Shown here: positions 1-64,000 of the stretch, one piece after another
Layout of the letters: each line of letters begins with the position of its first letter
How positions within the stretch are numbered: the stretch's first letter is position 1
Made by a program: the position numbers and the translations under genes
Notes under the pieces: model-generated
The model's database searches: none
The model's input: the letters and a program-made list of their open reading frames with translations, nothing else
What the model was told of the DNA's origin: nothing
NCBI GenBank assembly: GCA_910577845.1
Contig: CAJTNA010000007.1
Location: 2,968-66,967, forward strand
Length of the DNA stretch: 64,000 nt
Source: an uncultured Christensenella sp.
GTDB lineage: Bacteria > Bacillota > Clostridia > Christensenellales > UBA3700
Reading direction: 5' to 3'

Positions 1-1
1 C

Positions 2-643
2 GAAGTTGTAAGAATATGCAATAATAAGTTTTTAACAGCTCAGTTTTTTAAAGATAATGCTTTTGCAATACCTTATACTTTAACACAAGAGGATATTGAT
101 AATAAAAATTATAATTTTCCGTTATTTATTAAACCACTAAATGGAAGCAGTAGTATAAATGCATTTAAAGTTAACAATCAAAAAGAGTTGGATTTTTTCA
201 TTGACTACATTGACCAACCAATTGTACAAGAAATGGTTAGTGGTGAGGAATATACTATAGACGCATTCATAGATTTTAAAGGTAATATTTTGAGTGTTGT
301 TCCAAGGATAAGAATCGCAACACGCGGTGGTGAGGTTTTAAAAGGTCAAATTAATTTAAATAAAACAATTATTAGTGATGTGACAAAAATGCTAAAAATT
401 TTAAAGCCCATAGGACATATTACAATTCAAGGTTTTTTAGGCAATGACAATATTTTTAGATATATTGAAATAAACCCACGCTTTGGTGGTGGAGCTCCAA
501 TGAGCATTTCAGCTGGTGCTAATACTCCAAAATATTTATATCAACTTTTGACAAATCAAAAAGTTGAGGTTGGCAAAATTAAAGATAAAGCTATTTTTGC
601 TAGGTTTGACAATAGTATTATGATTGAGGAAAATAATGATTAA
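2..643 (+). CDS. ATP-grasp domain ligase (5' end outside window)
   Basis: Frame 2 is open from the window edge; the ORF track only starts at an internal Met at 188. The C-terminal EINPRFGGG motif is typical of ATP-grasp/CPSase-like ligases. It sits in a polysaccharide locus. Confidence 0.6.
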   Translation, partial: EVVRICNNKFLTAQFFKDNAFAIPYTLTQEDIDNKNYNFPLFIKPLNGSSSINAFKVNNQKELDFFIDYIDQPIVQEMVSGEEYTIDAFIDFKGNILSVVPRIRIATRGGEVLKGQINLNKTIISDVTKMLKILKPIGHITIQGFLGNDNIFRYIEINPRFGGGAPMSISAGANTPKYLYQLLTNQKVEVGKIKDKAIFARFDNSIMIEENND

Positions 644-1313
644 AGCAGTTGTTTTTGATTTGGATGATACACTTTTTTTGGAAAGTGACTATGTACAAAC
701 TGGGTTTGCTTGCGTTGAGGAATACATTAGCAAAAATTATTCAGTAGATGTTAAAAAAGGTCTTTTGTATGATTTATTTTTGAAAGATAAAAGAAATGTT
801 TATGATAGAGCTTTAGATTCTTTGGGAATTAATTATACTAAAAGTGACATGGAAAAACTTGTTGATATATATCATAATCATATCCCTAGAGGCATTAAGT
901 TAACTGATGGTGCTTTGGAAGTTTTAAAACACCTAAAAACAAGTGGTTATAAATTAGGTATGATAACTGATGGGAGACCAGTTGGGCAAAATAATAAAAT
1001 TGATTGCTTAGGTATAAGAGATTTGTTTGATAAAATAATTATTACTGATGATTTAGGAATAGAGTTTAGAAAACCAAATGAAAAAGCATTTACTTTAATG
1101 GCACAAACTTTAGGTGTTAAGTATGAGGAAATGGTGTATATTGGTGATAATGCTACTAAGGACTTTGCAGTCATGAAAAAACTGCCAATAAAAACAATAC
1201 AATTTATACATCACAATAGAATTTATAGCATAGGAGAGTATCTTTTTGGAATAAAGCCAATAAAAATAATTACTTGCTATAAACAACTAATAGATACAAT
1301 AGGAGAATTATGA
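636..1313 (+). CDS. HAD-superfamily hydrolase/phosphatase
   Basis: N-terminal DxDxT motif (VVFDLDDTLF) and distal GDN..D motif. ATG at 636 is preceded by GAGGA and preferred over the TTG at 624. It overlaps the previous stop. Confidence 0.7.
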   Translation: MIKAVVFDLDDTLFLESDYVQTGFACVEEYISKNYSVDVKKGLLYDLFLKDKRNVYDRALDSLGINYTKSDMEKLVDIYHNHIPRGIKLTDGALEVLKHLKTSGYKLGMITDGRPVGQNNKIDCLGIRDLFDKIIITDDLGIEFRKPNEKAFTLMAQTLGVKYEEMVYIGDNATKDFAVMKKLPIKTIQFIHHNRIYSIGEYLFGIKPIKIITCYKQLIDTIGEL

Positions 1314-2383
1314 TAAAGGTTTTACAAGTCATTGGTTCAATGGGATATGCAGGTATTGAAAGCGTAATAATGCAATACTATCATGCAATTGATAAAACAA
1401 AAATTCAATTTGATTTTATATCAAATTTAAGCGAAGGACGTTATGATAAAGAAGCCGAATCAATGGGAGCGAAAGTTTTTCATTTGCCAACAAAATCAAA
1501 ACATCCATTCAAATATATGAAACAATTGCTTAAAATTATTAAAGAAAATAATTATGATGTTGTGCATAGCAATGCGAATAGTGCCAGTGCATTTTTAGAC
1601 TTGTTGCCAGCAAAACAAGCAAAAGTAAAAAGAAGAATCTGCCATTCTCACAATAGCAGTTGTCTTGTAAAGTGGCAACATTATTTATTAAAACCTTTGT
1701 TGCCATTGTATGTGACAGATAGAGTTGCTTGCTCAAATGATGCGGGTAAATGGTTATTTAGGAAGAAAGATAAGTTTACTATACTAAATAATGGAATAGA
1801 TGTTTATCAATATGATTACAATAAAGATATTAGAGATGAATTGAGAAATAAATATAATTGGCAAGAGCAATTTATAATCGGTCATGTAGGTTCTTTTCAA
1901 GAAAGGAAAAATCAAAAATTCTTAATTGAATTGTTGCCTGATTTATTAGCCAAAAAGCAAAATGTTAAATTAGTTTTAATTGGTGCTTATGAAAATAGTT
2001 TAGGACTAGAATTAAAAGAATTGGTCAAACAATTAAAGTTAGAAAATAATGTTGAATTTTTAGGTACACAAGATAATGTTAATGAGCTATTGCAAGCTTT
2101 TGATGTTTTTTGTTTTCCATCACTATTTGAAGGATTAAGTGTTGCATATGTAGAGGCTTCGTGCAGTGGTTTGCCAGTAATAATATCAGATATAATACCA
2201 TATGTAAATTTAACTGCTACTATATTTAGACTTTCTTTAGAAAAAGATTTATGGATAAATAAGATACTTGCATTAACAGATTTCAAAAGAGAGTCTGTGT
2301 TAGATAAAACTATCACTAGTGAATACAATATACATAATAATGTGAAATTATTAGAGAAAATCTATGAGGGTAAAACAAAATGA
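1310..2383 (+). CDS. Glycosyltransferase, GT4 (GT-B fold)
   Basis: C-terminal E..G......EA...G.PVI motif (FEGLSVAYVEASCSGLPVI). ATGA start/stop overlap with the upstream gene. Confidence 0.75.
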   Translation: MIKVLQVIGSMGYAGIESVIMQYYHAIDKTKIQFDFISNLSEGRYDKEAESMGAKVFHLPTKSKHPFKYMKQLLKIIKENNYDVVHSNANSASAFLDLLPAKQAKVKRRICHSHNSSCLVKWQHYLLKPLLPLYVTDRVACSNDAGKWLFRKKDKFTILNNGIDVYQYDYNKDIRDELRNKYNWQEQFIIGHVGSFQERKNQKFLIELLPDLLAKKQNVKLVLIGAYENSLGLELKELVKQLKLENNVEFLGTQDNVNELLQAFDVFCFPSLFEGLSVAYVEASCSGLPVIISDIIPYVNLTATIFRLSLEKDLWINKILALTDFKRESVLDKTITSEYNIHNNVKLLEKIYEGKTK

Positions 2384-3573
2384 GAATTTTATATATTAGT
2401 CAATGTGATTTAGTTTTATCTAATAAAGGAATATACTCTGATTTAATAGATAAGTTATGTGCTAGTGGTCATGATGTAATATTGTGTTGTGCAGATAGTA
2501 AGTATAAAAAAACAAGTTTAATTGATGATAATGCATTAAAAAAACTAGAAATTAAAGTTCCAAACCAATTTGGTGTTAATTTTATTAAAAAAGGCTTAAT
2601 TATTTTAAGTTTAGAAAATATAATTAAAAAAAATATCAAAAAATTTTTAAAAAAGGAAAGCTTTGATTTAGTAATTTATGCTACGCCACCTATAACTTTC
2701 GCAGGTGCAATTAAATATTGTAAAAAACAATATAATTGCAAATCATATTTAATGCTAAAGGATATTTTTCCTCAAAATGCAGTTGATTTGCATATGATTT
2801 CAAAAACTGGTATAAGTGGTATTTTGTATAAAATTTTCAGAAAAAAAGAGAGTGCATTATACAAAGTCTCTGACAAGATTGGTTGTATGAGTAATGCAAA
2901 CATTAATTATGTGTTAGAACATAATAGCTATATTGATGAAAATAAAGTTGAGTTGTTTCCTAATGCCATTAATTGTGTAGATAAAATAGAAAAAGATAAA
3001 TCAATTTTGGAAAAGATAGGACTTGACAAGGACAAGCTAACATTTATATATGGTGGAAATTTGGGCAAGCCACAAGGATTGGACTTTTTGTCAAATGCAA
3101 TAAAGGCTTGTGAAAATATAGAAAAAGTTCAGTTTGTTATGATAGGCAGTGGTAGTGAGAAAACAAAATTTTTTGAGAGTTTAGAAAGTGTAAGCAATTG
3201 TAAATGTTTAGAAAGATTACCGCACGACGATTATGAAAAATTGTGTGCATCTTGTGATGTAGGTATTATCGCTTTAGATTATAGATTTACTATACCAAAT
3301 TATCCTTCAAGAATTTTATCTTATATGAGTTGCAGTATGCCAATTTTAGCTTGTACTGATATAGTCACTGATATAAAAGAACTGGTTGAGCAAGAAGCAA
3401 ATTGCGGTAAGTGGTGTTATAGTGATGACATTGAAGGCTTTGTTCAATGCGTTAAATGGTTTGCTGAAAATCAAGAAAAATTGCAAGAGTTAGGAAATAA
3501 TGCTTTTCATTATATGATAAATAATTTTAACACAAAAATTTGTGTTGAAAAATTAGAGAATTTTATGCAATAA
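2380..3573 (+). CDS. Glycosyltransferase, GT4, WbuB-like (possible L-FucNAc transferase)
   Basis: MRILYISQ N-terminus and GT-B architecture. WbuB-like transferases typically co-occur with fnlABC, which is present downstream. The substrate assignment is inference. Confidence 0.6.
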   Translation: MRILYISQCDLVLSNKGIYSDLIDKLCASGHDVILCCADSKYKKTSLIDDNALKKLEIKVPNQFGVNFIKKGLIILSLENIIKKNIKKFLKKESFDLVIYATPPITFAGAIKYCKKQYNCKSYLMLKDIFPQNAVDLHMISKTGISGILYKIFRKKESALYKVSDKIGCMSNANINYVLEHNSYIDENKVELFPNAINCVDKIEKDKSILEKIGLDKDKLTFIYGGNLGKPQGLDFLSNAIKACENIEKVQFVMIGSGSEKTKFFESLESVSNCKCLERLPHDDYEKLCASCDVGIIALDYRFTIPNYPSRILSYMSCSMPILACTDIVTDIKELVEQEANCGKWCYSDDIEGFVQCVKWFAENQEKLQELGNNAFHYMINNFNTKICVEKLENFMQ

Positions 3574-3791
3574 TGGAATTAGTAGTAATAGAATTATCTG
3601 AGATTTTTAGAATTTAATCAATTTAGTTATAAATATTAAAATAATTTATGTTAGCTAAATTTTATTGAAAAGTTTTTAAGGTAAAAACAAATAGTTGTTG
3701 ATTCTTTATGTTCAAAAATTATTATAAAATTTAGTTTGTTTTATAGTATTGTTATAGGACAATAGCTTTTAACAATGTGGAGAAATTAAAA

Positions 3792-4610
3792 ATGAAAGAA
3801 ATATTAGTTACTGCAATAAATTATGCTTGTGAAAATGAAACTTATAATTATGCAAAACAGTTTGAAAATTTTACAAATAAAGATAAGATAGTTTTATATA
3901 TTGTAGATAATAAAACAAGTGAAGGTAGCAATTTGCAAGAAAGACTCAATGAAATTAATTGCGACATTGTTTATCTTAAACCCAATGAGAATTTAGGATA
4001 TTTGAATGGTTGTTTTTTTGGGGTAGATAAATTTTTGGAAATCAATGGTTATATTGCTAATTGGGTTGTAGTTTCAAATACAGATATAACATACGATAAC
4101 AATATGTTTTATGAAAGATTTTTAAATTGCCATTATGAAGATAGTATATGGTGTGTTGGGCCATCTGTTTATGATACCTCTGGAATATATAGTAATCCAC
4201 ATTATAAAGAAAGAATATCTTTGAAACACGTTAATAGAATTATTAAATGCTTTTCTAATAAATATCTTGCTAAAAGTTATTTGTTTCTATCTAAAATCAA
4301 ATCTAAATTAGGTTATAAAAATAGCATTAAAGAAGAAAGTCAGTATGTTTACTCTAATCACGGATGCTTTTTCATATTGAAAAAAGAATTTTTTGAACAT
4401 TTGGGAAAAGAAAAATATGGTGCGTTACTATACAGCGAAGAGAGTTTTATTGCTGAGTTTATTTTGGAAAATAATAAGAAAGCTTTTTATGATAATCGAA
4501 TAGAAGTTATTCATAATGCGAATTTAGTGACTGGAAAAGTAAATATAAAAAGAAAAGCAAAATTTATAAGCGAATCAATGTCTTATATAAAAAGGAGATT
4601 TTATGAGTAG
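3792..4610 (+). CDS. Glycosyltransferase, GT2-like (rhamnosyltransferase-like)
   Basis: GT-A-like pattern (ILVTAINY, YIVDNKTSEGS, NLGYLNG, VSNTDI). ATG at 3792 follows GGAG and is preferred over the GTG at 3777. Confidence 0.55.
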   Translation: MKEILVTAINYACENETYNYAKQFENFTNKDKIVLYIVDNKTSEGSNLQERLNEINCDIVYLKPNENLGYLNGCFFGVDKFLEINGYIANWVVVSNTDITYDNNMFYERFLNCHYEDSIWCVGPSVYDTSGIYSNPHYKERISLKHVNRIIKCFSNKYLAKSYLFLSKIKSKLGYKNSIKEESQYVYSNHGCFFILKKEFFEHLGKEKYGALLYSEESFIAEFILENNKKAFYDNRIEVIHNANLVTGKVNIKRKAKFISESMSYIKRRFYE

Positions 4611-5424
4611 TATCAAAGATGTTTGTGCTGTAGTGGTAACTTATAACCCAGATAATGACATTTTTGAAAATTTACAAGCATTGAGTGAGCAAGTAGGATT
4701 TATAGCTATTGTTGATAATAATTCTGAAAATATTGATTCATTGAAATTGTATTGTAAAAACAAAGAAAATTTATTGTTAATTGAAAATAAGGAAAATCTT
4801 GGCATAGCAAAAGCATTAAATATTGGTGCTACATATGCGATGGAAAATAATTTTATGTATTTATTAACTATGGATGATGATTCAAAATTGTTATCAAATT
4901 GTGTGGAAACAATGCTTGATATATTAGAGAATAATACTGATAATATTGTTTCCTGTGGTCCAAATTATGATAATGAAGACATTGGTAATTATAAAATTTG
5001 TGATGTCTTGATATCATCTGGAAATCTAACTAAACTTAGTGTGTATAGAGATGTTGGTGGATTCGATGATAAGCTATTTATTGATTGTGTTGATTTTGAT
5101 TTTTCTTTCAAGATAAGATTGTTGGGGTATAGTGTAGCAAAGATTGGTTCAGCTAAAATGAAACATAAATTAGGAAATTTGATTTCCATAAAAACTATTT
5201 TTGGCAGAAAGGAAGTAATTGAACATTCTGCGTTTAGATATTATTATATTTATAGAAATGGTAAATATTTAAGAAAAAAATATCGTAAAAATTTTAAATT
5301 TTTTTGTTTTAAGTCATGGATTAATAGTAATTTGCATATTTTAGCAATTTTATTATATCATAATGACAAAAAAGCAAAGTTTAAAGCAATAAGGCAGGGG
5401 AAAAAAGATAGCAAGCTTTTATGA
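4603..5424 (+). CDS. Glycosyltransferase family 2 (rhamnosyltransferase-like)
   Basis: VVVTYNP, IVDNNS, NLGIAKALN and LTMDDDS motifs typical of the GT2 WbbL/RfbQ type. Overlaps the upstream stop. Confidence 0.75.
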   Translation: MSSIKDVCAVVVTYNPDNDIFENLQALSEQVGFIAIVDNNSENIDSLKLYCKNKENLLLIENKENLGIAKALNIGATYAMENNFMYLLTMDDDSKLLSNCVETMLDILENNTDNIVSCGPNYDNEDIGNYKICDVLISSGNLTKLSVYRDVGGFDDKLFIDCVDFDFSFKIRLLGYSVAKIGSAKMKHKLGNLISIKTIFGRKEVIEHSAFRYYYIYRNGKYLRKKYRKNFKFFCFKSWINSNLHILAILLYHNDKKAKFKAIRQGKKDSKLL

Positions 5425-5442
5425 ATTTTTAGAGGATAAAAT

Positions 5443-6675
5443 ATGTTAAATATAATAGCGTTTTGTATTTTATTGTTATTAATGGGATTAACTATGCTTA
5501 TTTACTGGCATAGAATTTCAACATTTTTATACAATACTAAGAATTTGTCCTCTTCTGATGAAATTTTGTATGTAAATAAAGATAAGCCAAATAAAGAAAC
5601 TAGAAGTATTGAAGAAATAATGATTGCTATTTCAATTGTTTTTGTTTTTGCAATTTGGTGTGCGTCAAGACCAATTTGGGTTGCTGATTCTGTTCCTTAT
5701 ATTAATTATTTTGAAAGATTGGATGTTTCAACAATGGATAGCTTTTTTAACATTGATGGGCAATACAGAATTGGCTTTGAATTTTTTGTTAAAATCACAA
5801 AAGTTTTATTTGGAAATAACTTTAGAGCGTGTTTTTTTTCTATAGCTTTTTTTAATATGACAATACTGACAATTGTTATGTTCAAAATTGAAAAGGGGCG
5901 TCCATTATTAATGGTAAGTTTGTTTATTGCAACTTTTGGGATATATTATAATTACATGGTATTAAGACAAGGATTAGCTATTTCTTTTGTTATACTAGCC
6001 ATTTATTACATAATTAAAGATAAAAAAATATTAATCCTAGTAAATGTTTTAATAGCAATAGTTTGTTTTCATGAGTCTGCAATAATTTTGCTTTTGTTCA
6101 TGTTTCCAATTTCTTATTTAAAGCAAGTGCCTAAGAAAGATAATTTGCTTATTATTTTGTTGTTAGCAGTAGTTTTATATTTTACAAAAGTTGGTACTCA
6201 GTTTTTGCAAATATTAGTGCGATTGATTATAGAAACTAAATTGTTGCCAGATGCATTCAATAAATACATTCTTTATTTAGAGCCAGGAAAATACGATATA
6301 TCTATTATGCAATTGATTAATTTTACATTAACGGGTTATCTAATATATATAGCATATCCAAAAAATAATAGTAATTTGAAAGTGAATTCTAATATGCAAT
6401 TATGCGGTACAAATTTTGTGATTTCTGAAGATAGACCTTATCCAATATACTATTATAAATTGCTAACAATAAATGTGATTGGACAGTTAATCCTTGGTGC
6501 ATTTAGCAGTTTAATAGCGGTTGTAAGGTTGGTTGATTATTTTTTGCTGACTAATGTTATTTTATTAGTTTATGATAATAATTATAAAAAAACAACGGAA
6601 AAATACGTATTTGTAAATTTGTATATTATTATTATGTTAATATTTATCATGAGAATGATATATTATATGCATTGA
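5443..6675 (+). CDS. EpsG/Wzy-like polysaccharide polymerase (polytopic membrane protein)
   Basis: 410 aa and highly hydrophobic with many predicted TM segments. Its position among GT genes alongside a Wzx flippase fits a Wzy-dependent pathway. Confidence 0.6.
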   Translation: MLNIIAFCILLLLMGLTMLIYWHRISTFLYNTKNLSSSDEILYVNKDKPNKETRSIEEIMIAISIVFVFAIWCASRPIWVADSVPYINYFERLDVSTMDSFFNIDGQYRIGFEFFVKITKVLFGNNFRACFFSIAFFNMTILTIVMFKIEKGRPLLMVSLFIATFGIYYNYMVLRQGLAISFVILAIYYIIKDKKILILVNVLIAIVCFHESAIILLLFMFPISYLKQVPKKDNLLIILLLAVVLYFTKVGTQFLQILVRLIIETKLLPDAFNKYILYLEPGKYDISIMQLINFTLTGYLIYIAYPKNNSNLKVNSNMQLCGTNFVISEDRPYPIYYYKLLTINVIGQLILGAFSSLIAVVRLVDYFLLTNVILLVYDNNYKKTTEKYVFVNLYIIIMLIFIMRMIYYMH

Positions 6676-6721
6676 ATTTTTTAATAAAGTATAAAAAATA
6701 AGTTTATATAGGGATAGATTT

Positions 6722-7600
6722 ATGAAAGGAATAATTTTAGCGGGTGGAAGTGGGACAAGGCTTTACCCATTGACAAAGACAATCTCAAAACAATTGTTGC
6801 CAGTGTATGACAAACCTATGATTTTTTATCCTTTGTCAACTTTGATGCTTGCAGGGATAAATGAGATATTGATAATATCTACACCAAGAGATTTACCTAA
6901 TTTTATGGCTTTACTTGGTGATGGCAGTGAATATGGTATTAAACTTGAGTATGCAAAGCAACCTTCGCCAGATGGTTTGGCACAAGCTTTTTTAATAGGC
7001 GAAAAATTTATTAATGGTGATAGTTGTACAATGATTTTGGGTGATAACATTTATTATGGCAATGGATTGGGTGGAATGTTAAAAGATGCTATTGCAAATA
7101 ATAATGGTGCTACAATTTTTGGTTATTATGTTGATGACCCAGAGAGATTTGGTGTTGTGGAATTTAATAATAATGGAAAGGTTATATCAATTGATGAAAA
7201 ACCAAAAGTTCCAAAATCTAATTATGCTGTAACTGGTTTATATATTTATGATAACAGGGTAGTAGATATGGCAAAGAAAATCAAACCTAGTGCTAGAGGG
7301 GAATTGGAAATTACTGATTTAAACAAATTATATCTTAAAGATAATTCATTAAATGTTAAGCTTATGGGTAGAGGATTTGCTTGGTTAGATACAGGAACTA
7401 TGGAAAGCTTGTTAGATGCTGGTAATTTTGTTCAATTGCTTGAAAAAAGACAAGGCATTAAAATGAGTGTTTTGGAAGAAATTGCTTATATAAATGGTTG
7501 GATAAGCAAAGAAAAACTTTTGCAATCTGCTGAAAAATACGGTAAATCACCTTATGGCAAACATCTTTTAAAAGTGGCAAATGGTTTAATAAAATATTGA
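6722..7600 (+). CDS. rfbA: Glucose-1-phosphate thymidylyltransferase
   Basis: [19 protein letters not shown]-terminus and full-length similarity to the RmlA pattern. Confidence 0.95.
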
Positions 7601-7703
7601 TATAAAATTAAAAACACGTCAAAAATCAATATTAATAAATTAATCTTATGTATTGATAAATAATATAATTATTGAAATATAAGTATGTAAGAAGGGAGCG
7701 AGT

Positions 7704-9110
7704 ATGAATTTTATTGAAACAAAATTAAGAGGATGTTTTATTATTGAGCCAGTTGCGTTTGGAGATAATCGTGGTTGGTTTATGGAGACATATAGTAAAG
7801 GAGAGTTTGATAAGGCTGGGTTGATTTATGATTTTGTGCAAGATAACCAATCTTTTAGTAAACAAAAGGGCATTTTGAGAGGATTACATTTTCAAAAAAA
7901 TCCTATGGCTCAAGCAAAACTTGTTAGATGTACAAAAGGTAGTATTTTAGATGTTGCAGTAGACTTAAGAAGAGGTAGTGATACATATTTACAATATGTT
8001 GCAGTTGAGCTTTCTGAGGAAAATAAAAAACAATTAATGATTCCACGTGGTTTTGCACATGGTTTTGTAACCTTGACTGAAGATGTTATGGTTCAGTATA
8101 AAGTTGACAATTTATATAGTAAAGAAAATGATAGAGGTATTCAATACAATGACCCACAAATTAATGTTGAATGGGGTATAAATGACCCAATTTTGTCTGT
8201 GAAAGATACTACTAGCCCTAATTTGTGTGATAGTGATGAGGATTTTACTATTAAAGTTTTAGTTACTGGCGTGAAAGGTCAACTTGGATATGATGTAGTT
8301 AAAAAATTGCAAGCAGAAAACTATGAGTGTATAGGCGTAGATATCAATGATTTTGATATCACAGATGAAAAGGCAACCTATGACTATATTGTTAAATATA
8401 ATCCAGATGTTGTTGTACATTGCTCAGCTTGGACAGCAGTAGATAAAGCTGAAAGCGAAGCTGAACTTTGTCATAAAGTTAATGTGCTAGGAAGTGAAAA
8501 TATTGCAAAAACTTGTGCGAAAATCGGGGCTAAAATGGTATATATTTCTACTGACTATGTTTATGATGGTAAAGGTAACAAGCCTTTTGAGGTTGATAGT
8601 AAGATTGCACCATTGTCAGTTTATGGTAAGACAAAATATCAAGGCGAACAAGCTTGTAGAAAGCACTTAGATAAACTTTTTGTTATTAGGACAAGTTGGG
8701 TATTTGGTGTAAATGGCAATAATTTTGTTAAAACTATGCTAAGACTTGCTCAAAGTGGAAATCAAATAAAAGTTGTAAATGACCAAATTGGCTCACCTAC
8801 TTTTACTCCTGACTTAGCTGACTTTATTTTTTACATTATTAATACAAAAAAATATGGAACTTATCATTGTAGTAATGAGGGATATTGTAGTTGGTATGAC
8901 TTTGCAAAAGAAATTTTTGCACTAAGTGATTTAAAAGTTGATTTAAAAGGCATCCCAACAAAGGAATATCCAACACCAGCTGTTAGACCTCATAATAGTA
9001 GATTGAGCAAAAAGTGTCTTGTAGATTGTGGTTATGGAGTTATGCCTACTTGGCAAGATGCTTTAAGTAGATATCTAGGAGTATTAAGTAATGAAAATAC
9101 TAATTGTTAA
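7704..9110 (+). CDS. rfbCD: Fused dTDP-4-dehydrorhamnose 3,5-epimerase (N-terminal) / dTDP-4-dehydrorhamnose reductase (C-terminal)
   Basis: Residues 1 to about 180 carry RmlC cupin motifs (GDNRGWF, RGLHFQ, PRGFAHGF). From about nt 8250 a Rossmann RmlD begins (VLVTGVKGQLG, YGKTK). It is one uninterrupted 468-aa ORF. Confidence 0.85.
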   Translation: MNFIETKLRGCFIIEPVAFGDNRGWFMETYSKGEFDKAGLIYDFVQDNQSFSKQKGILRGLHFQKNPMAQAKLVRCTKGSILDVAVDLRRGSDTYLQYVAVELSEENKKQLMIPRGFAHGFVTLTEDVMVQYKVDNLYSKENDRGIQYNDPQINVEWGINDPILSVKDTTSPNLCDSDEDFTIKVLVTGVKGQLGYDVVKKLQAENYECIGVDINDFDITDEKATYDYIVKYNPDVVVHCSAWTAVDKAESEAELCHKVNVLGSENIAKTCAKIGAKMVYISTDYVYDGKGNKPFEVDSKIAPLSVYGKTKYQGEQACRKHLDKLFVIRTSWVFGVNGNNFVKTMLRLAQSGNQIKVVNDQIGSPTFTPDLADFIFYIINTKKYGTYHCSNEGYCSWYDFAKEIFALSDLKVDLKGIPTKEYPTPAVRPHNSRLSKKCLVDCGYGVMPTWQDALSRYLGVLSNENTNC

Positions 9111-10227
9111 CGATTGTATGAATGCTGGGGGAACTGAAAAGTTAATTAAAGATATTTGCAATCTGTATAATAAAAACAATATTGACTTGTATCTTGCAAC
9201 TTTTACTAAAGGTGAGTGGGATTATATTGTTGATGGTAATGTTTCTGGACACTACTATTTTGAAAAAAAAAGAAATAGCAATGGCTTAATGAACAAAGTC
9301 TGTAAATATTTTTTCAATATGCCTCAATATCAAGTTTTGAAAGAGAATTTTGATGTATGTATTGTTTTTAAACAGCTATGCTATGAAACAATGCGATATG
9401 TTAAAGCAAAAAAATATATCTTATGGGTACATGAAGACTATGCTTATAATGTATTATATGAAAGTAAAAAATGGTGGAAAAGGAAATTAGCATATAAGCA
9501 TAAAAAAAAATTTTTAAAAAATTACAATGCTATAGTTGCGTGTTCTGCTAATGCAAAAGAGTCATATGAAAAATATTACAAATTACATGACTTATTTGTA
9601 ATAAAAAATAGTATTAATGAAATTGAAATCAATGATAAATGTGAGGAAACAGTGGATTTGCCAATAAGTTTTAAAGAAAACTATATGGTCAATGTCAGTT
9701 CTTTGTCAGATACTATTGAGGGGTATGGTAAGCGAGTTGATTTATTAATACAGCTTTTTTATCAATGCCTACAGTACAATAATGATTTAAAGTTAATCAT
9801 TATTGGTTGTGGAAAATTAAAATATGATTTGGAAAATTTAATTAATGATTTAAAAATTAATGACAAATGTATATTGCTTGGCAAGATAGATAATCCATAC
9901 CCTTATATTAAGAATGCATCATTGATGTTGTCTGCATCTAATGCGGAGTCATTTGGATTGTCAGTTGCTGAATCAATGTATTTAGGTGTTCCAGTTGTTT
10001 GTTTCTATAACAGAGGAATTTCCGATTTTATAAATAATGGACAGAATAGTATAGTTGTAGATAATAATGAAGATTTCGTTAATGAAATAATAAAAGTCAA
10101 TCATGATAATGATTATAAAATAAAATTATCATTGAATGCAAAAAAAAGTATGGAATCAAATGCTGATATCTTAGGTTATGTAAAAAAAATAGAACAATTA
10201 GCTTTTAAAGTTTTAGTAGGAGAATAA
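9091..10227 (+). CDS. Glycosyltransferase, GT4
   Basis: MKILIVND N-terminus and ESFGLSVAESMYLGVPVV motif. Overlaps the rfbCD 3' end by 20 nt. Confidence 0.7.
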   Translation: MKILIVNDCMNAGGTEKLIKDICNLYNKNNIDLYLATFTKGEWDYIVDGNVSGHYYFEKKRNSNGLMNKVCKYFFNMPQYQVLKENFDVCIVFKQLCYETMRYVKAKKYILWVHEDYAYNVLYESKKWWKRKLAYKHKKKFLKNYNAIVACSANAKESYEKYYKLHDLFVIKNSINEIEINDKCEETVDLPISFKENYMVNVSSLSDTIEGYGKRVDLLIQLFYQCLQYNNDLKLIIIGCGKLKYDLENLINDLKINDKCILLGKIDNPYPYIKNASLMLSASNAESFGLSVAESMYLGVPVVCFYNRGISDFINNGQNSIVVDNNEDFVNEIIKVNHDNDYKIKLSLNAKKSMESNADILGYVKKIEQLAFKVLVGE

Positions 10228-10228
10228 A

Positions 10229-11248
10229 ATGAAAATTTTGGTTACTGGTGGTGCTGGTTTTATTGGTGGAAATTTTGTGCATTATATGCTAAAAAAATAT
10301 CCAAATTATGAAATATTTTGTTTAGATAAGTTGACTTATGCAGGTAACTTGTCTACACTTGAGAGTGTTATAGATAATCCTAAATTCACTTTTTGCAAAG
10401 GAGATATTGCGGATTCTAAATATATTGACAAATTATTTAGTGAGAATAAGTTTGATATTGTTGTTAATTTTGCTGCGGAAAGTCATGTGGACAGAAGCAT
10501 AGAAAATCCACAAATATTTTTACACACTAATGTTATAGGTACAGGGGTTTTAATGGACGCTTGTAGAAAATATGGTAATATTAGGTATCATCAAGTGTCA
10601 ACAGATGAAGTTTATGGTGATTTGCCTTTAGATAGACCAGATTTGTTCTTTACAGAGGAAACACCAATACACACATCAAGTCCTTATAGCAGTTCAAAAG
10701 CTGGGGCAGATTTGTTAGTTTTGGCTTATTATAGAACTTTCGGTTTGCCAGTTACAATTTCTAGATGTAGTAACAATTATGGACCATATCATTTCCCTGA
10801 AAAGTTAATTCCGCTTATGATTTCAAGAGCCCTTGCAAATGAATCTTTGCCAGTATATGGTAATGGTTTAAATGTTCGTGATTGGCTTTATGTTGAAGAC
10901 CATTGCCGTGCAATAGACTTAATTATCCATAAAGGTAAAATCGGAGAAGTTTACAATGTTGGTGGACATAATGAAAAATCTAATATTGATATAGTAAAAA
11001 CTATATTAAAATTACTTGGAAAGAATGAGGATTTAATTACTTATGTTGCTGATAGAAAAGGCCACGATATGAGATATGCCATTGACCCAACAAAAATTCA
11101 CAATGACTTGGGCTGGTTACCAGAAACTAAATTTGAAGATGGTATCAAAAAAACAATTGATTGGTACTTGAACAATCAAAAATGGTGGAAAGATATTATA
11201 AGCGGTGAATATAAAGATTACTATAGTAAAATGTATGGAAATAAATAA
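10229..11248 (+). CDS. rfbB: dTDP-glucose 4,6-dehydratase
   Basis: VTGGAGFIGGNF, YSSSKAGADL (YxxxK) and full-length RmlB pattern. Confidence 0.95.
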   Translation: MKILVTGGAGFIGGNFVHYMLKKYPNYEIFCLDKLTYAGNLSTLESVIDNPKFTFCKGDIADSKYIDKLFSENKFDIVVNFAAESHVDRSIENPQIFLHTNVIGTGVLMDACRKYGNIRYHQVSTDEVYGDLPLDRPDLFFTEETPIHTSSPYSSSKAGADLLVLAYYRTFGLPVTISRCSNNYGPYHFPEKLIPLMISRALANESLPVYGNGLNVRDWLYVEDHCRAIDLIIHKGKIGEVYNVGGHNEKSNIDIVKTILKLLGKNEDLITYVADRKGHDMRYAIDPTKIHNDLGWLPETKFEDGIKKTIDWYLNNQKWWKDIISGEYKDYYSKMYGNK

Positions 11249-11370
11249 TAAAGACAAAATTTAATAGTTTTTATGTCAAAAATAATTTTTGAAAATTATA
11301 GCCAATAATTATAATTTATATTAAATTGAAATAAATAGCATAAAGTTTAAAATATAGAGCGAGGATTAAA

Positions 11371-12420
11371 ATGAGTATTTTTAAAGGTAAGACATTGTTG
11401 ATAACAGGGGGAACTGGTAGTTTTGGTAATGCTGTGTTGAACAGATTTTTAACTAGTGATATAGGTGAGATTAGGATTTTTTCTCGAGATGAATTAAAAC
11501 AAGATAATATGCGTCATGAATATCAAGCAAAATATCCTAAATATTATGATAAACTAAAATTTTATATTGGAGATGTAAGAGATATTAATAGCGTGCGTAA
11601 TGCTATGTATGGTGTTGACTATATTTTCCACGCTGCTGCATTAAAGCAGGTGCCTAGTTGTGAATTTTTCCCTATTGAAGCAGTTAAAACTAATGTTTTA
11701 GGTACTGAAAATGTGCTTACTGCAGCAATTGAAGCAGGTGTTAAAAGAATTATTTGTTTATCAACAGATAAGGCTGCTTATCCTGTTAATGCGATGGGGA
11801 CATCTAAAGCTATGATGGAAAAAGTAATTGTTGCAAAATCAAGAACAGTTGACCCAAATAAAACAACTATTTGTTGTACACGATATGGTAATGTAATGTG
11901 CAGTCGTGGCAGTGTTATTCCATTGTTTATTAGTCAAATACGTGATGGTAAACAATTAACTGTTACAGAGCCTACTATGACTAGATTTATTATGAGTTTA
12001 GAGGAAGCTGTTGATTTAGTCTTATTTGCTTTTGAAAATGGTGAGAGTGGTGATATTCTAGTACAAAAAGCCCCAGCTTGTACAATAGAGGTTTTGACTA
12101 AAGCTGTTTGTAAATTATGGAATACAAATGATGATATTAAAGTTATTGGTATTCGTCACGGAGAAAAAATGTACGAGACTTTGCTTACAAATGAAGAATG
12201 TAGTCACGCAATTGATATGGGGAATTTCTATCGCGTTCCTTGTGATAAACGTAGCCTTAACTATGATAATTATTTTAAAAATGGCAATATAGAAAGGTGT
12301 AAATTGACTGAATTTAATTCAAACAACACTAAATTGCTTGATATTGATGCTGTAGCTGAAAAAATATATTCTCTTGATTATATCAAAGCTGAATTGGCTA
12401 AGGATGGTATTAAAAGATGA
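11371..12420 (+). CDS. fnlA: UDP-N-acetylglucosamine 4,6-dehydratase/5-epimerase (FnlA/CapE type)
   Basis: LITGGTGSFGNA and the typical CapE/FnlA length (349 aa). It is followed by FnlB and FnlC homologues in canonical order. Confidence 0.85.
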   Translation: MSIFKGKTLLITGGTGSFGNAVLNRFLTSDIGEIRIFSRDELKQDNMRHEYQAKYPKYYDKLKFYIGDVRDINSVRNAMYGVDYIFHAAALKQVPSCEFFPIEAVKTNVLGTENVLTAAIEAGVKRIICLSTDKAAYPVNAMGTSKAMMEKVIVAKSRTVDPNKTTICCTRYGNVMCSRGSVIPLFISQIRDGKQLTVTEPTMTRFIMSLEEAVDLVLFAFENGESGDILVQKAPACTIEVLTKAVCKLWNTNDDIKVIGIRHGEKMYETLLTNEECSHAIDMGNFYRVPCDKRSLNYDNYFKNGNIERCKLTEFNSNNTKLLDIDAVAEKIYSLDYIKAELAKDGIKR

Positions 12421-13559
12421 AGTTGCTTGTTACTGGTGCCAAAGGTTTTGTAGGTAGAAATCTTGTTGAAACTCTTAAAACTATTCGTGATGGTAAGTGC
12501 AAAAAGTTTTCTTTCCTAAATAATCTTGAAATTTATGAGTGTGATATTGATACAACTGAATCAGAGTTGGATAGATATACTGCAAATTGTGATTTTGTAT
12601 TTCATCTTGCTGGTGTAAACAGACCTGAAAATATTGAAGAATTTATGCAAGGTAATTTTGGTTTTACTACTACTTTACTGGATAAGTTAAAGAAGTCTAA
12701 CAATAAAAGCCCTATATTAATGAGTAGTTCTATCCAAGCTTGTCTTGATAATGAATATGGAAAAAGCAAAAAAGCGGGTGAAGATTATTTAATTCAATAT
12801 GGTATAGATAATAATGTTAAAACATATGTTTATAGATTGCCGAATGTGTTTGGTAAATGGTGTAAGCCAAACTATAATAGTGCGGTTGCGACTTTTTGTA
12901 ATAATATTGCTAAAAATTTGCCTATTAAAGTAAATAATCGTGAAACAGAGCTTACTTTGGTTTACATTGATGATGTTGTAAATAGCTTTATTTTAGCAGT
13001 AAATAATCAAATTGAAAAAGTAGATGGATATTGTAAAGTGCCAGTTGAGCATAAGGTAACTTTAGGGTATATTGTAGATAATCTATATAGCTTTAAAACA
13101 GGCCGTGCCAGTTTGGAAATATCTGATATGAGTAATCCATTTATTAAAAAGTTGTATGCAACATATTTAAGTTATTTGGATGAAAATGATTTTGCATATG
13201 ATTTGGTGTCACATTCAGATTATCGTGGTTCATTTACAGAATTTATTCATACAATTAACAATGGACAAGTTAGTATAAATGTATCTAAACCACATATTAT
13301 CAAAGGTCAACATTGGCATCATACAAAAAATGAGAAATTTATTGTAGTGAGTGGTAACGGCGTTATACGTTTTAGAAAAATAGGCACTGATAAAGTAATA
13401 GAGTATTTTGTTAGTGGTGATAAATTACAAGTAGTGGATATACCTACAGGTTATACGCATAACATTGAGAATCTAGGTGATACAGATATGGTTACTATTA
13501 TGTGGTGTAATGAAATTTTTGATGCAGAAAATCCAGATACGTATTTTGAGGAGGTATAA
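12417..13559 (+). CDS. fnlB: UDP-2-acetamido-2,6-dideoxy-hexulose reductase/epimerase (FnlB/CapF type, SDR plus C-terminal cupin)
   Basis: N-terminal Rossmann fold (LVTGAKGFVGRNL) plus C-terminal cupin (GQHWHHTKNEKF). ATGA overlap with fnlA. Confidence 0.8.
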   Translation: MKLLVTGAKGFVGRNLVETLKTIRDGKCKKFSFLNNLEIYECDIDTTESELDRYTANCDFVFHLAGVNRPENIEEFMQGNFGFTTTLLDKLKKSNNKSPILMSSSIQACLDNEYGKSKKAGEDYLIQYGIDNNVKTYVYRLPNVFGKWCKPNYNSAVATFCNNIAKNLPIKVNNRETELTLVYIDDVVNSFILAVNNQIEKVDGYCKVPVEHKVTLGYIVDNLYSFKTGRASLEISDMSNPFIKKLYATYLSYLDENDFAYDLVSHSDYRGSFTEFIHTINNGQVSINVSKPHIIKGQHWHHTKNEKFIVVSGNGVIRFRKIGTDKVIEYFVSGDKLQVVDIPTGYTHNIENLGDTDMVTIMWCNEIFDAENPDTYFEEV

Positions 13560-14702
13560 ATGAGTAAGCTAAAATTGATGACAATTATTGGAACAAGACC
13601 AGAAATTATTCGTCTTGCAGCTGTAATAAAAAAATGTGACAAATATTTTGACCAAATACTCGTTCATACTGGTCAAAACTATGATTATGAATTAAATCAA
13701 GTTTTTTTTGAAGACTTAGGACTGCGTGAACCAAATTTTTATTTGAGTGCTGTAGGAAAGGACTTAGGTGAAACAATTGGTAACATTATATCTAAATCAT
13801 ATAGCTTAATGGTGGAGCAAAAACCTGATGCTTTGTTAATTTTAGGTGATACAAATTCTTGTTTGTCAGCAATCTCAGCAAAAAGGTTGCATATACCAAT
13901 TTTTCATATGGAAGCAGGCAATAGATGTTTTGATGAATGCTTACCAGAGGAAACTAATAGAAGAATAGTTGACCACATTGCAGATGTTAATATGTGTTAT
14001 AGCGAACACGCTAGACGTTATTTAAATTATGAAGGCACAGCAAAGGAACGTACTTATGTTACTGGTTCGCCTATGGCAGAGGTGTTGAGAGCAAATCTTG
14101 ATAAGATTAAAACTAGCAATATTTTGAAAAAATTAGGTCTTGAAAAGGGTAAATATATTTTATTATCTGCTCACAGAGAGGAGAATATTGATACAGAAAC
14201 AAACTTTTTCAGTTTGATGACTGCAGTTAATGCTATGGCAGAAAAATATAATATGCCAATTTTATACTCTTGTCATCCAAGAAGTGCAAAATTTATTGAA
14301 AAGCGTGCATTTAAATTTGATAAAAGAGTAATACAAAATAAACCATTAGGTTTTCACGATTACAATAATTTGCAGATGAATGCATTTGCTGTTGTGTCTG
14401 ATAGTGGAACTTTGCCAGAGGAAAGTAGCTTTTTCTTGAGTATAGGTAATCCTATCCCAGCAGTATGTATAAGAACATCAACTGAACGCCCTGAGGCTAT
14501 TGATAAAGGTAATTTTATCTTGGCGGGAATTTCTACCGAGCAAGTCCTACAAGCAGTTGATACAGCAGTAATGATGAATAGTAATGGTGATTTAGGAATA
14601 CCAGTTCCAAATTATACAGATGAAAATGTTTCAGATAAAGTTGTAAAAATAATTCAAAGTTATGTTGGTGTTGTAAATAAAATGGTTTGGAGAAAATATT
14701 GA
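13560..14702 (+). CDS. fnlC: UDP-N-acetylglucosamine 2-epimerase family (FnlC/CapG type)
   Basis: IIGTRPEIIRL motif and WecB-family length. Its start abuts the fnlB stop. Confidence 0.85.
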   Translation: MSKLKLMTIIGTRPEIIRLAAVIKKCDKYFDQILVHTGQNYDYELNQVFFEDLGLREPNFYLSAVGKDLGETIGNIISKSYSLMVEQKPDALLILGDTNSCLSAISAKRLHIPIFHMEAGNRCFDECLPEETNRRIVDHIADVNMCYSEHARRYLNYEGTAKERTYVTGSPMAEVLRANLDKIKTSNILKKLGLEKGKYILLSAHREENIDTETNFFSLMTAVNAMAEKYNMPILYSCHPRSAKFIEKRAFKFDKRVIQNKPLGFHDYNNLQMNAFAVVSDSGTLPEESSFFLSIGNPIPAVCIRTSTERPEAIDKGNFILAGISTEQVLQAVDTAVMMNSNGDLGIPVPNYTDENVSDKVVKIIQSYVGVVNKMVWRKY

Positions 14703-14766
14703 TATTAATTTAAAACTTATAATTTTAATAACAGATTCACAACTTTAATATTTGGAGGATAGTTAT

Positions 14767-15747
14767 ATGATTCAAGGGCTCATATCAATTATAGTACCGA
14801 TTTATAGGGCAGAAAAGACATTGAAAAAATGTGTAGATAGCATATTATCACAAACATATCAAAATATTGAAATAATATTAGTAGATGATGGAAGTCCAGA
14901 TAATTGCCCTTATATATGTGATAATTATGCTAAAGAAGATGATAGAATCAGAATTATACATAAGGAAAATAGTGGAGTATCAGATTCAAGAAATGATGGT
15001 ATAAGAATAGCCAATGGTGAGTATATAGGATTTGTAGATAGTGATGACTTTATTGAACCTAATATGTTTGAGACGATGTATAAATTAGCAGTGCAAAATG
15101 ATGTTAAGATTGTTGAATGTGATTATAATATTTACTCTATCACATACTCTAATTTGAATAAAACAAATGATAATGTCAGATTAGGTTTAATTACTGGGAA
15201 AGAATATTTTAATTTGTATTTTAAAAATGAAAATCAGATGAATGTATCACCATGGATACATTTATGGCATAGTTCTATATTTGAGAAACACACTTTCCAA
15301 AAAGGTATACTAGCGGAAGATTTGTTGTTTTTATTTCAAGTTCTTGCTGATAATTATTCAGTATTTAAAAGTGACGTTTGTGTCTATAATTATTATTTAA
15401 GCGAAAATAGTATAACTAGAAGTTCTTTTGGACAATTTGATATTGATAATATGTTAGTCTTAATTAAAATACATGATATTGTTAAAAAAAATGGCTGGAA
15501 TGATGTTTTGGTAATAATCTATAGCTTTATCGCTTGCAGATATTATAGTTATTTAGTAGCATTGACAAAATATAATAAAAATGATATAATTATAAATGAA
15601 ATAAAAAAGTTTTATAAAAATAATAGACAAAAAATTAAAAATTCCAAAATCAGAAGGAGGGAAAAGTTTATTTATAAAATTAATATTATAGCACCTAAAA
15701 TATTATATTGTGTTGTTAAGAATAGAAGCAAAAAATATAAGGTGTGA
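14767..15747 (+). CDS. Glycosyltransferase family 2
   Basis: ISIIVPIYRAEKTL, VDDGSPD and FVDSDD motifs. ATG at 14767 is preceded by GGAGG and preferred over the TTG at 14752. Confidence 0.85.
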   Translation: MIQGLISIIVPIYRAEKTLKKCVDSILSQTYQNIEIILVDDGSPDNCPYICDNYAKEDDRIRIIHKENSGVSDSRNDGIRIANGEYIGFVDSDDFIEPNMFETMYKLAVQNDVKIVECDYNIYSITYSNLNKTNDNVRLGLITGKEYFNLYFKNENQMNVSPWIHLWHSSIFEKHTFQKGILAEDLLFLFQVLADNYSVFKSDVCVYNYYLSENSITRSSFGQFDIDNMLVLIKIHDIVKKNGWNDVLVIIYSFIACRYYSYLVALTKYNKNDIIINEIKKFYKNNRQKIKNSKIRRREKFIYKINIIAPKILYCVVKNRSKKYKV

Positions 15748-15780
15748 TGTCTAATAAATAACACTTGAATTTAGGAGAAA

Positions 15781-16668
15781 ATGGAATTAAATAAAAAATT
15801 AACTATTATGGTCTCTAGTTGCGATAACTATGAAGATTTGTGGTATCCTTTTTTTAAAATGTTTGATAAATATGCTGGAGAATTGAAAAATTGTAGAATT
15901 ATTTTGAATACTGAATGCAAGAATTATTCTTATAAAAAACTGGATATTAAGACTTTTAGTTTTTATAATGATATAGTTCCATGGGGACAGAGATTTAGAA
16001 AACATTTAGAACAAATTAGTACAGAATATGTTTTAGTTCTGTTGGATGATTTTTTTATTAGAAATGATGTTAATATTGAATTAATTAAAAAATGTCTTAG
16101 CTATATGGAAAATGATTGCAATATAGCCTGCTTTAATTTTGAACCATTAGATGGTGCTGATATTGAAAGTGATGATTACAAAGAATTTTGTTCGCCACGG
16201 CCTAGAATTGATTATCAAACGAATGCACAAGCAGCAATTTGGAGAGTAAAAGATTTGTATAATAGTATGTTGGATATTGAATCTCCTTGGGAATGGGAAA
16301 TATATGGAAATATTAGGAATCAATATACAATAAAAAATAAATTTTATTTTTTAAATTCTAAATTTGCTAGACCTATTGATTATGGTTTCAACAAAGAAGG
16401 TATGGGCGTTTTTAGAGGTCAATGGGTTTTAGATTCTGTTGAACACTTGTTTAAAGAAAATGATATTACAATTGATTATTCTATAAGAGGTGTTTATTGT
16501 AAAAGCAAAAATGATTTTAAAAGTTCATTTTTATATAAAATTTTGTTTAAGTTATCTTATCCATTTAGAAAAAAGAAATTGGATCTTATTCAAGCTAACT
16601 ATATAAAACAATATGAGGAAAAGTATAAATTATTAGTGGCACCATATATAGGTGATGACAATGAGTAA
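15781..16668 (+). CDS. Hypothetical protein, possible GT-A-like transferase of unrecognised family
   Basis: 295 aa and soluble, with a DD motif after a hydrophobic strand (VLVLLDDFF). Embedded between a GT2 gene and wzx. I cannot assign a family. Confidence 0.3.
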   Translation: MELNKKLTIMVSSCDNYEDLWYPFFKMFDKYAGELKNCRIILNTECKNYSYKKLDIKTFSFYNDIVPWGQRFRKHLEQISTEYVLVLLDDFFIRNDVNIELIKKCLSYMENDCNIACFNFEPLDGADIESDDYKEFCSPRPRIDYQTNAQAAIWRVKDLYNSMLDIESPWEWEIYGNIRNQYTIKNKFYFLNSKFARPIDYGFNKEGMGVFRGQWVLDSVEHLFKENDITIDYSIRGVYCKSKNDFKSSFLYKILFKLSYPFRKKKLDLIQANYIKQYEEKYKLLVAPYIGDDNE

Positions 16669-18199
16669 AGGCAGAACAAGAAATGCAGTAATTAATGTTG
16701 CTGTAAATTTAACAAGCAAAGTATTGCAATTATTGTTATCATTTGTTTTTAGAACTTTATTAATTAGATATGCTGGTAATGAGATATTGGGCTTGGATGG
16801 TTTGTTTAGTAGCATTGTTACAGTACTCAATATGGCTGATTTGGGTATTGTTACAGCTGTAATTTATTTTTTATATCGCCCAATAGTAGAATGCGATTAT
16901 GAAAAAATAGCTGCTACAATGAACTTTTTTCAAAAGTTTTATATAAGCGTAGGCGTTTTTGTTTTATCCGTTGGTTGTGCGTTAATACCTATATTGCCTT
17001 TTTTAGTTAAATTGCCAGAAAATTCAAATGTTAATATAAATTTGATTTATGTGTTGACCATTATTAATACTGCTACATCTTATTTTTTGTCAAGCAGAAG
17101 AATAATTTTTGAAGCAAATCAAGAATTGTACAGATTGACTTTAATTGACTTTATTGTTCAAGTTGCTCTTCAAATTACACAAATAATTATAATAGTTACT
17201 ATAAAAAATTATATTGCAATTTTAATAGCAAGAATTGTTTATCAAGTTTTAACCAATATTTTCATATGGATATATGCATTAAAAAAATATCCTTGGTTAA
17301 AAAATAAAAGTAAGTTGTCAAAGGATTGTAAGAAAACATTATTAACGAATACTTCAGCTGTTATGGTTCATAAAGTTGGAGGTGTACTAGTAACAGGTAC
17401 AGATAATATTATAATCTCATCTTTCATAAGCACATTACTTGTTGGTTTTTATTCTAACTATAATCTAATTATATCTAGTTTATCAACTATAGCTATTGCA
17501 ATTATAACAGTATTAACGCCATCTATAGGAAATCTTAAAGAATCTAGTAAAGATATCGAACATCATTATAAGATATTTAAAAAAATAAATTCATTATCTT
17601 ATATTATGATTGCTTTTATGTCTATATGTTTATTCAATTTAATTAATCCATTTATTCAAATTTGGCTAGGGAAAGAATATTTGTTTGATACGAATGTTGT
17701 GTTGGTTTTATGTGTGAATTTTTATATCTCATTAATGAGATATCCTATTGGGGCTTTTGCTACAGCAGGTGGCTATTTTAAACAAATGACAATCAAACCT
17801 ATAGCTGAAAGTATAATAAATTTAGTTGTTTCATTGTCATTGGTTAATTATATAGGCATTTTAGGTGTTTTTTTAGGAACTACGGTTAGCTTGGTTTTGG
17901 GGAGTTTATGGGTGGACCCAGTAATTGTATATAAAAAGTGGTTTAAAAAGAATAGTTTGTTGTTCTTTATAAACTATATAATGCAATTTATAGTTCTTGT
18001 TGTTCTTTCTACTATAATATATTATATCAATAAATTTATTACTTTTGAAAATGAAATTGGTTCGTTTGTATGCAAAATGGTAATTGCAATTATTATATCA
18101 ATTTTAGGATTATTTGCATATTCATTGATTGTTCCTGAATTTAGAGAAACTTTAGTAGCTGGAAAACGAAAAATCAAAAAAGTTTTTAGAAAAAAATAA
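16661..18199 (+). CDS. wzx: Wzx-type polysaccharide flippase (MOP superfamily)
   Basis: About 512 aa with many TM segments and the typical polysaccharide-transporter N-terminus. The start is ambiguous (GTG 16652, ATG 16655, ATG 16661). Confidence 0.75.
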   Translation: MSKGRTRNAVINVAVNLTSKVLQLLLSFVFRTLLIRYAGNEILGLDGLFSSIVTVLNMADLGIVTAVIYFLYRPIVECDYEKIAATMNFFQKFYISVGVFVLSVGCALIPILPFLVKLPENSNVNINLIYVLTIINTATSYFLSSRRIIFEANQELYRLTLIDFIVQVALQITQIIIIVTIKNYIAILIARIVYQVLTNIFIWIYALKKYPWLKNKSKLSKDCKKTLLTNTSAVMVHKVGGVLVTGTDNIIISSFISTLLVGFYSNYNLIISSLSTIAIAIITVLTPSIGNLKESSKDIEHHYKIFKKINSLSYIMIAFMSICLFNLINPFIQIWLGKEYLFDTNVVLVLCVNFYISLMRYPIGAFATAGGYFKQMTIKPIAESIINLVVSLSLVNYIGILGVFLGTTVSLVLGSLWVDPVIVYKKWFKKNSLLFFINYIMQFIVLVVLSTIIYYINKFITFENEIGSFVCKMVIAIIISILGLFAYSLIVPEFRETLVAGKRKIKKVFRKK

Positions 18200-18230
18200 A
18201 ATTATGTTCAAATATATATCTTTGATATTA

Positions 18231-18263
18231 AAAAAATACTCACGATATTCCTGAGTATTTTTT
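18231..18263. terminator. Bidirectional rho-independent terminator between convergent genes
   Basis: Perfect 12-bp stem (aaaaaatactca / tgagtatttttt) with a 9-nt loop. The A-run on one side and T-run on the other allow function on both strands. Confidence 0.75.
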
Positions 18264-18298
18264 GTTATAATGCTCAATTTTGGGGAAATAGTCTTATA

Positions 18299-19246
18299 TT
18301 ACCAAACATTATTTATTACTTTACCAGTAATAAAACCATTTATGTTGGCGTCCATTATTTGCATTAGTCTGCCACGAGCTTCAACTGTTGCCCAAGCTAG
18401 GTGAGGGGTGATAAAGGCATTTTTGCAACTGATTAATGGATTGTTATGTTCTGGCGGTTCTTTTGTAAGTACGTCACCACCATATGCAAGTACTTTGCCG
18501 TTACTTAGTTGCTCAGCTAAGTCTTTTTCATTTACAAGACCGCCTCTTGCGGTGTTAATAATAATTACATTATCTTTCATTTTGCTAATTGTTTCTTTGC
18601 AAATGAGTTTATCACTTTGAGCATTTAGAGGACAGTGTAAAGAGATAATGTCACTATTTTTTAACAAATAGTCAAGTGATACTATTTCTGCATTCGGGTC
18701 AGTGCCACCACTTCTGCGATAGCCAAGTACTTTCATACCAAAGGCTTTTGCGATTACAGCAACTTGTTTTGCTATATCACCATAGCCGATAAGTCCAATT
18801 GTTTTATTCATAAGCTCTATTTGTTTGGTTTTATTGTAACAAAAATCTGGACAATTCGCCCAATCTCCCGCCTTGACACTATCATTATGTAAGCCGACTT
18901 GATTAGTTATTTCAAGCAATAAAGCAATGGTGAATTGTGCAACAGAAGGAGAAGAATATTTTGGAATATTACAAACGTAAATGCCTCTTTCTTTTGCAGT
19001 TTGTATATCTATTGAATTGTATCCAGTAGCAAGCATTGCTATCATTTTCAATTTAGGTAAATTATCCAAAATGAGTTTATCTATTATAATTTTATTTGCA
19101 AGTATAATATCTGCATCTTTTGCACGTTCCACAATTAAATTATAAGGTGTACGAGGGTATAATACCACTTCACCATATTTTTTCAAAAAGTCATAAGTAT
19201 AATCCCCACGTGTTGCTGGGTAGCCATCTAAAATAACAATTTTCAT
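18299..19246 (-). CDS. D-isomer-specific 2-hydroxyacid dehydrogenase (glycerate dehydrogenase-like)
   Basis: GLIGYGDIAKQ (GxGxxG), ARGGLV and the ITPHLAW catalytic His region. 315 aa. Confidence 0.85.
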   Translation of the reverse strand: MKIVILDGYPATRGDYTYDFLKKYGEVVLYPRTPYNLIVERAKDADIILANKIIIDKLILDNLPKLKMIAMLATGYNSIDIQTAKERGIYVCNIPKYSSPSVAQFTIALLLEITNQVGLHNDSVKAGDWANCPDFCYNKTKQIELMNKTIGLIGYGDIAKQVAVIAKAFGMKVLGYRRSGGTDPNAEIVSLDYLLKNSDIISLHCPLNAQSDKLICKETISKMKDNVIIINTARGGLVNEKDLAEQLSNGKVLAYGGDVLTKEPPEHNNPLISCKNAFITPHLAWATVEARGRLMQIMDANINGFITGKVINNVW

Positions 19247-19561
19247 AAGCTTTCCTTAGTAATAATATTTTCTTAATTATTGTAACATAAACTTTAAAAA
19301 GTGTCCACATATTTTAGCCTTTTTATTCAATTTACTTTTACACAATTGATTTTTTGTTCTTGTTGTGATAAAATAAATATATTAGCATATGTGTCAAAAG
19401 GAATACAATTACTTAAAGATGTAGTAATTTGAAAATGAATAATGTGTTTGTTGTTGCTAATTTATTGTTTAATATTTAGTAAATATTTTGCAAATTGTTT
19501 GTAATAATTACAAAATTTTATCTTGAAATTAAATTATATTAATTATTAAAGGAATAATAAT

Positions 19562-20242
19562 ATGCGTCTTAGAAAGAAAAAACATTTAGAGGAAAGAATG
19601 TCAAATTGTGGTGACATTCTCTTAATTAATGATAAAAGCGATTTTTATAAATTAAAAGAAGTTGATAGATATAAATTTATTGATACTCAAAAGGTATTTG
19701 GGAATAGCAATCCAATACATTTGGAAGTCGGTTGTGGCAAAGGAGGTTTTATTACCCAAATGGCAAGCTTGCACCCTGAAATTAACTTTTTGGCGGTTGA
19801 AAAGGTTGGCAACGTTTTAATTTGTGCAATGGAGCAAGCGATTAAATTAGGACTTGATAATGTCAATTTTTTAAATAGTGATGCCTCAAATCTTTCATAT
19901 TACATTAAAGAGAAAAGTATAACAAGGCTTTATCTTAATTTTTCTTGCCCTTGGCCAAAGAAAAAGTATGCGAATCAACGATTGACAAATCCAAGATTTT
20001 TAAAAATTTATAAGCAAATTTTATGTGATGATGCGGATATTATTCAAAAGACTGATAGTCCGTTAATGTTTGAGTATTCAGTAGAGCAATTGTCTCAAAA
20101 TGGTTTTGGTTTGTATGATGTAACTTGTGATTTACATAATAGTTCAATTGATAATGAAGTGATGACTGAATATGAAAAATACTTTACTGGTATAGGTAAG
20201 CCAATCTATAGATTACAAGCAAAGTTGAATAAAAATATTTGA
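19562..20242 (+). CDS. trmB: tRNA (guanine46-N7)-methyltransferase
   Basis: LEVGCGKGGF SAM-binding motif, with length and pattern typical of TrmB. Confidence 0.85.
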   Translation: MRLRKKKHLEERMSNCGDILLINDKSDFYKLKEVDRYKFIDTQKVFGNSNPIHLEVGCGKGGFITQMASLHPEINFLAVEKVGNVLICAMEQAIKLGLDNVNFLNSDASNLSYYIKEKSITRLYLNFSCPWPKKKYANQRLTNPRFLKIYKQILCDDADIIQKTDSPLMFEYSVEQLSQNGFGLYDVTCDLHNSSIDNEVMTEYEKYFTGIGKPIYRLQAKLNKNI

Positions 20243-20290
20243 GCAAGATAACTTGATTAGGCGGAATAGTACCGATTTTTGAAAGGTTTT

Positions 20291-21226
20291 ATGGATATAA
20301 ATAGTTTATTAAATAAAAATTTGCAAGAGCTTTGCAGTATTGCTGATAAAGTGCGTAAGGATAATGTCGGTGATATTATTCATATTAGAGCGTTGTTGGA
20401 AATATCAAATATCTGTTATAGAAATTGTGCCTATTGTGGGTTAAATATTGCTAACAATCATCTTGAAAGATATGCTATGAATACAAACGAAATAGAAACT
20501 CTTGGTAAGCGTGCTTGTGATATTGGATATAAAACAATAGTTTTGCAGTCTGGTGAAAGTAAGCATTACAATATTAATGAGCTTGCAGATTGTGTGGTAA
20601 AGTTAAGTGAATATGGCTTGACTGTTACATTAAGTTTAGGCGAGCTTGATTATAAACAATTGCAACTACTAAAAAGTGCTGGTGCAAAAAGATATTTGTT
20701 GAAGTTTGAAACGGCAGATAAGACTTTATATGAAAAGTTGCATAATGGGTATACTCTTGATAACAGACTTGAATGTTTGCAAGCAATTAGAGAACTTGGG
20801 TATGAACTTGGTAGTGGCTTTTTGGTGGGACTTCCAAATGAAAATGACGAAAGTATTGTTAAAAATTTGCAATTAATACAAAAGTTAAGATGTGATATGG
20901 TTGGAATTGGTGTGTTTATTCCTCATAAGTATACACCGCTTGCAGATTTGCCTTGTGGAGATACAGAGCTTACAAAAAAATGTGTTGCGATAACTAGAAT
21001 TTTACTACCAAATTGCAATATTCCTATTACAACATCACTAGGTGAGTTTGGGGATAAGTATCAAATGTTTAATGGTGGTGCCAATGTTATTATGCAAAAC
21101 ATAACGCCACATAATCTTGCAAAAAATTATCAAATTTATCCAAAGAAATTAGAATTGATGGAGTTTGAAAGTGCAAGGAAACAGCTTGAAAGTGATATTG
21201 TTAAAATGTGTAAAAAGCCATTATAA
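20291..21226 (+). CDS. hydE: [FeFe]-hydrogenase maturase HydE (radical SAM)
   Basis: CYRNCAYC radical-SAM CxxxCxxC motif in a biotin-synthase-like fold, immediately upstream of hydG and hydF. ATG at 20291 is preferred over the TTG at 20279. Confidence 0.75.
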   Translation: MDINSLLNKNLQELCSIADKVRKDNVGDIIHIRALLEISNICYRNCAYCGLNIANNHLERYAMNTNEIETLGKRACDIGYKTIVLQSGESKHYNINELADCVVKLSEYGLTVTLSLGELDYKQLQLLKSAGAKRYLLKFETADKTLYEKLHNGYTLDNRLECLQAIRELGYELGSGFLVGLPNENDESIVKNLQLIQKLRCDMVGIGVFIPHKYTPLADLPCGDTELTKKCVAITRILLPNCNIPITTSLGEFGDKYQMFNGGANVIMQNITPHNLAKNYQIYPKKLELMEFESARKQLESDIVKMCKKPL

Positions 21227-21260
21227 GTTAATTTGAATATTATCAAATGAAGGAGTTGCT

Positions 21261-22676
21261 ATGTACAATACAAAAAGTAGCATTGCAGAAGAATTTATAG
21301 CTGATAGTGAAATTAAGGAAAGTCTTGAATTCGCAAATGCGAACGCACAAAACACACAATATTTGAATGATATTCTTGTTAAGGCAAGTAAATATGAAGG
21401 TCTAACACATCGTGAAGCAATAACGCTGTTAGAGTGTGAGGATAAGCAAATTATTAATAAAGTATTTAAACTAGCAAAGGAAATTAAACAGAAATTCTAT
21501 GGTAATAGGATTGTTATGTTCGCACCTTTGTATTTGTCTAATTACTGCGTAAATAGTTGCTTATATTGTCCATATCATATAAAAAACAAATGCATACCAC
21601 GTAAAAAATTGCAAGGCGAAAGTTTGGAAAGAGAGGTAATTGCTCTGCAAAATATGGGACATAAAAGACTTGCCATTGAAGCAGGGGAACACCCTACTAT
21701 TAATCCGATTGAGTATATATTAGATTGTATTAATACTATTTATTCAATTAATCATAAAAATGGTGCAATTAGGCGAGTTAATGTAAATATAGCTGCCACA
21801 AGTGTTGAAAACTATAGAAAACTTAAAGATGCTAAAATTGGAACATATATTTTGTTTCAAGAAACTTATCATAAAGAAAATTATAAAAGATTGCACCCTC
21901 ACGGACCTAAAAGTGATTATGCTTATCATACTGAGGCAATGGATAGAGCTATGACAGGTGGTATTGATGATGTGGGGATAGGTGTATTGTTTGGACTAGA
22001 TAATTACAAGTATGATTTTGTTGGTTTACTTATGCATAAGGAGCATTTGGAAGCTAGCTTTGGTGTTGGACCGCATACCATTAGTTTGCCACGTATCCGC
22101 CCCGCAGATGATATTGACACAAATGATTTTGATAATGGATTAAGTGACGATATGTTTGAAAAGTTAGTAGCAGTGCTTAGAATTGCAGTTCCATATACTG
22201 GTTTGATTATATCTACTAGAGAGGATATAAAAGTTCGTGAAAGATTATTAAAAGTAGGTGTTACGCAACTAAGTGGCGGTTCAAAAACAAGTGTTGGTGG
22301 ATATTCTGAAAATGAGGAATGTGGAGATAGCAGTCAATTTGAAATTGCGGACAACAGAACCCTTGATGAGGTAGTTTGTTGGTTGCTTAAGCTTGGATAT
22401 ATCCCTAGTTTTTGCACTGCTTGTTACAGAGAGGGGCGTACTGGTGATAGATTTATGCGACTTGTTAAAAGTGGTGCGATTGCAAATGTTTGTCAACCAA
22501 ATGCTTTGCTTACACTGGCTGAGTACTTATATGACTATGCAAGTGAGCAAACAAAAGAAGTTGGCTTTGGAAAGATTGAAAATGAAATACATAACATTTC
22601 AAGTGATAAAGTTAAAGATATTGTAAGAGCTAATTTAAAAAGTATTGAAATTGGCTCAAGGGACTTTAGATTGTAA
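21261..22676 (+). CDS. hydG: [FeFe]-hydrogenase maturase HydG (radical SAM tyrosine lyase)
   Basis: N-terminal CVNSCLYC cluster motif plus the C-terminal CTAC-x22-C auxiliary cluster motif. 471 aa. Confidence 0.9.
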   Translation: MYNTKSSIAEEFIADSEIKESLEFANANAQNTQYLNDILVKASKYEGLTHREAITLLECEDKQIINKVFKLAKEIKQKFYGNRIVMFAPLYLSNYCVNSCLYCPYHIKNKCIPRKKLQGESLEREVIALQNMGHKRLAIEAGEHPTINPIEYILDCINTIYSINHKNGAIRRVNVNIAATSVENYRKLKDAKIGTYILFQETYHKENYKRLHPHGPKSDYAYHTEAMDRAMTGGIDDVGIGVLFGLDNYKYDFVGLLMHKEHLEASFGVGPHTISLPRIRPADDIDTNDFDNGLSDDMFEKLVAVLRIAVPYTGLIISTREDIKVRERLLKVGVTQLSGGSKTSVGGYSENEECGDSSQFEIADNRTLDEVVCWLLKLGYIPSFCTACYREGRTGDRFMRLVKSGAIANVCQPNALLTLAEYLYDYASEQTKEVGFGKIENEIHNISSDKVKDIVRANLKSIEIGSRDFRL

Positions 22677-22717
22677 TTAGCCCCGATTTTTGATAGGTAA
22701 TTTGGTGAATTTGTGTT

Positions 22718-23848
22718 ATGAATAAAATTGTTATTGGTGTTTTTGGTAAGATAAATAGTGGTAAATCTACTTTAGTCAATAGCTTGGCTAGGGAAAATAT
22801 TTCTATTGTGTCAAATGTAAAAGGTTCAACATCTGATAGCATTTTTAAAATGACGGAAATTAAAGGTATTGGTAAAGTTCAACTTGTAGACACTGCTGGC
22901 TTTGACGATAATAGCGAACTTGCAAACGAACGGCTTTTCAAAGTCAATCAAGTTTTTGACATTTGTGATATTGCTATACTTGTATGTGGTAAGATTGTTG
23001 ATGATATAGAACAAGCTTGGATAAATAAATGTGAAAGCAGTGGTAAAAAATTCATTATATGTCATAATATTTTTGATTGTGATAGTGTAGCATATAATGA
23101 AAATGAATTTGTTGTTAATGTAGCCGATTTATCACATATTGATTTTTTGGTTGATAAAATAAAAAATATTGTGGGAGTTATATCAAGTAATTTACTTGAT
23201 GGTTTGATAAAAAATGGTCAAACAATTTTATTATGTGTTCCACAAGATGAGGAAGCCCCAACAGATAGATTGATTTTGCCACAATCTGTTGTTATTAAGG
23301 AAATTATTCAAAAAGGCAGTACTGCAATAGCAACAGATAATGATAATTTTGCTGATGCATTTGTTAAGTACAAAGATGATTTAAGTCTAGTAATAACTGA
23401 TTCCAGCGTTTTTGAAATGGTTTATAGCATTGTTGGACATTGCATACCAATAACTAGTTTTTCAGTTTTGTTTGCAAAGCGAAATGGTGACATTAAAACT
23501 TTTGTTAATGGTGCTAATAGTTTGGAAAAGTTACAAAATGGTGATAAAGTACTTATTATGGAAGCTTGTAGTCATACTTTGTCACATAAAGATATAGGAA
23601 GTGTGTTAATCCCTAATTTAATAAAAAAGTATACTGGAAAGGAAATTATTTTTGAAATTTTAAGAGGTAAGGACGTACCTGTAAATTGGAATGATTATAA
23701 ATTGGTTGTTCATTGTGGCGGTTGCGTGCAAAATAGGGAATTTATGATGTCCCGCATTAATAGCAGTAAAAAATACAAAGTGCCAATTACTAATTATGGA
23801 ATCCTCATTGCAAAAATTAATGGCATTTTGGACAAAATCGTTTATTGA
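22718..23848 (+). CDS. hydF: [FeFe]-hydrogenase maturase GTPase HydF
   Basis: GKINSGKST P-loop, DTAG, and C-terminal CSH...HCGGC FeS ligands. Confidence 0.85.
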   Translation: MNKIVIGVFGKINSGKSTLVNSLARENISIVSNVKGSTSDSIFKMTEIKGIGKVQLVDTAGFDDNSELANERLFKVNQVFDICDIAILVCGKIVDDIEQAWINKCESSGKKFIICHNIFDCDSVAYNENEFVVNVADLSHIDFLVDKIKNIVGVISSNLLDGLIKNGQTILLCVPQDEEAPTDRLILPQSVVIKEIIQKGSTAIATDNDNFADAFVKYKDDLSLVITDSSVFEMVYSIVGHCIPITSFSVLFAKRNGDIKTFVNGANSLEKLQNGDKVLIMEACSHTLSHKDIGSVLIPNLIKKYTGKEIIFEILRGKDVPVNWNDYKLVVHCGGCVQNREFMMSRINSSKKYKVPITNYGILIAKINGILDKIVY

Positions 23849-23894
23849 TTTTTGCATTGTAGCATTTATATTTTTTATATAAATATCCATTCTA

Positions 23895-23923
23895 CCCACA
23901 AAATTTTATTTGTGGGAATTTTT
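23895..23923 (+). terminator. Rho-independent terminator after hydF
   Basis: cccacaaa / tttgtggg 8-bp stem with a 6-nt loop, followed by aattttt. Confidence 0.6.
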
Positions 23924-24194
23924 ATATATAGTGCTAAGATTTTTAGTGGCTGGTACAAAACAAAAAGCAATACTATTTTATACTTTTAATAAGAAAATAT
24001 TTGTAACTCAATTCTATTGCAAAATTAATAAAAAAATAACAATAAACAAATTTTTTTTGTTAAATTTTACTTTATTCGCAATTTTTAGAATTTTTCTAAA
24101 ATTTAATTCTTACTATGTAAGGTTGACTATTTTATTAAAATAAGTTATAATGATAAAGTTATAATTAACGATTATATATAATAAGGAGAATATT

Positions 24195-25970
24195 ATGGCA
24201 AATATAAATAACAATGGTGAGCAAAATAATCGTGGTCATCGCAAAGTTATTAACCCTCTTGAGGGGATTTTTGGCAAGTTGTCAAAAATGAAATTTCAAA
24301 CAGCAATGATTATTTTAGGCGTATTCACTGCCTTTTTAATATTTTGGCAAATTTATTTTAGTTTGATATCTTTTTCAATTTACAATATTGGACTTAGAGC
24401 GTTTATTATAATTTTGCTTTTATTATGGTCTATTCCTTTTGCAGTGTTCTTTATGCGTAACACTAAAAACGGATATACTAAAAAAGATGCGTTTATGAAA
24501 GTTCATTGGGGTTGGAAAATTCCAGCTGGGATTGCTCTTGTTTTAACTCTTGTATGCATTTGTATGGCAATTTTCACTACGCCAATGTTTATGGCTAAGT
24601 CATATAATCAAATGATTAGTGTGGAAACAAAGTCGGGTACTGCTGAAGAACCTTTTAAAGAATTTACTGAAGAAGTTGATGACTTTTATGACGGCGATAT
24701 GAAAGTTGCAATTATTGATAAATATTTTGCAGATTTACTTGGTGAGAAAGTTTTAGGTACTAGCAGTGGTGGTTATGCCAGTCAGTTTGAGGTTAATGAC
24801 TATACTTTAATCAACTACAAAAATAGTTTGTACTGGGTTGGTGCATTAGAGCCTAAAGGCTTTTTCCAATGGACATCTTCTGCAAAAGAGGGTGGTTCAC
24901 CAGGGTATGTTTTGGTTGATGCTACACAAGCAGAATCTAATGCAAGGGCGGACCTTATAACTACTCATAAATTAAAGTACACTCCAGGTGCTTATTTATG
25001 GCACGATGCGGAAAGAAAAATGTATTTTTCAAATATGGGTGCTTTGCGTGAGAATGAACTTGGCTTTGAGCTAGATGATGATGGTGTTCCATATTACACT
25101 CAAGTAATTTATAAAAAGAAATTTGGTATTACAAGTGGTGATGAGGCAACTGGTTTGCTTGTTATGAATGCTACAACTGGTGAGTGCAAAAGCTATGCTT
25201 TAGATAAAGTACCAGAATGGATTGATAATGTGCAATCACACAATATGATACTTAAACAATTAAATTATTGGGGTGAGTATTCAAAAGGATACTTTAATAC
25301 TTGGTTCGCAAAAGAGGAAGTTAATAATACTACTGCTGGTTACAACTATGTTTACAATAATGATAGATTTTATATCACAACTGGTATAACTGCAAAGTCT
25401 GGTGATAATGCTATTGTTGGTATGGTATTGTCAGACTTAAGAACTAAGAAAACTACAATGTATAATATGGTTGGTGCGACAGAGCAAGCTGCAATGAAAT
25501 CTGCTCAAGGTATTCAAGAGGTAGCAGCAGCTGGTTATAAGGCATCGTTCCCAGCATTAATAAATTTCCAAGGTGTACCTACTTTCTATATGGCTCTAAA
25601 GGATTCTGCAGGTAATATAAAAATGTATGCTTTTGTTAATGTACAAGACTATACTAGTAAACTTGCAGCGGGCAATACTCCAGATGAGGCAAAAGCAAAA
25701 TATGCTGAAACTATTAAAGGTGATATAATTGATAAGCCAGTTGTTCCAAGTGGTGAAGAAAAGATTGGTACTTATATAAGAGAATTGGAATATGATGGTA
25801 CAACATCTATGTATATTAAAGTTGAGGATAAATACTATATCGTATCAGCTAAAATTGCTGGAGCTGAAAAATGGTTGAGTGTGAAAATGCAAGAAGGTGA
25901 CAATGTTAAAGTTAGAATTAATAATGGCAGAGTAACTGAAGTATTGGATGTAAAATTTGCAATTAGCTGA
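24195..25970 (+). CDS. Uncharacterised membrane protein (N-terminal TM bundle plus large extracytoplasmic domain)
   Basis: Strong RBS (AAGGAG). About 3-4 hydrophobic helices lie in the first 135 aa, followed by roughly 450 aa of soluble domain. I recognise no family. Confidence 0.5.
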   Translation: MANINNNGEQNNRGHRKVINPLEGIFGKLSKMKFQTAMIILGVFTAFLIFWQIYFSLISFSIYNIGLRAFIIILLLLWSIPFAVFFMRNTKNGYTKKDAFMKVHWGWKIPAGIALVLTLVCICMAIFTTPMFMAKSYNQMISVETKSGTAEEPFKEFTEEVDDFYDGDMKVAIIDKYFADLLGEKVLGTSSGGYASQFEVNDYTLINYKNSLYWVGALEPKGFFQWTSSAKEGGSPGYVLVDATQAESNARADLITTHKLKYTPGAYLWHDAERKMYFSNMGALRENELGFELDDDGVPYYTQVIYKKKFGITSGDEATGLLVMNATTGECKSYALDKVPEWIDNVQSHNMILKQLNYWGEYSKGYFNTWFAKEEVNNTTAGYNYVYNNDRFYITTGITAKSGDNAIVGMVLSDLRTKKTTMYNMVGATEQAAMKSAQGIQEVAAAGYKASFPALINFQGVPTFYMALKDSAGNIKMYAFVNVQDYTSKLAAGNTPDEAKAKYAETIKGDIIDKPVVPSGEEKIGTYIRELEYDGTTSMYIKVEDKYYIVSAKIAGAEKWLSVKMQEGDNVKVRINNGRVTEVLDVKFAIS

Positions 25971-26257
25971 CATTATATCAAAGTTAATAAAAACTTGCAT
26001 TTAATATTGGAAATTCTTTAGTTTTTTTAATAAAAGTTGTTTTGTTGGAGCTTTTATAAGCGTACGTAAAACTTTTTGCAACAACTGAACTTACTGAAAG
26101 CAAAAATACTCGCATTGTTGTTGTTTTGTGATAATAATTTAAAATATTATTAAATTAAAATTTATACTTTATATTTTTCATTTGTGATATTGTTGAAAAT
26201 TGGTTTTAGAAAACAAGTCAGTTTTTGGCTTAAACAGAATAAAAATAATAGTTTACA

Positions 26258-26299
26258 TCAACACCCTAAAAGTAAAAAGTTTGGGGTGTTGAGTTTTTT
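26258..26299 (+). terminator. Terminator-like hairpin
   Basis: tcaacaccc / gggtgttga 9-bp stem followed by a T6 run. The 17-nt loop is long, which lowers confidence. Confidence 0.45.
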
Positions 26300-26333
26300 G
26301 TAAAGTCATAAATATGCAAAAAGTCGAATTTTT

Positions 26334-26365
26334 AAAAATACCCACCGAAAATCGGGGGTATTTTT
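26334..26365. terminator. Bidirectional rho-independent terminator
   Basis: aaaaataccc / gggtattttt perfect outer stem plus an inner ccg/cgg stem. It has an A-run 5' and a T-run 3'. Confidence 0.7.
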
Positions 26366-26397
26366 GAGTTAATTAGCTAAATTTTGTAAATTAAGGG

Positions 26398-26426
26398 TAC
26401 ATAGAATACATATATCTATGTACATA
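26398..26426. repeat. Left arm of 29-bp perfect inverted repeat (candidate inverton IR-L)
   Basis: tacatagaatacatatatctatgtacata is the exact reverse complement of 26545-26573. The arm is also internally palindromic (gtacatag...ctatgtac). Confidence 0.9.
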
Positions 26427-26436
26427 TTATATGAAT

Positions 26437-26466
26437 ATTATCTTATTAAATATATACATTTGTCAA
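26437..26466 (-). promoter_or_regulatory. Sigma-70-like promoter inside the IR-flanked segment, pointing away from the surface protein gene
   Basis: The minus strand reads TTGACA, an 18-nt spacer, then GATAAT. I saw no comparable + strand promoter between the upstream terminators and the ATG. Confidence 0.55.
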
Positions 26467-26544
26467 GTATAAGATAAACAATTTGTAAAATGATAACATT
26501 AAATTAACTTTAGCTTTACAAAAACATAGCCGAATAGCCTATTT

Positions 26545-26573
26545 TATGTACATAGATATATGTATTCTATGTA
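26545..26573. repeat. Right arm of 29-bp perfect inverted repeat (candidate inverton IR-R)
   Basis: tatgtacatagatatatgtattctatgta. It ends 23 nt upstream of the ATG at 26597 and 9 nt upstream of the AGGAGG RBS. Confidence 0.9.
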
Positions 26574-26596
26574 TCTAAAAATAGGAGGTTTTTGCT

Positions 26597-29485
26597 ATGG
26601 AAACTAGTATAAAAAAGGTTGGAATTATAATCTCAATTTTAGCCGTAATTATTCTCGCTTTGGTAGGATGTTTTTGTGTTGCAAAGGTGAGTAATAACGA
26701 TAGTAGTTCTAATCTTAATAGTGGTAATCTTATGACCACTGCGGATGGTGAATTTGAATTGAGTGGTGATTGTGACTCAATTGCAACTGGTTGGAATAGT
26801 GCTGTTCAACTATCTGTTGATAGTGGTAAAAATGTAAAAGTTATTTTGAATGCTAATTGGATAGCAAAGAGTGATAGTGTTTATACAACATCTTTTGGAG
26901 AAGGAGTTGGTTTTAGCTCTGGGCAAATCTTTGTGCCTAACAATGCAAATATTACACTTGATTTAAATAAAAATATAATAGACAGAGGCTTATCTAAAAT
27001 AGATATGAGTGCGTGGATAACTAATGGTAGTGTAATAAAAGTTTTTGGGAATTTATCAGTGGTAGATAGTTCATTTAATGCAGAACAAGTGGAAAGAATA
27101 TTTGAAAGTCACAATGATAAAGAAACTTTGGTTGAAGAATTGGATAATTTGGAATGTGGCAAAATTATGGGTGGTGCTCAACTAAATTATGGTGGTGGCA
27201 TATATGTTGCTGATAAAGCCGAATTGAATTTTTATGGTGGTATGGTATGCCATAATAGAGCCACTAGAGGTGGGGCAACTGCTTTGATTGGACATTCTAT
27301 ACTTAATATTTATAATGGCTTGTTTTTATCAAATGCAGCTCAGATTGATGGCGGTGTTGGTTATTGGGATGGATATGTATTAATAAATGGAGGTTATTTT
27401 ATCAATAATATATCTACTCACGGTGGTGTTGTATATGCTCACGGCGGTAATTGTGAGATTATTATTAATGACGCAATTATTGCTCATAATAGTGCTAGCA
27501 ATAGTGGCGGTGGAATGTTTTTATACTATGGTGGCAGAATAACAATGAATCGTGGTTTAATTGCAAATAACGCTTCTAATTGGGGTGGTGGAGTATGTGT
27601 CTCCTCAAGTGGTTGTATTTTTACAATGAATGGTGGTGAAATTAGTGAAAACAATGCTATTTACGGCGGTGGTATAGGAATTTATGATTCAAAAGGACTT
27701 GCAACAATAACTTTAAATGGTGGTTCAATACATAACAATACTGCCGCTAATCAAGGTGCAGGAATATCATCTCACACTGGACGCATTACGACTTTTCAAA
27801 TTAATGGTACCGTGCAGATTTATGATAATAAGCAAGTAAATGGTGCAACAGAAAGAGTTTCAGATGTTTATTTGATAAGATATCAACTAATTGAGGTTAG
27901 AGGAACTTTATCAAGCACAAGTAAAATGGCTTATGTAGGAGTTGATTTAGCTACAAATTATGACGATGTTCCATTTACAACTGGTTATGTTAATTATAAT
28001 AGTTTAGCTCCTGCAAAACATTTCTTTTCAAATAATATAGAAAATAATAAAGTTTATCCTATTGTTTTAAGTAATGGAGAAGCAAAATTAGATAAATCTG
28101 CTACAAGCGTTGAAAAACCTAATGCTTGTAAATGGGTTGTTACACCTCAAGGCGGTGTTGCGAAGGAAATTACTGAACCAAACTATGAAGTAGAATATAA
28201 TGGCAAGCCATTTACAATTACCAATAGTGCTGGACAATTTTATGTAGGTGGCACAACAAGTGCAATTAGTAGCTCAACTAATGCAAAAGATGCTGGAAAT
28301 TATGCATTTTATACAAATGCAAATGTATCTAACCCTTCATTTATATTAACTATAAGACAAAAAAGCGTAGATATTGATTGGGAAAATACAAATTTGACTT
28401 ACAACGGAAGTAATCAAATGCCTATTGCAAAAGTCAAAGCTAGTGATTTGGCTGTTGGTGATGAGTGTGATGTTGTCGTTTCTGGCGGTCAGACTATGGC
28501 AGGTAGTTATATTGCTACAGCTACAAGCTTAAGTAATGAAAATTATAAGTTTAAAACGACAATAAATCAGTATGTAAATTATACAATTGCAAAAGCTGAC
28601 TTAACAATAAATATAGTGACAAAAGATATAGAAAAAGAATACAATGGTAAAATAATTGATATTGGAAAAGATTGGTACACTTTATCAGCAGATTTGTTAG
28701 GCGTAGATAGTGGAAAAGAAATAGACAAACTATTTAACATTGATACAAAAGCCTTTGTGCCACAATTTAATGGTAATGAAAGTGCGGTTGAAGTTGGCGA
28801 ATATACAATATCTACAAAACCATTTACAGTAAGTGAAGTATTTAAAGATAATTTTAATTACAATGTAAATATAAATTATGTAAACACTGGCAAATTAACA
28901 ATAACAAATCCGTCAGTGATAAGACCAACAGATAATAGTGGATATGACTTTATGATGTTACAAAACAATAAGAGAGTATCTTACAAGGAAAAGGAACTTA
29001 TCCACGGAGACAATGATAGTGAGTATACAAACTTTGTATTAGGTAATATTGCTCCAAATACAAGTGTACAAACATTGCTAAACAATTTGGTGTTTAGTGA
29101 TATGTCACAAGTTCAAATCTATAATGGAGCAAATGAAGTAGTATATGGAGAAAATGCAAAAGCATTCTATACAGCAAATATAGATAATGGAACAGAATTA
29201 GCAGTAGGAACAGGTTGGTATATAAGATATGAAAAATTAACTGGAGGAGAGGAAACAATCTACCTATCAGTATTAGGTGATTTGACTGGAGATGGTAAGG
29301 TAAACTCAGCAGATGTAAACCGCTTAAGACAAATGGTAAACAACAGCGAAGTATACACAAACTCAAATGAGGTAGTAAAACTAAGTAGTTTAATCATAAA
29401 CAATGGCAAAACACCAACAAATGCAGATGCAGAAATAGTATGGAATGTAGTTTGCGGAAAGATAGATATTGCAGATTTTATTTAA
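26597..29485 (+). CDS. Large cell-surface protein: N-terminal signal/anchor, Pmp-like parallel beta-helix repeats, MBG-like modules, C-terminal dockerin-like module
   Basis: Hydrophobic N-terminus. About 10 tandem Gly/Asn-rich repeats of roughly 23-25 aa (GGGIYV, GGATAL, GGGMFL, GGGVCV, GGGIGI) lie at about nt 27164-27827. Repeats of the (Y)NGK...NYxF...YTIxKADLTI type lie at about 28157-28700. GDLTGDGKVNSADVNRLRQMV begins at nt 29276. Confidence 0.75.
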   Translation: METSIKKVGIIISILAVIILALVGCFCVAKVSNNDSSSNLNSGNLMTTADGEFELSGDCDSIATGWNSAVQLSVDSGKNVKVILNANWIAKSDSVYTTSFGEGVGFSSGQIFVPNNANITLDLNKNIIDRGLSKIDMSAWITNGSVIKVFGNLSVVDSSFNAEQVERIFESHNDKETLVEELDNLECGKIMGGAQLNYGGGIYVADKAELNFYGGMVCHNRATRGGATALIGHSILNIYNGLFLSNAAQIDGGVGYWDGYVLINGGYFINNISTHGGVVYAHGGNCEIIINDAIIAHNSASNSGGGMFLYYGGRITMNRGLIANNASNWGGGVCVSSSGCIFTMNGGEISENNAIYGGGIGIYDSKGLATITLNGGSIHNNTAANQGAGISSHTGRITTFQINGTVQIYDNKQVNGATERVSDVYLIRYQLIEVRGTLSSTSKMAYVGVDLATNYDDVPFTTGYVNYNSLAPAKHFFSNNIENNKVYPIVLSNGEAKLDKSATSVEKPNACKWVVTPQGGVAKEITEPNYEVEYNGKPFTITNSAGQFYVGGTTSAISSSTNAKDAGNYAFYTNANVSNPSFILTIRQKSVDIDWENTNLTYNGSNQMPIAKVKASDLAVGDECDVVVSGGQTMAGSYIATATSLSNENYKFKTTINQYVNYTIAKADLTINIVTKDIEKEYNGKIIDIGKDWYTLSADLLGVDSGKEIDKLFNIDTKAFVPQFNGNESAVEVGEYTISTKPFTVSEVFKDNFNYNVNINYVNTGKLTITNPSVIRPTDNSGYDFMMLQNNKRVSYKEKELIHGDNDSEYTNFVLGNIAPNTSVQTLLNNLVFSDMSQVQIYNGANEVVYGENAKAFYTANIDNGTELAVGTGWYIRYEKLTGGEETIYLSVLGDLTGDGKVNSADVNRLRQMVNNSEVYTNSNEVVKLSSLIINNGKTPTNADAEIVWNVVCGKIDIADFI

Positions 29486-29700
29486 CAACAAATTACATAG
29501 AAAGCTATAATTAAATAAGTAAGTTGTAAAATGTTTAAAAATAGATTAATATAAAAGGCTAAAACTACTTAAAAGACAAATAGAATATTATTAAGCAATC
29601 TAGCAATGTTTGCAATACAAGCTTAATAGTTACAAATTCAATAGCAACTAAAGTTTAATATTCAAATGTTGTAAATTTAAAAAATAATGCTATTAAACAA

Positions 29701-29724
29701 ACAAGATACCAGTTGGTATCTTGT
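29701..29724 (+). terminator. Terminator-like hairpin downstream of the surface protein gene
   Basis: acaagatacc / ggtatcttgt perfect 10-bp stem with a 4-nt loop. The T-tract that follows is only moderately T-rich (tgtttatt). Confidence 0.5.
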
Positions 29725-30062
29725 TGTTTATTAGGCATTGCTTTTATGTTTTTGATTTTAATGTGTAAAAGTTTTTAAGATATTAGTTTTGTAATTAAAC
29801 TATTTAAAAATGGTATGTAAAATAATTTTGATAAATTTTTTTGTTGCTCGCTATTATACCATAATACCACAAGATGGCTAATGCTGTCTTGAGGTATTAC
29901 GGTGTATGTAAAGGAGTTTTGTGAGCATATTTGATTTTGTTTGCAATCTATAAATATATTAATATGGATTGCATAAGTTTTAGACTACAAACAAATAATA
30001 AATAACTTAAAATGAAATATTAGTATTACTTTAATTGATAGTTGTTTTAAACAAATTATTGA

Positions 30063-30824
30063 TTAATCGTTTACATTTTCTTTTGTTGTAATTTCAATGT
30101 TTTCTGCTGTGTAATTGTTTGTCTTTTTACGACTAAAACGATTATTTATTTTAGTTTTTGTATTGAAAATAAAAGATTGCAATTTGTTTTTAGATGTACT
30201 ATGTTCACTTTTTTCAATATCATTTGTTGATTTGCTGCCTTCAATGTCTTCTGTTGTAGCAATTTTATTTCCTATTCTACTAAATACATATTTTTTTAAT
30301 GGATAGTATAAAATGCAAATTATGCAACAATTTATTAGGAAAAAACCTAATTGAGGTCCAATTCTGCCAATAAAGTATACCCAAAAAGTTTTTTTGCCGA
30401 TTGCAAAAAACAAATAAAGTCCTAATGTAGTTAAAAAACACGTACATACTAAAAATACAGCTAAAAAAGATAATGCTAACTTAAAATAAAGTTTTAGTTT
30501 AGGTATTTTAAAAATTAGACCAGGTAAAAAACCTATAAATGCTGATGAAATTGTTAAAAGTGGTATCCACGCCATACCTTGGCTATTTATCAAGAAACCT
30601 AGCAAATCGCCTAAGAAGCCTACTAAAAACCCTGCAATCGGTCCAAGAAAGATGCCGGCAATAAAACAAGGAATATAAGAGAATGTTAGTTTTAATGCAC
30701 CATTGCCAATAGGGATATCAAAAGTGTTGCATATAATAGCTATTGCTATTAAGATTGCAGTGTAAGTGATAAAAAGCGTTGTTTTTATCTTGGTGTTGCC
30801 ATGTGTTTTTGTACCATTCTTCAT
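30063..30824 (-). CDS. folT: ECF transporter S-component, folate family (FolT-like) with hydrophilic C-terminal extension
   Basis: Polytopic membrane core (first ~185 aa) with a GPxxGFxVGxxGDLLG motif typical of ECF S-components. Preceded by a GGAGG RBS and a THF riboswitch. The last ~70 aa are hydrophilic. Confidence 0.75.
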   Translation of the reverse strand: MKNGTKTHGNTKIKTTLFITYTAILIAIAIICNTFDIPIGNGALKLTFSYIPCFIAGIFLGPIAGFLVGFLGDLLGFLINSQGMAWIPLLTISSAFIGFLPGLIFKIPKLKLYFKLALSFLAVFLVCTCFLTTLGLYLFFAIGKKTFWVYFIGRIGPQLGFFLINCCIICILYYPLKKYVFSRIGNKIATTEDIEGSKSTNDIEKSEHSTSKNKLQSFIFNTKTKINNRFSRKKTNNYTAENIEITTKENVND

Positions 30825-30885
30825 TAAAAAAAGTACCTCCTAAAAATATTGGAGAGTACCGAGAAAAATTATAAAAAGATATACT

Positions 30886-30982
30886 TACCTCGGATGTGAA
30901 ATACAACCGCAGAGGCTGAACCTCTTTCGTCCATAGTCAACATCCCGTTCTATGGCACTTAACGCTGTATTTCTACTCAGCA
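30886..30982 (-). promoter_or_regulatory. THF (tetrahydrofolate, folT-motif) riboswitch
   Basis: The minus-strand RNA reads CUGAGUAG AAAUACA GCGUUAAGUG CCAUAG AACGGGAUGUUGA CUAUGG ACGAAAGAGGUUCAGCCUCUGCGGU UGUAUUU CACAUCCGAGG. It reproduces the conserved GAGUAG, GCGUUAAGUG, GGGAUGU, ACGAA, GCGG and CAUCCG blocks of the THF aptamer I recall from Eubacterium siraeum. The P2 (AAAUACA/UGUAUUU), P3 (CCAUAG/CUAUGG) and P4 (AGAGG/CCUCU) helices show compensatory pairing. P1 pairing is unclear to me. Confidence 0.85.
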
Positions 30983-30987
30983 ATAGT

Positions 30988-31016
30988 ATTATAGCATATT
31001 GATGATAACCTTGCAA
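30988..31016 (-). promoter_or_regulatory. Promoter for the riboswitch-folT transcript
   Basis: The minus strand reads TTGCAA, a 17-nt spacer, then TGcTATAAT (extended -10). This places the start site at about the first riboswitch nucleotides. Confidence 0.7.
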
Positions 31017-31203
31017 GCAAATTAATATATTTTTTTGCAATAAATGTATAATTATTGGTTATACAAGGTATTTTATTGGATTATGGATATTAATATTGGC
31101 TTAACACTTCATAAAAAGGCATAAAAGAAACTAAAGCAGTAATTGACAAACAATATTAATTATTATATAATAATTATAATAGAATTACCTTATTGAGGTT
31201 GTT

Positions 31204-31524
31204 ATGAGTGAATTTGATAGCAAAGTATATATGGTTGTAAAAAACATTCCAGTTGGATATGTTATGAATTATGCAATGGTGGCAGAACTTGCTGGTTATC
31301 CACGAAGGGCAAGACATGTTGGTAAGGCGTTGCATAATAATCCAGACCCTCAAAGTATCCCTTGCCATAGAGTTGTTATGAAAGATGGTAGCTTAACGCC
31401 AGCATTTGCTTTTGGTGGTGAGGGGGAACATAGAAAAAGATTGGAAGCCGAGGGGGTAACCTTTAAAGGTGATAAAGTTAATATGCAAATTCATTTGCTA
31501 CAGATTAATAGATTTATAAAGTAG
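31204..31524 (+). CDS. MGMT-family protein (single O6-alkylguanine-DNA alkyltransferase DNA-binding/active-site domain)
   Basis: 106 aa. IPVGYVMNYAMVAELAG helix-turn-helix region and a PCHRVV active-site motif with the Cys retained. No N-terminal Ada/Ogt domain. Confidence 0.75.
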   Translation: MSEFDSKVYMVVKNIPVGYVMNYAMVAELAGYPRRARHVGKALHNNPDPQSIPCHRVVMKDGSLTPAFAFGGEGEHRKRLEAEGVTFKGDKVNMQIHLLQINRFIK

Positions 31525-31588
31525 TTTGATTATTAAATAATCGTTTAGTTAATAAAATTGTTAAAATAGCAAATTTTCTTACAACAAA

Positions 31589-31613
31589 TAAAATCTGCAT
31601 TGCGTGGATAAAA
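31589..31613 (+). repeat. Direct repeat copy 1 with DnaA-box-like core (CGTGGATAA, 8/9)
   Basis: taaaatctgcattgcgtggataaaa. The flanks (ttacaacaaa...) are shared with copy 2. Confidence 0.7.
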
Positions 31614-31773
31614 TTTGTAAGTTTAGCATTTAAAATTTATACAAACAATGTTTAGTAAAACGCATAATATTTTTTTAAGAAAATAAGAAAAACTTTCAAT
31701 TTTAGTATAATGCACTAAAATTAACAAGATAAGTGTTATTTAAAAATGATGAGCAATACTGCAGTTACATCAA

Positions 31774-31797
31774 TAAAATCTGCAATATGTGGATAAA
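31774..31797 (+). repeat. Direct repeat copy 2 with perfect DnaA-box complement (TGTGGATAA)
   Basis: taaaatctgcaatatgtggataaa. Confidence 0.7.
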
Positions 31798-31924
31798 CTT
31801 GATAATAATTGTGATTATACATTTCTCTTATTAAGCTGATTGGAATATTTTTGATATAACAATGTAAGACTTGTGGCAGTTTCTCTTGATAAAATTTACA
31901 ACAGATGACATATATTATCAAGCA

Positions 31925-31947
31925 AAAAATCTGCGATATGTGGATTT
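31925..31947 (+). repeat. Direct repeat copy 3 with degenerate DnaA-box-like core (TGTGGATTT, 7/9)
   Basis: aaaaatctgcgatatgtggattt. Confidence 0.6.
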
Positions 31948-32410
31948 GTGTTTATTTGTTCAATATTATTTTGCGGAATTTATAGCATATAACATAATGT
32001 TTTAGAATTTATTGTTAAATATAAATTTGTAACTTAAAAATATTAATAGTTGATAAAATAATTAAGTGATTATGCCTTATGCATACATTTTAATTATATT
32101 ATAAGCATAATAAGAAATTCAACGTATATAATTGAGATTATATTTAATGGCAATAGATTAATTTACATATATATTAAAGATAAAAAGTTGCAGTATTTTT
32201 GTAGCTTGATTAAATTATAATATAGATAAAATAAAATTGTAATTTTGCTTTAAAACATATTTTATAAAGGTATTATGTGGTTAAGACACAAATGCAGTAG
32301 CTTAAAATTATTTTAATATAATTTTATAATTGAATATTTTTTAAAAGTATAAAAACTAATAAAAATTTAATTCAATTGATAAATTTGGATAGATTTAATA
32401 CGGAGTTAAT

Positions 32411-33286
32411 ATGAAAAAAATTAGATATATAAGTATAGCTGTTCTTTTAATGTCGCTTGCGATGCTTTTAAGTGGCTGTAGTAGTAATAAAATAGTAAAA
32501 GAATTGACAGATAAAGGCTATTTTGCTAATAGTTATGATGAAGCTATTTTGCAAACAGACATTTATGGAATAATTTCTAAACATTTTGAAAATGTTGGGA
32601 CTAAAAAGAAAAAGGCAATGCTAATTACTGTTGATGGTATGAGAGCTGAGGGACTAGAGTATATTATGGGTAGTGATTTAGGTATTTCAACTATCTCAAA
32701 AGATGGTGGCTTGTATTGGACTAAGCCAGCGAACTTGGATACTCAGGCAAAAATTGACATTGGTGTAAATTTTTTGAGTATTATAACAGGCGAAGAGCCA
32801 TCTACCTTTGATGTTTTGAAAAAGACGGATGCAAAAAGAGAAGTTCCTTATTCCATTATGGCAAAAGCATCTGAAAAGTACAATGTAAAATTTATTACTG
32901 ATAATAAAAATTATATTGATAGTCAGTTGGCACTTGAGCTAAAAGCAAAAGATTCTCCAAGATTGAGTTATGTAGCTAGCAGTGATTTAAATGGTTTGAA
33001 GAATGATTGCTTAAATAGTATTTCTGACAATGATATACTTGTTGTTGCTACATCTGACCCGTATAATGTGGCACAAGGTAATTATAGTATGAGTAATTCC
33101 GCATATTTATCTGCAATTTTGCACTTAAATTACTACATTGCAGATATTTATGAGCAAATAAAAAAGACAAATGATGATTGGCTTTTTATTTTAGCTACTA
33201 CTTGTGGTGGCAAAAGTAAGCTTGCGTTTGACAAGGAAGAGGGTAATATTTTAACTTTTATGTTTACTAATCAAAAGTTGGGGTAA
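32411..33286 (+). CDS. Lipoprotein, possibly a degenerate alkaline-phosphatase-superfamily fold
   Basis: Signal peptide with lipobox (LLSGC). MLITVDGMRAEGL resembles the first metal-ligand strand of phosphodiesterase/NPP-type enzymes. However, the nucleophile region (SIITGEEPSTF) and the DHG motif look degenerate. The fold assignment is tentative. Confidence 0.45.
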   Translation: MKKIRYISIAVLLMSLAMLLSGCSSNKIVKELTDKGYFANSYDEAILQTDIYGIISKHFENVGTKKKKAMLITVDGMRAEGLEYIMGSDLGISTISKDGGLYWTKPANLDTQAKIDIGVNFLSIITGEEPSTFDVLKKTDAKREVPYSIMAKASEKYNVKFITDNKNYIDSQLALELKAKDSPRLSYVASSDLNGLKNDCLNSISDNDILVVATSDPYNVAQGNYSMSNSAYLSAILHLNYYIADIYEQIKKTNDDWLFILATTCGGKSKLAFDKEEGNILTFMFTNQKLG

Positions 33287-33923
33287 TTAAATTTTGTAGT
33301 TTGTAAGTTAAAAAAAAGAAAATGTACTACAATTATACCTTACATTTGCTAGCACTTGGTGTTAAATTAAAATCTATATAATAATATCATTATGTTTCTA
33401 TAGATATTTTACAAAATTAGTGGATATAATTTTATTTGACTATGACAAATGTGAGTGTTCATACAATTATTAGCAATTATGAGCTTAAAAGTTAATTATT
33501 TTAGGTTTTGTTAATGTGTAATTTATAGTTTTTAATAATTATTTAATCAACATTGAAAACTATTTAAAATTATAATTTTAAAAAATAAAACCTAACACTA
33601 CGCTTTAGTTATTCCTTAAAACATTAGTCAATTTTATGTAATTGCTAGATACAAAAGATAATCTATTAATAAAATATAAATCATAAACCATATTAAGTTT
33701 TTAATATATTTTGCCATTGGTTATAGGGCAAGGAGTAAATTACTGAAAAATTACTTGCTGTTGCGTTTAATTGTTAATAGCTAATGTAACTGCAGTTATA
33801 TAATGTATAAATGAATTAAAATACGATTTTGTTACAATACTACTATAAAATTTGTTGTTAAAAAGAGTATTTTGATTTGATAAATAAAATACTTTTTTGA
33901 TATATAAGGGTTAACAAGGAAAA

Positions 33924-35408
33924 ATGAAAGATAAGAGTACAAAAATAGGTATATTTGAAAAGATAGCTTTTTCTGTTGGGGAGATTTATGGCTCTGGTGG
34001 TGTGGCAATCTTATCGTTATTATATTTATGGTTTTTGATTAATATATTAAAGATTCCTGCAGGTACTGCAGGAACGATTATTATGTTGGCGAGGTTTTGG
34101 GATGCGTTTACTGACCCTATTATGGGTAGTATATCTGATAACACACGGACCAAGTGGGGTAGACGTATACCATACATTTTTTTATCTGGGTTGCTAATAG
34201 TTGTTGCATTGTTTGTACTATTTATGCCTATACAAGGTTGGAGTAGTGTTGCAGGTAAAGTCGCATATGTTGTGTTTGCACATTTATTTTATAGCACTGT
34301 TTCTACAATATTTAATGTTCCTTATTTGTCATTATCCTCAGAGATTTCAGAGAATTTGAAAGAGCGTAACTCTATGAATTTTTTAAGGCTTGCAATGGGT
34401 ATGCTTTCAACTGCAGTATGTTATCTTGTAATATCTGCTCTTAAAGATATGTTGATTATTGACCCAGCTACTGGTGTTGCAAAGCTTACAGAAACCCAGT
34501 TTTCTTTGATTATAGCGGGTGTATTTGCAGTTTTATTTGCTGTTCCTATTATGCTAACAGCCTTGTTTTGTAAGGAAAGAACACCTTTGCCAAGAGAAAA
34601 ACTTAAATTTTCATTTAAAAATATTTTGGCAACTTTTAAGCTTAAGTGCTTTAGACGATTGTTGTTAATGTATGTTTTTTCCTTTGTGTGCAATGAGATA
34701 ATTGCAAATGTTATAATGATGTATGTTTTTAATGTTACTGGTGGTTCAGGTGTGAAAATTTTAGGTTTATCATTATCCGCAATTGCTAATATGTCAATGC
34801 TAATTGGTGCAACTTTGATAATGCCTATATCATTTACAATGTTGCAAAAGAAAGTTGCAAAACCAGTGATATTTATGTGTGGATTGCCTATGTTTATTAT
34901 TGGTGCGATTGGACTTGCGACTTTTCCAACAAATACAAGTATGCCAGCATTAATAATTTTACCGCTTGCTATTGCGGGCTTAGGTTTTGGTATGGCACAA
35001 ATGATACCTTGGTTGGTATTTCCAGATGTTGTTGATGTTGCGGAACTTAAGTCAAATGATAGAAACCCTGGGGCATATAACAGCACAATGACATTTTTTA
35101 AAAAGTTTGCATCTGGTGTAGCAGTGCTTATTGTAGGTTGGGTATTGCAAGGCTTTGGATATAATGAGCAACTTGGTACTAATGAATTGCAATCACAAAG
35201 TGCAGTACTTGGTATGAGATTGATTTTGGGAATTAGTATTCCGTTGTGTTTGATTGTTGCGTTTATTGGTGCATATATGATAAAAATCACTACAAAAAAG
35301 AGTGAAAGAGTAAGGTATTTTGTGGAAAAACAACGCAATGACGAGTTGGATATGTTGACTGAAAGTGAGGTGCAAGAGCTAGACAAGCTAAAGAAGGAGT
35401 TGTTTTAA
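33924..35408 (+). CDS. GPH-family (glycoside-pentoside-hexuronide:cation symporter-like) MFS transporter
   Basis: Signature ARFWDAFTDPIMGSISDNTRTKWGRRIPY between TM2 and TM3. About 12 TM segments, 494 aa. Confidence 0.85.
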   Translation: MKDKSTKIGIFEKIAFSVGEIYGSGGVAILSLLYLWFLINILKIPAGTAGTIIMLARFWDAFTDPIMGSISDNTRTKWGRRIPYIFLSGLLIVVALFVLFMPIQGWSSVAGKVAYVVFAHLFYSTVSTIFNVPYLSLSSEISENLKERNSMNFLRLAMGMLSTAVCYLVISALKDMLIIDPATGVAKLTETQFSLIIAGVFAVLFAVPIMLTALFCKERTPLPREKLKFSFKNILATFKLKCFRRLLLMYVFSFVCNEIIANVIMMYVFNVTGGSGVKILGLSLSAIANMSMLIGATLIMPISFTMLQKKVAKPVIFMCGLPMFIIGAIGLATFPTNTSMPALIILPLAIAGLGFGMAQMIPWLVFPDVVDVAELKSNDRNPGAYNSTMTFFKKFASGVAVLIVGWVLQGFGYNEQLGTNELQSQSAVLGMRLILGISIPLCLIVAFIGAYMIKITTKKSERVRYFVEKQRNDELDMLTESEVQELDKLKKELF

Positions 35409-36196
35409 TGGAAAGAAATTCTTTAACAAAAGTGACTAAGTCGTTGTGCAATGCATTAAACATTAATGCCCCCGAATTTGCAAAGGAAAGTATAGGTTTA
35501 GTTGATAAATTTGTGCAAAAAAAGACGGCTGGTAAAGGTGTTGATAAGATAGTTATTTTTAATCCAGACGCTATTGGTGAGTGGGTTGCAAAAAAATATA
35601 AAAATATATTGCAAAACATTTGGGAAAGTGAGCTATGCGTGCAAATGAGTTCAGTATATCCGCCAAAAACACCAGTTTGCTTTGCTAGTATCTACACGGG
35701 TGGTACTCCGCAAGAACACGGAATTAATCATTACGAAAAGAGGAAAATTGAGATTGAAAGTTTTTTTGACGCTTTAGTGTCAGCTAATAAAAAAGCTTGT
35801 ATTGTTACTGTTGCTAATCAAAGTATGGATATTTTGTTCCGTGGTAGAGAAATAGATTATTATACACTTAAAAATGACAAAGAGGTGGTGGAAAAATCGG
35901 TTGAGTTGATAGCTGACAATAATTATGATGTTATTTGTATTTACAATCAAGAATATGACGATATTATGCACCGCACACACCCTAAATCTTTGCTTGCAAA
36001 AAGTGCTTTAAGGAATTATAACAATAGCTATTGTATGATTAAAAATGCTATTAAAAAGTCATATGTAGGAAAAAAGACATTATTTGCAACAATTACCGAC
36101 CACGGTGTGCATAGAGAGTGGTATTTATTGGGTAACCACGGCAAGGATATAGCTAAGGATATGAATATTTTGCATTTTTATGACATTATTGATTAA
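35408..36196 (+). CDS. Alkaline-phosphatase-superfamily enzyme (type I phosphodiesterase/nucleotide pyrophosphatase-like), cytoplasmic
   Basis: No signal peptide. IFNPDAIG (metal Asp), PPKTPVCFASIYTGGTPQEHGI (Thr nucleophile block), YDDIMHRTHP, ITDHGVH and GNHG motifs. TAATG overlap with the transporter stop. Confidence 0.7.
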   Translation: MERNSLTKVTKSLCNALNINAPEFAKESIGLVDKFVQKKTAGKGVDKIVIFNPDAIGEWVAKKYKNILQNIWESELCVQMSSVYPPKTPVCFASIYTGGTPQEHGINHYEKRKIEIESFFDALVSANKKACIVTVANQSMDILFRGREIDYYTLKNDKEVVEKSVELIADNNYDVICIYNQEYDDIMHRTHPKSLLAKSALRNYNNSYCMIKNAIKKSYVGKKTLFATITDHGVHREWYLLGNHGKDIAKDMNILHFYDIID

Positions 36197-36224
36197 AATG
36201 TTAGTTGTGTAATTTTTATTGCTA

Positions 36225-36253
36225 TTGACAGATTTTGTTTTGTGTTATATAAT
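36225..36253 (+). promoter_or_regulatory. Consensus sigma-70 promoter upstream of the ABC gene
   Basis: TTGACA, a 17-nt spacer, then TATAAT, about 165 nt upstream of the ATG at 36419. Confidence 0.7.
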
Positions 36254-36418
36254 AAAGATATAAAATATAATTTGAAAATTATTGCTTTAATTTAATATTA
36301 TTGTAACATAGTGAAAAAAAATAAATATTAATAAATAAGCTTGTTGGGTAAAAATTTTGATATTTTGACAATAAGAAGTTGTGAAATTTATAATTTTAGA
36401 TTTAAGTAGGGGGGGAGT

Positions 36419-38944
36419 ATGCTTAGTGTTAAAGGTTTAACGAAAGTGTATGAAAATGGAGTGGAAGCTTTAAGAGGGGTGTCTTTTGACACGCCTAATT
36501 GCGGAATGATAGCAATTGTGGGCAGTAGCGGTTGTGGTAAGTCAACCTTGCTAAATGTGCTGTCTGGCATTGATGAGAAAAGTGATGGTGAAATTTTTAT
36601 AAATGGTGAATTGTGTAATCCTAGAGATTTAAAATCGACATTTGCTACTATTTATCAAGATTATAAATTAATTGAAAATCTTAGTGTTATTGAAAATATA
36701 ATGATTGCTAAAGAATTGAGTACAAGTGACTATACTATGGAGCAAATTGACGATTTGCTTGCAAAATTGGGTATAGATAAATGTAAAAATGAAAAGGTAT
36801 TAAGCTTGTCTGGTGGGCAAAAGCAAAGGGTTGCTATTGCAAGAGCAATGATTCAACAGCCAAAGATTATCTTTGCTGATGAACCTACTGGTAACCTTGA
36901 TAGTAAAAACAGCAAAAACATTTTTGGTTTATTGCAAGAATTGGCAAAAGATATACTTATTATTGTTGTTACTCACGATGTTGAAACTATTAGAAATTAT
37001 GCAAACAGAATAATTAGATTGCAAGACGGCTTAATTATTGATGATGAGGAACTTATTAAGTCCAGCATTAGCGAAGTTGAGGAAAAGTTAGAGGAACAAC
37101 CTCAAAATAAGGCTGAGAAAAAGGCTAAAAAAGGCGGTTTGAGTGTAAAAACAGCTATGTCAGTAGCGGTTGCATTCAACAAAGCAAAGGTTGGCAGACG
37201 AATTGCATTTATGGTAATTACAACTGTGCTACTAATGATACTTATGTTTTGCTGTAACTGGGCGTCAATTGACTATGAGAGTATGGTTCGTGCTACATAT
37301 GACAAGCGAAATGTTGGCAATATGGCTGTATCTAGATATTCAAGGTATGATAAAGTATCAAGAGTAATTGGTAATGGTTCATTTACTACGACAATGCACA
37401 ACGATTTAACTGAAATAAGCCAATATCTTAAAGATAAGAAAGGTATAAGTAGTGCAAAAGTATATACTAATGTAACAGATATTTTTGGAATTGATACAGA
37501 CTTTACTGGAACAATGACTTATAATATAAATGAGGAGATGCTTAACTTGCAAGATGTAGCATATGGTTATGCGTTTATTGACAAATATATTGTTACAAAT
37601 GACTTAAAAAGTTTAGGTATTAATTTAATTAAGGGTAGACAGCCAGAAAAATTGGGTGAAGTTGCCATACCTAAAAGCAAATATATATACTTTAATGCGG
37701 TAGGCGGATATCGTGACCGTGACACTGGCGAATATGTTGAGGTTAAGGATATTTTTGAGCATAATTTTTATGGCATTAGGATAGTTGGTGTATTTGATGA
37801 CGGGGTAGTTGTTCCAGATAAATATGCAAAGCCGATAAACGAGTTTAAAAGCGATGACGAGCAAGAGGCGTATAATTATGTAACAGAAAAAATCTTGGCA
37901 CAATCAGTTGTTGTTTCAACTGCTTGGAGTGATGTATGGGATGAATCAATGTATTTAGAAAACCCAGGGAATGCAAGAATTAGTCAAGGACAATATGTAC
38001 ACACTACTATGAATGTAGCGGACAAAAAATATGTTGATATTGGTGTTGCACCAGCAAATTCCTTGACTGCCAATATTACGGGTATTGATAGTGTGGAAAA
38101 AGGCACTATATTGATGAGCGACATTTACGCAAAGTTAATAAAAGTAAATGACGGAGATGAAATTGTACTTTCATCGCAGCTTGTGAGAGGGGATATATAT
38201 GATATAGGTGGTGATTATACAATTGACAGAAATATTCGTACAAATATAAAGTTTAAGGTTAAAATTGATGCTAATTACGAATATAATTCTAGCATTTTAT
38301 ACAATGAAGAAGATTATAAAATGATGATGGGCGGTTATGAAAAACCACAAACAAATAAAATAATTTTTAATATGGATAGTTTAAGTGCTAGTGACCTTAA
38401 GCAATTAAATGCTAAAGCAAAGCATTTGTATGGCGGTAAAAGTTATGATAACTATTATCAATCTAGGTTGGACTTTATTGTTGATGATGGTGGAATGATA
38501 CCAGGAGAATTTGCTGAAATGCGAATGGTTGGCAATTATTTATTTATAGTTGCAAGTCTTATACTTGCGTTTGTCGTTGGCTTGCTTATTTATAACTCTA
38601 TAAGCGTTATTATAACGTCAAAGGCAAATGATTTGCTAATACTTAAGTCACTTGGTGCGAAAAAATTAGATTATTTCAAGATATATGGAATATTTACAAT
38701 TATACAACTTGTAATTGAGTTAATTATTGGTATAGGGTTTGGCATAGGAATAGTATTCTTGCTTGATTATCTAATGACTACAGTTATTGGTCAAACGCTA
38801 ATTTGTCAATTGCCATTAGTACCTATTGCTATTTTGATAACTATTTTAATTGCGTTAGTAGCGGGTATATCAGCATTGACTTTGAATATTTGTAGAATAA
38901 GTGACAAAAATCTACGCAAAGCTTTCCAAAAGACAAAAGAATAA
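36419..38944 (+). CDS. Fused ABC transporter ATP-binding domain plus MacB/FtsX-type permease
   Basis: Walker A GSSGCGKST, signature LSGGQKQRVAIARA and Walker B IIFADEPTGNLD in the first ~225 aa. These are followed by one TM, a soluble domain of roughly 420 aa, and three C-terminal TMs (FtsX/MacB topology). Confidence 0.85.
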   Translation: MLSVKGLTKVYENGVEALRGVSFDTPNCGMIAIVGSSGCGKSTLLNVLSGIDEKSDGEIFINGELCNPRDLKSTFATIYQDYKLIENLSVIENIMIAKELSTSDYTMEQIDDLLAKLGIDKCKNEKVLSLSGGQKQRVAIARAMIQQPKIIFADEPTGNLDSKNSKNIFGLLQELAKDILIIVVTHDVETIRNYANRIIRLQDGLIIDDEELIKSSISEVEEKLEEQPQNKAEKKAKKGGLSVKTAMSVAVAFNKAKVGRRIAFMVITTVLLMILMFCCNWASIDYESMVRATYDKRNVGNMAVSRYSRYDKVSRVIGNGSFTTTMHNDLTEISQYLKDKKGISSAKVYTNVTDIFGIDTDFTGTMTYNINEEMLNLQDVAYGYAFIDKYIVTNDLKSLGINLIKGRQPEKLGEVAIPKSKYIYFNAVGGYRDRDTGEYVEVKDIFEHNFYGIRIVGVFDDGVVVPDKYAKPINEFKSDDEQEAYNYVTEKILAQSVVVSTAWSDVWDESMYLENPGNARISQGQYVHTTMNVADKKYVDIGVAPANSLTANITGIDSVEKGTILMSDIYAKLIKVNDGDEIVLSSQLVRGDIYDIGGDYTIDRNIRTNIKFKVKIDANYEYNSSILYNEEDYKMMMGGYEKPQTNKIIFNMDSLSASDLKQLNAKAKHLYGGKSYDNYYQSRLDFIVDDGGMIPGEFAEMRMVGNYLFIVASLILAFVVGLLIYNSISVIITSKANDLLILKSLGAKKLDYFKIYGIFTIIQLVIELIIGIGFGIGIVFLLDYLMTTVIGQTLICQLPLVPIAILITILIALVAGISALTLNICRISDKNLRKAFQKTKE

Positions 38945-39452
38945 TATTGGATAGTTTTGTTTAAGCAAGTTTTGCCAGAAAAGTAGTTAAAAGTATTCTT
39001 GCAAAAAAGGTCACATTTTCCCCAATACTTATGTTGGTACCACATCCTTTTGTAGCAATATAATTAAACACTTTTAGATATTTTGGCGTTTCATCTAAAG
39101 ATATTAGACTTGCTTAAAAAAGTTTTTACCTCTCTGTAAAAGAGAAATATGTGCAAATGGTATTTGATGTAATGAAAATGTTTAAGGAAAATATGTAAAA
39201 GTAAATTTTATTGGTAAAGAAATCTTTATCATTTATAGAATTGAAGGACAAATTAGTTAAAACTGGCTAGTCACGGATATGTGAATAGCCAGTTTTAGGC
39301 TTAAGTTTGGGGTTGTGAGGTGGGGAAAATAATTTTTTTTGCAAAAATTTTGGCAAAATACTCTAAAACAGGCTAAAAACGGGATGTTTTGCATAAATGA
39401 TACACACGGAAGGGTGGTGGGAGAAAAAATATTGAAAATAGCTGAAAAATGT

Positions 39453-39481
39453 TTGACATAATTAGGGGAATTGTATATAAT
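39453..39481 (+). promoter_or_regulatory. Consensus sigma-70 promoter of the S10 operon
   Basis: TTGACA, a 17-nt spacer, then TATAAT, about 190 nt upstream of rpsJ. An A/T-rich UP-like region lies upstream. Confidence 0.75.
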
Positions 39482-39670
39482 GATAAGGCTGTTGTAATGG
39501 AATGAAGCGGTAAGTTACTGAAAAATTTGACAGATAATTATCGTGGACAATGGTTCGACAATCGGGCGACTAACTCTTTGATAGGCGGTAACGCCTTATT
39601 AAAAAGCAACAGTACGACACACACGGTAAAGTGAATATTAATACGAGTTAGGAAAGGGAGGTCATTTAAT

Positions 39671-39979
39671 ATGGCAACACAAAAAATCAGAATCAAGCTA
39701 AAAGCTTACGACCACAATCTTATTGATGTAGCAGCAGAGAAAATTGTTGACACTATCAAAAGACACAACACAAAGGTTTCAGGTCCAATACCTCTACCAA
39801 CAGAGAAAGAGGTAGTAACTATTATCCGTTCTCCGCACAAATATAAAGATAGCAGAGAACAATTTGAATTAAGAACACACAAGCGTCTTATTGATATCTT
39901 TAACCCAACCGCACAAGCAGTTGACAGCCTAATGAAATTAGATTTGCCAGCTGGCGTAGATATCAATATCAAGCTTTAA
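39671..39979 (+). CDS. rpsJ: 30S ribosomal protein S10
   Basis: [12 protein letters not shown]... conserved sequence. First gene of the canonical S10 operon order. Confidence 0.97.
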
Positions 39980-40011
39980 AAACAGAATAAATATGGAGGT
40001 GAACTTTATCT

Positions 40012-40641
40012 ATGAATAAAGCAATCATTGGAAAGAAAATTGGTATGAGCCAAATATTCAATGAGGATGGCAAAGTTATCCCAGTAACAGTTGTGGAAGC
40101 TGGTCCATGTCCCGTTGTGCAAAAGAAAACAGTAGAAAAAGATGGTTATGAAGCAGTTCAAGTTGCTTACGGAACTATCAATAGCAAAAATGTAAACAAG
40201 CCAATCGCTGGTCATTACAAGAAAGCAGGTGTAGAAGCAAAGAGAATTTTGAAAGAGTTCAAATTTGACAACTGTGCAACTTTCGAAATTGGTGGGGAGA
40301 TTAAGGCTGATATATTTGCAGTAGGAGACAGAGTAGATGTTTCTGGTATCTCTAAAGGTAAAGGCTTTAGTGGTACAATCAAAAGACACAATTTCCACAT
40401 TGGTCCTATGGCACACGGTTCAGGATACCACAGAGGTGTTGGTTCTATGGGTTCTTGCTCAAGTCCATCAAGAGTATTCAAGAATAAGAAAATGCCAGGA
40501 CAATATGGTAATACAAAATGTACAGTACAAAACTTGCAAATTGTAAAAGTAGATGCAGAGCGTAATATTTTGCTAGTTAAGGGTGCTATCCCTGGAGCTA
40601 AGGGCGGAATTGTTATCGTTAAGCAAACTTGCAAAGGTTAA
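40012..40641 (+). CDS. rplC: 50S ribosomal protein L3
   Basis: Conserved sequence and operon position. Confidence 0.97.
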
Positions 40642-40655
40642 TGGAGGGCTTAAGA

Positions 40656-41276
40656 ATGAAAATGAATGTTTTAGATGCCACAGGTAAAAAGGCTGGCACA
40701 ATCGAATTAAACTCTGCAGTATTTGAGCAAGAGTACAATGAGGCTCTTATCCATCAAGTTGTTGTAGCTCAATTAGCTAATAAAAGACAAGGTACAAAGA
40801 GTACTTTGACAAGAGCAGAAGTTCGTGGTGGTGGTATCAAACCTTGGAGACAAAAAGGTACTGGTAGAGCTAGACAAGGTAGCATACGTGCTCCACAATG
40901 GATAAAGGGTGGTGTAGTATTTGCACCAAAGCCTAGAGATTTCAGTCAAAAGATAAACCAAAAGATGAAAGTTACTGCTTTAAAGAGTGCTTTATCTCAA
41001 AAGGTTCGTGATAATGAGGTTATTATTATTAACGAGGTTAAGGCTGAAAATGGCAAAACAAAAGAAATTGCAACTATTATGAAAAATCTTAAAATGGATA
41101 AGAGAGTTCTTTTGGTTGTTGGAGAGCGTGATGAATTAGTAATCAGAGCTTGTCGCAATATTGAGAATGTAACACTTATCAATGCATCATTAATTAATGT
41201 ATATGATGTTGTTGCGAATGCAAACTGCATTATGACAAAAGATGCTGTCAAGAAAATTGAGGAGGTGTACGCATAA
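40656..41276 (+). CDS. rplD: 50S ribosomal protein L4
   Basis: Conserved sequence ([33 protein letters not shown]). ATG at 40656 lies 7 nt after GGAGGG and is preferred over the upstream TTG at 40629. Confidence 0.95.
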
Positions 41277-41566
41277 TGAACGCTTACGATATTATTATTA
41301 GCCCAATTTTAACTGAGAAGAGTTATGAAGGCATTGAAGCAATGAAGTACACTTTTAAGGTGGACACAAGAGCAACTAAGAGCCAAATCAAAAAGGCTGT
41401 TGAAGAAATTTTTGGCGTTAAAGTTGCTAAAGTAAATACAGTAAACTATGATGGTAAAATCAAAAGAATGGGCAGAAGCGAAGGCAGAACATCTTCTTTC
41501 AAAAAAGCTTATGTTCAACTTACAGCAGATAGCAAGCGTATCGAGTTCTTCGATAGCTTGGCATAA
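41276..41566 (+). CDS. rplW: 50S ribosomal protein L23
   Basis: Conserved sequence and operon position. Confidence 0.95.
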
Positions 41567-41583
41567 GAGCGGAGGTATTAATA

Positions 41584-42411
41584 ATGGCTATTAAAAGATA
41601 TAAACCAACATCTCCAGCCCGCCGTTTTATGAGTGTTTCAACATTTGATGAAATTACAAGCACTAAGCCAGAGAGAAGCTTGCTTGACACTCAAAGCAAA
41701 TCCGGTGGTAGGAATAATAATGGTAGAATCACTGTAAGACATATCGGTGGTGGAAATAGACAAAAATACAGAATTATCGATTTCAAGCGTAATAAAGACG
41801 GAATTCCTGCAAAAGTTGCTGAAATTCAATACGACCCAAATCGTACAGCTAATATCGCATTGCTACACTATGTAGATGGTACTAAAACTTATATCTTAGC
41901 ACCAGTTGGATTGAACAAAGGTGATATGGTTATGAGTGGTAGCACTGCAGAAATCAAAGTTGGTAACTGCTTAAAAATCGCAGACATTCCAGTTGGTACT
42001 TTGTTACACAATATTGAGTTGCACCCTGGTAAAGGTGGTCAAATCGCAAGAGCAGCTGGTCAAGCAGCTCAACTTATGGCAAAGGAAAACAAATATGCTA
42101 TTTTGAGATTGCCATCTGGTGAAATGAGATATGTATTGCTAAACTGCAGAGCAACAATTGGTCAAGTAGGTAACTTGGAACACGAGATTATTAGCATCGG
42201 TAAAGCAGGTAGACATCGTCATATGGGTGTTAAGCCAACTGTCCGTGGTGTTGTAATGAACCCTTGTGACCACCCTCACGGTGGTGGTGAAGGTAAGTCA
42301 CCTATTGGTATGCCAAGCCCAGTTACTCCTTGGGGTAAACCAGCTCTTGGTTACAAGACTAGAAAGAAGAAGAATAGAACTAATAAGTTCATCATCAAGC
42401 GTGCGAACTAA
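41584..42411 (+). CDS. rplB: 50S ribosomal protein L2
   Basis: Conserved sequence (HPHGGGEG) and operon position. Confidence 0.97.
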
Positions 42412-42425
42412 TTGGAGGATATAAA

Positions 42426-42704
42426 ATGAGTAGGTCAATTAAAAAAGGTCCTTTCGTAGAAGAAAGGCTTATAAATAGAGTAATTGCTATGAACAATGAG
42501 AATAAAAAGACTGTAATCAAGACTTGGTCAAGGTCATCAACTATATTCCCTGAAATGGTAGGTCACACTATCGCAGTTCATGACGGCAGAAAACATGTTC
42601 CTGTATATATCACAGAGGATATGGTAGGTTGCAAACTAGGTGAGTTTGCCCCAACTAGAACTTTTAAAGGTCACGCTGGCGGTAAAACTACTGGTGGCAG
42701 ATAA
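42426..42704 (+). CDS. rpsS: 30S ribosomal protein S19
   Basis: Conserved sequence (SRSIKKGPF) and operon position. Confidence 0.97.
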
Positions 42705-42720
42705 TTAGGAGGTAATAATA

Positions 42721-43110
42721 ATGGCAACAAGAGTTAAAACTAAATCAGAAAATCGTGCTTTAAACGCTGATAAGCGTCCAAGAGCAGTTGCAAAATATGT
42801 TAGAATTTCTCCTGATAAGGTTAGAATCGTTCTTGACATTATTCGTGGTAAAAGCTATGTTGAGGCTATCGCTATTCTTAAAAATACAAGAAAAGCTGCT
42901 TGCGAGCCACTTATCAAGCTTGTAAACTCAGCTGCTGCAAACGCTGAAAACAACTTGAATATGAATAAGAATGATTTATACATTGCAGAATGTTACGCAA
43001 ATGGTGGTCCAATCCTTAAGAGGGTACAACCTCGTGCACAAGGTAGAGCTTTCAGAATCAATAAGCGTACAAGCCATATCACCGTTATTTTAGATACGGT
43101 TATCGAGTAA
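42721..43110 (+). CDS. rplV: 50S ribosomal protein L22
   Basis: Conserved sequence and operon position. Confidence 0.95.
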
Positions 43111-43122
43111 GGAGGTATTCTA

Positions 43123-43797
43123 ATGGGACAAAAAGTTAATCCACACGGACTTAGAGTAGGTATCATTAAAGGTTGGGACGCTCAATGGTATGCTGATAAG
43201 AAAAATTTCTCAGCTAACTTGATTGAGGACCAAAAAATTAGAAACTTTATTAAAAAGACATATTTTACAAGTGGTATCAGCAAAATCACTATTGAGAGAA
43301 TACTTTCAAGTGCTGCAGATATTGTTATGGTAAATATTTATACATCTAAGCCAGGCGTGCTTATTGGTAAAGGTGGCGAGGGTGTTAATCTAATGAAAGA
43401 GCAAATTAAGAAAATTGCTCCAGGTAAACAAATCAACATCAATATTTTTGAAATCAATCGTCCTGATATTGACGCACAATTGGTTGCTGAAAGTATTGCT
43501 GCACAATTAGAGAAGAGAGCGGCTTTCCGCCGTACTATGAAACAAGCTATCTCAAGAGCTATGAAGAGTGGTGCTAAAGGTATCAAAACTATGTGTTCTG
43601 GTAGACTTGATGGTGCTGAAATCGCTAGGTCTGAAAGTTATCACGAGGGTTCAATTCCTTTGCAGACTTTAAGAGCTGATATCGACTATGCTACAGCTGA
43701 AGCTCATACTACATTTGGTATTATCGGTGTTAAGGTATGGATTTACAAAGGCGAGATTCTTGGTCGTGGTTTGAAAAAGGAAGGAGGTAAAGCGTAA
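43123..43797 (+). CDS. rpsC: 30S ribosomal protein S3
   Basis: [14 protein letters not shown]-terminus and operon position. Confidence 0.97.
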
Positions 43798-44219
43798 TGT
43801 TAATGCCTAAGAGAGTTAAAAGAAGACGTGTTCATCGTGGCAGAATGAAAGGTAACGCTAACAAGGGTAACCAAGTTGCTTACGGCGAGTATGGCTTAGT
43901 TAGTTTAGAGCCATCTTGGGTTACTTCAAATCAAATTGAGGCTGCCCGTATCGCTATGACACGTTACGTTAAGAGGGGTGGTAAAGTTTGGATAAACATT
44001 TTCCCTCACAAACCTATCACAAAAAAACCTGCAGAAACTCGTATGGGTTCTGGTAAAGGTTCAGTAGAATACTGGGTTGCAGTAGTTAAACCAGGTCGTG
44101 TTATGTTCGAAATGGCTGGCGTACCTGAGGAAGTAGCAAGAGAGGCATTCAGACTTGCAAGTCACAAATTGCCTGTTAAATGCAAATTCGTTAAAAAAGA
44201 AGAAGGCGGTGAGTGTTAA
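43797..44219 (+). CDS. rplP: 50S ribosomal protein L16
   Basis: [20 protein letters not shown]-terminus and operon position. Confidence 0.97.
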
Positions 44220-44452
44220 TGAAGGCTAAAGAGTTATTTGATATGACAAACAAAGAATTAGAAGTAAAATTGGATTCTTTAAAACAAGAGTTGTTTAACC
44301 TTCGTTTTAAGCACGCCACAGGTCAACTTGAAAATGCTAATCAACTTAACCTTGTTAAGAAAGATATCGCTAGAGTAAAGACTGTTCTTCGTCAAAGAGA
44401 GTTAAATATCTCAACAGAGCCTCAAGGCAAATCTGCTAAAAAGGCTAAGTAA
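44219..44452 (+). CDS. rpmC: 50S ribosomal protein L29
   Basis: Conserved sequence ([16 protein letters not shown]). ATG at 44219 forms a TAATG overlap with the rplP stop. Confidence 0.93.
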
Positions 44453-44467
44453 TTGGAGGATATGTAA

Positions 44468-44722
44468 ATGGAAAGAAATCTTAGAAAGAGTAGAGTTGGC
44501 TTAGTTGTTAGTGACAAGATGGATAAGACTATCACTGTTGCAGTTATGCAAAAGGTTAAGCACCCTCTATATGGAAAAACTGTAAATAAAACTAAGAAGT
44601 TTATGGCACACGATGAGAACAATGTTGCTGGTATTGGTGATAAAGTTCTTATTATCGAAACTCGTCCAATGAGTAAAAATAAACATTTCAGATTAGCTGA
44701 AATAATTGAAAAGGCTAAGTAA
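44468..44722 (+). CDS. rpsQ: 30S ribosomal protein S17
   Basis: Conserved sequence and operon position. Confidence 0.95.
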
Positions 44723-44733
44723 GGAGGTACAAA

Positions 44734-45102
44734 ATGATAATTCCAGAAAGTAAATTGAATGTCGCTGATAATACTGGTGCTAAGGAAATCAAATGTATCC
44801 GTGTACTTGGTGGCTCATTCCGTAGATATGGTAACATCGGTGATGTAATCGTTGCAAGTGTTCAATCTGCTACTCCAGGCGGAGTTGTTAAAAAGGGTGA
44901 TGTTGTTAAAGCCGTTATCGTTAGAACTAAGAAAGGTATCAGAAGAAATGATGGTACTCACATAAGATTTGATGACAATGCTGCAGTTATCATTGATAAC
45001 CAAAAGCAACCTAAAGGCACTCGTATCTTTGGACCTATTGCTCGTGAGCTTCGTGATAAAGATTATATGAGAATTATTTCTCTTGCACCAGAAGTGCTTT
45101 AA
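44734..45102 (+). CDS. rplN: 50S ribosomal protein L14
   Basis: Conserved sequence ([11 protein letters not shown]) and operon position. Confidence 0.97.
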
Positions 45103-45115
45103 TTGGAGGTAAGTA

Positions 45116-45547
45116 ATGAATAATTTACACGTTAAAAAAGGTGATAATGTAATGATTATTGCTGGTAAAGATAAAGGTAAATCAGGTTCAGTTACTAAAG
45201 TTGACGTACAAAATGGCAGAGTTTTAGTAGAAGGTGCTAACATTGCTACAAATTACGTTAAACCTCGTAACGCACAAGAAAAGGGCGGTATCGTTAAGAA
45301 AGAAGCTCCTATCGATGCAAGTAATGTTATGATTATTTGCCCAGAGTGCGGTAAGGCAACTAAAGCTGGACACAGAGTTGAAAATGTTGACGGAAAAGAA
45401 GTTAAAATCCGTTTTTGCAAAAAATGTAATGCTTCTTTAGAGCAAAAAGCTTCTAAGGCTGTTAAGAAAGCAACTAAGAAGACTGCTACTAAGAAAGCAA
45501 CTACTAAGAAAACTGCTGAGGCAGAAAACGCTGAAAAAGCTGAATAA
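45116..45547 (+). CDS. rplX: 50S ribosomal protein L24 (Cys4 zinc-ribbon type with Lys/Ala-rich tail)
   Basis: KOW N-terminus (VKKGDNVMIIAGKDKGK), CPECG...CKKC pairs and a C-terminal KKATKKTATKKATTKK tail. Confidence 0.93.
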   Translation: MNNLHVKKGDNVMIIAGKDKGKSGSVTKVDVQNGRVLVEGANIATNYVKPRNAQEKGGIVKKEAPIDASNVMIICPECGKATKAGHRVENVDGKEVKIRFCKKCNASLEQKASKAVKKATKKTATKKATTKKTAEAENAEKAE

Positions 45548-45561
45548 TGGAGGATTAAACA

Positions 45562-46116
45562 GTGGCTAATCAAGTTAAAAATAGAGTTAAAGCTAACTAT
45601 GAAAGTGTTGTAGTTCCTGCTTTAATCAAAAAATTCGGCTATAAGAACGTTAATCAAGTTCCTAAGCTAGAAAAAATAGTTATTAATATGGGTCTTGGCG
45701 ATATTAAAGATAATGCTAAAAGTGTTCAAATCGCTCTTGACGAATTAAAGCAAATTACAGGTCAAGCTCCTATGGTTACAAAAGCTAAAAAGAGCGTTGC
45801 TAACTTTAAAGTTCGTGAAGGTATGACTGTTGGTGCTAAAGTTACTCTTAGATCTACAAGAATGTTTGAGTTCTTTGATAAGTTTGTATCTGTTGCACTA
45901 CCACGTGTTAGAGACTTTAAAGGTATTCCAGCAAATTCTTTTGATGGTAGAGGTAACTACAATATGGGCGTTAAAGAGCAACTTATCTTCCCAGAAATCA
46001 GCTATGATAAAATTGAGAAGATTAGAGGTTTTGATATCTGTTTCGTGACAACTGCACAAACAGATGCAGAGGCAAAAGAGTTATTAACTCTAATGGGTTT
46101 GCCTTTCGCTAAGTAA
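45562..46116 (+). CDS. rplE: 50S ribosomal protein L5
   Basis: Conserved sequence. GTG start preceded by GGAGGA. Confidence 0.95.
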
Positions 46117-46129
46117 GGAGGATTGACAT

Positions 46130-46315
46130 ATGGCAAAGAAAGCTATGATACAAAAGCAACAGCGTACACCTAAGTATTCTACAAGAGCTTATACTCGTTG
46201 TAAGATTTGTGGAAGACCACACGCAGTATTGAGAAAATACGGCATTTGCAGAATTTGCTTCAGAGAGCTTGCTTACAAAGGCGAAATCCCTGGCGTAAAG
46301 AAAGCTAGCTGGTAA
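46130..46315 (+). CDS. rpsN: 30S ribosomal protein S14 type Z (zinc-binding)
   Basis: 61 aa with CKICGRPH...CRICFR Cys4. Confidence 0.96.
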
Positions 46316-46329
46316 TAGGAGGATAGGAT

Positions 46330-46728
46330 ATGAATATTACAGACCCAATCGCTGATATGCTAACTCGTATTCGTAACGGGTTGATTGCGAAAAAAGATGA
46401 AGTAAAAGTACCTGCTTCAAAAATCAAAACAAGCATTGCTCAAATCCTTTTGGATGAGGGTTATATCAAAGGTTTTGAATTAGTTGAAGATGGTGTTCAA
46501 AAAGATATAAAAGTTACTCTTAAGTATGGTCCTAGAGGCGAAAAGGTTATTACTAATATCAAAAGAATTAGTAAGCCAGGTTTAAGAGTTTACTGTGAAG
46601 CAGACAAGTTACCTAAAGTTTTGGGTGGTTTAGGAATTGCTATAATTTCTACATCTCAAGGCGTTATGACTTGTAAACAAGCTAGAGAGAAACACATTGG
46701 TGGCGAAGTTCTAGCTTACATTTGGTAA
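46330..46728 (+). CDS. rpsH: 30S ribosomal protein S8
   Basis: [13 protein letters not shown] motif and operon position. Confidence 0.97.
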
Positions 46729-46743
46729 TAGGAGGGCGTATAA

Positions 46744-47286
46744 ATGTCAAGAATTGGTAGACTTCCTGTTGTTATTCCCGCTGGCGTTACTGTAAATATT
46801 TCAGCGGACAATGTAGTAACTGTTAAAGGACCTTTGGGTGAATTAAGCCAAAAGGTAAACAAGAATATTAATGTAGCTGTTGAAGGAACTGAAGTTCACG
46901 TTACTAGAAATGATGAGCAAAAAGAGCATAAAGCTATGCACGGTTTATATCGTAAACTTATTGCTAATATGGTTGAGGGCGTAACTAAAGGTTTTCAAAA
47001 AGCACTTATCGTTAACGGCGTAGGTTACAAGGTTGCTAAACAAGGTAACAAAATCGTTATCAACTGCGGTTATTCACATCCAGTTGAGGTTGTTGAGAGT
47101 GATGGTATCACTTTTGAAGTACCAAACGCAAACGAGATAGTTGTTAAAGGTATCAGCCGTGAAAAAGTTGGTCAAACTGCTGCAAATATTAAGGTTATCA
47201 AAGTGCCAGACCCTTATCACGTATATGGTATTCGTTATAAAAACGAAACTATTGCAAGAAAAGAAGCTAAGAAGAGCACTAAGTAA
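46744..47286 (+). CDS. rplF: 50S ribosomal protein L6
   Basis: MSRIGRLPV N-terminus and operon position. Confidence 0.97.
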   Translation: MSRIGRLPVVIPAGVTVNISADNVVTVKGPLGELSQKVNKNINVAVEGTEVHVTRNDEQKEHKAMHGLYRKLIANMVEGVTKGFQKALIVNGVGYKVAKQGNKIVINCGYSHPVEVVESDGITFEVPNANEIVVKGISREKVGQTAANIKVIKVPDPYHVYGIRYKNETIARKEAKKSTK

Positions 47287-47298
47287 GGAGAGTAGAAG

Positions 47299-47667
47299 AT
47301 GATTAAGAAGATTGATAAAAATTCTATTAGACAACAAAGACACGTTAGAGTAAGAGGTAAAGTGTCAGGCACAGCTGAGCGTCCTCGTTTTAACGTTTAT
47401 AGAAGTACTAATAACATCTATGTTCAACTTATTGATGACATTGCTGGTAATACTTTGGTAGCTTGCTCAACTTTGGATAAAGATGTAGCCAGCAAAATTA
47501 AGGATATGACTAAAGTTGAGGCAGCTAAGTTCGTTGGTGAAACTATTGCAAAAAAAGCTTTAGATAAAGGTATTACTGCGGTTGTTTTTGACAGAGGTGG
47601 ATATTTGTATACTGGTCGTATACAAAGTGTAGCTGACGGTGCTAGAAATGCCGGCTTGAAACTATAA
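47299..47667 (+). CDS. rplR: 50S ribosomal protein L18
   Basis: Conserved sequence and operon position. Confidence 0.95.
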
Positions 47668-47683
47668 TAGGAGGAAGACGATA

Positions 47684-48214
47684 ATGGCTGAAAGAAATGA
47701 AAAGTCAGAAAAAAGAAGCAAATTCCAAAGAGAAGATGATGGAATGCTAAACAAACTTATCGCTGTTAACAGAGTAACTAAAGTTGTTAAAGGTGGTAGA
47801 ACAATGCGTCTTTCTGCTTTAGTTGCAGTTGGTGACGGCAATGGTAATGTTGGTATTGGTATGGGTAAAGCTGCTGAGGTGCCAGAGGCAATCAAAAAAG
47901 CTACTGCTGATGCTAAACGTAATATGATTAATATCAAATTGGTTGGAACTACTATCCCTCACGAGGTTATTGGTGAGTATGGTAGTGGTAAAGTTGTAAT
48001 GATTCCTGCTGAGGAAGGTACTGGTGTTATCGCTGGTGGTCCAGTTCGTTCAATACTTGAGGTTGTTGGTGTTAAGGACATCAGAACTAAGAGTATTGGT
48101 ACAAACAATCCAATTAACTGCGTTAAAGCTGTTATGGAAGGACTTAAGAGCCTTAGAACTGCGGAGCAAATTGCTAGTCTTCGTGGTATGACTGTTGAAG
48201 AAATCAAACGCTAA
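47684..48214 (+). CDS. rpsE: 30S ribosomal protein S5
   Basis: Conserved sequence ([12 protein letters not shown]) and operon position. Confidence 0.97.
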
Positions 48215-48229
48215 TAGGAGGGTGTAATA

Positions 48230-48472
48230 ATGGCAAAACAATTAAAAATTACGCTTGTTAAAAGCACTATCGGAACTCTTAAAAAGCAAAAGGCAACTAT
48301 TGAGGCTCTAGGACTAACTAAAATTGGTACTAGTAAGATTCATAATGACAATCCTTGTCTTCAAGGTCAAATCAAAGTTGTTAAACACTTGATTTCTGTT
48401 GAAGAAGTTGTTGTTTCAGCACCTAAAAAAGCTAGGGCAAAAAAAGCTGAGGCTGTAGAAGCTGCTAACTAA
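48230..48472 (+). CDS. rpmD: 50S ribosomal protein L30 (with C-terminal Lys/Ala-rich extension)
   Basis: The L30 core occupies the first ~58 aa, followed by VVVSAPKKARAKKAEAVEAAN. Confidence 0.9.
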   Translation: MAKQLKITLVKSTIGTLKKQKATIEALGLTKIGTSKIHNDNPCLQGQIKVVKHLISVEEVVVSAPKKARAKKAEAVEAAN

Positions 48473-48485
48473 TCGGAGGTAATAA

Positions 48486-48929
48486 ATGGATATTCAAAAT
48501 TTAGCTCCAGCTCCAGGGGCAAAAACTGAGAGCAAAAGACTAGGCAGAGGTATTGGTTCTGGTAAAGGCAAAACTTCTGGTAAAGGTCATAAAGGTCAAT
48601 GGGCTAGAAGCGGTGGCGGTGTACGCCCTGGTTTTGAAGGCGGTCAAATGCCTTTAATCCGCCGTGTTCCTAAGAGAGGTTTCACTAACATTTTCGCAAA
48701 GGAATATTCTATTGTAAATGTTAAGGACTTAGAGAGATTTGAGGACGGTACTGTTGTAAATGCTGAACTTCTTTTGGAGAGCGGTGTTTTAAGCAAAGTT
48801 GAGAACTATGGCGTTAAAGTTTTGGGTGACGGAACTTTGACTAAAAAATTAACAGTTCAAGCAAAGAAATTTACTAAGTCAGCTGCAGAAATAATTGAAA
48901 AAGCAGGTGGCAAAGCAGAGGTGCTATAA
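48486..48929 (+). CDS. rplO: 50S ribosomal protein L15
   Basis: Conserved sequence ([19 protein letters not shown]) and operon position. Confidence 0.96.
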
Positions 48930-50239
48930 TGTTTAAAACCATAGCAAATGCTTTTAGAGACAAAGAAATTAGAAAAAGAATTTTTCTTACACTACTAATG
49001 CTTGCGATTTTCAGACTGGGTGCGTATATTCCTATCCCAGGCTTGGATATTGCTGCAATAAATGGTGAGAATGGACTTGATAGCGGTAGCTTTTTTGGTA
49101 TTATTGCTGCCATTAATGGTACTTTTGGTAGTCAAGGCTCTATTTTCTCGCTAGGTATAATGCCATTCATTAACTCATTCATCATTATGCAATTGGTGAC
49201 TATTATAATTCCAAAGCTAGAGAGAATGAGCAAAGATGGTGAGGAAGGACGAAAGAAAATAACTCAGATAACTCGTTATGTTGCAATCGGTTTAGGTGTT
49301 ATCCAAGCTTTTGGTTTTGTAATGAGCTGGGGCGAGAACTTTACTGGTTTATTTGGTACTGGTGTTGCTAACATCTGGCTAAGTAGGATAATGACAGTTA
49401 TTATTTTAACAGCTGGCTCTACATTTGTTATGTGGTTGGGGGAAAGAATTACTGAGTATGGTATTGGTAATGGTACATCATTGATTATCTTTATTGGTAT
49501 ACTTTCTGGTATTGGTAGCTCTATTATATCTGCTATTCAAACAATGTCACAACAATCTGGAACTGAATTAATGGGTAATATTTGGTGGTTCATTGGTTTT
49601 ATTATCTTTGTAATTTTGCTTTTCTTATTCATCGTTTATGTTGATATGGCAGAAAGACGTATTCCAGTACGTTACGCAAAACAAGTTAAAGGTAACAAAA
49701 TGTATGGTGGACAAACTTCTAATATCCCTATGAAAGTTAATGCTTCTGGTGTTATGCCTATCATTTTTGCATCATCTTTCTTGATGTTCCCACAAATGAT
49801 TGCAAGCTTCTGGCCTGAAAGTGACTTTTATATTTGGTACAGCAAGTGGCTTGGCGTTGGTAGTTGGGTTTATATAGTTGTTATTTCATTACTAATATTG
49901 TTTTTCTCATATTTCTATGCACAAATTCAATTCAATCCAATTGAAGTGTCTAAAAATATTCAACAATATGGTGGGTTCATTCCAGGTATACGACCAGGTA
50001 AGCCAACAAGCGAATATTTAGCAAAAATCAATAACAGAATAACATTGTTCGGTGCGATTTTCCTTGCTATCATAGCATTAATACCATCTATACTTGTTGC
50101 AATAATGCCACAAGAATTAGGTTTGACAAATGCGTTTAGTGCAACAGGTCTATTGATTGTTGTAAGTGTAGCGTTGGAAACAAACAAACAAATGGAATCT
50201 CAAATTATGATGAAAACATATAAAGGATTCTTAAAGTAA
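48929..50239 (+). CDS. secY: Preprotein translocase subunit SecY
   Basis: 436 aa, 10-TM pattern, conserved SecY motifs and canonical position after rplO. Confidence 0.96.
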   Translation: MFKTIANAFRDKEIRKRIFLTLLMLAIFRLGAYIPIPGLDIAAINGENGLDSGSFFGIIAAINGTFGSQGSIFSLGIMPFINSFIIMQLVTIIIPKLERMSKDGEEGRKKITQITRYVAIGLGVIQAFGFVMSWGENFTGLFGTGVANIWLSRIMTVIILTAGSTFVMWLGERITEYGIGNGTSLIIFIGILSGIGSSIISAIQTMSQQSGTELMGNIWWFIGFIIFVILLFLFIVYVDMAERRIPVRYAKQVKGNKMYGGQTSNIPMKVNASGVMPIIFASSFLMFPQMIASFWPESDFYIWYSKWLGVGSWVYIVVISLLILFFSYFYAQIQFNPIEVSKNIQQYGGFIPGIRPGKPTSEYLAKINNRITLFGAIFLAIIALIPSILVAIMPQELGLTNAFSATGLLIVVSVALETNKQMESQIMMKTYKGFLK

Positions 50240-50257
50240 AAACAAAAAATTATTTAA

Positions 50258-50289
50258 GCCGAACAAAATATTTACTATTTTGTATCGGC
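50258..50289 (+). other. Imperfect hairpin in the secY-adk spacer
   Basis: gccgaacaaaata / tattttgtatcggc gives a 13-bp stem with one bulge and a 5-nt loop. No T-tract follows, so it is not a clear intrinsic terminator. Confidence 0.35.
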
Positions 50290-50431
50290 GTAAAATAATA
50301 ATTACCTAAATTAATGCGATTTTAAATTGTAAAAGGTTTTAATTATACATAGTATTGTAAAGGTGAAGTTTAGGGATATATTAAAGCATTAATTTTGGGT
50401 TAAATTAAGGTTGTTTTTAATTGAGGTAAAA

Positions 50432-51061
50432 ATGAAATTAATTTTACTAGGAGCACCTGGTGCTGGTAAAGGTACTCAAGCTACAAGAATTAGTGATAAG
50501 TACAATTTGCCACATATCTCAACAGGTGACATTTTAAGGAAAAATATTAAAGAGGGTACTAAATTAGGCGTACAAGCTAAATCATTTATTGACGCAGGTC
50601 AGTTAGTTCCCGATGAGGTTGTAATCAACATAGTAAATGATAGATTGCAACAAGCAGATTGCAATAACGGATATATATTAGATGGTTTTCCAAGAACAGT
50701 TGCTCAAGCAGAGGCTTTAGATAAAGTTGCAAAAATTGACGCCGTTATTAATATCGCAGTTGATGCTAGTTTGATAGTTAATCGTATCACTGGCAGAAGA
50801 ATGTGTGCTTGTGGCGAAAGCTATCATATCAGTATGGGTATTGGTGATACTTGTCCTAAGTGTGGTGCAAAACTTTATCAACGTGATGATGATAAAGAGG
50901 AAACAGTAAAAGCACGTATGCAAGTTTATGATACTCAAACTGCACCACTAATCGATTATTATACAGCAAAAAATTTAGTTATCGATGTTGATGGCGGTAA
51001 GCCATTGAATGAAGTTTTTGAACAAATTTCTAAGGTGATTGATGATTACAATAAAAAGTGA
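50432..51061 (+). CDS. adk: Adenylate kinase
   Basis: MKLILLGAPGAGKGTQ P-loop and a zinc-lid Cys cluster. ATG at 50432 follows GAGGT and is preferred over the TTG at 50411. Confidence 0.95.
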   Translation: MKLILLGAPGAGKGTQATRISDKYNLPHISTGDILRKNIKEGTKLGVQAKSFIDAGQLVPDEVVINIVNDRLQQADCNNGYILDGFPRTVAQAEALDKVAKIDAVINIAVDASLIVNRITGRRMCACGESYHISMGIGDTCPKCGAKLYQRDDDKEETVKARMQVYDTQTAPLIDYYTAKNLVIDVDGGKPLNEVFEQISKVIDDYNKK

Positions 51062-51785
51062 TAGCCAAATCGAACTTATGCGAGAGGCAGGCAAAATTTT
51101 AAGGGATACCTTAAATATGCTTGGTGAACACATTAAGGTTGGTGTGACTACAAAGGAATTGGATAAATTAGCACACGATTATATAATTAGCAGAGGAGCA
51201 AAACCATCATTTTTGGGATATGGCGGATTCCCTGCATCAATATGTGCAAGTGTGAACGAACAAGTTGTACACGGAATTCCTTCGTCAAGGAAATTGAATG
51301 AGGGTGACATAATTGGTATTGATTGCGGTGTAATTTATAAAGGTTGGCAGAGCGATGCAGCAAGGACATTTGCTGTAGGAAAAATATCTGAGAAGCATAA
51401 AAAACTTATTGAGGTAACTGAACAAAGCTTTTTTGAGGCAATGAAAGTTATCAAAGAGGGTGCAAGGCTTGGAGATATTGGTGCGACTATACAACAAATA
51501 GCAGAAAGCAATGGCTTTTCAGTTGTTAGGGACTTAGTGGGACACGGCATTGGTAAGGAAATGCACGAAGACCCTCAAGTACCAAACTATGGAATAGCAG
51601 GCAAAGGTCTTAGATTAAAGCGTAATATGACGCTTGCGATTGAACCTATGATTAATGAAGGGACTTATGAAGTTTCTGGGCTAGATGACGGCTGGACGGT
51701 GGTGACTGATGATGACGGATATTCCGCACATTATGAAAACACTGTACTTGTAACAGAGGATGGTTATGAAATTCTGTCCTTGTAG
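51042..51785 (+). CDS. map: Methionine aminopeptidase, type I
   Basis: Conserved MetAP metal ligands and pattern (GHGIG, EPM). Overlaps the adk 3' end. Start is either TTG 51039 or ATG 51042. Confidence 0.93.
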   Translation: MITIKSDSQIELMREAGKILRDTLNMLGEHIKVGVTTKELDKLAHDYIISRGAKPSFLGYGGFPASICASVNEQVVHGIPSSRKLNEGDIIGIDCGVIYKGWQSDAARTFAVGKISEKHKKLIEVTEQSFFEAMKVIKEGARLGDIGATIQQIAESNGFSVVRDLVGHGIGKEMHEDPQVPNYGIAGKGLRLKRNMTLAIEPMINEGTYEVSGLDDGWTVVTDDDGYSAHYENTVLVTEDGYEILSL

Positions 51786-51793
51786 GAGTTGTT

Positions 51794-52066
51794 ATGCAAA
51801 ACAATATCAAGGTCGGTTCGGTGGTATTGTCTACTGCAGGACACGATAGTGGCGATTATTTTGTGGTAATTGAAGTTGAAAGTGAGGAATATGTCAAGCT
51901 TTGCGATGGTAAATGCAGAAGTTTGGAAAAACCTAAACGCAAAAAGGTTAAGCATATTAAGGATACATATATAGTGCTTGAGGATATTGCGGATAAGCTC
52001 AATAACAACAAGATTATTCATAACAAAAACATTGAAACTGCACTAAAAAAAGTGTTAAAACAATAA
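51794..52066 (+). CDS. KOW-domain RNA-binding protein (L14E/L6E/L27E-like)
   Basis: 90 aa with [18 protein letters not shown]. The position between map and infA is typical of Bacillota. Confidence 0.75.
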
Positions 52067-52077
52067 ACGGAGGGTTT

Positions 52078-52299
52078 ATGTCTAAGGATGATGTAATTGA
52101 AGCCGAGGGAAAAGTGGTTGAAGTTTTGCCAAATACAAATTTTAAAGTGGAATTGACTAACGGGTTTGTAATTAATACCTATTTGTCTGGCAAGCTTAGA
52201 AAGAACTATATCAAGATACTTGAGGGTGATACAGTTAAAGTTGAAATGAGTCCATACGATTTAACAAAAGGTAGAATAGTATGGCGTAATAAGAATTAG
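52078..52299 (+). CDS. infA: Translation initiation factor IF-1
   Basis: [19 protein letters not shown]... S1-like IF-1 sequence. Confidence 0.96.
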
Positions 52300-52314
52300 T
52301 TGGAGGATAAAACA

Positions 52315-52431
52315 ATGAAAGTTAGACCATCAGTTAAACCAATGTGCGACAAATGCAGAGTAATCAAAAGAAATGGACAAGTAATGGTTATCTGTAGCAA
52401 ATATAAAAAACATAAGCAAAAACAAGGTTGA
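52315..52431 (+). CDS. rpmJ: 50S ribosomal protein L36
   Basis: Below the ORF-track length cut-off. I translated it as [47 protein letters not shown] lies upstream. Confidence 0.93.
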
Positions 52432-52593
52432 TTTTGCAAAAATGTTTTGATTGCAATTGATGAGATTGCAAAAATTTGATTAAAAAGATTGTAAGTTTTT
52501 GGCGAATACCAAAAAACAATCGGCATAGTGATTAAGCGGTAAGAAAAATTGCACAAAAAAGTAATATTTTTGTAAAATTTTGCTAAAATTTGC

Positions 52594-52622
52594 TTGATTA
52601 ATGGTTGCGAGTATGATATAAT
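52594..52622 (+). promoter_or_regulatory. Internal promoter for the alpha operon (rpsM-rpsK-rpsD-rpoA-rplQ)
   Basis: TTGATT, a 17-nt spacer, then TGaTATAAT (extended -10), about 150 nt upstream of rpsM. Confidence 0.65.
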
Positions 52623-52774
52623 ATATACTTGCAATAGTGCTTTTGTAATGTTAATTTTTCGCTTGACGGGAGCGGCTGAAGAGGGTGTCTCATTCCAAAT
52701 TATCAGACATACTTTTCTCCAAAACGGCGTTAAATTGTATTATTTAATATATTTATTAATTTGGAGGTAGTTTA

Positions 52775-53143
52775 ATGGCTCGTATTGCAGGCGTAGATTT
52801 GCCACGTGAGAAGAGAGTAGAAATTGGTCTTACTTATATCTATGGTATAGGTAGGGTTACATCTAACAAGATTTTGGCTGCTTCTGGAATCAATCCAGAC
52901 AAAAGAGTTAAAGACTTGACAGAAGATGAAGTAAGTGCAATTCGTGATTACATCGAAAAGAACCTTGCTGTTGAAGGTGATTTGAGAAGAGAAGTTAAAT
53001 TGAACATTAAGCGACTAATGGAAATTGGTTGCTATCGTGGTGTTAGACACCGTAAAGGTTTACCAGTTCGTGGACAAAGTACTAAGCAAAATGCTCGTAC
53101 TCGTAAAGGTCCTAAGAAGACTGTTAGCCGTAAGAAGAAATAA
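52775..53143 (+). CDS. rpsM: 30S ribosomal protein S13
   Basis: [15 protein letters not shown]-terminus. Confidence 0.97.
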
Positions 53144-53157
53144 GGAGGTAATAAGAT

Positions 53158-53553
53158 ATGGCTGCTAATAAAAAAGTAGTAAGGAAAAGACGTGATGTAA
53201 AACGTGTTGATAAAGGTCGTTGTTATATTCAATCATCTTTCAATAACACTCTTGTTACCTTTACTGACGACAAAGGAAATACTATTTCTTGGTCAAGTTC
53301 TGGTAAGCTAGGTCTTAGAGGTTCTAAAAAGAGCACACCTTTTGCAGCTCAAATGGTTGCTGAGGATGCAGCTAAAATCGCTAAAGATTTAACTGGTTTG
53401 AAGAGTGTTGAAGTGTATGTCAAAGGTCCAGGTGCAGGTCGTGAATCTGCTATCCGTGCTTTGCAAGTTGTGGATATTGCTGTTACATTGATTAAAGATG
53501 TTTCACCTATCCCACACAATGGATGCCGTCCACCAAAACGCAGAAGATTATAG
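53158..53553 (+). CDS. rpsK: 30S ribosomal protein S11
   Basis: Conserved sequence and position. Confidence 0.97.
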
Positions 53554-53564
53554 GAGGTAGAGAA

Positions 53565-54188
53565 ATGGCTAAATATACAGGTGCTGACTGCCGTTTGTGC
53601 AGAAGAGAAGGATGCAAATTATATCTTAAAGGTGATAAATGTTATTCTGATAAATGTGCTGTTGTGAAGCGTCCTACCGCTCCAGGTCAACATGGTACAT
53701 CAAGAAAGAAACCTACTGGATATAGCATTCAGTTGCGTGAAAAACAAAAAACTAAGAGAATTTATGGTTTGTGCGAAAAGCAATTTAGAGGCTATTATGA
53801 TATGGCTGAAAAAATGCGTGGCATTACCGGTGACAATATGTTAGTGCTTCTTGAGAGAAGGCTTGACAATGTTGTATTTAGACTAGGTCTTGGCTTGAGC
53901 CGTGCTCACGCTAGACAAATCGTTAACCACGGTCACATTACTGTTAATGGTTCTAGGGTTAACATTCCATCTTATTTAGTAAAAGCTGGCGACATTATCG
54001 CTGTTAAGGAAAACAAAGTTGATAAAACTCTTTTTGCTGAAATCAAATCTGGCAAAACTGAGAATTTACCAAGTTGGTTGGAGTTTGACAATGCTACTTT
54101 ATCTGGTAAAGTGTTAGAGCTTCCTACAAGAGAAGGTCTAGACATAGCAGTAGAAGAGCACTTGATTGTCGAGTTGTATTCTAAGTAA
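53565..54188 (+). CDS. rpsD: 30S ribosomal protein S4 (Cys4 type)
   Basis: [16 protein letters not shown]...[10 protein letters not shown] at 53565 follows GGAGG and is preferred over the ORF-track start at 53523. Confidence 0.95.
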
Positions 54189-54217
54189 GATTAAATCCAA
54201 AATAGGAGGATGATTTA

Positions 54218-55168
54218 ATGATAGAAATTACTAAGCCAAAGATTGAATGTGTAGATACTATTAGTGGTAGAGAAGCTCGCTTTGTTATCGAGCCTTTGGA
54301 AAGAAGTTTTGGTACTACTTTAGGTAATGCACTTCGCCGTGTGCTTTTGGGTTCACTTCCTGGTGCTGCACCAGTTGGTGTCCGTATTGATGGTGTTAAA
54401 CACGAATTTTCTACCATTCCTGGTGTGAAAGAAGATGTGTCTGAAATTATACTTAATCTTAAGGGATTGGCTGTTAAAGCCCACACAGAGGATAAAGACT
54501 TTAAACAAGTAATGTTTATCAAGTTGGATAGAGCTGGTATTGTTACCGCTGCTGATATTGAGCATAGCTCTGACATTGAAATCTTAAACCCTGATATGTA
54601 TATTTGTACATTGGAAAATGGTGCTAAACTTGATATGGAAATTAATGTTGGAGTAGGTAGAGGTTATGTTTCTGCTAATATGAATAAAGATGATGAGCAA
54701 CCATTAGGTTACATACCTATTGATTCTATCTATACTCCTGTTGAAAGAGCAAGTTATTTTGTTGAGCCCGCTCGTGTTGGTCAAGACATTAATTATGACA
54801 AGTTGACTATTGATGTTGTTACTGATGGTACTGCATCACCTCACGAAGTTATTAGCTTAAGTGCTAAAATCATTAACGATTTGCTAAGCTTGTTCATCGG
54901 TCTTGTTGATAATATGGCTGAGAAAAACCTTTTGAAACAAGATGACGAAAAACAAACTAAAGTACTAGAGATGGCTATTGATGACTTGGATTTGTCTGTA
55001 AGGTCATACAACTGCTTAAAGAGAGCTGGTATCAATACTGTTCAAGACCTAATTCAAAAGTCAGAGGACGATATGCTTAAGGTTAGAAACCTTGGTAAAA
55101 AGTCACTAGACGAAGTTATGAAGAAAATTCACGAATTGGGATTTGAATTACAAAGTAAGGAAGAGTAA
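54218..55168 (+). CDS. rpoA: DNA-directed RNA polymerase subunit alpha
   Basis: Conserved NTD and CTD (LDLSVRSYNCLKRAGI). Confidence 0.97.
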   Translation: MIEITKPKIECVDTISGREARFVIEPLERSFGTTLGNALRRVLLGSLPGAAPVGVRIDGVKHEFSTIPGVKEDVSEIILNLKGLAVKAHTEDKDFKQVMFIKLDRAGIVTAADIEHSSDIEILNPDMYICTLENGAKLDMEINVGVGRGYVSANMNKDDEQPLGYIPIDSIYTPVERASYFVEPARVGQDINYDKLTIDVVTDGTASPHEVISLSAKIINDLLSLFIGLVDNMAEKNLLKQDDEKQTKVLEMAIDDLDLSVRSYNCLKRAGINTVQDLIQKSEDDMLKVRNLGKKSLDEVMKKIHELGFELQSKEE

Positions 55169-55180
55169 GGAGATAAAAAA

Positions 55181-55687
55181 ATGGCAAGAAAGCTAGGAAA
55201 ACGTACAGACCAAAGAATGCATATGTTGCGTAACCAAGTATCTGAGCTATTGTGGTATGGTCGCATTGAAACCACAGTTGATAGAGCTAAAGAGGTAAAA
55301 AGACTTGCAGAAAAAATGGTTACTCTAGGTATTAAAAGCTATGATGATATAGTTACTACTACAAAGACTAAGACTGATGCTAAAGGCGAGAAAATTGCTG
55401 TTGAATTTAAAAACGATGGCAAGAAAAAATTGAATGCTAGAAGACAAATGATGTCTTTCTTACGTGACATTCAAGAGGCACAAGGCGAAAAAGAGAAAAA
55501 GTCAGAATTTAAAGAGAGAACTCGTGAGATTAAGCACCCACTAATTGAGAAAGTGTTTAATGAGTATGCTCCAAGATACGCTGGCAGAAAAGAAGAGCTA
55601 GGTCAAGGTGGCGGATATACTAGAATAATCAAATTAGGTGCAAGACGTGGTGACGCTGCTGAAATGGTTATTATAGAAATGGTATAA
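55181..55687 (+). CDS. rplQ: 50S ribosomal protein L17 (with internal Lys/Glu-rich insertion)
   Basis: The L17 N- and C-terminal blocks (RKLGKRTDQRMHMLRN, GGYTRIIKLGARRGD) flank an insertion. Confidence 0.93.
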   Translation: MARKLGKRTDQRMHMLRNQVSELLWYGRIETTVDRAKEVKRLAEKMVTLGIKSYDDIVTTTKTKTDAKGEKIAVEFKNDGKKKLNARRQMMSFLRDIQEAQGEKEKKSEFKERTREIKHPLIEKVFNEYAPRYAGRKEELGQGGGYTRIIKLGARRGDAAEMVIIEMV

Positions 55688-55711
55688 TTAAAAATAAAAT
55701 GTAATTAAGCA

Positions 55712-55745
55712 AATAGCGGACTAACAATCCGCTATTGTTTTTTTT
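55712..55745 (+). terminator. Rho-independent terminator of the alpha operon
   Basis: aatagcgga / tccgctatt 9-bp stem followed by a T8 run. Confidence 0.85.
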
Positions 55746-56574
55746 GCAACAAAAATCACAGCATTGCAAGAGGTAAAAGCTTAAGAAAAATGAATGTTAT
55801 TATAAAATTTGATTTTTTGCAATAAAAATCACTAACAAAACACGAGAGTTCAAAATTGTTATACATTTTATTAAATAACATAATAAAGTCTTATAAGATT
55901 TAAATTTATTTGTAGCAATAAAAAACTTTTCAGGCTGAAAGTATATAAAAACAAAATCACTAGTAAACCTTGTGTATGTAAAATATTCAAAGCACACCTA
56001 GCTAGTTATAAAATTTATATCTGTATGTGAAAAACTACGATATGTGATAATTATTGCTTTATGAACAAATTTATTGCAATAAAGATTAATACTAGTCTTA
56101 TTATGTTGCTAATTGTCCGCATATTATGCTTGCTTTATGCCGTCTGTTTTGACATTGTTTTTATATGAGTTTACTTAAAATTTATATTATAAAAATCAAT
56201 TTAGATTACTTGAATAATAAAGTCTTTTATAGTTTAAAATGATTGCATTTAAATTATAGTATAAATATTATAGGTAATAAATTGAAAAATAAAATAAAAC
56301 TTTTAAAATGTATTGGTTTAATATATAAGAATGTTTCAGAAAATACTTATCAATTGATTAATAATGTTATCACATTGCATTAAATAAAATTGCAAATTTA
56401 TTTAAAAATTTGTGTTTGGGTTTTTGTAAAATTATATTGCTTATTAATTCCGTATGAATTAAAAAATATTTCTTATGAAAAATTTAAAAAATGCTCAGAA
56501 TTCATATGATTTAATTGACAAATTATCAATATTTTGTAATTATGTAATTACTTATATAAATGGAGGTGAGGATT

Positions 56575-56907
56575 ATGGATTACGAAAAAATTATTTTAGA
56601 TATGTTGAATAGAACATGTGCTTTGGAGGCAGATGTTAATTTGTTAAAGAGTAAAGACAATTATACTGAAAAAGTAAGAACTAGTGATATTGAAAAATAT
56701 ATATTAGAATTTAAACAAAATCTAAAATTAAAAGGTCATAGTTATGTAGTTATAATTGCAAATGATTTACATAAAGAATTAGGACTTAAAAATCGTATGC
56801 CAATGGTTTGCAATGCAATGAGAAAAGTTATGCTAAAAGGAGATGAAATTTTACATCAAACAGAAAGCGGTAATTCTTCTACTTTAAAAATAAAGTATTA
56901 TTTATAA
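56575..56907 (+). CDS. Hypothetical protein (orphan, 110 aa)
   Basis: Strong RBS (GGAGGTGAGG) 5-6 nt upstream of the ATG at 56575. I recognise no family. It is isolated within about 1.6 kb of AT-rich non-coding DNA. Confidence 0.5.
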   Translation: MDYEKIILDMLNRTCALEADVNLLKSKDNYTEKVRTSDIEKYILEFKQNLKLKGHSYVVIIANDLHKELGLKNRMPMVCNAMRKVMLKGDEILHQTESGNSSTLKIKYYL

Positions 56908-57308
56908 TTTGTAAAATGACCAAAAGTTTGCATAAATTTTTGTACTTTCAATTATGGACAAAGCTTTTTTGTTGTGCTATACTAGGATTATATGTAGAAA
57001 AGTTTATTTTTTAACGAAAATTTATTTAATACAATACTATAAGTTTTTATAAAAAAACAAAAAATATTAATCAACTTTTATAAAGTTTTTTGCGTATAAT
57101 AATTTGAGGTAAACTGACCTGTCAAAGTTGATTAGGCAATTTGAAAGTACATAGTTTATGCTAAAGTATAGTAAAAAAGAATTACTAATTAAATCAATTA
57201 AATATTAACGGGTTTTTAAATTGAAAATTAATATTTGTTTTACTTGGCGTAGACGAATAAAATTAATTGCTGTTAAATGTTTAGCACAGCAATTGGAGTA
57301 AAATATTT

Positions 57309-58547
57309 ATGAATAAAAATTATAATAGAATACTTATTGCTAGCTGTACATCTAACGCTAGTCAAGCGATTTATGCCAATATGACAGCTTTGCTATTAGT
57401 TCCTTTTATGAGTTTATATGGTTTGACGCTTGGACAAATGGGGATTTTGGTTGGTATAAATTTTGGAACACAGATTTTAGCCGACTTATTACTTACTTTT
57501 ATAATAGACAAAGTAAAGTATAAAAATCTGGTATATTGTGCTAACTTATTTGGCTTTATTGGTATGGTTTTGTATTGCTTAGCACCTAGGATTATGCCAG
57601 CGAATCCTTTTGTGCCATTTGTTATATCTACAATGATATTTTCATTTGCAAGTGGTATGCTTGAGGTTGTTTTAAGTCCTATAGTTGACACTATTCCAGA
57701 TAGCTACAAAAGCAAGAAAGCGGCAATGAGTTTACTACATTCCTTTTATGCTTGGTGGCAAGCAATCAGCATTGTTGTAATTGCGTTATGTCTTAACTTT
57801 TTTGGTGCAGAGAACTGGATGTATATAATTGGTTGCTTAGCAATAGTGCCTGTGTTGAATACTTTACAATTTATTCCAGTAAAGATAGTTGAATCAAGAG
57901 GTCTTGAAAATAAACAGCAATCTACATTTAAGGTGGCAAAATCACCAATTTATATATTGTGTTGCCTTGCAATCATAGTTGGTGCGGGTGTTGAAATTAT
58001 AATGAATCAATATGTATCTACATTCTGTGAGTTAAACCTTGGTGTAAGCAAGTTAATGGCAGATATGATTGGAATGTTATTGTTTGCGGTAATGTTGGGG
58101 GCAGGACGATTGATTTTTGGCTTTTTTGGTCATAAAATGAATTTGAGTAAAATATTGATAATTTCTTGTTTGCTAGCTGGTATTTCGTATGTGCTTATAG
58201 GTTTAGAACTTAATACTTGGTTGTCGTTGGTACTATGTATTTTAGTAGGCTTGTTTAGCAGTATGTGTTGGCCTGGTGTAATCTCTATTGCTGGGGAAGC
58301 TTTCCCAAAAGCAGGTGCGTGGATATTTAGTACGTTAGCAATATTTGGTGATGTTGGTGCTTCAATGTTTGGTGGTATTGCAGGTAGTATAGCGGACAAA
58401 TTGTCTTTGTCTAAAATGTTTTTGATAATTTCTTGTTTACCTTTCGCTTGTATGCTTTGCCATATCGCAATTTTTGCACTTATCAAAAAGAGTAAAAAGA
58501 GTGCCGAAAGTTTGCCTATTCATCCTTCAATTGGGGATGCTGAATAA
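57309..58547 (+). CDS. MFS transporter
   Basis: 412 aa with a 12-TM-like hydrophobicity pattern. Confidence 0.7.
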   Translation: MNKNYNRILIASCTSNASQAIYANMTALLLVPFMSLYGLTLGQMGILVGINFGTQILADLLLTFIIDKVKYKNLVYCANLFGFIGMVLYCLAPRIMPANPFVPFVISTMIFSFASGMLEVVLSPIVDTIPDSYKSKKAAMSLLHSFYAWWQAISIVVIALCLNFFGAENWMYIIGCLAIVPVLNTLQFIPVKIVESRGLENKQQSTFKVAKSPIYILCCLAIIVGAGVEIIMNQYVSTFCELNLGVSKLMADMIGMLLFAVMLGAGRLIFGFFGHKMNLSKILIISCLLAGISYVLIGLELNTWLSLVLCILVGLFSSMCWPGVISIAGEAFPKAGAWIFSTLAIFGDVGASMFGGIAGSIADKLSLSKMFLIISCLPFACMLCHIAIFALIKKSKKSAESLPIHPSIGDAE

Positions 58548-58637
58548 ATGGTAATGCTTGATAGTTGCAAATGCTAAAGAACAAAATTTTTAAAAAACTT
58601 GTCGAAAATCGTTATTAAATATAAAATTTAATAAAAT

Positions 58638-58676
58638 CATTACAAAAAGCAAGGATTGTCCTTGCTTTTTGTAATG
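58638..58676. terminator. Strong hairpin terminator after the MFS gene
   Basis: Perfect 18-bp stem (cattacaaaaagcaagga / tccttgctttttgtaatg) with a 3-nt loop. Confidence 0.75.
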
Positions 58677-58761
58677 AAATTTTAAATAATTTAGTTTAAT
58701 AGATTTTCAAATCTTTTGTTTATAAAAATAAGTATTTTACAATTTTTTTGATATTTGTGTA

Positions 58762-58790
58762 TTGACAATTAATAGTTTTTTTGTTAAAAT
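58762..58790 (+). promoter_or_regulatory. Promoter of the leu operon
   Basis: TTGACA, a 17-nt spacer, then TGtTAAAAT (extended -10), about 230 nt upstream of leuA. Confidence 0.65.
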
Positions 58791-59018
58791 AAATAATAAT
58801 TATTTTAACATTGCTGTATGCATACCCAAAAGAAAGTTGTTTTGAGTGACCCTCAATAAGCATTTAAAGGGGTATTTTATAGCAGTTGATATTAAAACTT
58901 GAAGTACTTGCAAAGCAAAAATATTGAAATATCAATTTTGAATTTTAATACAATTTAATTTTATTTATAAAATCTTATTTAGGAAGGGAAGCTATTAAAA
59001 TAAATAGTTGGTGAAACA

Positions 59019-60686
59019 ATGGACTTTAAGAAATACAAACGTGGTTACTATATGCCACAAGGCTCAAATAATAGTTGGGTAAACAAGGAATATGTTGATA
59101 AGGCTCCAATATGGTGCAGTGTTGATTTGCGTGATGGTAATCAAGCATTAATTACACCTATGAATTTAACTCAAAAAATAGAGTTTTTTAAAATATTATG
59201 TGATATTGGTTTTAAAGAAATTGAGGTTGGTTTCCCAGCCGCATCTCAAACTGAGTTTGATTTTATAAGAACTCTGATTGAGGAAAAATTGATACCAGAC
59301 GATGTTACTATTCAAGTACTTACTCAAGCTAGGCCACATATTATTGACAAGACTTTTGAGGCTTTGAAAGGTGCAAAACAAGTTATTGTGCATTTATATA
59401 ATAGTACATCTGTTGCACAGAGAGAACAAGTTTTTAAAAAAGACAAACAAGAAATTATAGCTTTAGCTGTAAGTGGTGCAGAGTACGCTACTCGCAAAGC
59501 GAAAGATTTTGAGGGCAAAGTTACTTTTGAGTATTCACCAGAGAGCTTTACTGGTACGGAGCCAGACTATGCTGTCGAGGTTATCAATAGTGTACTTGAA
59601 GTTTTTAAGCCAACTGCTACAAATAAAGTTATAATCAACTTGCCAGTAACAGTGGAATTGAGTATGCCACATATTTACGCACAACAAGTAGAATATGTTT
59701 CCAACAATATAAATAATAGGGAAAATGTTATAATATCTTTACACCCTCATAATGACAGAGGCACTGCTATTGCAGATGGTGAGCTAGGATTACTTGCTGG
59801 CGGTGAACGTATAGAGGGTACATTATTTGGTAATGGCGAACGCACTGGTAATGCGGATATTATTACTTTTGCAATGAATCTATATTCTCACGGTGTTGAC
59901 CCAGAACTTGATTTTTGTAATATGCCAATGATAATCAAAGCATATGAAAAATTAACACAAATGAAAGTTCCGCCACGTCAACCATATGCTGGAGAATTAG
60001 TATTTGCAGCATTTAGTGGTTCGCACCAAGATGCGATTGCAAAGGGAATGGCATATCGTGCAAATCACGATATGGATTATTGGAATGTACCTTATTTGTC
60101 TATTGACCCAAACGATGTTGGTAAGGAGTATATGGCAGATGTCATACGTATTAATAGCCAGTCGGGTAAAGGTGGCGTAAGCTATTTGCTTGAGCGAGCA
60201 TACGGATACGAAATTCCGCTTTCTATGCGAGAGGAGCTTGGCTATACTGTAAAAGGCTTTAGTGATAACTTGCATAAGGAATTGAAAAACGATGAGGTTT
60301 TAAAAATTTTCTGTGATGAATATATAAATATTTCACAACCAATTAAACTAAATGAATATAGCTTTAACAAAAACAAAAATAAGTATAATGTTAATTTGGA
60401 AGTACAAAATGGTGATGTGATAAGACGCCTAAGCGGTAGCGGTAATGGTATGTTGGATAGCGTTTCAAATGCAATCAAGCAAGGTTTAGGATATAATTAT
60501 ATCTTGACTGATTACAAGGAGCACGCAAAAGAACAAGGTTCAAACTCACTAGCTATATCTTATGTTAGCATTACTATAGCTGGCAAAAAGATTTGGGGTG
60601 TTGGCGAGGACGAGGATATTGCAAGCTCATCTATCAAAGCATTGTTATCTGCAATAAACAGACATTTTAAGGGGGATAGAGTATGA
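59019..60686 (+). CDS. leuA: 2-isopropylmalate synthase (long, LeuA type 2)
   Basis: PIWCSVDLRDGNQAL, HPHNDRGTA and a C-terminal regulatory domain. 555 aa. Confidence 0.92.
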   Translation: MDFKKYKRGYYMPQGSNNSWVNKEYVDKAPIWCSVDLRDGNQALITPMNLTQKIEFFKILCDIGFKEIEVGFPAASQTEFDFIRTLIEEKLIPDDVTIQVLTQARPHIIDKTFEALKGAKQVIVHLYNSTSVAQREQVFKKDKQEIIALAVSGAEYATRKAKDFEGKVTFEYSPESFTGTEPDYAVEVINSVLEVFKPTATNKVIINLPVTVELSMPHIYAQQVEYVSNNINNRENVIISLHPHNDRGTAIADGELGLLAGGERIEGTLFGNGERTGNADIITFAMNLYSHGVDPELDFCNMPMIIKAYEKLTQMKVPPRQPYAGELVFAAFSGSHQDAIAKGMAYRANHDMDYWNVPYLSIDPNDVGKEYMADVIRINSQSGKGGVSYLLERAYGYEIPLSMREELGYTVKGFSDNLHKELKNDEVLKIFCDEYINISQPIKLNEYSFNKNKNKYNVNLEVQNGDVIRRLSGSGNGMLDSVSNAIKQGLGYNYILTDYKEHAKEQGSNSLAISYVSITIAGKKIWGVGEDEDIASSSIKALLSAINRHFKGDRV

Positions 60687-61945
60687 AAGCTATGACTATG
60701 ACTCAAAAAATAATTGCTAAACATTGCGGTATGGATTATGTGGAACAAGGTACTCTTGTTATGGCTAATTTGGATATGATACTTGCAAACGATATTACTG
60801 CACCTTTGGCAATTGACGAATTTGAAAAAGCAGGTTTTGATAAGGTTTTTGATAAAGAAAAAATTGCTTTAGTAATGGACCATTTTGTTCCTTGTAAAGA
60901 TATTAAATCTGCTTTGCAAGTGCAGAAAACTAAGAATTTTGCTACGAAAATCGGTATTAAACACTTTTATGATGTTGGAAAGTCCGGTATTGAGCACGCA
61001 TTTTTGCCAGAACAAGGTATTGTAAAAGCTGGTGATATGATAATTGGTGCAGACTCTCATACTTGTACTTATGGTGCGATTGGTGCTTTTGCAAGTGGTG
61101 TTGGTTCAACTGATTTTGCGGTTGCTATGCGTACGGGTAAAAGTTGGTTTAAAGTGCCTAAGTGTATCAAGTTTGAGCTTTGTGGTAAACCAAAACACGG
61201 CATTTGTGGTAAAGATATAATTTTGTATATCATTGGTATGATTGGCGTAGAGGGTGCAAGATATTGCAGTATGGAATTTGTTGGTAGTGGTATTAAGTAT
61301 CTTGATATGGCGGATAGATTTACTATTGCAAATATGGCGGTTGAAGCTGGTGCTAAGAATGGTATTTTTGAGGTAGATGAGGTTACTAAGAAATATCTTG
61401 ATGAGCATTGCAGTCAAAAGTATGAGGTTTTCACTGCTGATAGTGATGCGGAATATGTAGAAAGCTATACTATTAATTTAGAGAATATTGATTATCAAGT
61501 GGCATTCCCTCATTTGCCAGAAAATATTAAGCCTAAAGAGGAATGGGGCAATTTGCCAATTAGTCAAGTTGTGATTGGCTCTTGCACTAATGGCAGATAT
61601 GAGGATATGCTTGCAGCTGCAGAGGTAATGAAAGGTAGGAAAGTAGCTGACGGTGTTAAATGTATTATTATACCAGCAACTATGGATACATATCTAAAAT
61701 GTGTTCAAAATGGTTTGGCGGAAATCTTTATTAATAGCGGTGCTATTATTAGCACTCCTACGTGTGGACCTTGTCTTGGCGGACATATGGGTATATTGGC
61801 AGAGGGTGAGAGATGTGTTTCTACTACTAATCGTAACTTTGTTGGTAGAATGGGGCATATAACAAGTGAAATTTATCTTGCAAGTCCAAGAGTGGCTGCT
61901 GCAAGTAGTATTTTGGGCAGACTTGCTGTTCCAGAGGAGATTTGA
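60683..61945 (+). CDS. leuC: 3-isopropylmalate dehydratase large subunit
   Basis: Aconitase-family motifs (GADSHT, GSCTNGR, CGPCLG). ATGA overlap with leuA. Confidence 0.93.
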
Positions 61946-61946
61946 T

Positions 61947-62438
61947 ATGTTAGCAGAGGGTAAAGTTTTTAAATATGGTGATAATGTTGACACTGATGTA
62001 ATAATTCCCGCAAGGTATCTTAATACTCAAGACCATAAGGAATTAGCAAGCCATTGTATGGAGGATATTGACATCTCTTTTGCTAAAAATGTAAAAGTTG
62101 GGGATATTATTTGCGGTGGCAATAACTTTGGTTGTGGTTCGTCAAGAGAACACGCACCTATTGCTATTAAAGCGAGCGGTGTAAGTGTAGTTATTGCAAA
62201 ATCTTTTGCAAGGATTTTTTATCGTAACAGCATTAATATTGGGCTTGCGATTGTTGAGTGCGATATGGTGGATAAAATCAATAATGGTGATATTGTTAGC
62301 GTGGATTTTGTAAAAGGTGAATTATGCAATAAAACTCAGAATTGGGTTTGTAAAATTCCACCATTCCCACAATTTATCCAAAATATCATTGAATGTAATG
62401 GTTATATAAATAGCGTTAAAAAGCAATTAAGTGAATAA
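61947..62438 (+). CDS. leuD: 3-isopropylmalate dehydratase small subunit
   Basis: [15 protein letters not shown] and GCGSSREHA motifs. ATG at 61947 lies 1 nt after the leuC stop. The ORF-track start at 61866 sits inside leuC. Confidence 0.92.
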
Positions 62439-62460
62439 ATTGATAAAAAAGAGGTAATTT

Positions 62461-63528
62461 ATGTATAAGCGTATTTGCGTAATAGAGGGTGATGGCATAG
62501 GACCTGAAGTAATGGCTCAAGCGATAAAAGTGCTTAACACCATTGCTAAAAAGTTTAATCACAATTTTGAGTATGTGTATAGGCTTGCTGGTGGAGTTGC
62601 TATTGATAAAACTGGCAAATGTTTGCCTAATGAAACACTTGATAGTGTGCTTGAAACAGATAGTACATTGCTAGGTGCAGTTGGTGGTAACAAGTGGGAT
62701 AACCAACCACCAGAAAATAGACCAGAAAAGGCTCTGCTTGGTATTCGTAAAGCAATGCAAGTATATGCTAATTTGCGTCCTCAAAAGTTGTATGCGGAAC
62801 TAGATAGCCCTTTAAAAGCGGAATATGTTGGTGACGGCATTGATATAATGATAGTACGGGAACTTGTGAGCGGAGTGTATTTTGGCGAACATATCCAAAG
62901 TATTGAAGATAATCAAAATGTTGCAACCGATATTATGAAATATACTGAAAGTGAAATTTCAAGAGTTGCAAAAGTTGCGTTTGAGCTTGCAAAGCAACGT
63001 ACTGGCAACTTGATTTTGGTAGACAAGGCAAATGTACTAGCAACTTCAAAATTATGGCGTAAGGTTGTAATAGATATGTCAAAAGACTATCCTGATGTCA
63101 ATCTAGAATTTATGTATGTAGACAATTGTGCAATGCAATTAATAAAAAAACCTTCAAAAATCGATACTATTTTGACAGAAAATATGTTTGGCGACATATT
63201 GAGTGACGAGGCTAGTAGCTTGATTGGTTCAATCGGAATGTCTGGCTCTGCATCTTTAGGTGATGGCACAAGAGGCTTTTACGAAGCTATTCACGGCTCA
63301 GCTCCAGATATTGCAGGCAAAGATATCGCAAACCCTATCGGAATGATTTTAAGTAGCAGTATGATGTTGAGGTTATCTTTTGGAATGACTGAGGAAGCTG
63401 ATTGTATTGATAAAGCTATAAATCAATTTATCAAAAGCGGTTATCGCACTGCTGATATTATGCAAGATGGCAAAAAACTTGTAAAATGTAGTGAGGTAGG
63501 TAATTTAATTTGTGGTTTTATTGGCTAA
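62461..63528 (+). CDS. leuB: 3-isopropylmalate dehydrogenase
   Basis: Conserved IPMDH motifs (NMFGDILSDEAS, GSAPDIAGK). Confidence 0.95.
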   Translation: MYKRICVIEGDGIGPEVMAQAIKVLNTIAKKFNHNFEYVYRLAGGVAIDKTGKCLPNETLDSVLETDSTLLGAVGGNKWDNQPPENRPEKALLGIRKAMQVYANLRPQKLYAELDSPLKAEYVGDGIDIMIVRELVSGVYFGEHIQSIEDNQNVATDIMKYTESEISRVAKVAFELAKQRTGNLILVDKANVLATSKLWRKVVIDMSKDYPDVNLEFMYVDNCAMQLIKKPSKIDTILTENMFGDILSDEASSLIGSIGMSGSASLGDGTRGFYEAIHGSAPDIAGKDIANPIGMILSSSMMLRLSFGMTEEADCIDKAINQFIKSGYRTADIMQDGKKLVKCSEVGNLICGFIG

Positions 63529-63677
63529 AAAAAATTTTTGGCTTGATAAAAATTTATTAGATTAGGTACAGAGCGTTTTTGTTTAAAGTTTGATATTCAA
63601 TTTGCTTTAATTTGACAATTATAATCTAAAGTGCTATTATAGTAGCGATGTATATCATACATTTAAAGGTGATAAAT

Positions 63678-64000
63678 ATGAAAAAGAAGTTAGTATTTAT
63701 TTTTGTAATTTTGATGTTAGTTGTAAGTTTAACTACATTAACAGCGTGTGGGCTTTTTAATTCTGGTAGCAATGGTAGTGATAGTAACTATAATGGTAAT
63801 AAAAATGTAGAAGTACAAGTACCAGAGGATAATACTCAAAACGATACACCAACTACTGAGGATGAGGAAGCAGATTCTGCTGAGATTACTTTGGTTTGTG
63901 AGTTTGACTTAGCAGTTGCGGAAAACATTGATATTGTAGCTCCTAACCCAAGTATAGACGAGAGTGTTCTTGATGGTGTTGTGACAGAGGAAGAGGCTGA
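63678..64000 (+). CDS. Lipoprotein (3' end outside window)
   Basis: ATG at 63678 preceded by AAGGTG. MKKKLVFIFVILMLVVSLTTLTAC signal peptide with lipobox, then a low-complexity acidic linker. The frame stays open to the window end. Confidence 0.6.
   Translation, partial: MKKKLVFIFVILMLVVSLTTLTACGLFNSGSNGSDSNYNGNKNVEVQVPEDNTQNDTPTTEDEEADSAEITLVCEFDLAVAENIDIVAPNPSIDESVLDGVVTEEEA

Follow-up and report, generated by a model that had tools for sequence, protein, structure and literature searches.

Results

A promoter lies between inverted repeats upstream of a putative surface protein gene

The window, by which we mean the whole 64-kb stretch of DNA that was analysed, carries a 962-aa gene preceded by two intrinsic terminators and by a short element in which a pair of inverted repeats (IR-L and IR-R) encloses a promoter. 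The features of the locus are:

26258–26298, + strand: first intrinsic terminator (hairpin 26258–26292, then a U-run)
26331–26368, either strand: bidirectional intrinsic terminator, AAAAATACCCACCGAAAATCGGGGGTATTTTT, with U-runs on both sides
26385–26390, + strand: TGTAAA motif, 6 nt outside the left arm, in invariant alignment columns
26398–26426, + strand: IR-L, 29-bp arm, a perfect inverted match to IR-R
26427–26544, no strand: putative invertible segment between the arms, 118 bp (whole element, 176 bp)
26466–26437, − strand: sigma-70-type promoter TTGACA-18-GATAAT, 11/12 consensus match, pointing leftward, away from the gene (−35 TTGACA, 26466–26461; −10 GATAAT, 26442–26437; 18-nt spacer)
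26545–26573, − strand: IR-R, 29-bp arm, the exact reverse complement of IR-L
26584–26588, + strand: Shine-Dalgarno sequence GGAGG, 8 nt 5′ of the ATG and directly outside IR-R
26597–29485, + strand: the 962-aa family gene, with its ATG at 26597

With 94% complementarity, the pair of arms starting at 26398 and 26545 can be lengthened to 34 nt. Across the 64-kb window the arm sequence is present at these two places and nowhere else, one on each strand, and matches were found in none of 100 dinucleotide-preserving shuffles when up to 3 mismatches were tolerated. Each arm is itself built as a dyad, which in IR-L reads GTACATAGA-N9-TCTATGTAC (26397–26423) and is centred on the dinucleotide CA at 26409–26410. 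The 176-bp element is AT-rich and is flanked by GGG 5′ of the left arm and TCT 3′ of the right arm. As in promoter invertons, inverted repeats thus surround a short segment directly upstream of a gene.

When the interval between the upstream terminators and the ATG was scanned for promoters, the minus-strand TTGACA-18-GATAAT was the sole promoter-like site, and no sigma-70-like site facing the 962-aa gene was found there in the window lineage. The other match within 25900–26700 was a single 9/12 site at 26139–26168, upstream of both terminators. Transcription from the minus-strand promoter is predicted to start at about 26430, the inner edge of IR-L. The first terminator has a 13-bp stem (TCAACACCCTAAA / TTTGGGGTGTTGA) and a 9-nt loop followed by GTTTTTTG, folds at −17.8 kcal/mol (z = −4.1) and is predicted to end read-through from the upstream gene, a 591-aa ORF at 24195–25970; an equivalent hairpin occurs in paralogous cassettes. 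The bidirectional terminator, which adjoins every terminator-side arm of the window lineage, folds at −19.5 and −16.8 kcal/mol on the two strands (z = −4.9 and −4.4) and is predicted both to block read-through toward the gene and to stop leftward transcripts of the internal promoter. A pattern scanner had missed both terminators, the first of which exceeds the scanner's loop limit of 8 nt.

By coordinate arithmetic, flipping 26427–26544 would move the promoter to 26505–26534 on the + strand and its predicted start site to about 55 nt 5′ of the ATG. Read from the sequence, the promoter is therefore internal to the segment, and only one of the two orientations would let it drive the gene. IR-R can form a hairpin with a 9-bp stem, and the 61-nt 5′ UTR region that holds it folds at −13.1 kcal/mol; the transcript predicted for the assembled (OFF) orientation is 98 nt long and folds at −26 kcal/mol (z = −5.0). 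No Rfam family was found in the cassette region, the best match scoring 27 bits against a gathering score of 127 and falling on the terminators rather than on the repeat-flanked segment. The initial annotation had described perfect 29-bp repeats with internally palindromic arms bracketing 118 bp, a single good promoter on the minus strand, two tandem terminators of which the second is bidirectional, and a flip that would bring the start site to roughly 55 nt before the ATG with the ribosome-binding site (RBS) outside IR-R. This anatomy is borne out by the sequence check, the shuffles, the promoter scan, the folding of both terminators (z = −4.1 to −4.9) and the arithmetic.

A minus-strand hairpin at the far end of the interior (TAGCC-GAAAA-GGCTA followed by a T-run) had also been considered as a second terminator. 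It is not conserved across the window, L001 and L004 copies of the cassette, and for this reason the reading was dropped.

The downstream genes form one family

The 962-aa product matched no Pfam family above threshold, an exact-protein look-up returned no identical record and a Foldseek search of its AlphaFold2 (AF2) model against the PDB gave no significant match. Its N-terminus forms a hydrophobic helix ending in a lipobox-like LVGC (Cys25). In the AF2 model (mean pLDDT 75.7, about 90 over the solenoid), the chain runs from a long beta-solenoid, spanning approximately residues 50–480, through beta-sandwich domains to a helical C-terminus. Homologs complement this picture: the Dockerin_1 match, weak in the 962-aa product (17.8 bits), is above cutoff in the homolog from L100 (GCA_948531805.1), and a Beta_helix match is above cutoff in the L003 paralog. 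The description of the fold draws on the AF2 model together with these Pfam matches. The product can fairly be described as a surface-exposed and possibly lipid-anchored protein. The label “lipoprotein” is tentative, since the cysteine is missing in the L104 lineage.

The 32 genes that follow a cassette all (32/32) belong to one family, with a shared N-terminus, a dockerin-like C-terminus and variable middles. Complete open reading frames (ORFs) of the family span 689–1164 aa, and all those lying fully inside a contig are intact. In sister strains, at least two family genes stand in tandem at the window locus, and a further cassette copy lies just past the right end of the window. Array size differs among strains, the junction falling at the conserved C-terminal coding end.

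The cassette is multicopy in a related genome

The 19-nt core AATACATATATCTATGTAC was searched for in a genome set with a single representative of each GTDB species, and 29 stretches were found, all in a single metagenome-assembled genome (MAG), MGBC120187 (“uncultured Christensenella sp.”), which is 92–95% identical to the window where the two overlap. This genome contains 20 terminator-side and 16 RBS-side arms and therefore at least 20 cassettes. Homology between copies runs from the terminators through the RBS and the ATG to the signal peptide of the next gene. In each copy the 19-bp core is perfect or nearly so, the consensus promoter, the RBS and the start codon are kept, and GGAGG is present in all of them. 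Within the interior, the left, promoter-bearing half is conserved and the right half varies among copies. Imperfect arms are found in L002, in L003 and in the MGBC120187 terminator-side arm, which reads TACATAA, and one MGBC120187 copy, L006, has mismatched arm centres. Further copies of the repeat, which the initial annotation had named as a check on its reading, thus exist elsewhere in a related genome, and its picture of a single switch gives way to one of at least 20 copies in MGBC120187, serving one paralogous surface-protein family. A scan of viral contigs with a degenerate arm pattern gave 0 matches.

MAG assemblies fragment at nearly every cassette copy: most of the 29 core stretches in MGBC120187 sit at contig ends, where the sequence stops at the contig boundary. 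The clustering of these ends at the inner arm edge was considered as a sign of mixed orientation and rejected, because an inverted repeat that is also a multicopy repeat gives the same assembly-graph branches.

Arm centres covary and promoter hexamers are fixed across lineages

Besides the lineage of the window and MGBC120187, homologs were compared from L100 and from L104–L106 (GCA_948985595.1, ERR3199589 and GCA_948508215.1). The homologous proteins in L100 and L104–L106 are 31–37% identical and have the same cassette layout; in all, the layout of arms and promoter is conserved in about 40 copies from three lineages. The promoter has the position and strand seen in the window both in L100 (TTGACA-18-TAAAAT, 11/12) and in L104/L105 (TTGACA-18-TATAAT, 12/12). 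Its hexamers are kept in the three lineages and the sequence of the 18-nt spacer has diverged, as has most of the interior, implying that the promoter is under selection. Geometry is equally constant: in the window as in L100, exactly 34 nt separate the −35 hexamer from the inner end of IR-L, and the spacing between arm centres is 150–151 bp in all three lineages.

In the arms themselves, the dyad half-sites are conserved and the central dinucleotide differs between lineages, being CA in the window, AG in L100 and AA in L104/L105; with the exception of L006, the two arms of a cassette share this dinucleotide in each of the three lineages. Serine and tyrosine recombinases alike require identical crossover or overlap sequences, and matched centres are what would be expected if the two arms had to recombine with each other. 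The lineage-specific matched centres thus fit a recombinase crossover site. Pairing of IR-L with IR-R in RNA was considered and rejected: with two terminators upstream, no promoter-like site between them and IR-L, and the only strong promoter between the arms, no transcript of the window lineage is predicted to span both. Since the centres nevertheless match, the arms appear to interact at the DNA level. Together, the fixed hexamers, the constant arm spacing and the arm covariation in three lineages strengthen, at the level of sequence comparison, the reading of the element as an inverton.

Some features are one-sided or vary between lineages. At its 6-nt spacing, TGTAAA accompanies the terminator-side arm in each of the three lineages and does not occur beside the RBS-side arm in any of them, and it may be an accessory-protein site. 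Its use as a −10 or −35 element was rejected, as the corresponding 10/12 minus-strand site exists only in L104/L105 and not in the window lineage. L100, L104 and L105 carry a weak TG-extended site (9/12) on the + strand upstream of IR-L, so that an all-or-none promoter logic may fail in these lineages. The linker of the putative OFF RNA is unconserved among lineages and measures about 100 nt in the window and about 170 nt in L100/L104. Finally, L104 and L105 agree fully in their flanks and in their gene, and their approximately 25 differences all fall within the interior, which clearly points to the exchange of cassette interiors between copies.

Every readable junction is in the OFF orientation

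Junctions between arms and interior could be read in the window, in four sister-strain assemblies of the same locus, in the MGBC120187 paralogs and in two further lineages. In all 63 of them (32 terminator-side and 31 RBS-side), the promoter end faces the terminators and the far end faces the RBS (ON, 0/63), a count that comes from consensus assemblies, which show the majority orientation and are blind to a minority one. For the window species, only about five assemblies exist according to our look-ups (four 90%-cluster mates and HydF), and all have the same orientation. The initial annotation had looked to orthologous loci for both orientations; instead, the consensus assemblies are OFF at 63 of 63 readable junctions. 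Searching metagenome contigs for the ON junction gave 0 matches in a collection that lacks the cassette altogether, so that this zero has no bearing on orientation, and the control search of the same contigs with the core gave 63 matches, all of them single chance ones and mostly from one unrelated conserved sequence.

An unbiased switch should appear ON in about half of the consensus assemblies, and 0/63 therefore rules out a 50:50 switch. If, on the other hand, each cell expresses one or a few of at least 20 genes, every locus will be OFF in most cells. Thus, the uniform OFF consensus does not contradict inversion.

A small serine recombinase is encoded near a cassette in the sister genome

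A regular-expression search for recombinase motifs in window ORFs of at least 120 aa found none, and Pfam revealed no recombinase among 19 ORFs surrounding the locus, in agreement with the earlier statement that the window encodes none. A crude regular expression for the tyrosine recombinase motif likewise had no match in the window and all related loci. In MGBC120187, a 202-aa serine recombinase (Pfam Resolvase, E = 2.6e-31) is encoded among housekeeping genes 3.6 kb from a cassette, at positions 3660–4268 of L028. Its best PDB matches are Sin/Bin3 (E = 1.2e-30), followed by the resolvases of gamma-delta and Tn3. Clostridia have a great many recombinases of approximately 200 aa that form one family with this protein, and near-identical alleles occur on at least 38 contigs. 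Membership of the Mpi family (NCBIfam NF009949) was considered and rejected (43.5 bits against a cutoff of 272). By its proximity to a cassette in one genome, this protein is a candidate for the recombinase that acts on the cassettes.

Discussion

A probable multi-locus, OFF-biased promoter switch

What is the function of the 176-bp element? The cassette is a real, recurrent unit, recognisable by its anatomy, its copy number, its conservation and the covariation of its arms, and accompanied in the sister genome by a recombinase candidate. The family ORFs are intact, two strong terminators precede the gene and, in the window lineage, no sigma-70-like site faces it, so the genes must be expressed somehow. 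We think that the element probably belongs to a family of promoter invertons, spread over many loci and strongly biased to OFF. The inversion itself, its bias and the identity of the acting recombinase are what we infer from these data.

The switch could work as follows. Each family gene encodes a beta-solenoid protein, secreted or anchored, that ends in a dockerin-like tail, and is insulated by terminators from upstream transcription; the only conserved promoter sits between two identical, inversely oriented sites. In the OFF state, which is the one assembled, the promoter would fire away from the gene and produce an abundant RNA of about 100 nt, made of the IR hairpin and a linker and ending near 26335 at the bidirectional terminator, which would also shield the upstream gene from antisense transcription. 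A recombinase dimer would bind the dyad of each arm, and strand exchange at the asymmetric centre would flip the 118-bp segment. In the resulting ON state, the promoter would lie about 55 nt before the ATG and the mRNA would begin with the IR-R hairpin, followed by the RBS. Each cell would express one or a few of the at least 20 genes. Because every consensus copy is OFF, such a switch has to be strongly OFF-biased; speculatively, the bias might come from the one-sided TGTAAA and from the outer half-site, TACATAA versus TACATAG.

A fuller scenario, which we put forward tentatively as a possibility, would have at least 20 switches of an uncultured, very low-GC member of the gut Clostridia share one 19-bp core and one small serine recombinase, all strongly OFF, so that few family members are displayed per cell. 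The exchange of promoter segments between loci, which the interior swap between L104 and L105 suggests, would be part of it. This would be the counterpart, in a commensal walled Firmicute, of mycoplasma-style antigenic variation.

Alternatives to inversion

Alternatively, the cassette may be a fixed module that never inverts. The arms would then be paired operators for a dimeric protein, placed 150 bp or about 14 helical turns apart and looping the DNA around the promoter; the leftward product would be a short RNA of about 100 nt (IR hairpin, linker, terminator hairpin); and the genes would be transcribed by a route that is not sigma-70-like, for example through an alternative sigma factor or conditional read-through. 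The single orientation of 63/63 readable junctions in three lineages is what such a module predicts, and the stable fold of the predicted OFF transcript, the constant arm spacing and the confinement to one side of both TGTAAA and the TACATAA/TACATAG difference in the outer half-site all agree with it. However, operators need no identical, non-symmetric 9-bp centres that stand in inverted orientation and covary by lineage. The linker of the RNA varies in both sequence and length, and the region has no Rfam match. The module would moreover leave at least 20 intact genes of 700–1160 aa without a detectable promoter behind two terminators. We therefore regard this explanation as unlikely; the prospect that the cassette represents an undescribed type of regulatory module, composed of paired dyads and a divergent promoter, is correspondingly doubtful.

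The absence of ON copies among the 63 readable junctions could also mean that the cassettes are frozen relics or a silent archive. They would once have been invertible and would since have stopped flipping, unless at an expression site that escaped sampling, and the many OFF genes would mainly supply sequence, by homologous recombination or gene conversion, to one or a few expressed copies. Exchange between copies does occur in this family, as the interiors of L104 and L105 testify; the variable array size with its junction at the conserved C-terminal coding end and the mismatched arm centres of L006 point the same way. We find this distinctly improbable, given that the 19-bp core, the promoter, the RBS, the start codon and the intact ORFs have all been kept, which fits active switches better, and that none of the 29 core stretches of MGBC120187 was found to be a promoter-proficient expression site.

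A MITE that carries an outward-facing promoter and has spread through the genome would likewise be short and AT-rich with perfect terminal inverted repeats, would reach at least 20 copies in one genome and would break the assembly at nearly each of them, but this reading is effectively refuted: homology continues past both arms (into the terminators on one side and the RBS, ATG and signal peptide on the other), the GGG and TCT flanks form no target-site duplication, every copy stands in uniform orientation before the same gene family, and copies in other contexts were not found in the window and the related loci analysed.

Comparison with known switches and significance

Large promoter-inversion systems that span many loci are well known from Bacteroidales and from a few mycoplasmas. 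Our literature search found no report of invertons in Christensenellales-like Clostridia, and we regard the element as a probable promoter inverton, in a clade and before a gene family for which we found no earlier description. If the cassettes flip, they would form one of the largest promoter-inverton regulons outside Bacteroidota, and the surface proteins under their control, beta-solenoids with a dockerin-like tail, would be a family that had not been characterised before. This would be relevant to surface variation in uncultured gut Firmicutes as a response to phages, immunity or substrate attachment. The cassette also offers a clean, testable recombination site, with a 9-N9-9 dyad, a lineage-specific central dinucleotide and a candidate recombinase.

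Among classical single-locus switches, fimS measures 314 bp and hin about 1 kb; the fim recombinases are encoded beside fimS, and hin lies inside its own segment. The E. coli fimS and Salmonella hin switches resemble the cassette in having an internal promoter whose orientation decides whether the adjacent gene is transcribed, and differ from it in that here 118 bp lie between the arms and the element occurs at least 20 times. A promoter inside the invertible segment is the canonical fimS-type mechanism (PMC7446863).

The initial annotation had instead likened the locus to the cwpV and flgB switches of C. difficile. This comparison holds for the presence of short IR-flanked segments upstream of surface or motility genes in Clostridia. 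It fails for the mechanism: a switch of the cwpV/flgB type, with the promoter outside the segment, was considered and rejected, since here the promoter is internal and, in the window lineage, two terminators lie upstream. The cwpV promoter, as Emerson reportedly described in 2009, lies upstream of its segment, which in the OFF orientation is said to form a terminator. RecV, the C. difficile enzyme, is a tyrosine recombinase. In the flg switch, control is exerted once transcription has begun, by Rho in the leader, and RecV, whose gene lies elsewhere, serves several switches (PMC7446863).

A closer parallel is offered by the polysaccharide-promoter invertons of B. fragilis, which are under the master serine invertase Mpi (Coyne et al. 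2003, as cited in PMC2268961 and PMC11602134). As outlined there, many dispersed promoter invertons with a common repeat core shape the surface architecture of a gut commensal, as would the cassettes described here, and a single small serine recombinase (about 200 aa), whose gene lies apart from the switches, acts globally. The phylum, the repeat sequence and the targets differ, the latter being single protein genes here rather than polysaccharide operons, and the recombinase candidate falls far below the Mpi cutoff. Unlike our cassettes, every copy of which is OFF, those of B. fragilis occur in a mixture of orientations (PMC10403206).

The multi-gene layout, repeated from terminator to signal peptide before the members of one family, is like that of known phase-variation systems (PMC2268961). 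Here, the host is a low-GC, walled member of the gut Clostridia, the proteins are unrelated to those of M. penetrans (beta-solenoids with a dockerin-like tail), each arm is built around a 27-bp dyad-symmetric core, transcription from the OFF promoter is contained by a bidirectional terminator, the sole recombinase candidate is of the serine type and inversion is deduced from sequence. The M. penetrans repeats are 12 bp long and the segment 135 bp, and MYPE2900 and MYPE8180 are tyrosine-type enzymes. These two proteins are the recombinase candidates of that species (PMC2268961), whose mpl (P35) lipoprotein family has individual invertible promoters (Horino et al. 2003, via PMC2268961). The mpl genes share with our family its size and clustering as surface (lipo)protein genes at several chromosomal loci, a separate IR-flanked promoter segment for each gene with independent switching, and recombinase candidates encoded elsewhere in the genome. 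By analogy, then, the cassettes resemble the mpl system of M. penetrans and the Mpi system of B. fragilis more closely than they do the cwpV and flgB switches of C. difficile.

Sequence exchange between cassette copies

Do the cassettes evolve independently of one another? Two assemblies of a more diverged lineage, L104 and L105, match exactly in the flanks and in the 791-aa gene, and their cassettes differ at ~25 positions, all of which lie in the interior between the repeats (L104:2858-2945 compared with L105:2858-2945). This restriction of the differences to the interior indicates that the promoter segment has been exchanged or converted between cassettes. The arms also vary. At locus L006 of the related MAG MGBC120187, the dyad centre of the terminator-side arm (near 3102, minus strand) is T instead of C in that arm only (AATATATATATC versus AATACATATATC), a difference noted for this one cassette of the MAG. 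If the dyad centre is the crossover site, the L006 cassette would be locked.

Conserved motifs in and around the cassette

Alignment of the window with L100 (GCA_948531805.1) and L104, which represent two more diverged lineages, revealed two motifs that are invariant in all three: (i) TGTAAA, 6 nt outside the terminator-side arm (window 26385-26390); and (ii) TTGTAA, inside the segment and exactly 16 nt past the -35 element (window 26483-26488). To the left of the cassette, AAAATCGGGGGTA is kept in all lineages (window 26350-26362, L100:9783-9806 and L104:2762-2774), its L100 copy being interrupted, and it gives rise to a terminator hairpin in the window lineage only. Just upstream of AAAATCGGGGGTA, L100, L104 and L105 share a weak TG-extended promoter-like site (9/12) on the plus strand.

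Neighboring genes and elements

The cassette and the 962-aa family gene (26597-29485, plus strand) are flanked by the following features:

24195-25970, plus strand: 591-aa ORF, directly upstream of the cassette
30063-30824, minus strand: ECF-transporter S-component gene
30886-30982, minus strand: THF (tetrahydrofolate) riboswitch (Rfam RF01831, 65.7 bits, E = 1.1e-12)

The 591-aa ORF matched no family in Pfam or NCBIfam; it lacks a cassette of its own and is kept in sister strains. The S-component gene, which lies downstream of the riboswitch, probably encodes a folate transporter. In MGBC120187, the intergenic region downstream of the candidate serine recombinase gene of locus L028 (L028:4270-4590) contains an AT-rich unit, roughly 100 bp long and including ttacttgttactatcaaaagtatagtgacaatt, that is repeated in tandem ~3 times.

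Possible contraction of the tandem array

The region 29481-30062 was compared with L001-L004 and L101. Here the 962-aa gene is directly joined to a 3' flank that, in GCA_949878455.1, lies behind a 1017-aa paralog, the last one of a tandem array. A second cassette and gene occupy the equivalent position in strains that share 98-99.9% identity with the window, and homology breaks at the stop codon, inside the conserved C-terminal coding end. Homologous recombination could have truly contracted the array, or the array could have collapsed during assembly. A further family member (1164 aa) is found ~2-3 kb past window position 64000 (L102:5700-9495 and L022:1-2300), where it lies downstream of leuA/C/D/B; it too is preceded by a cassette, oriented the same way.
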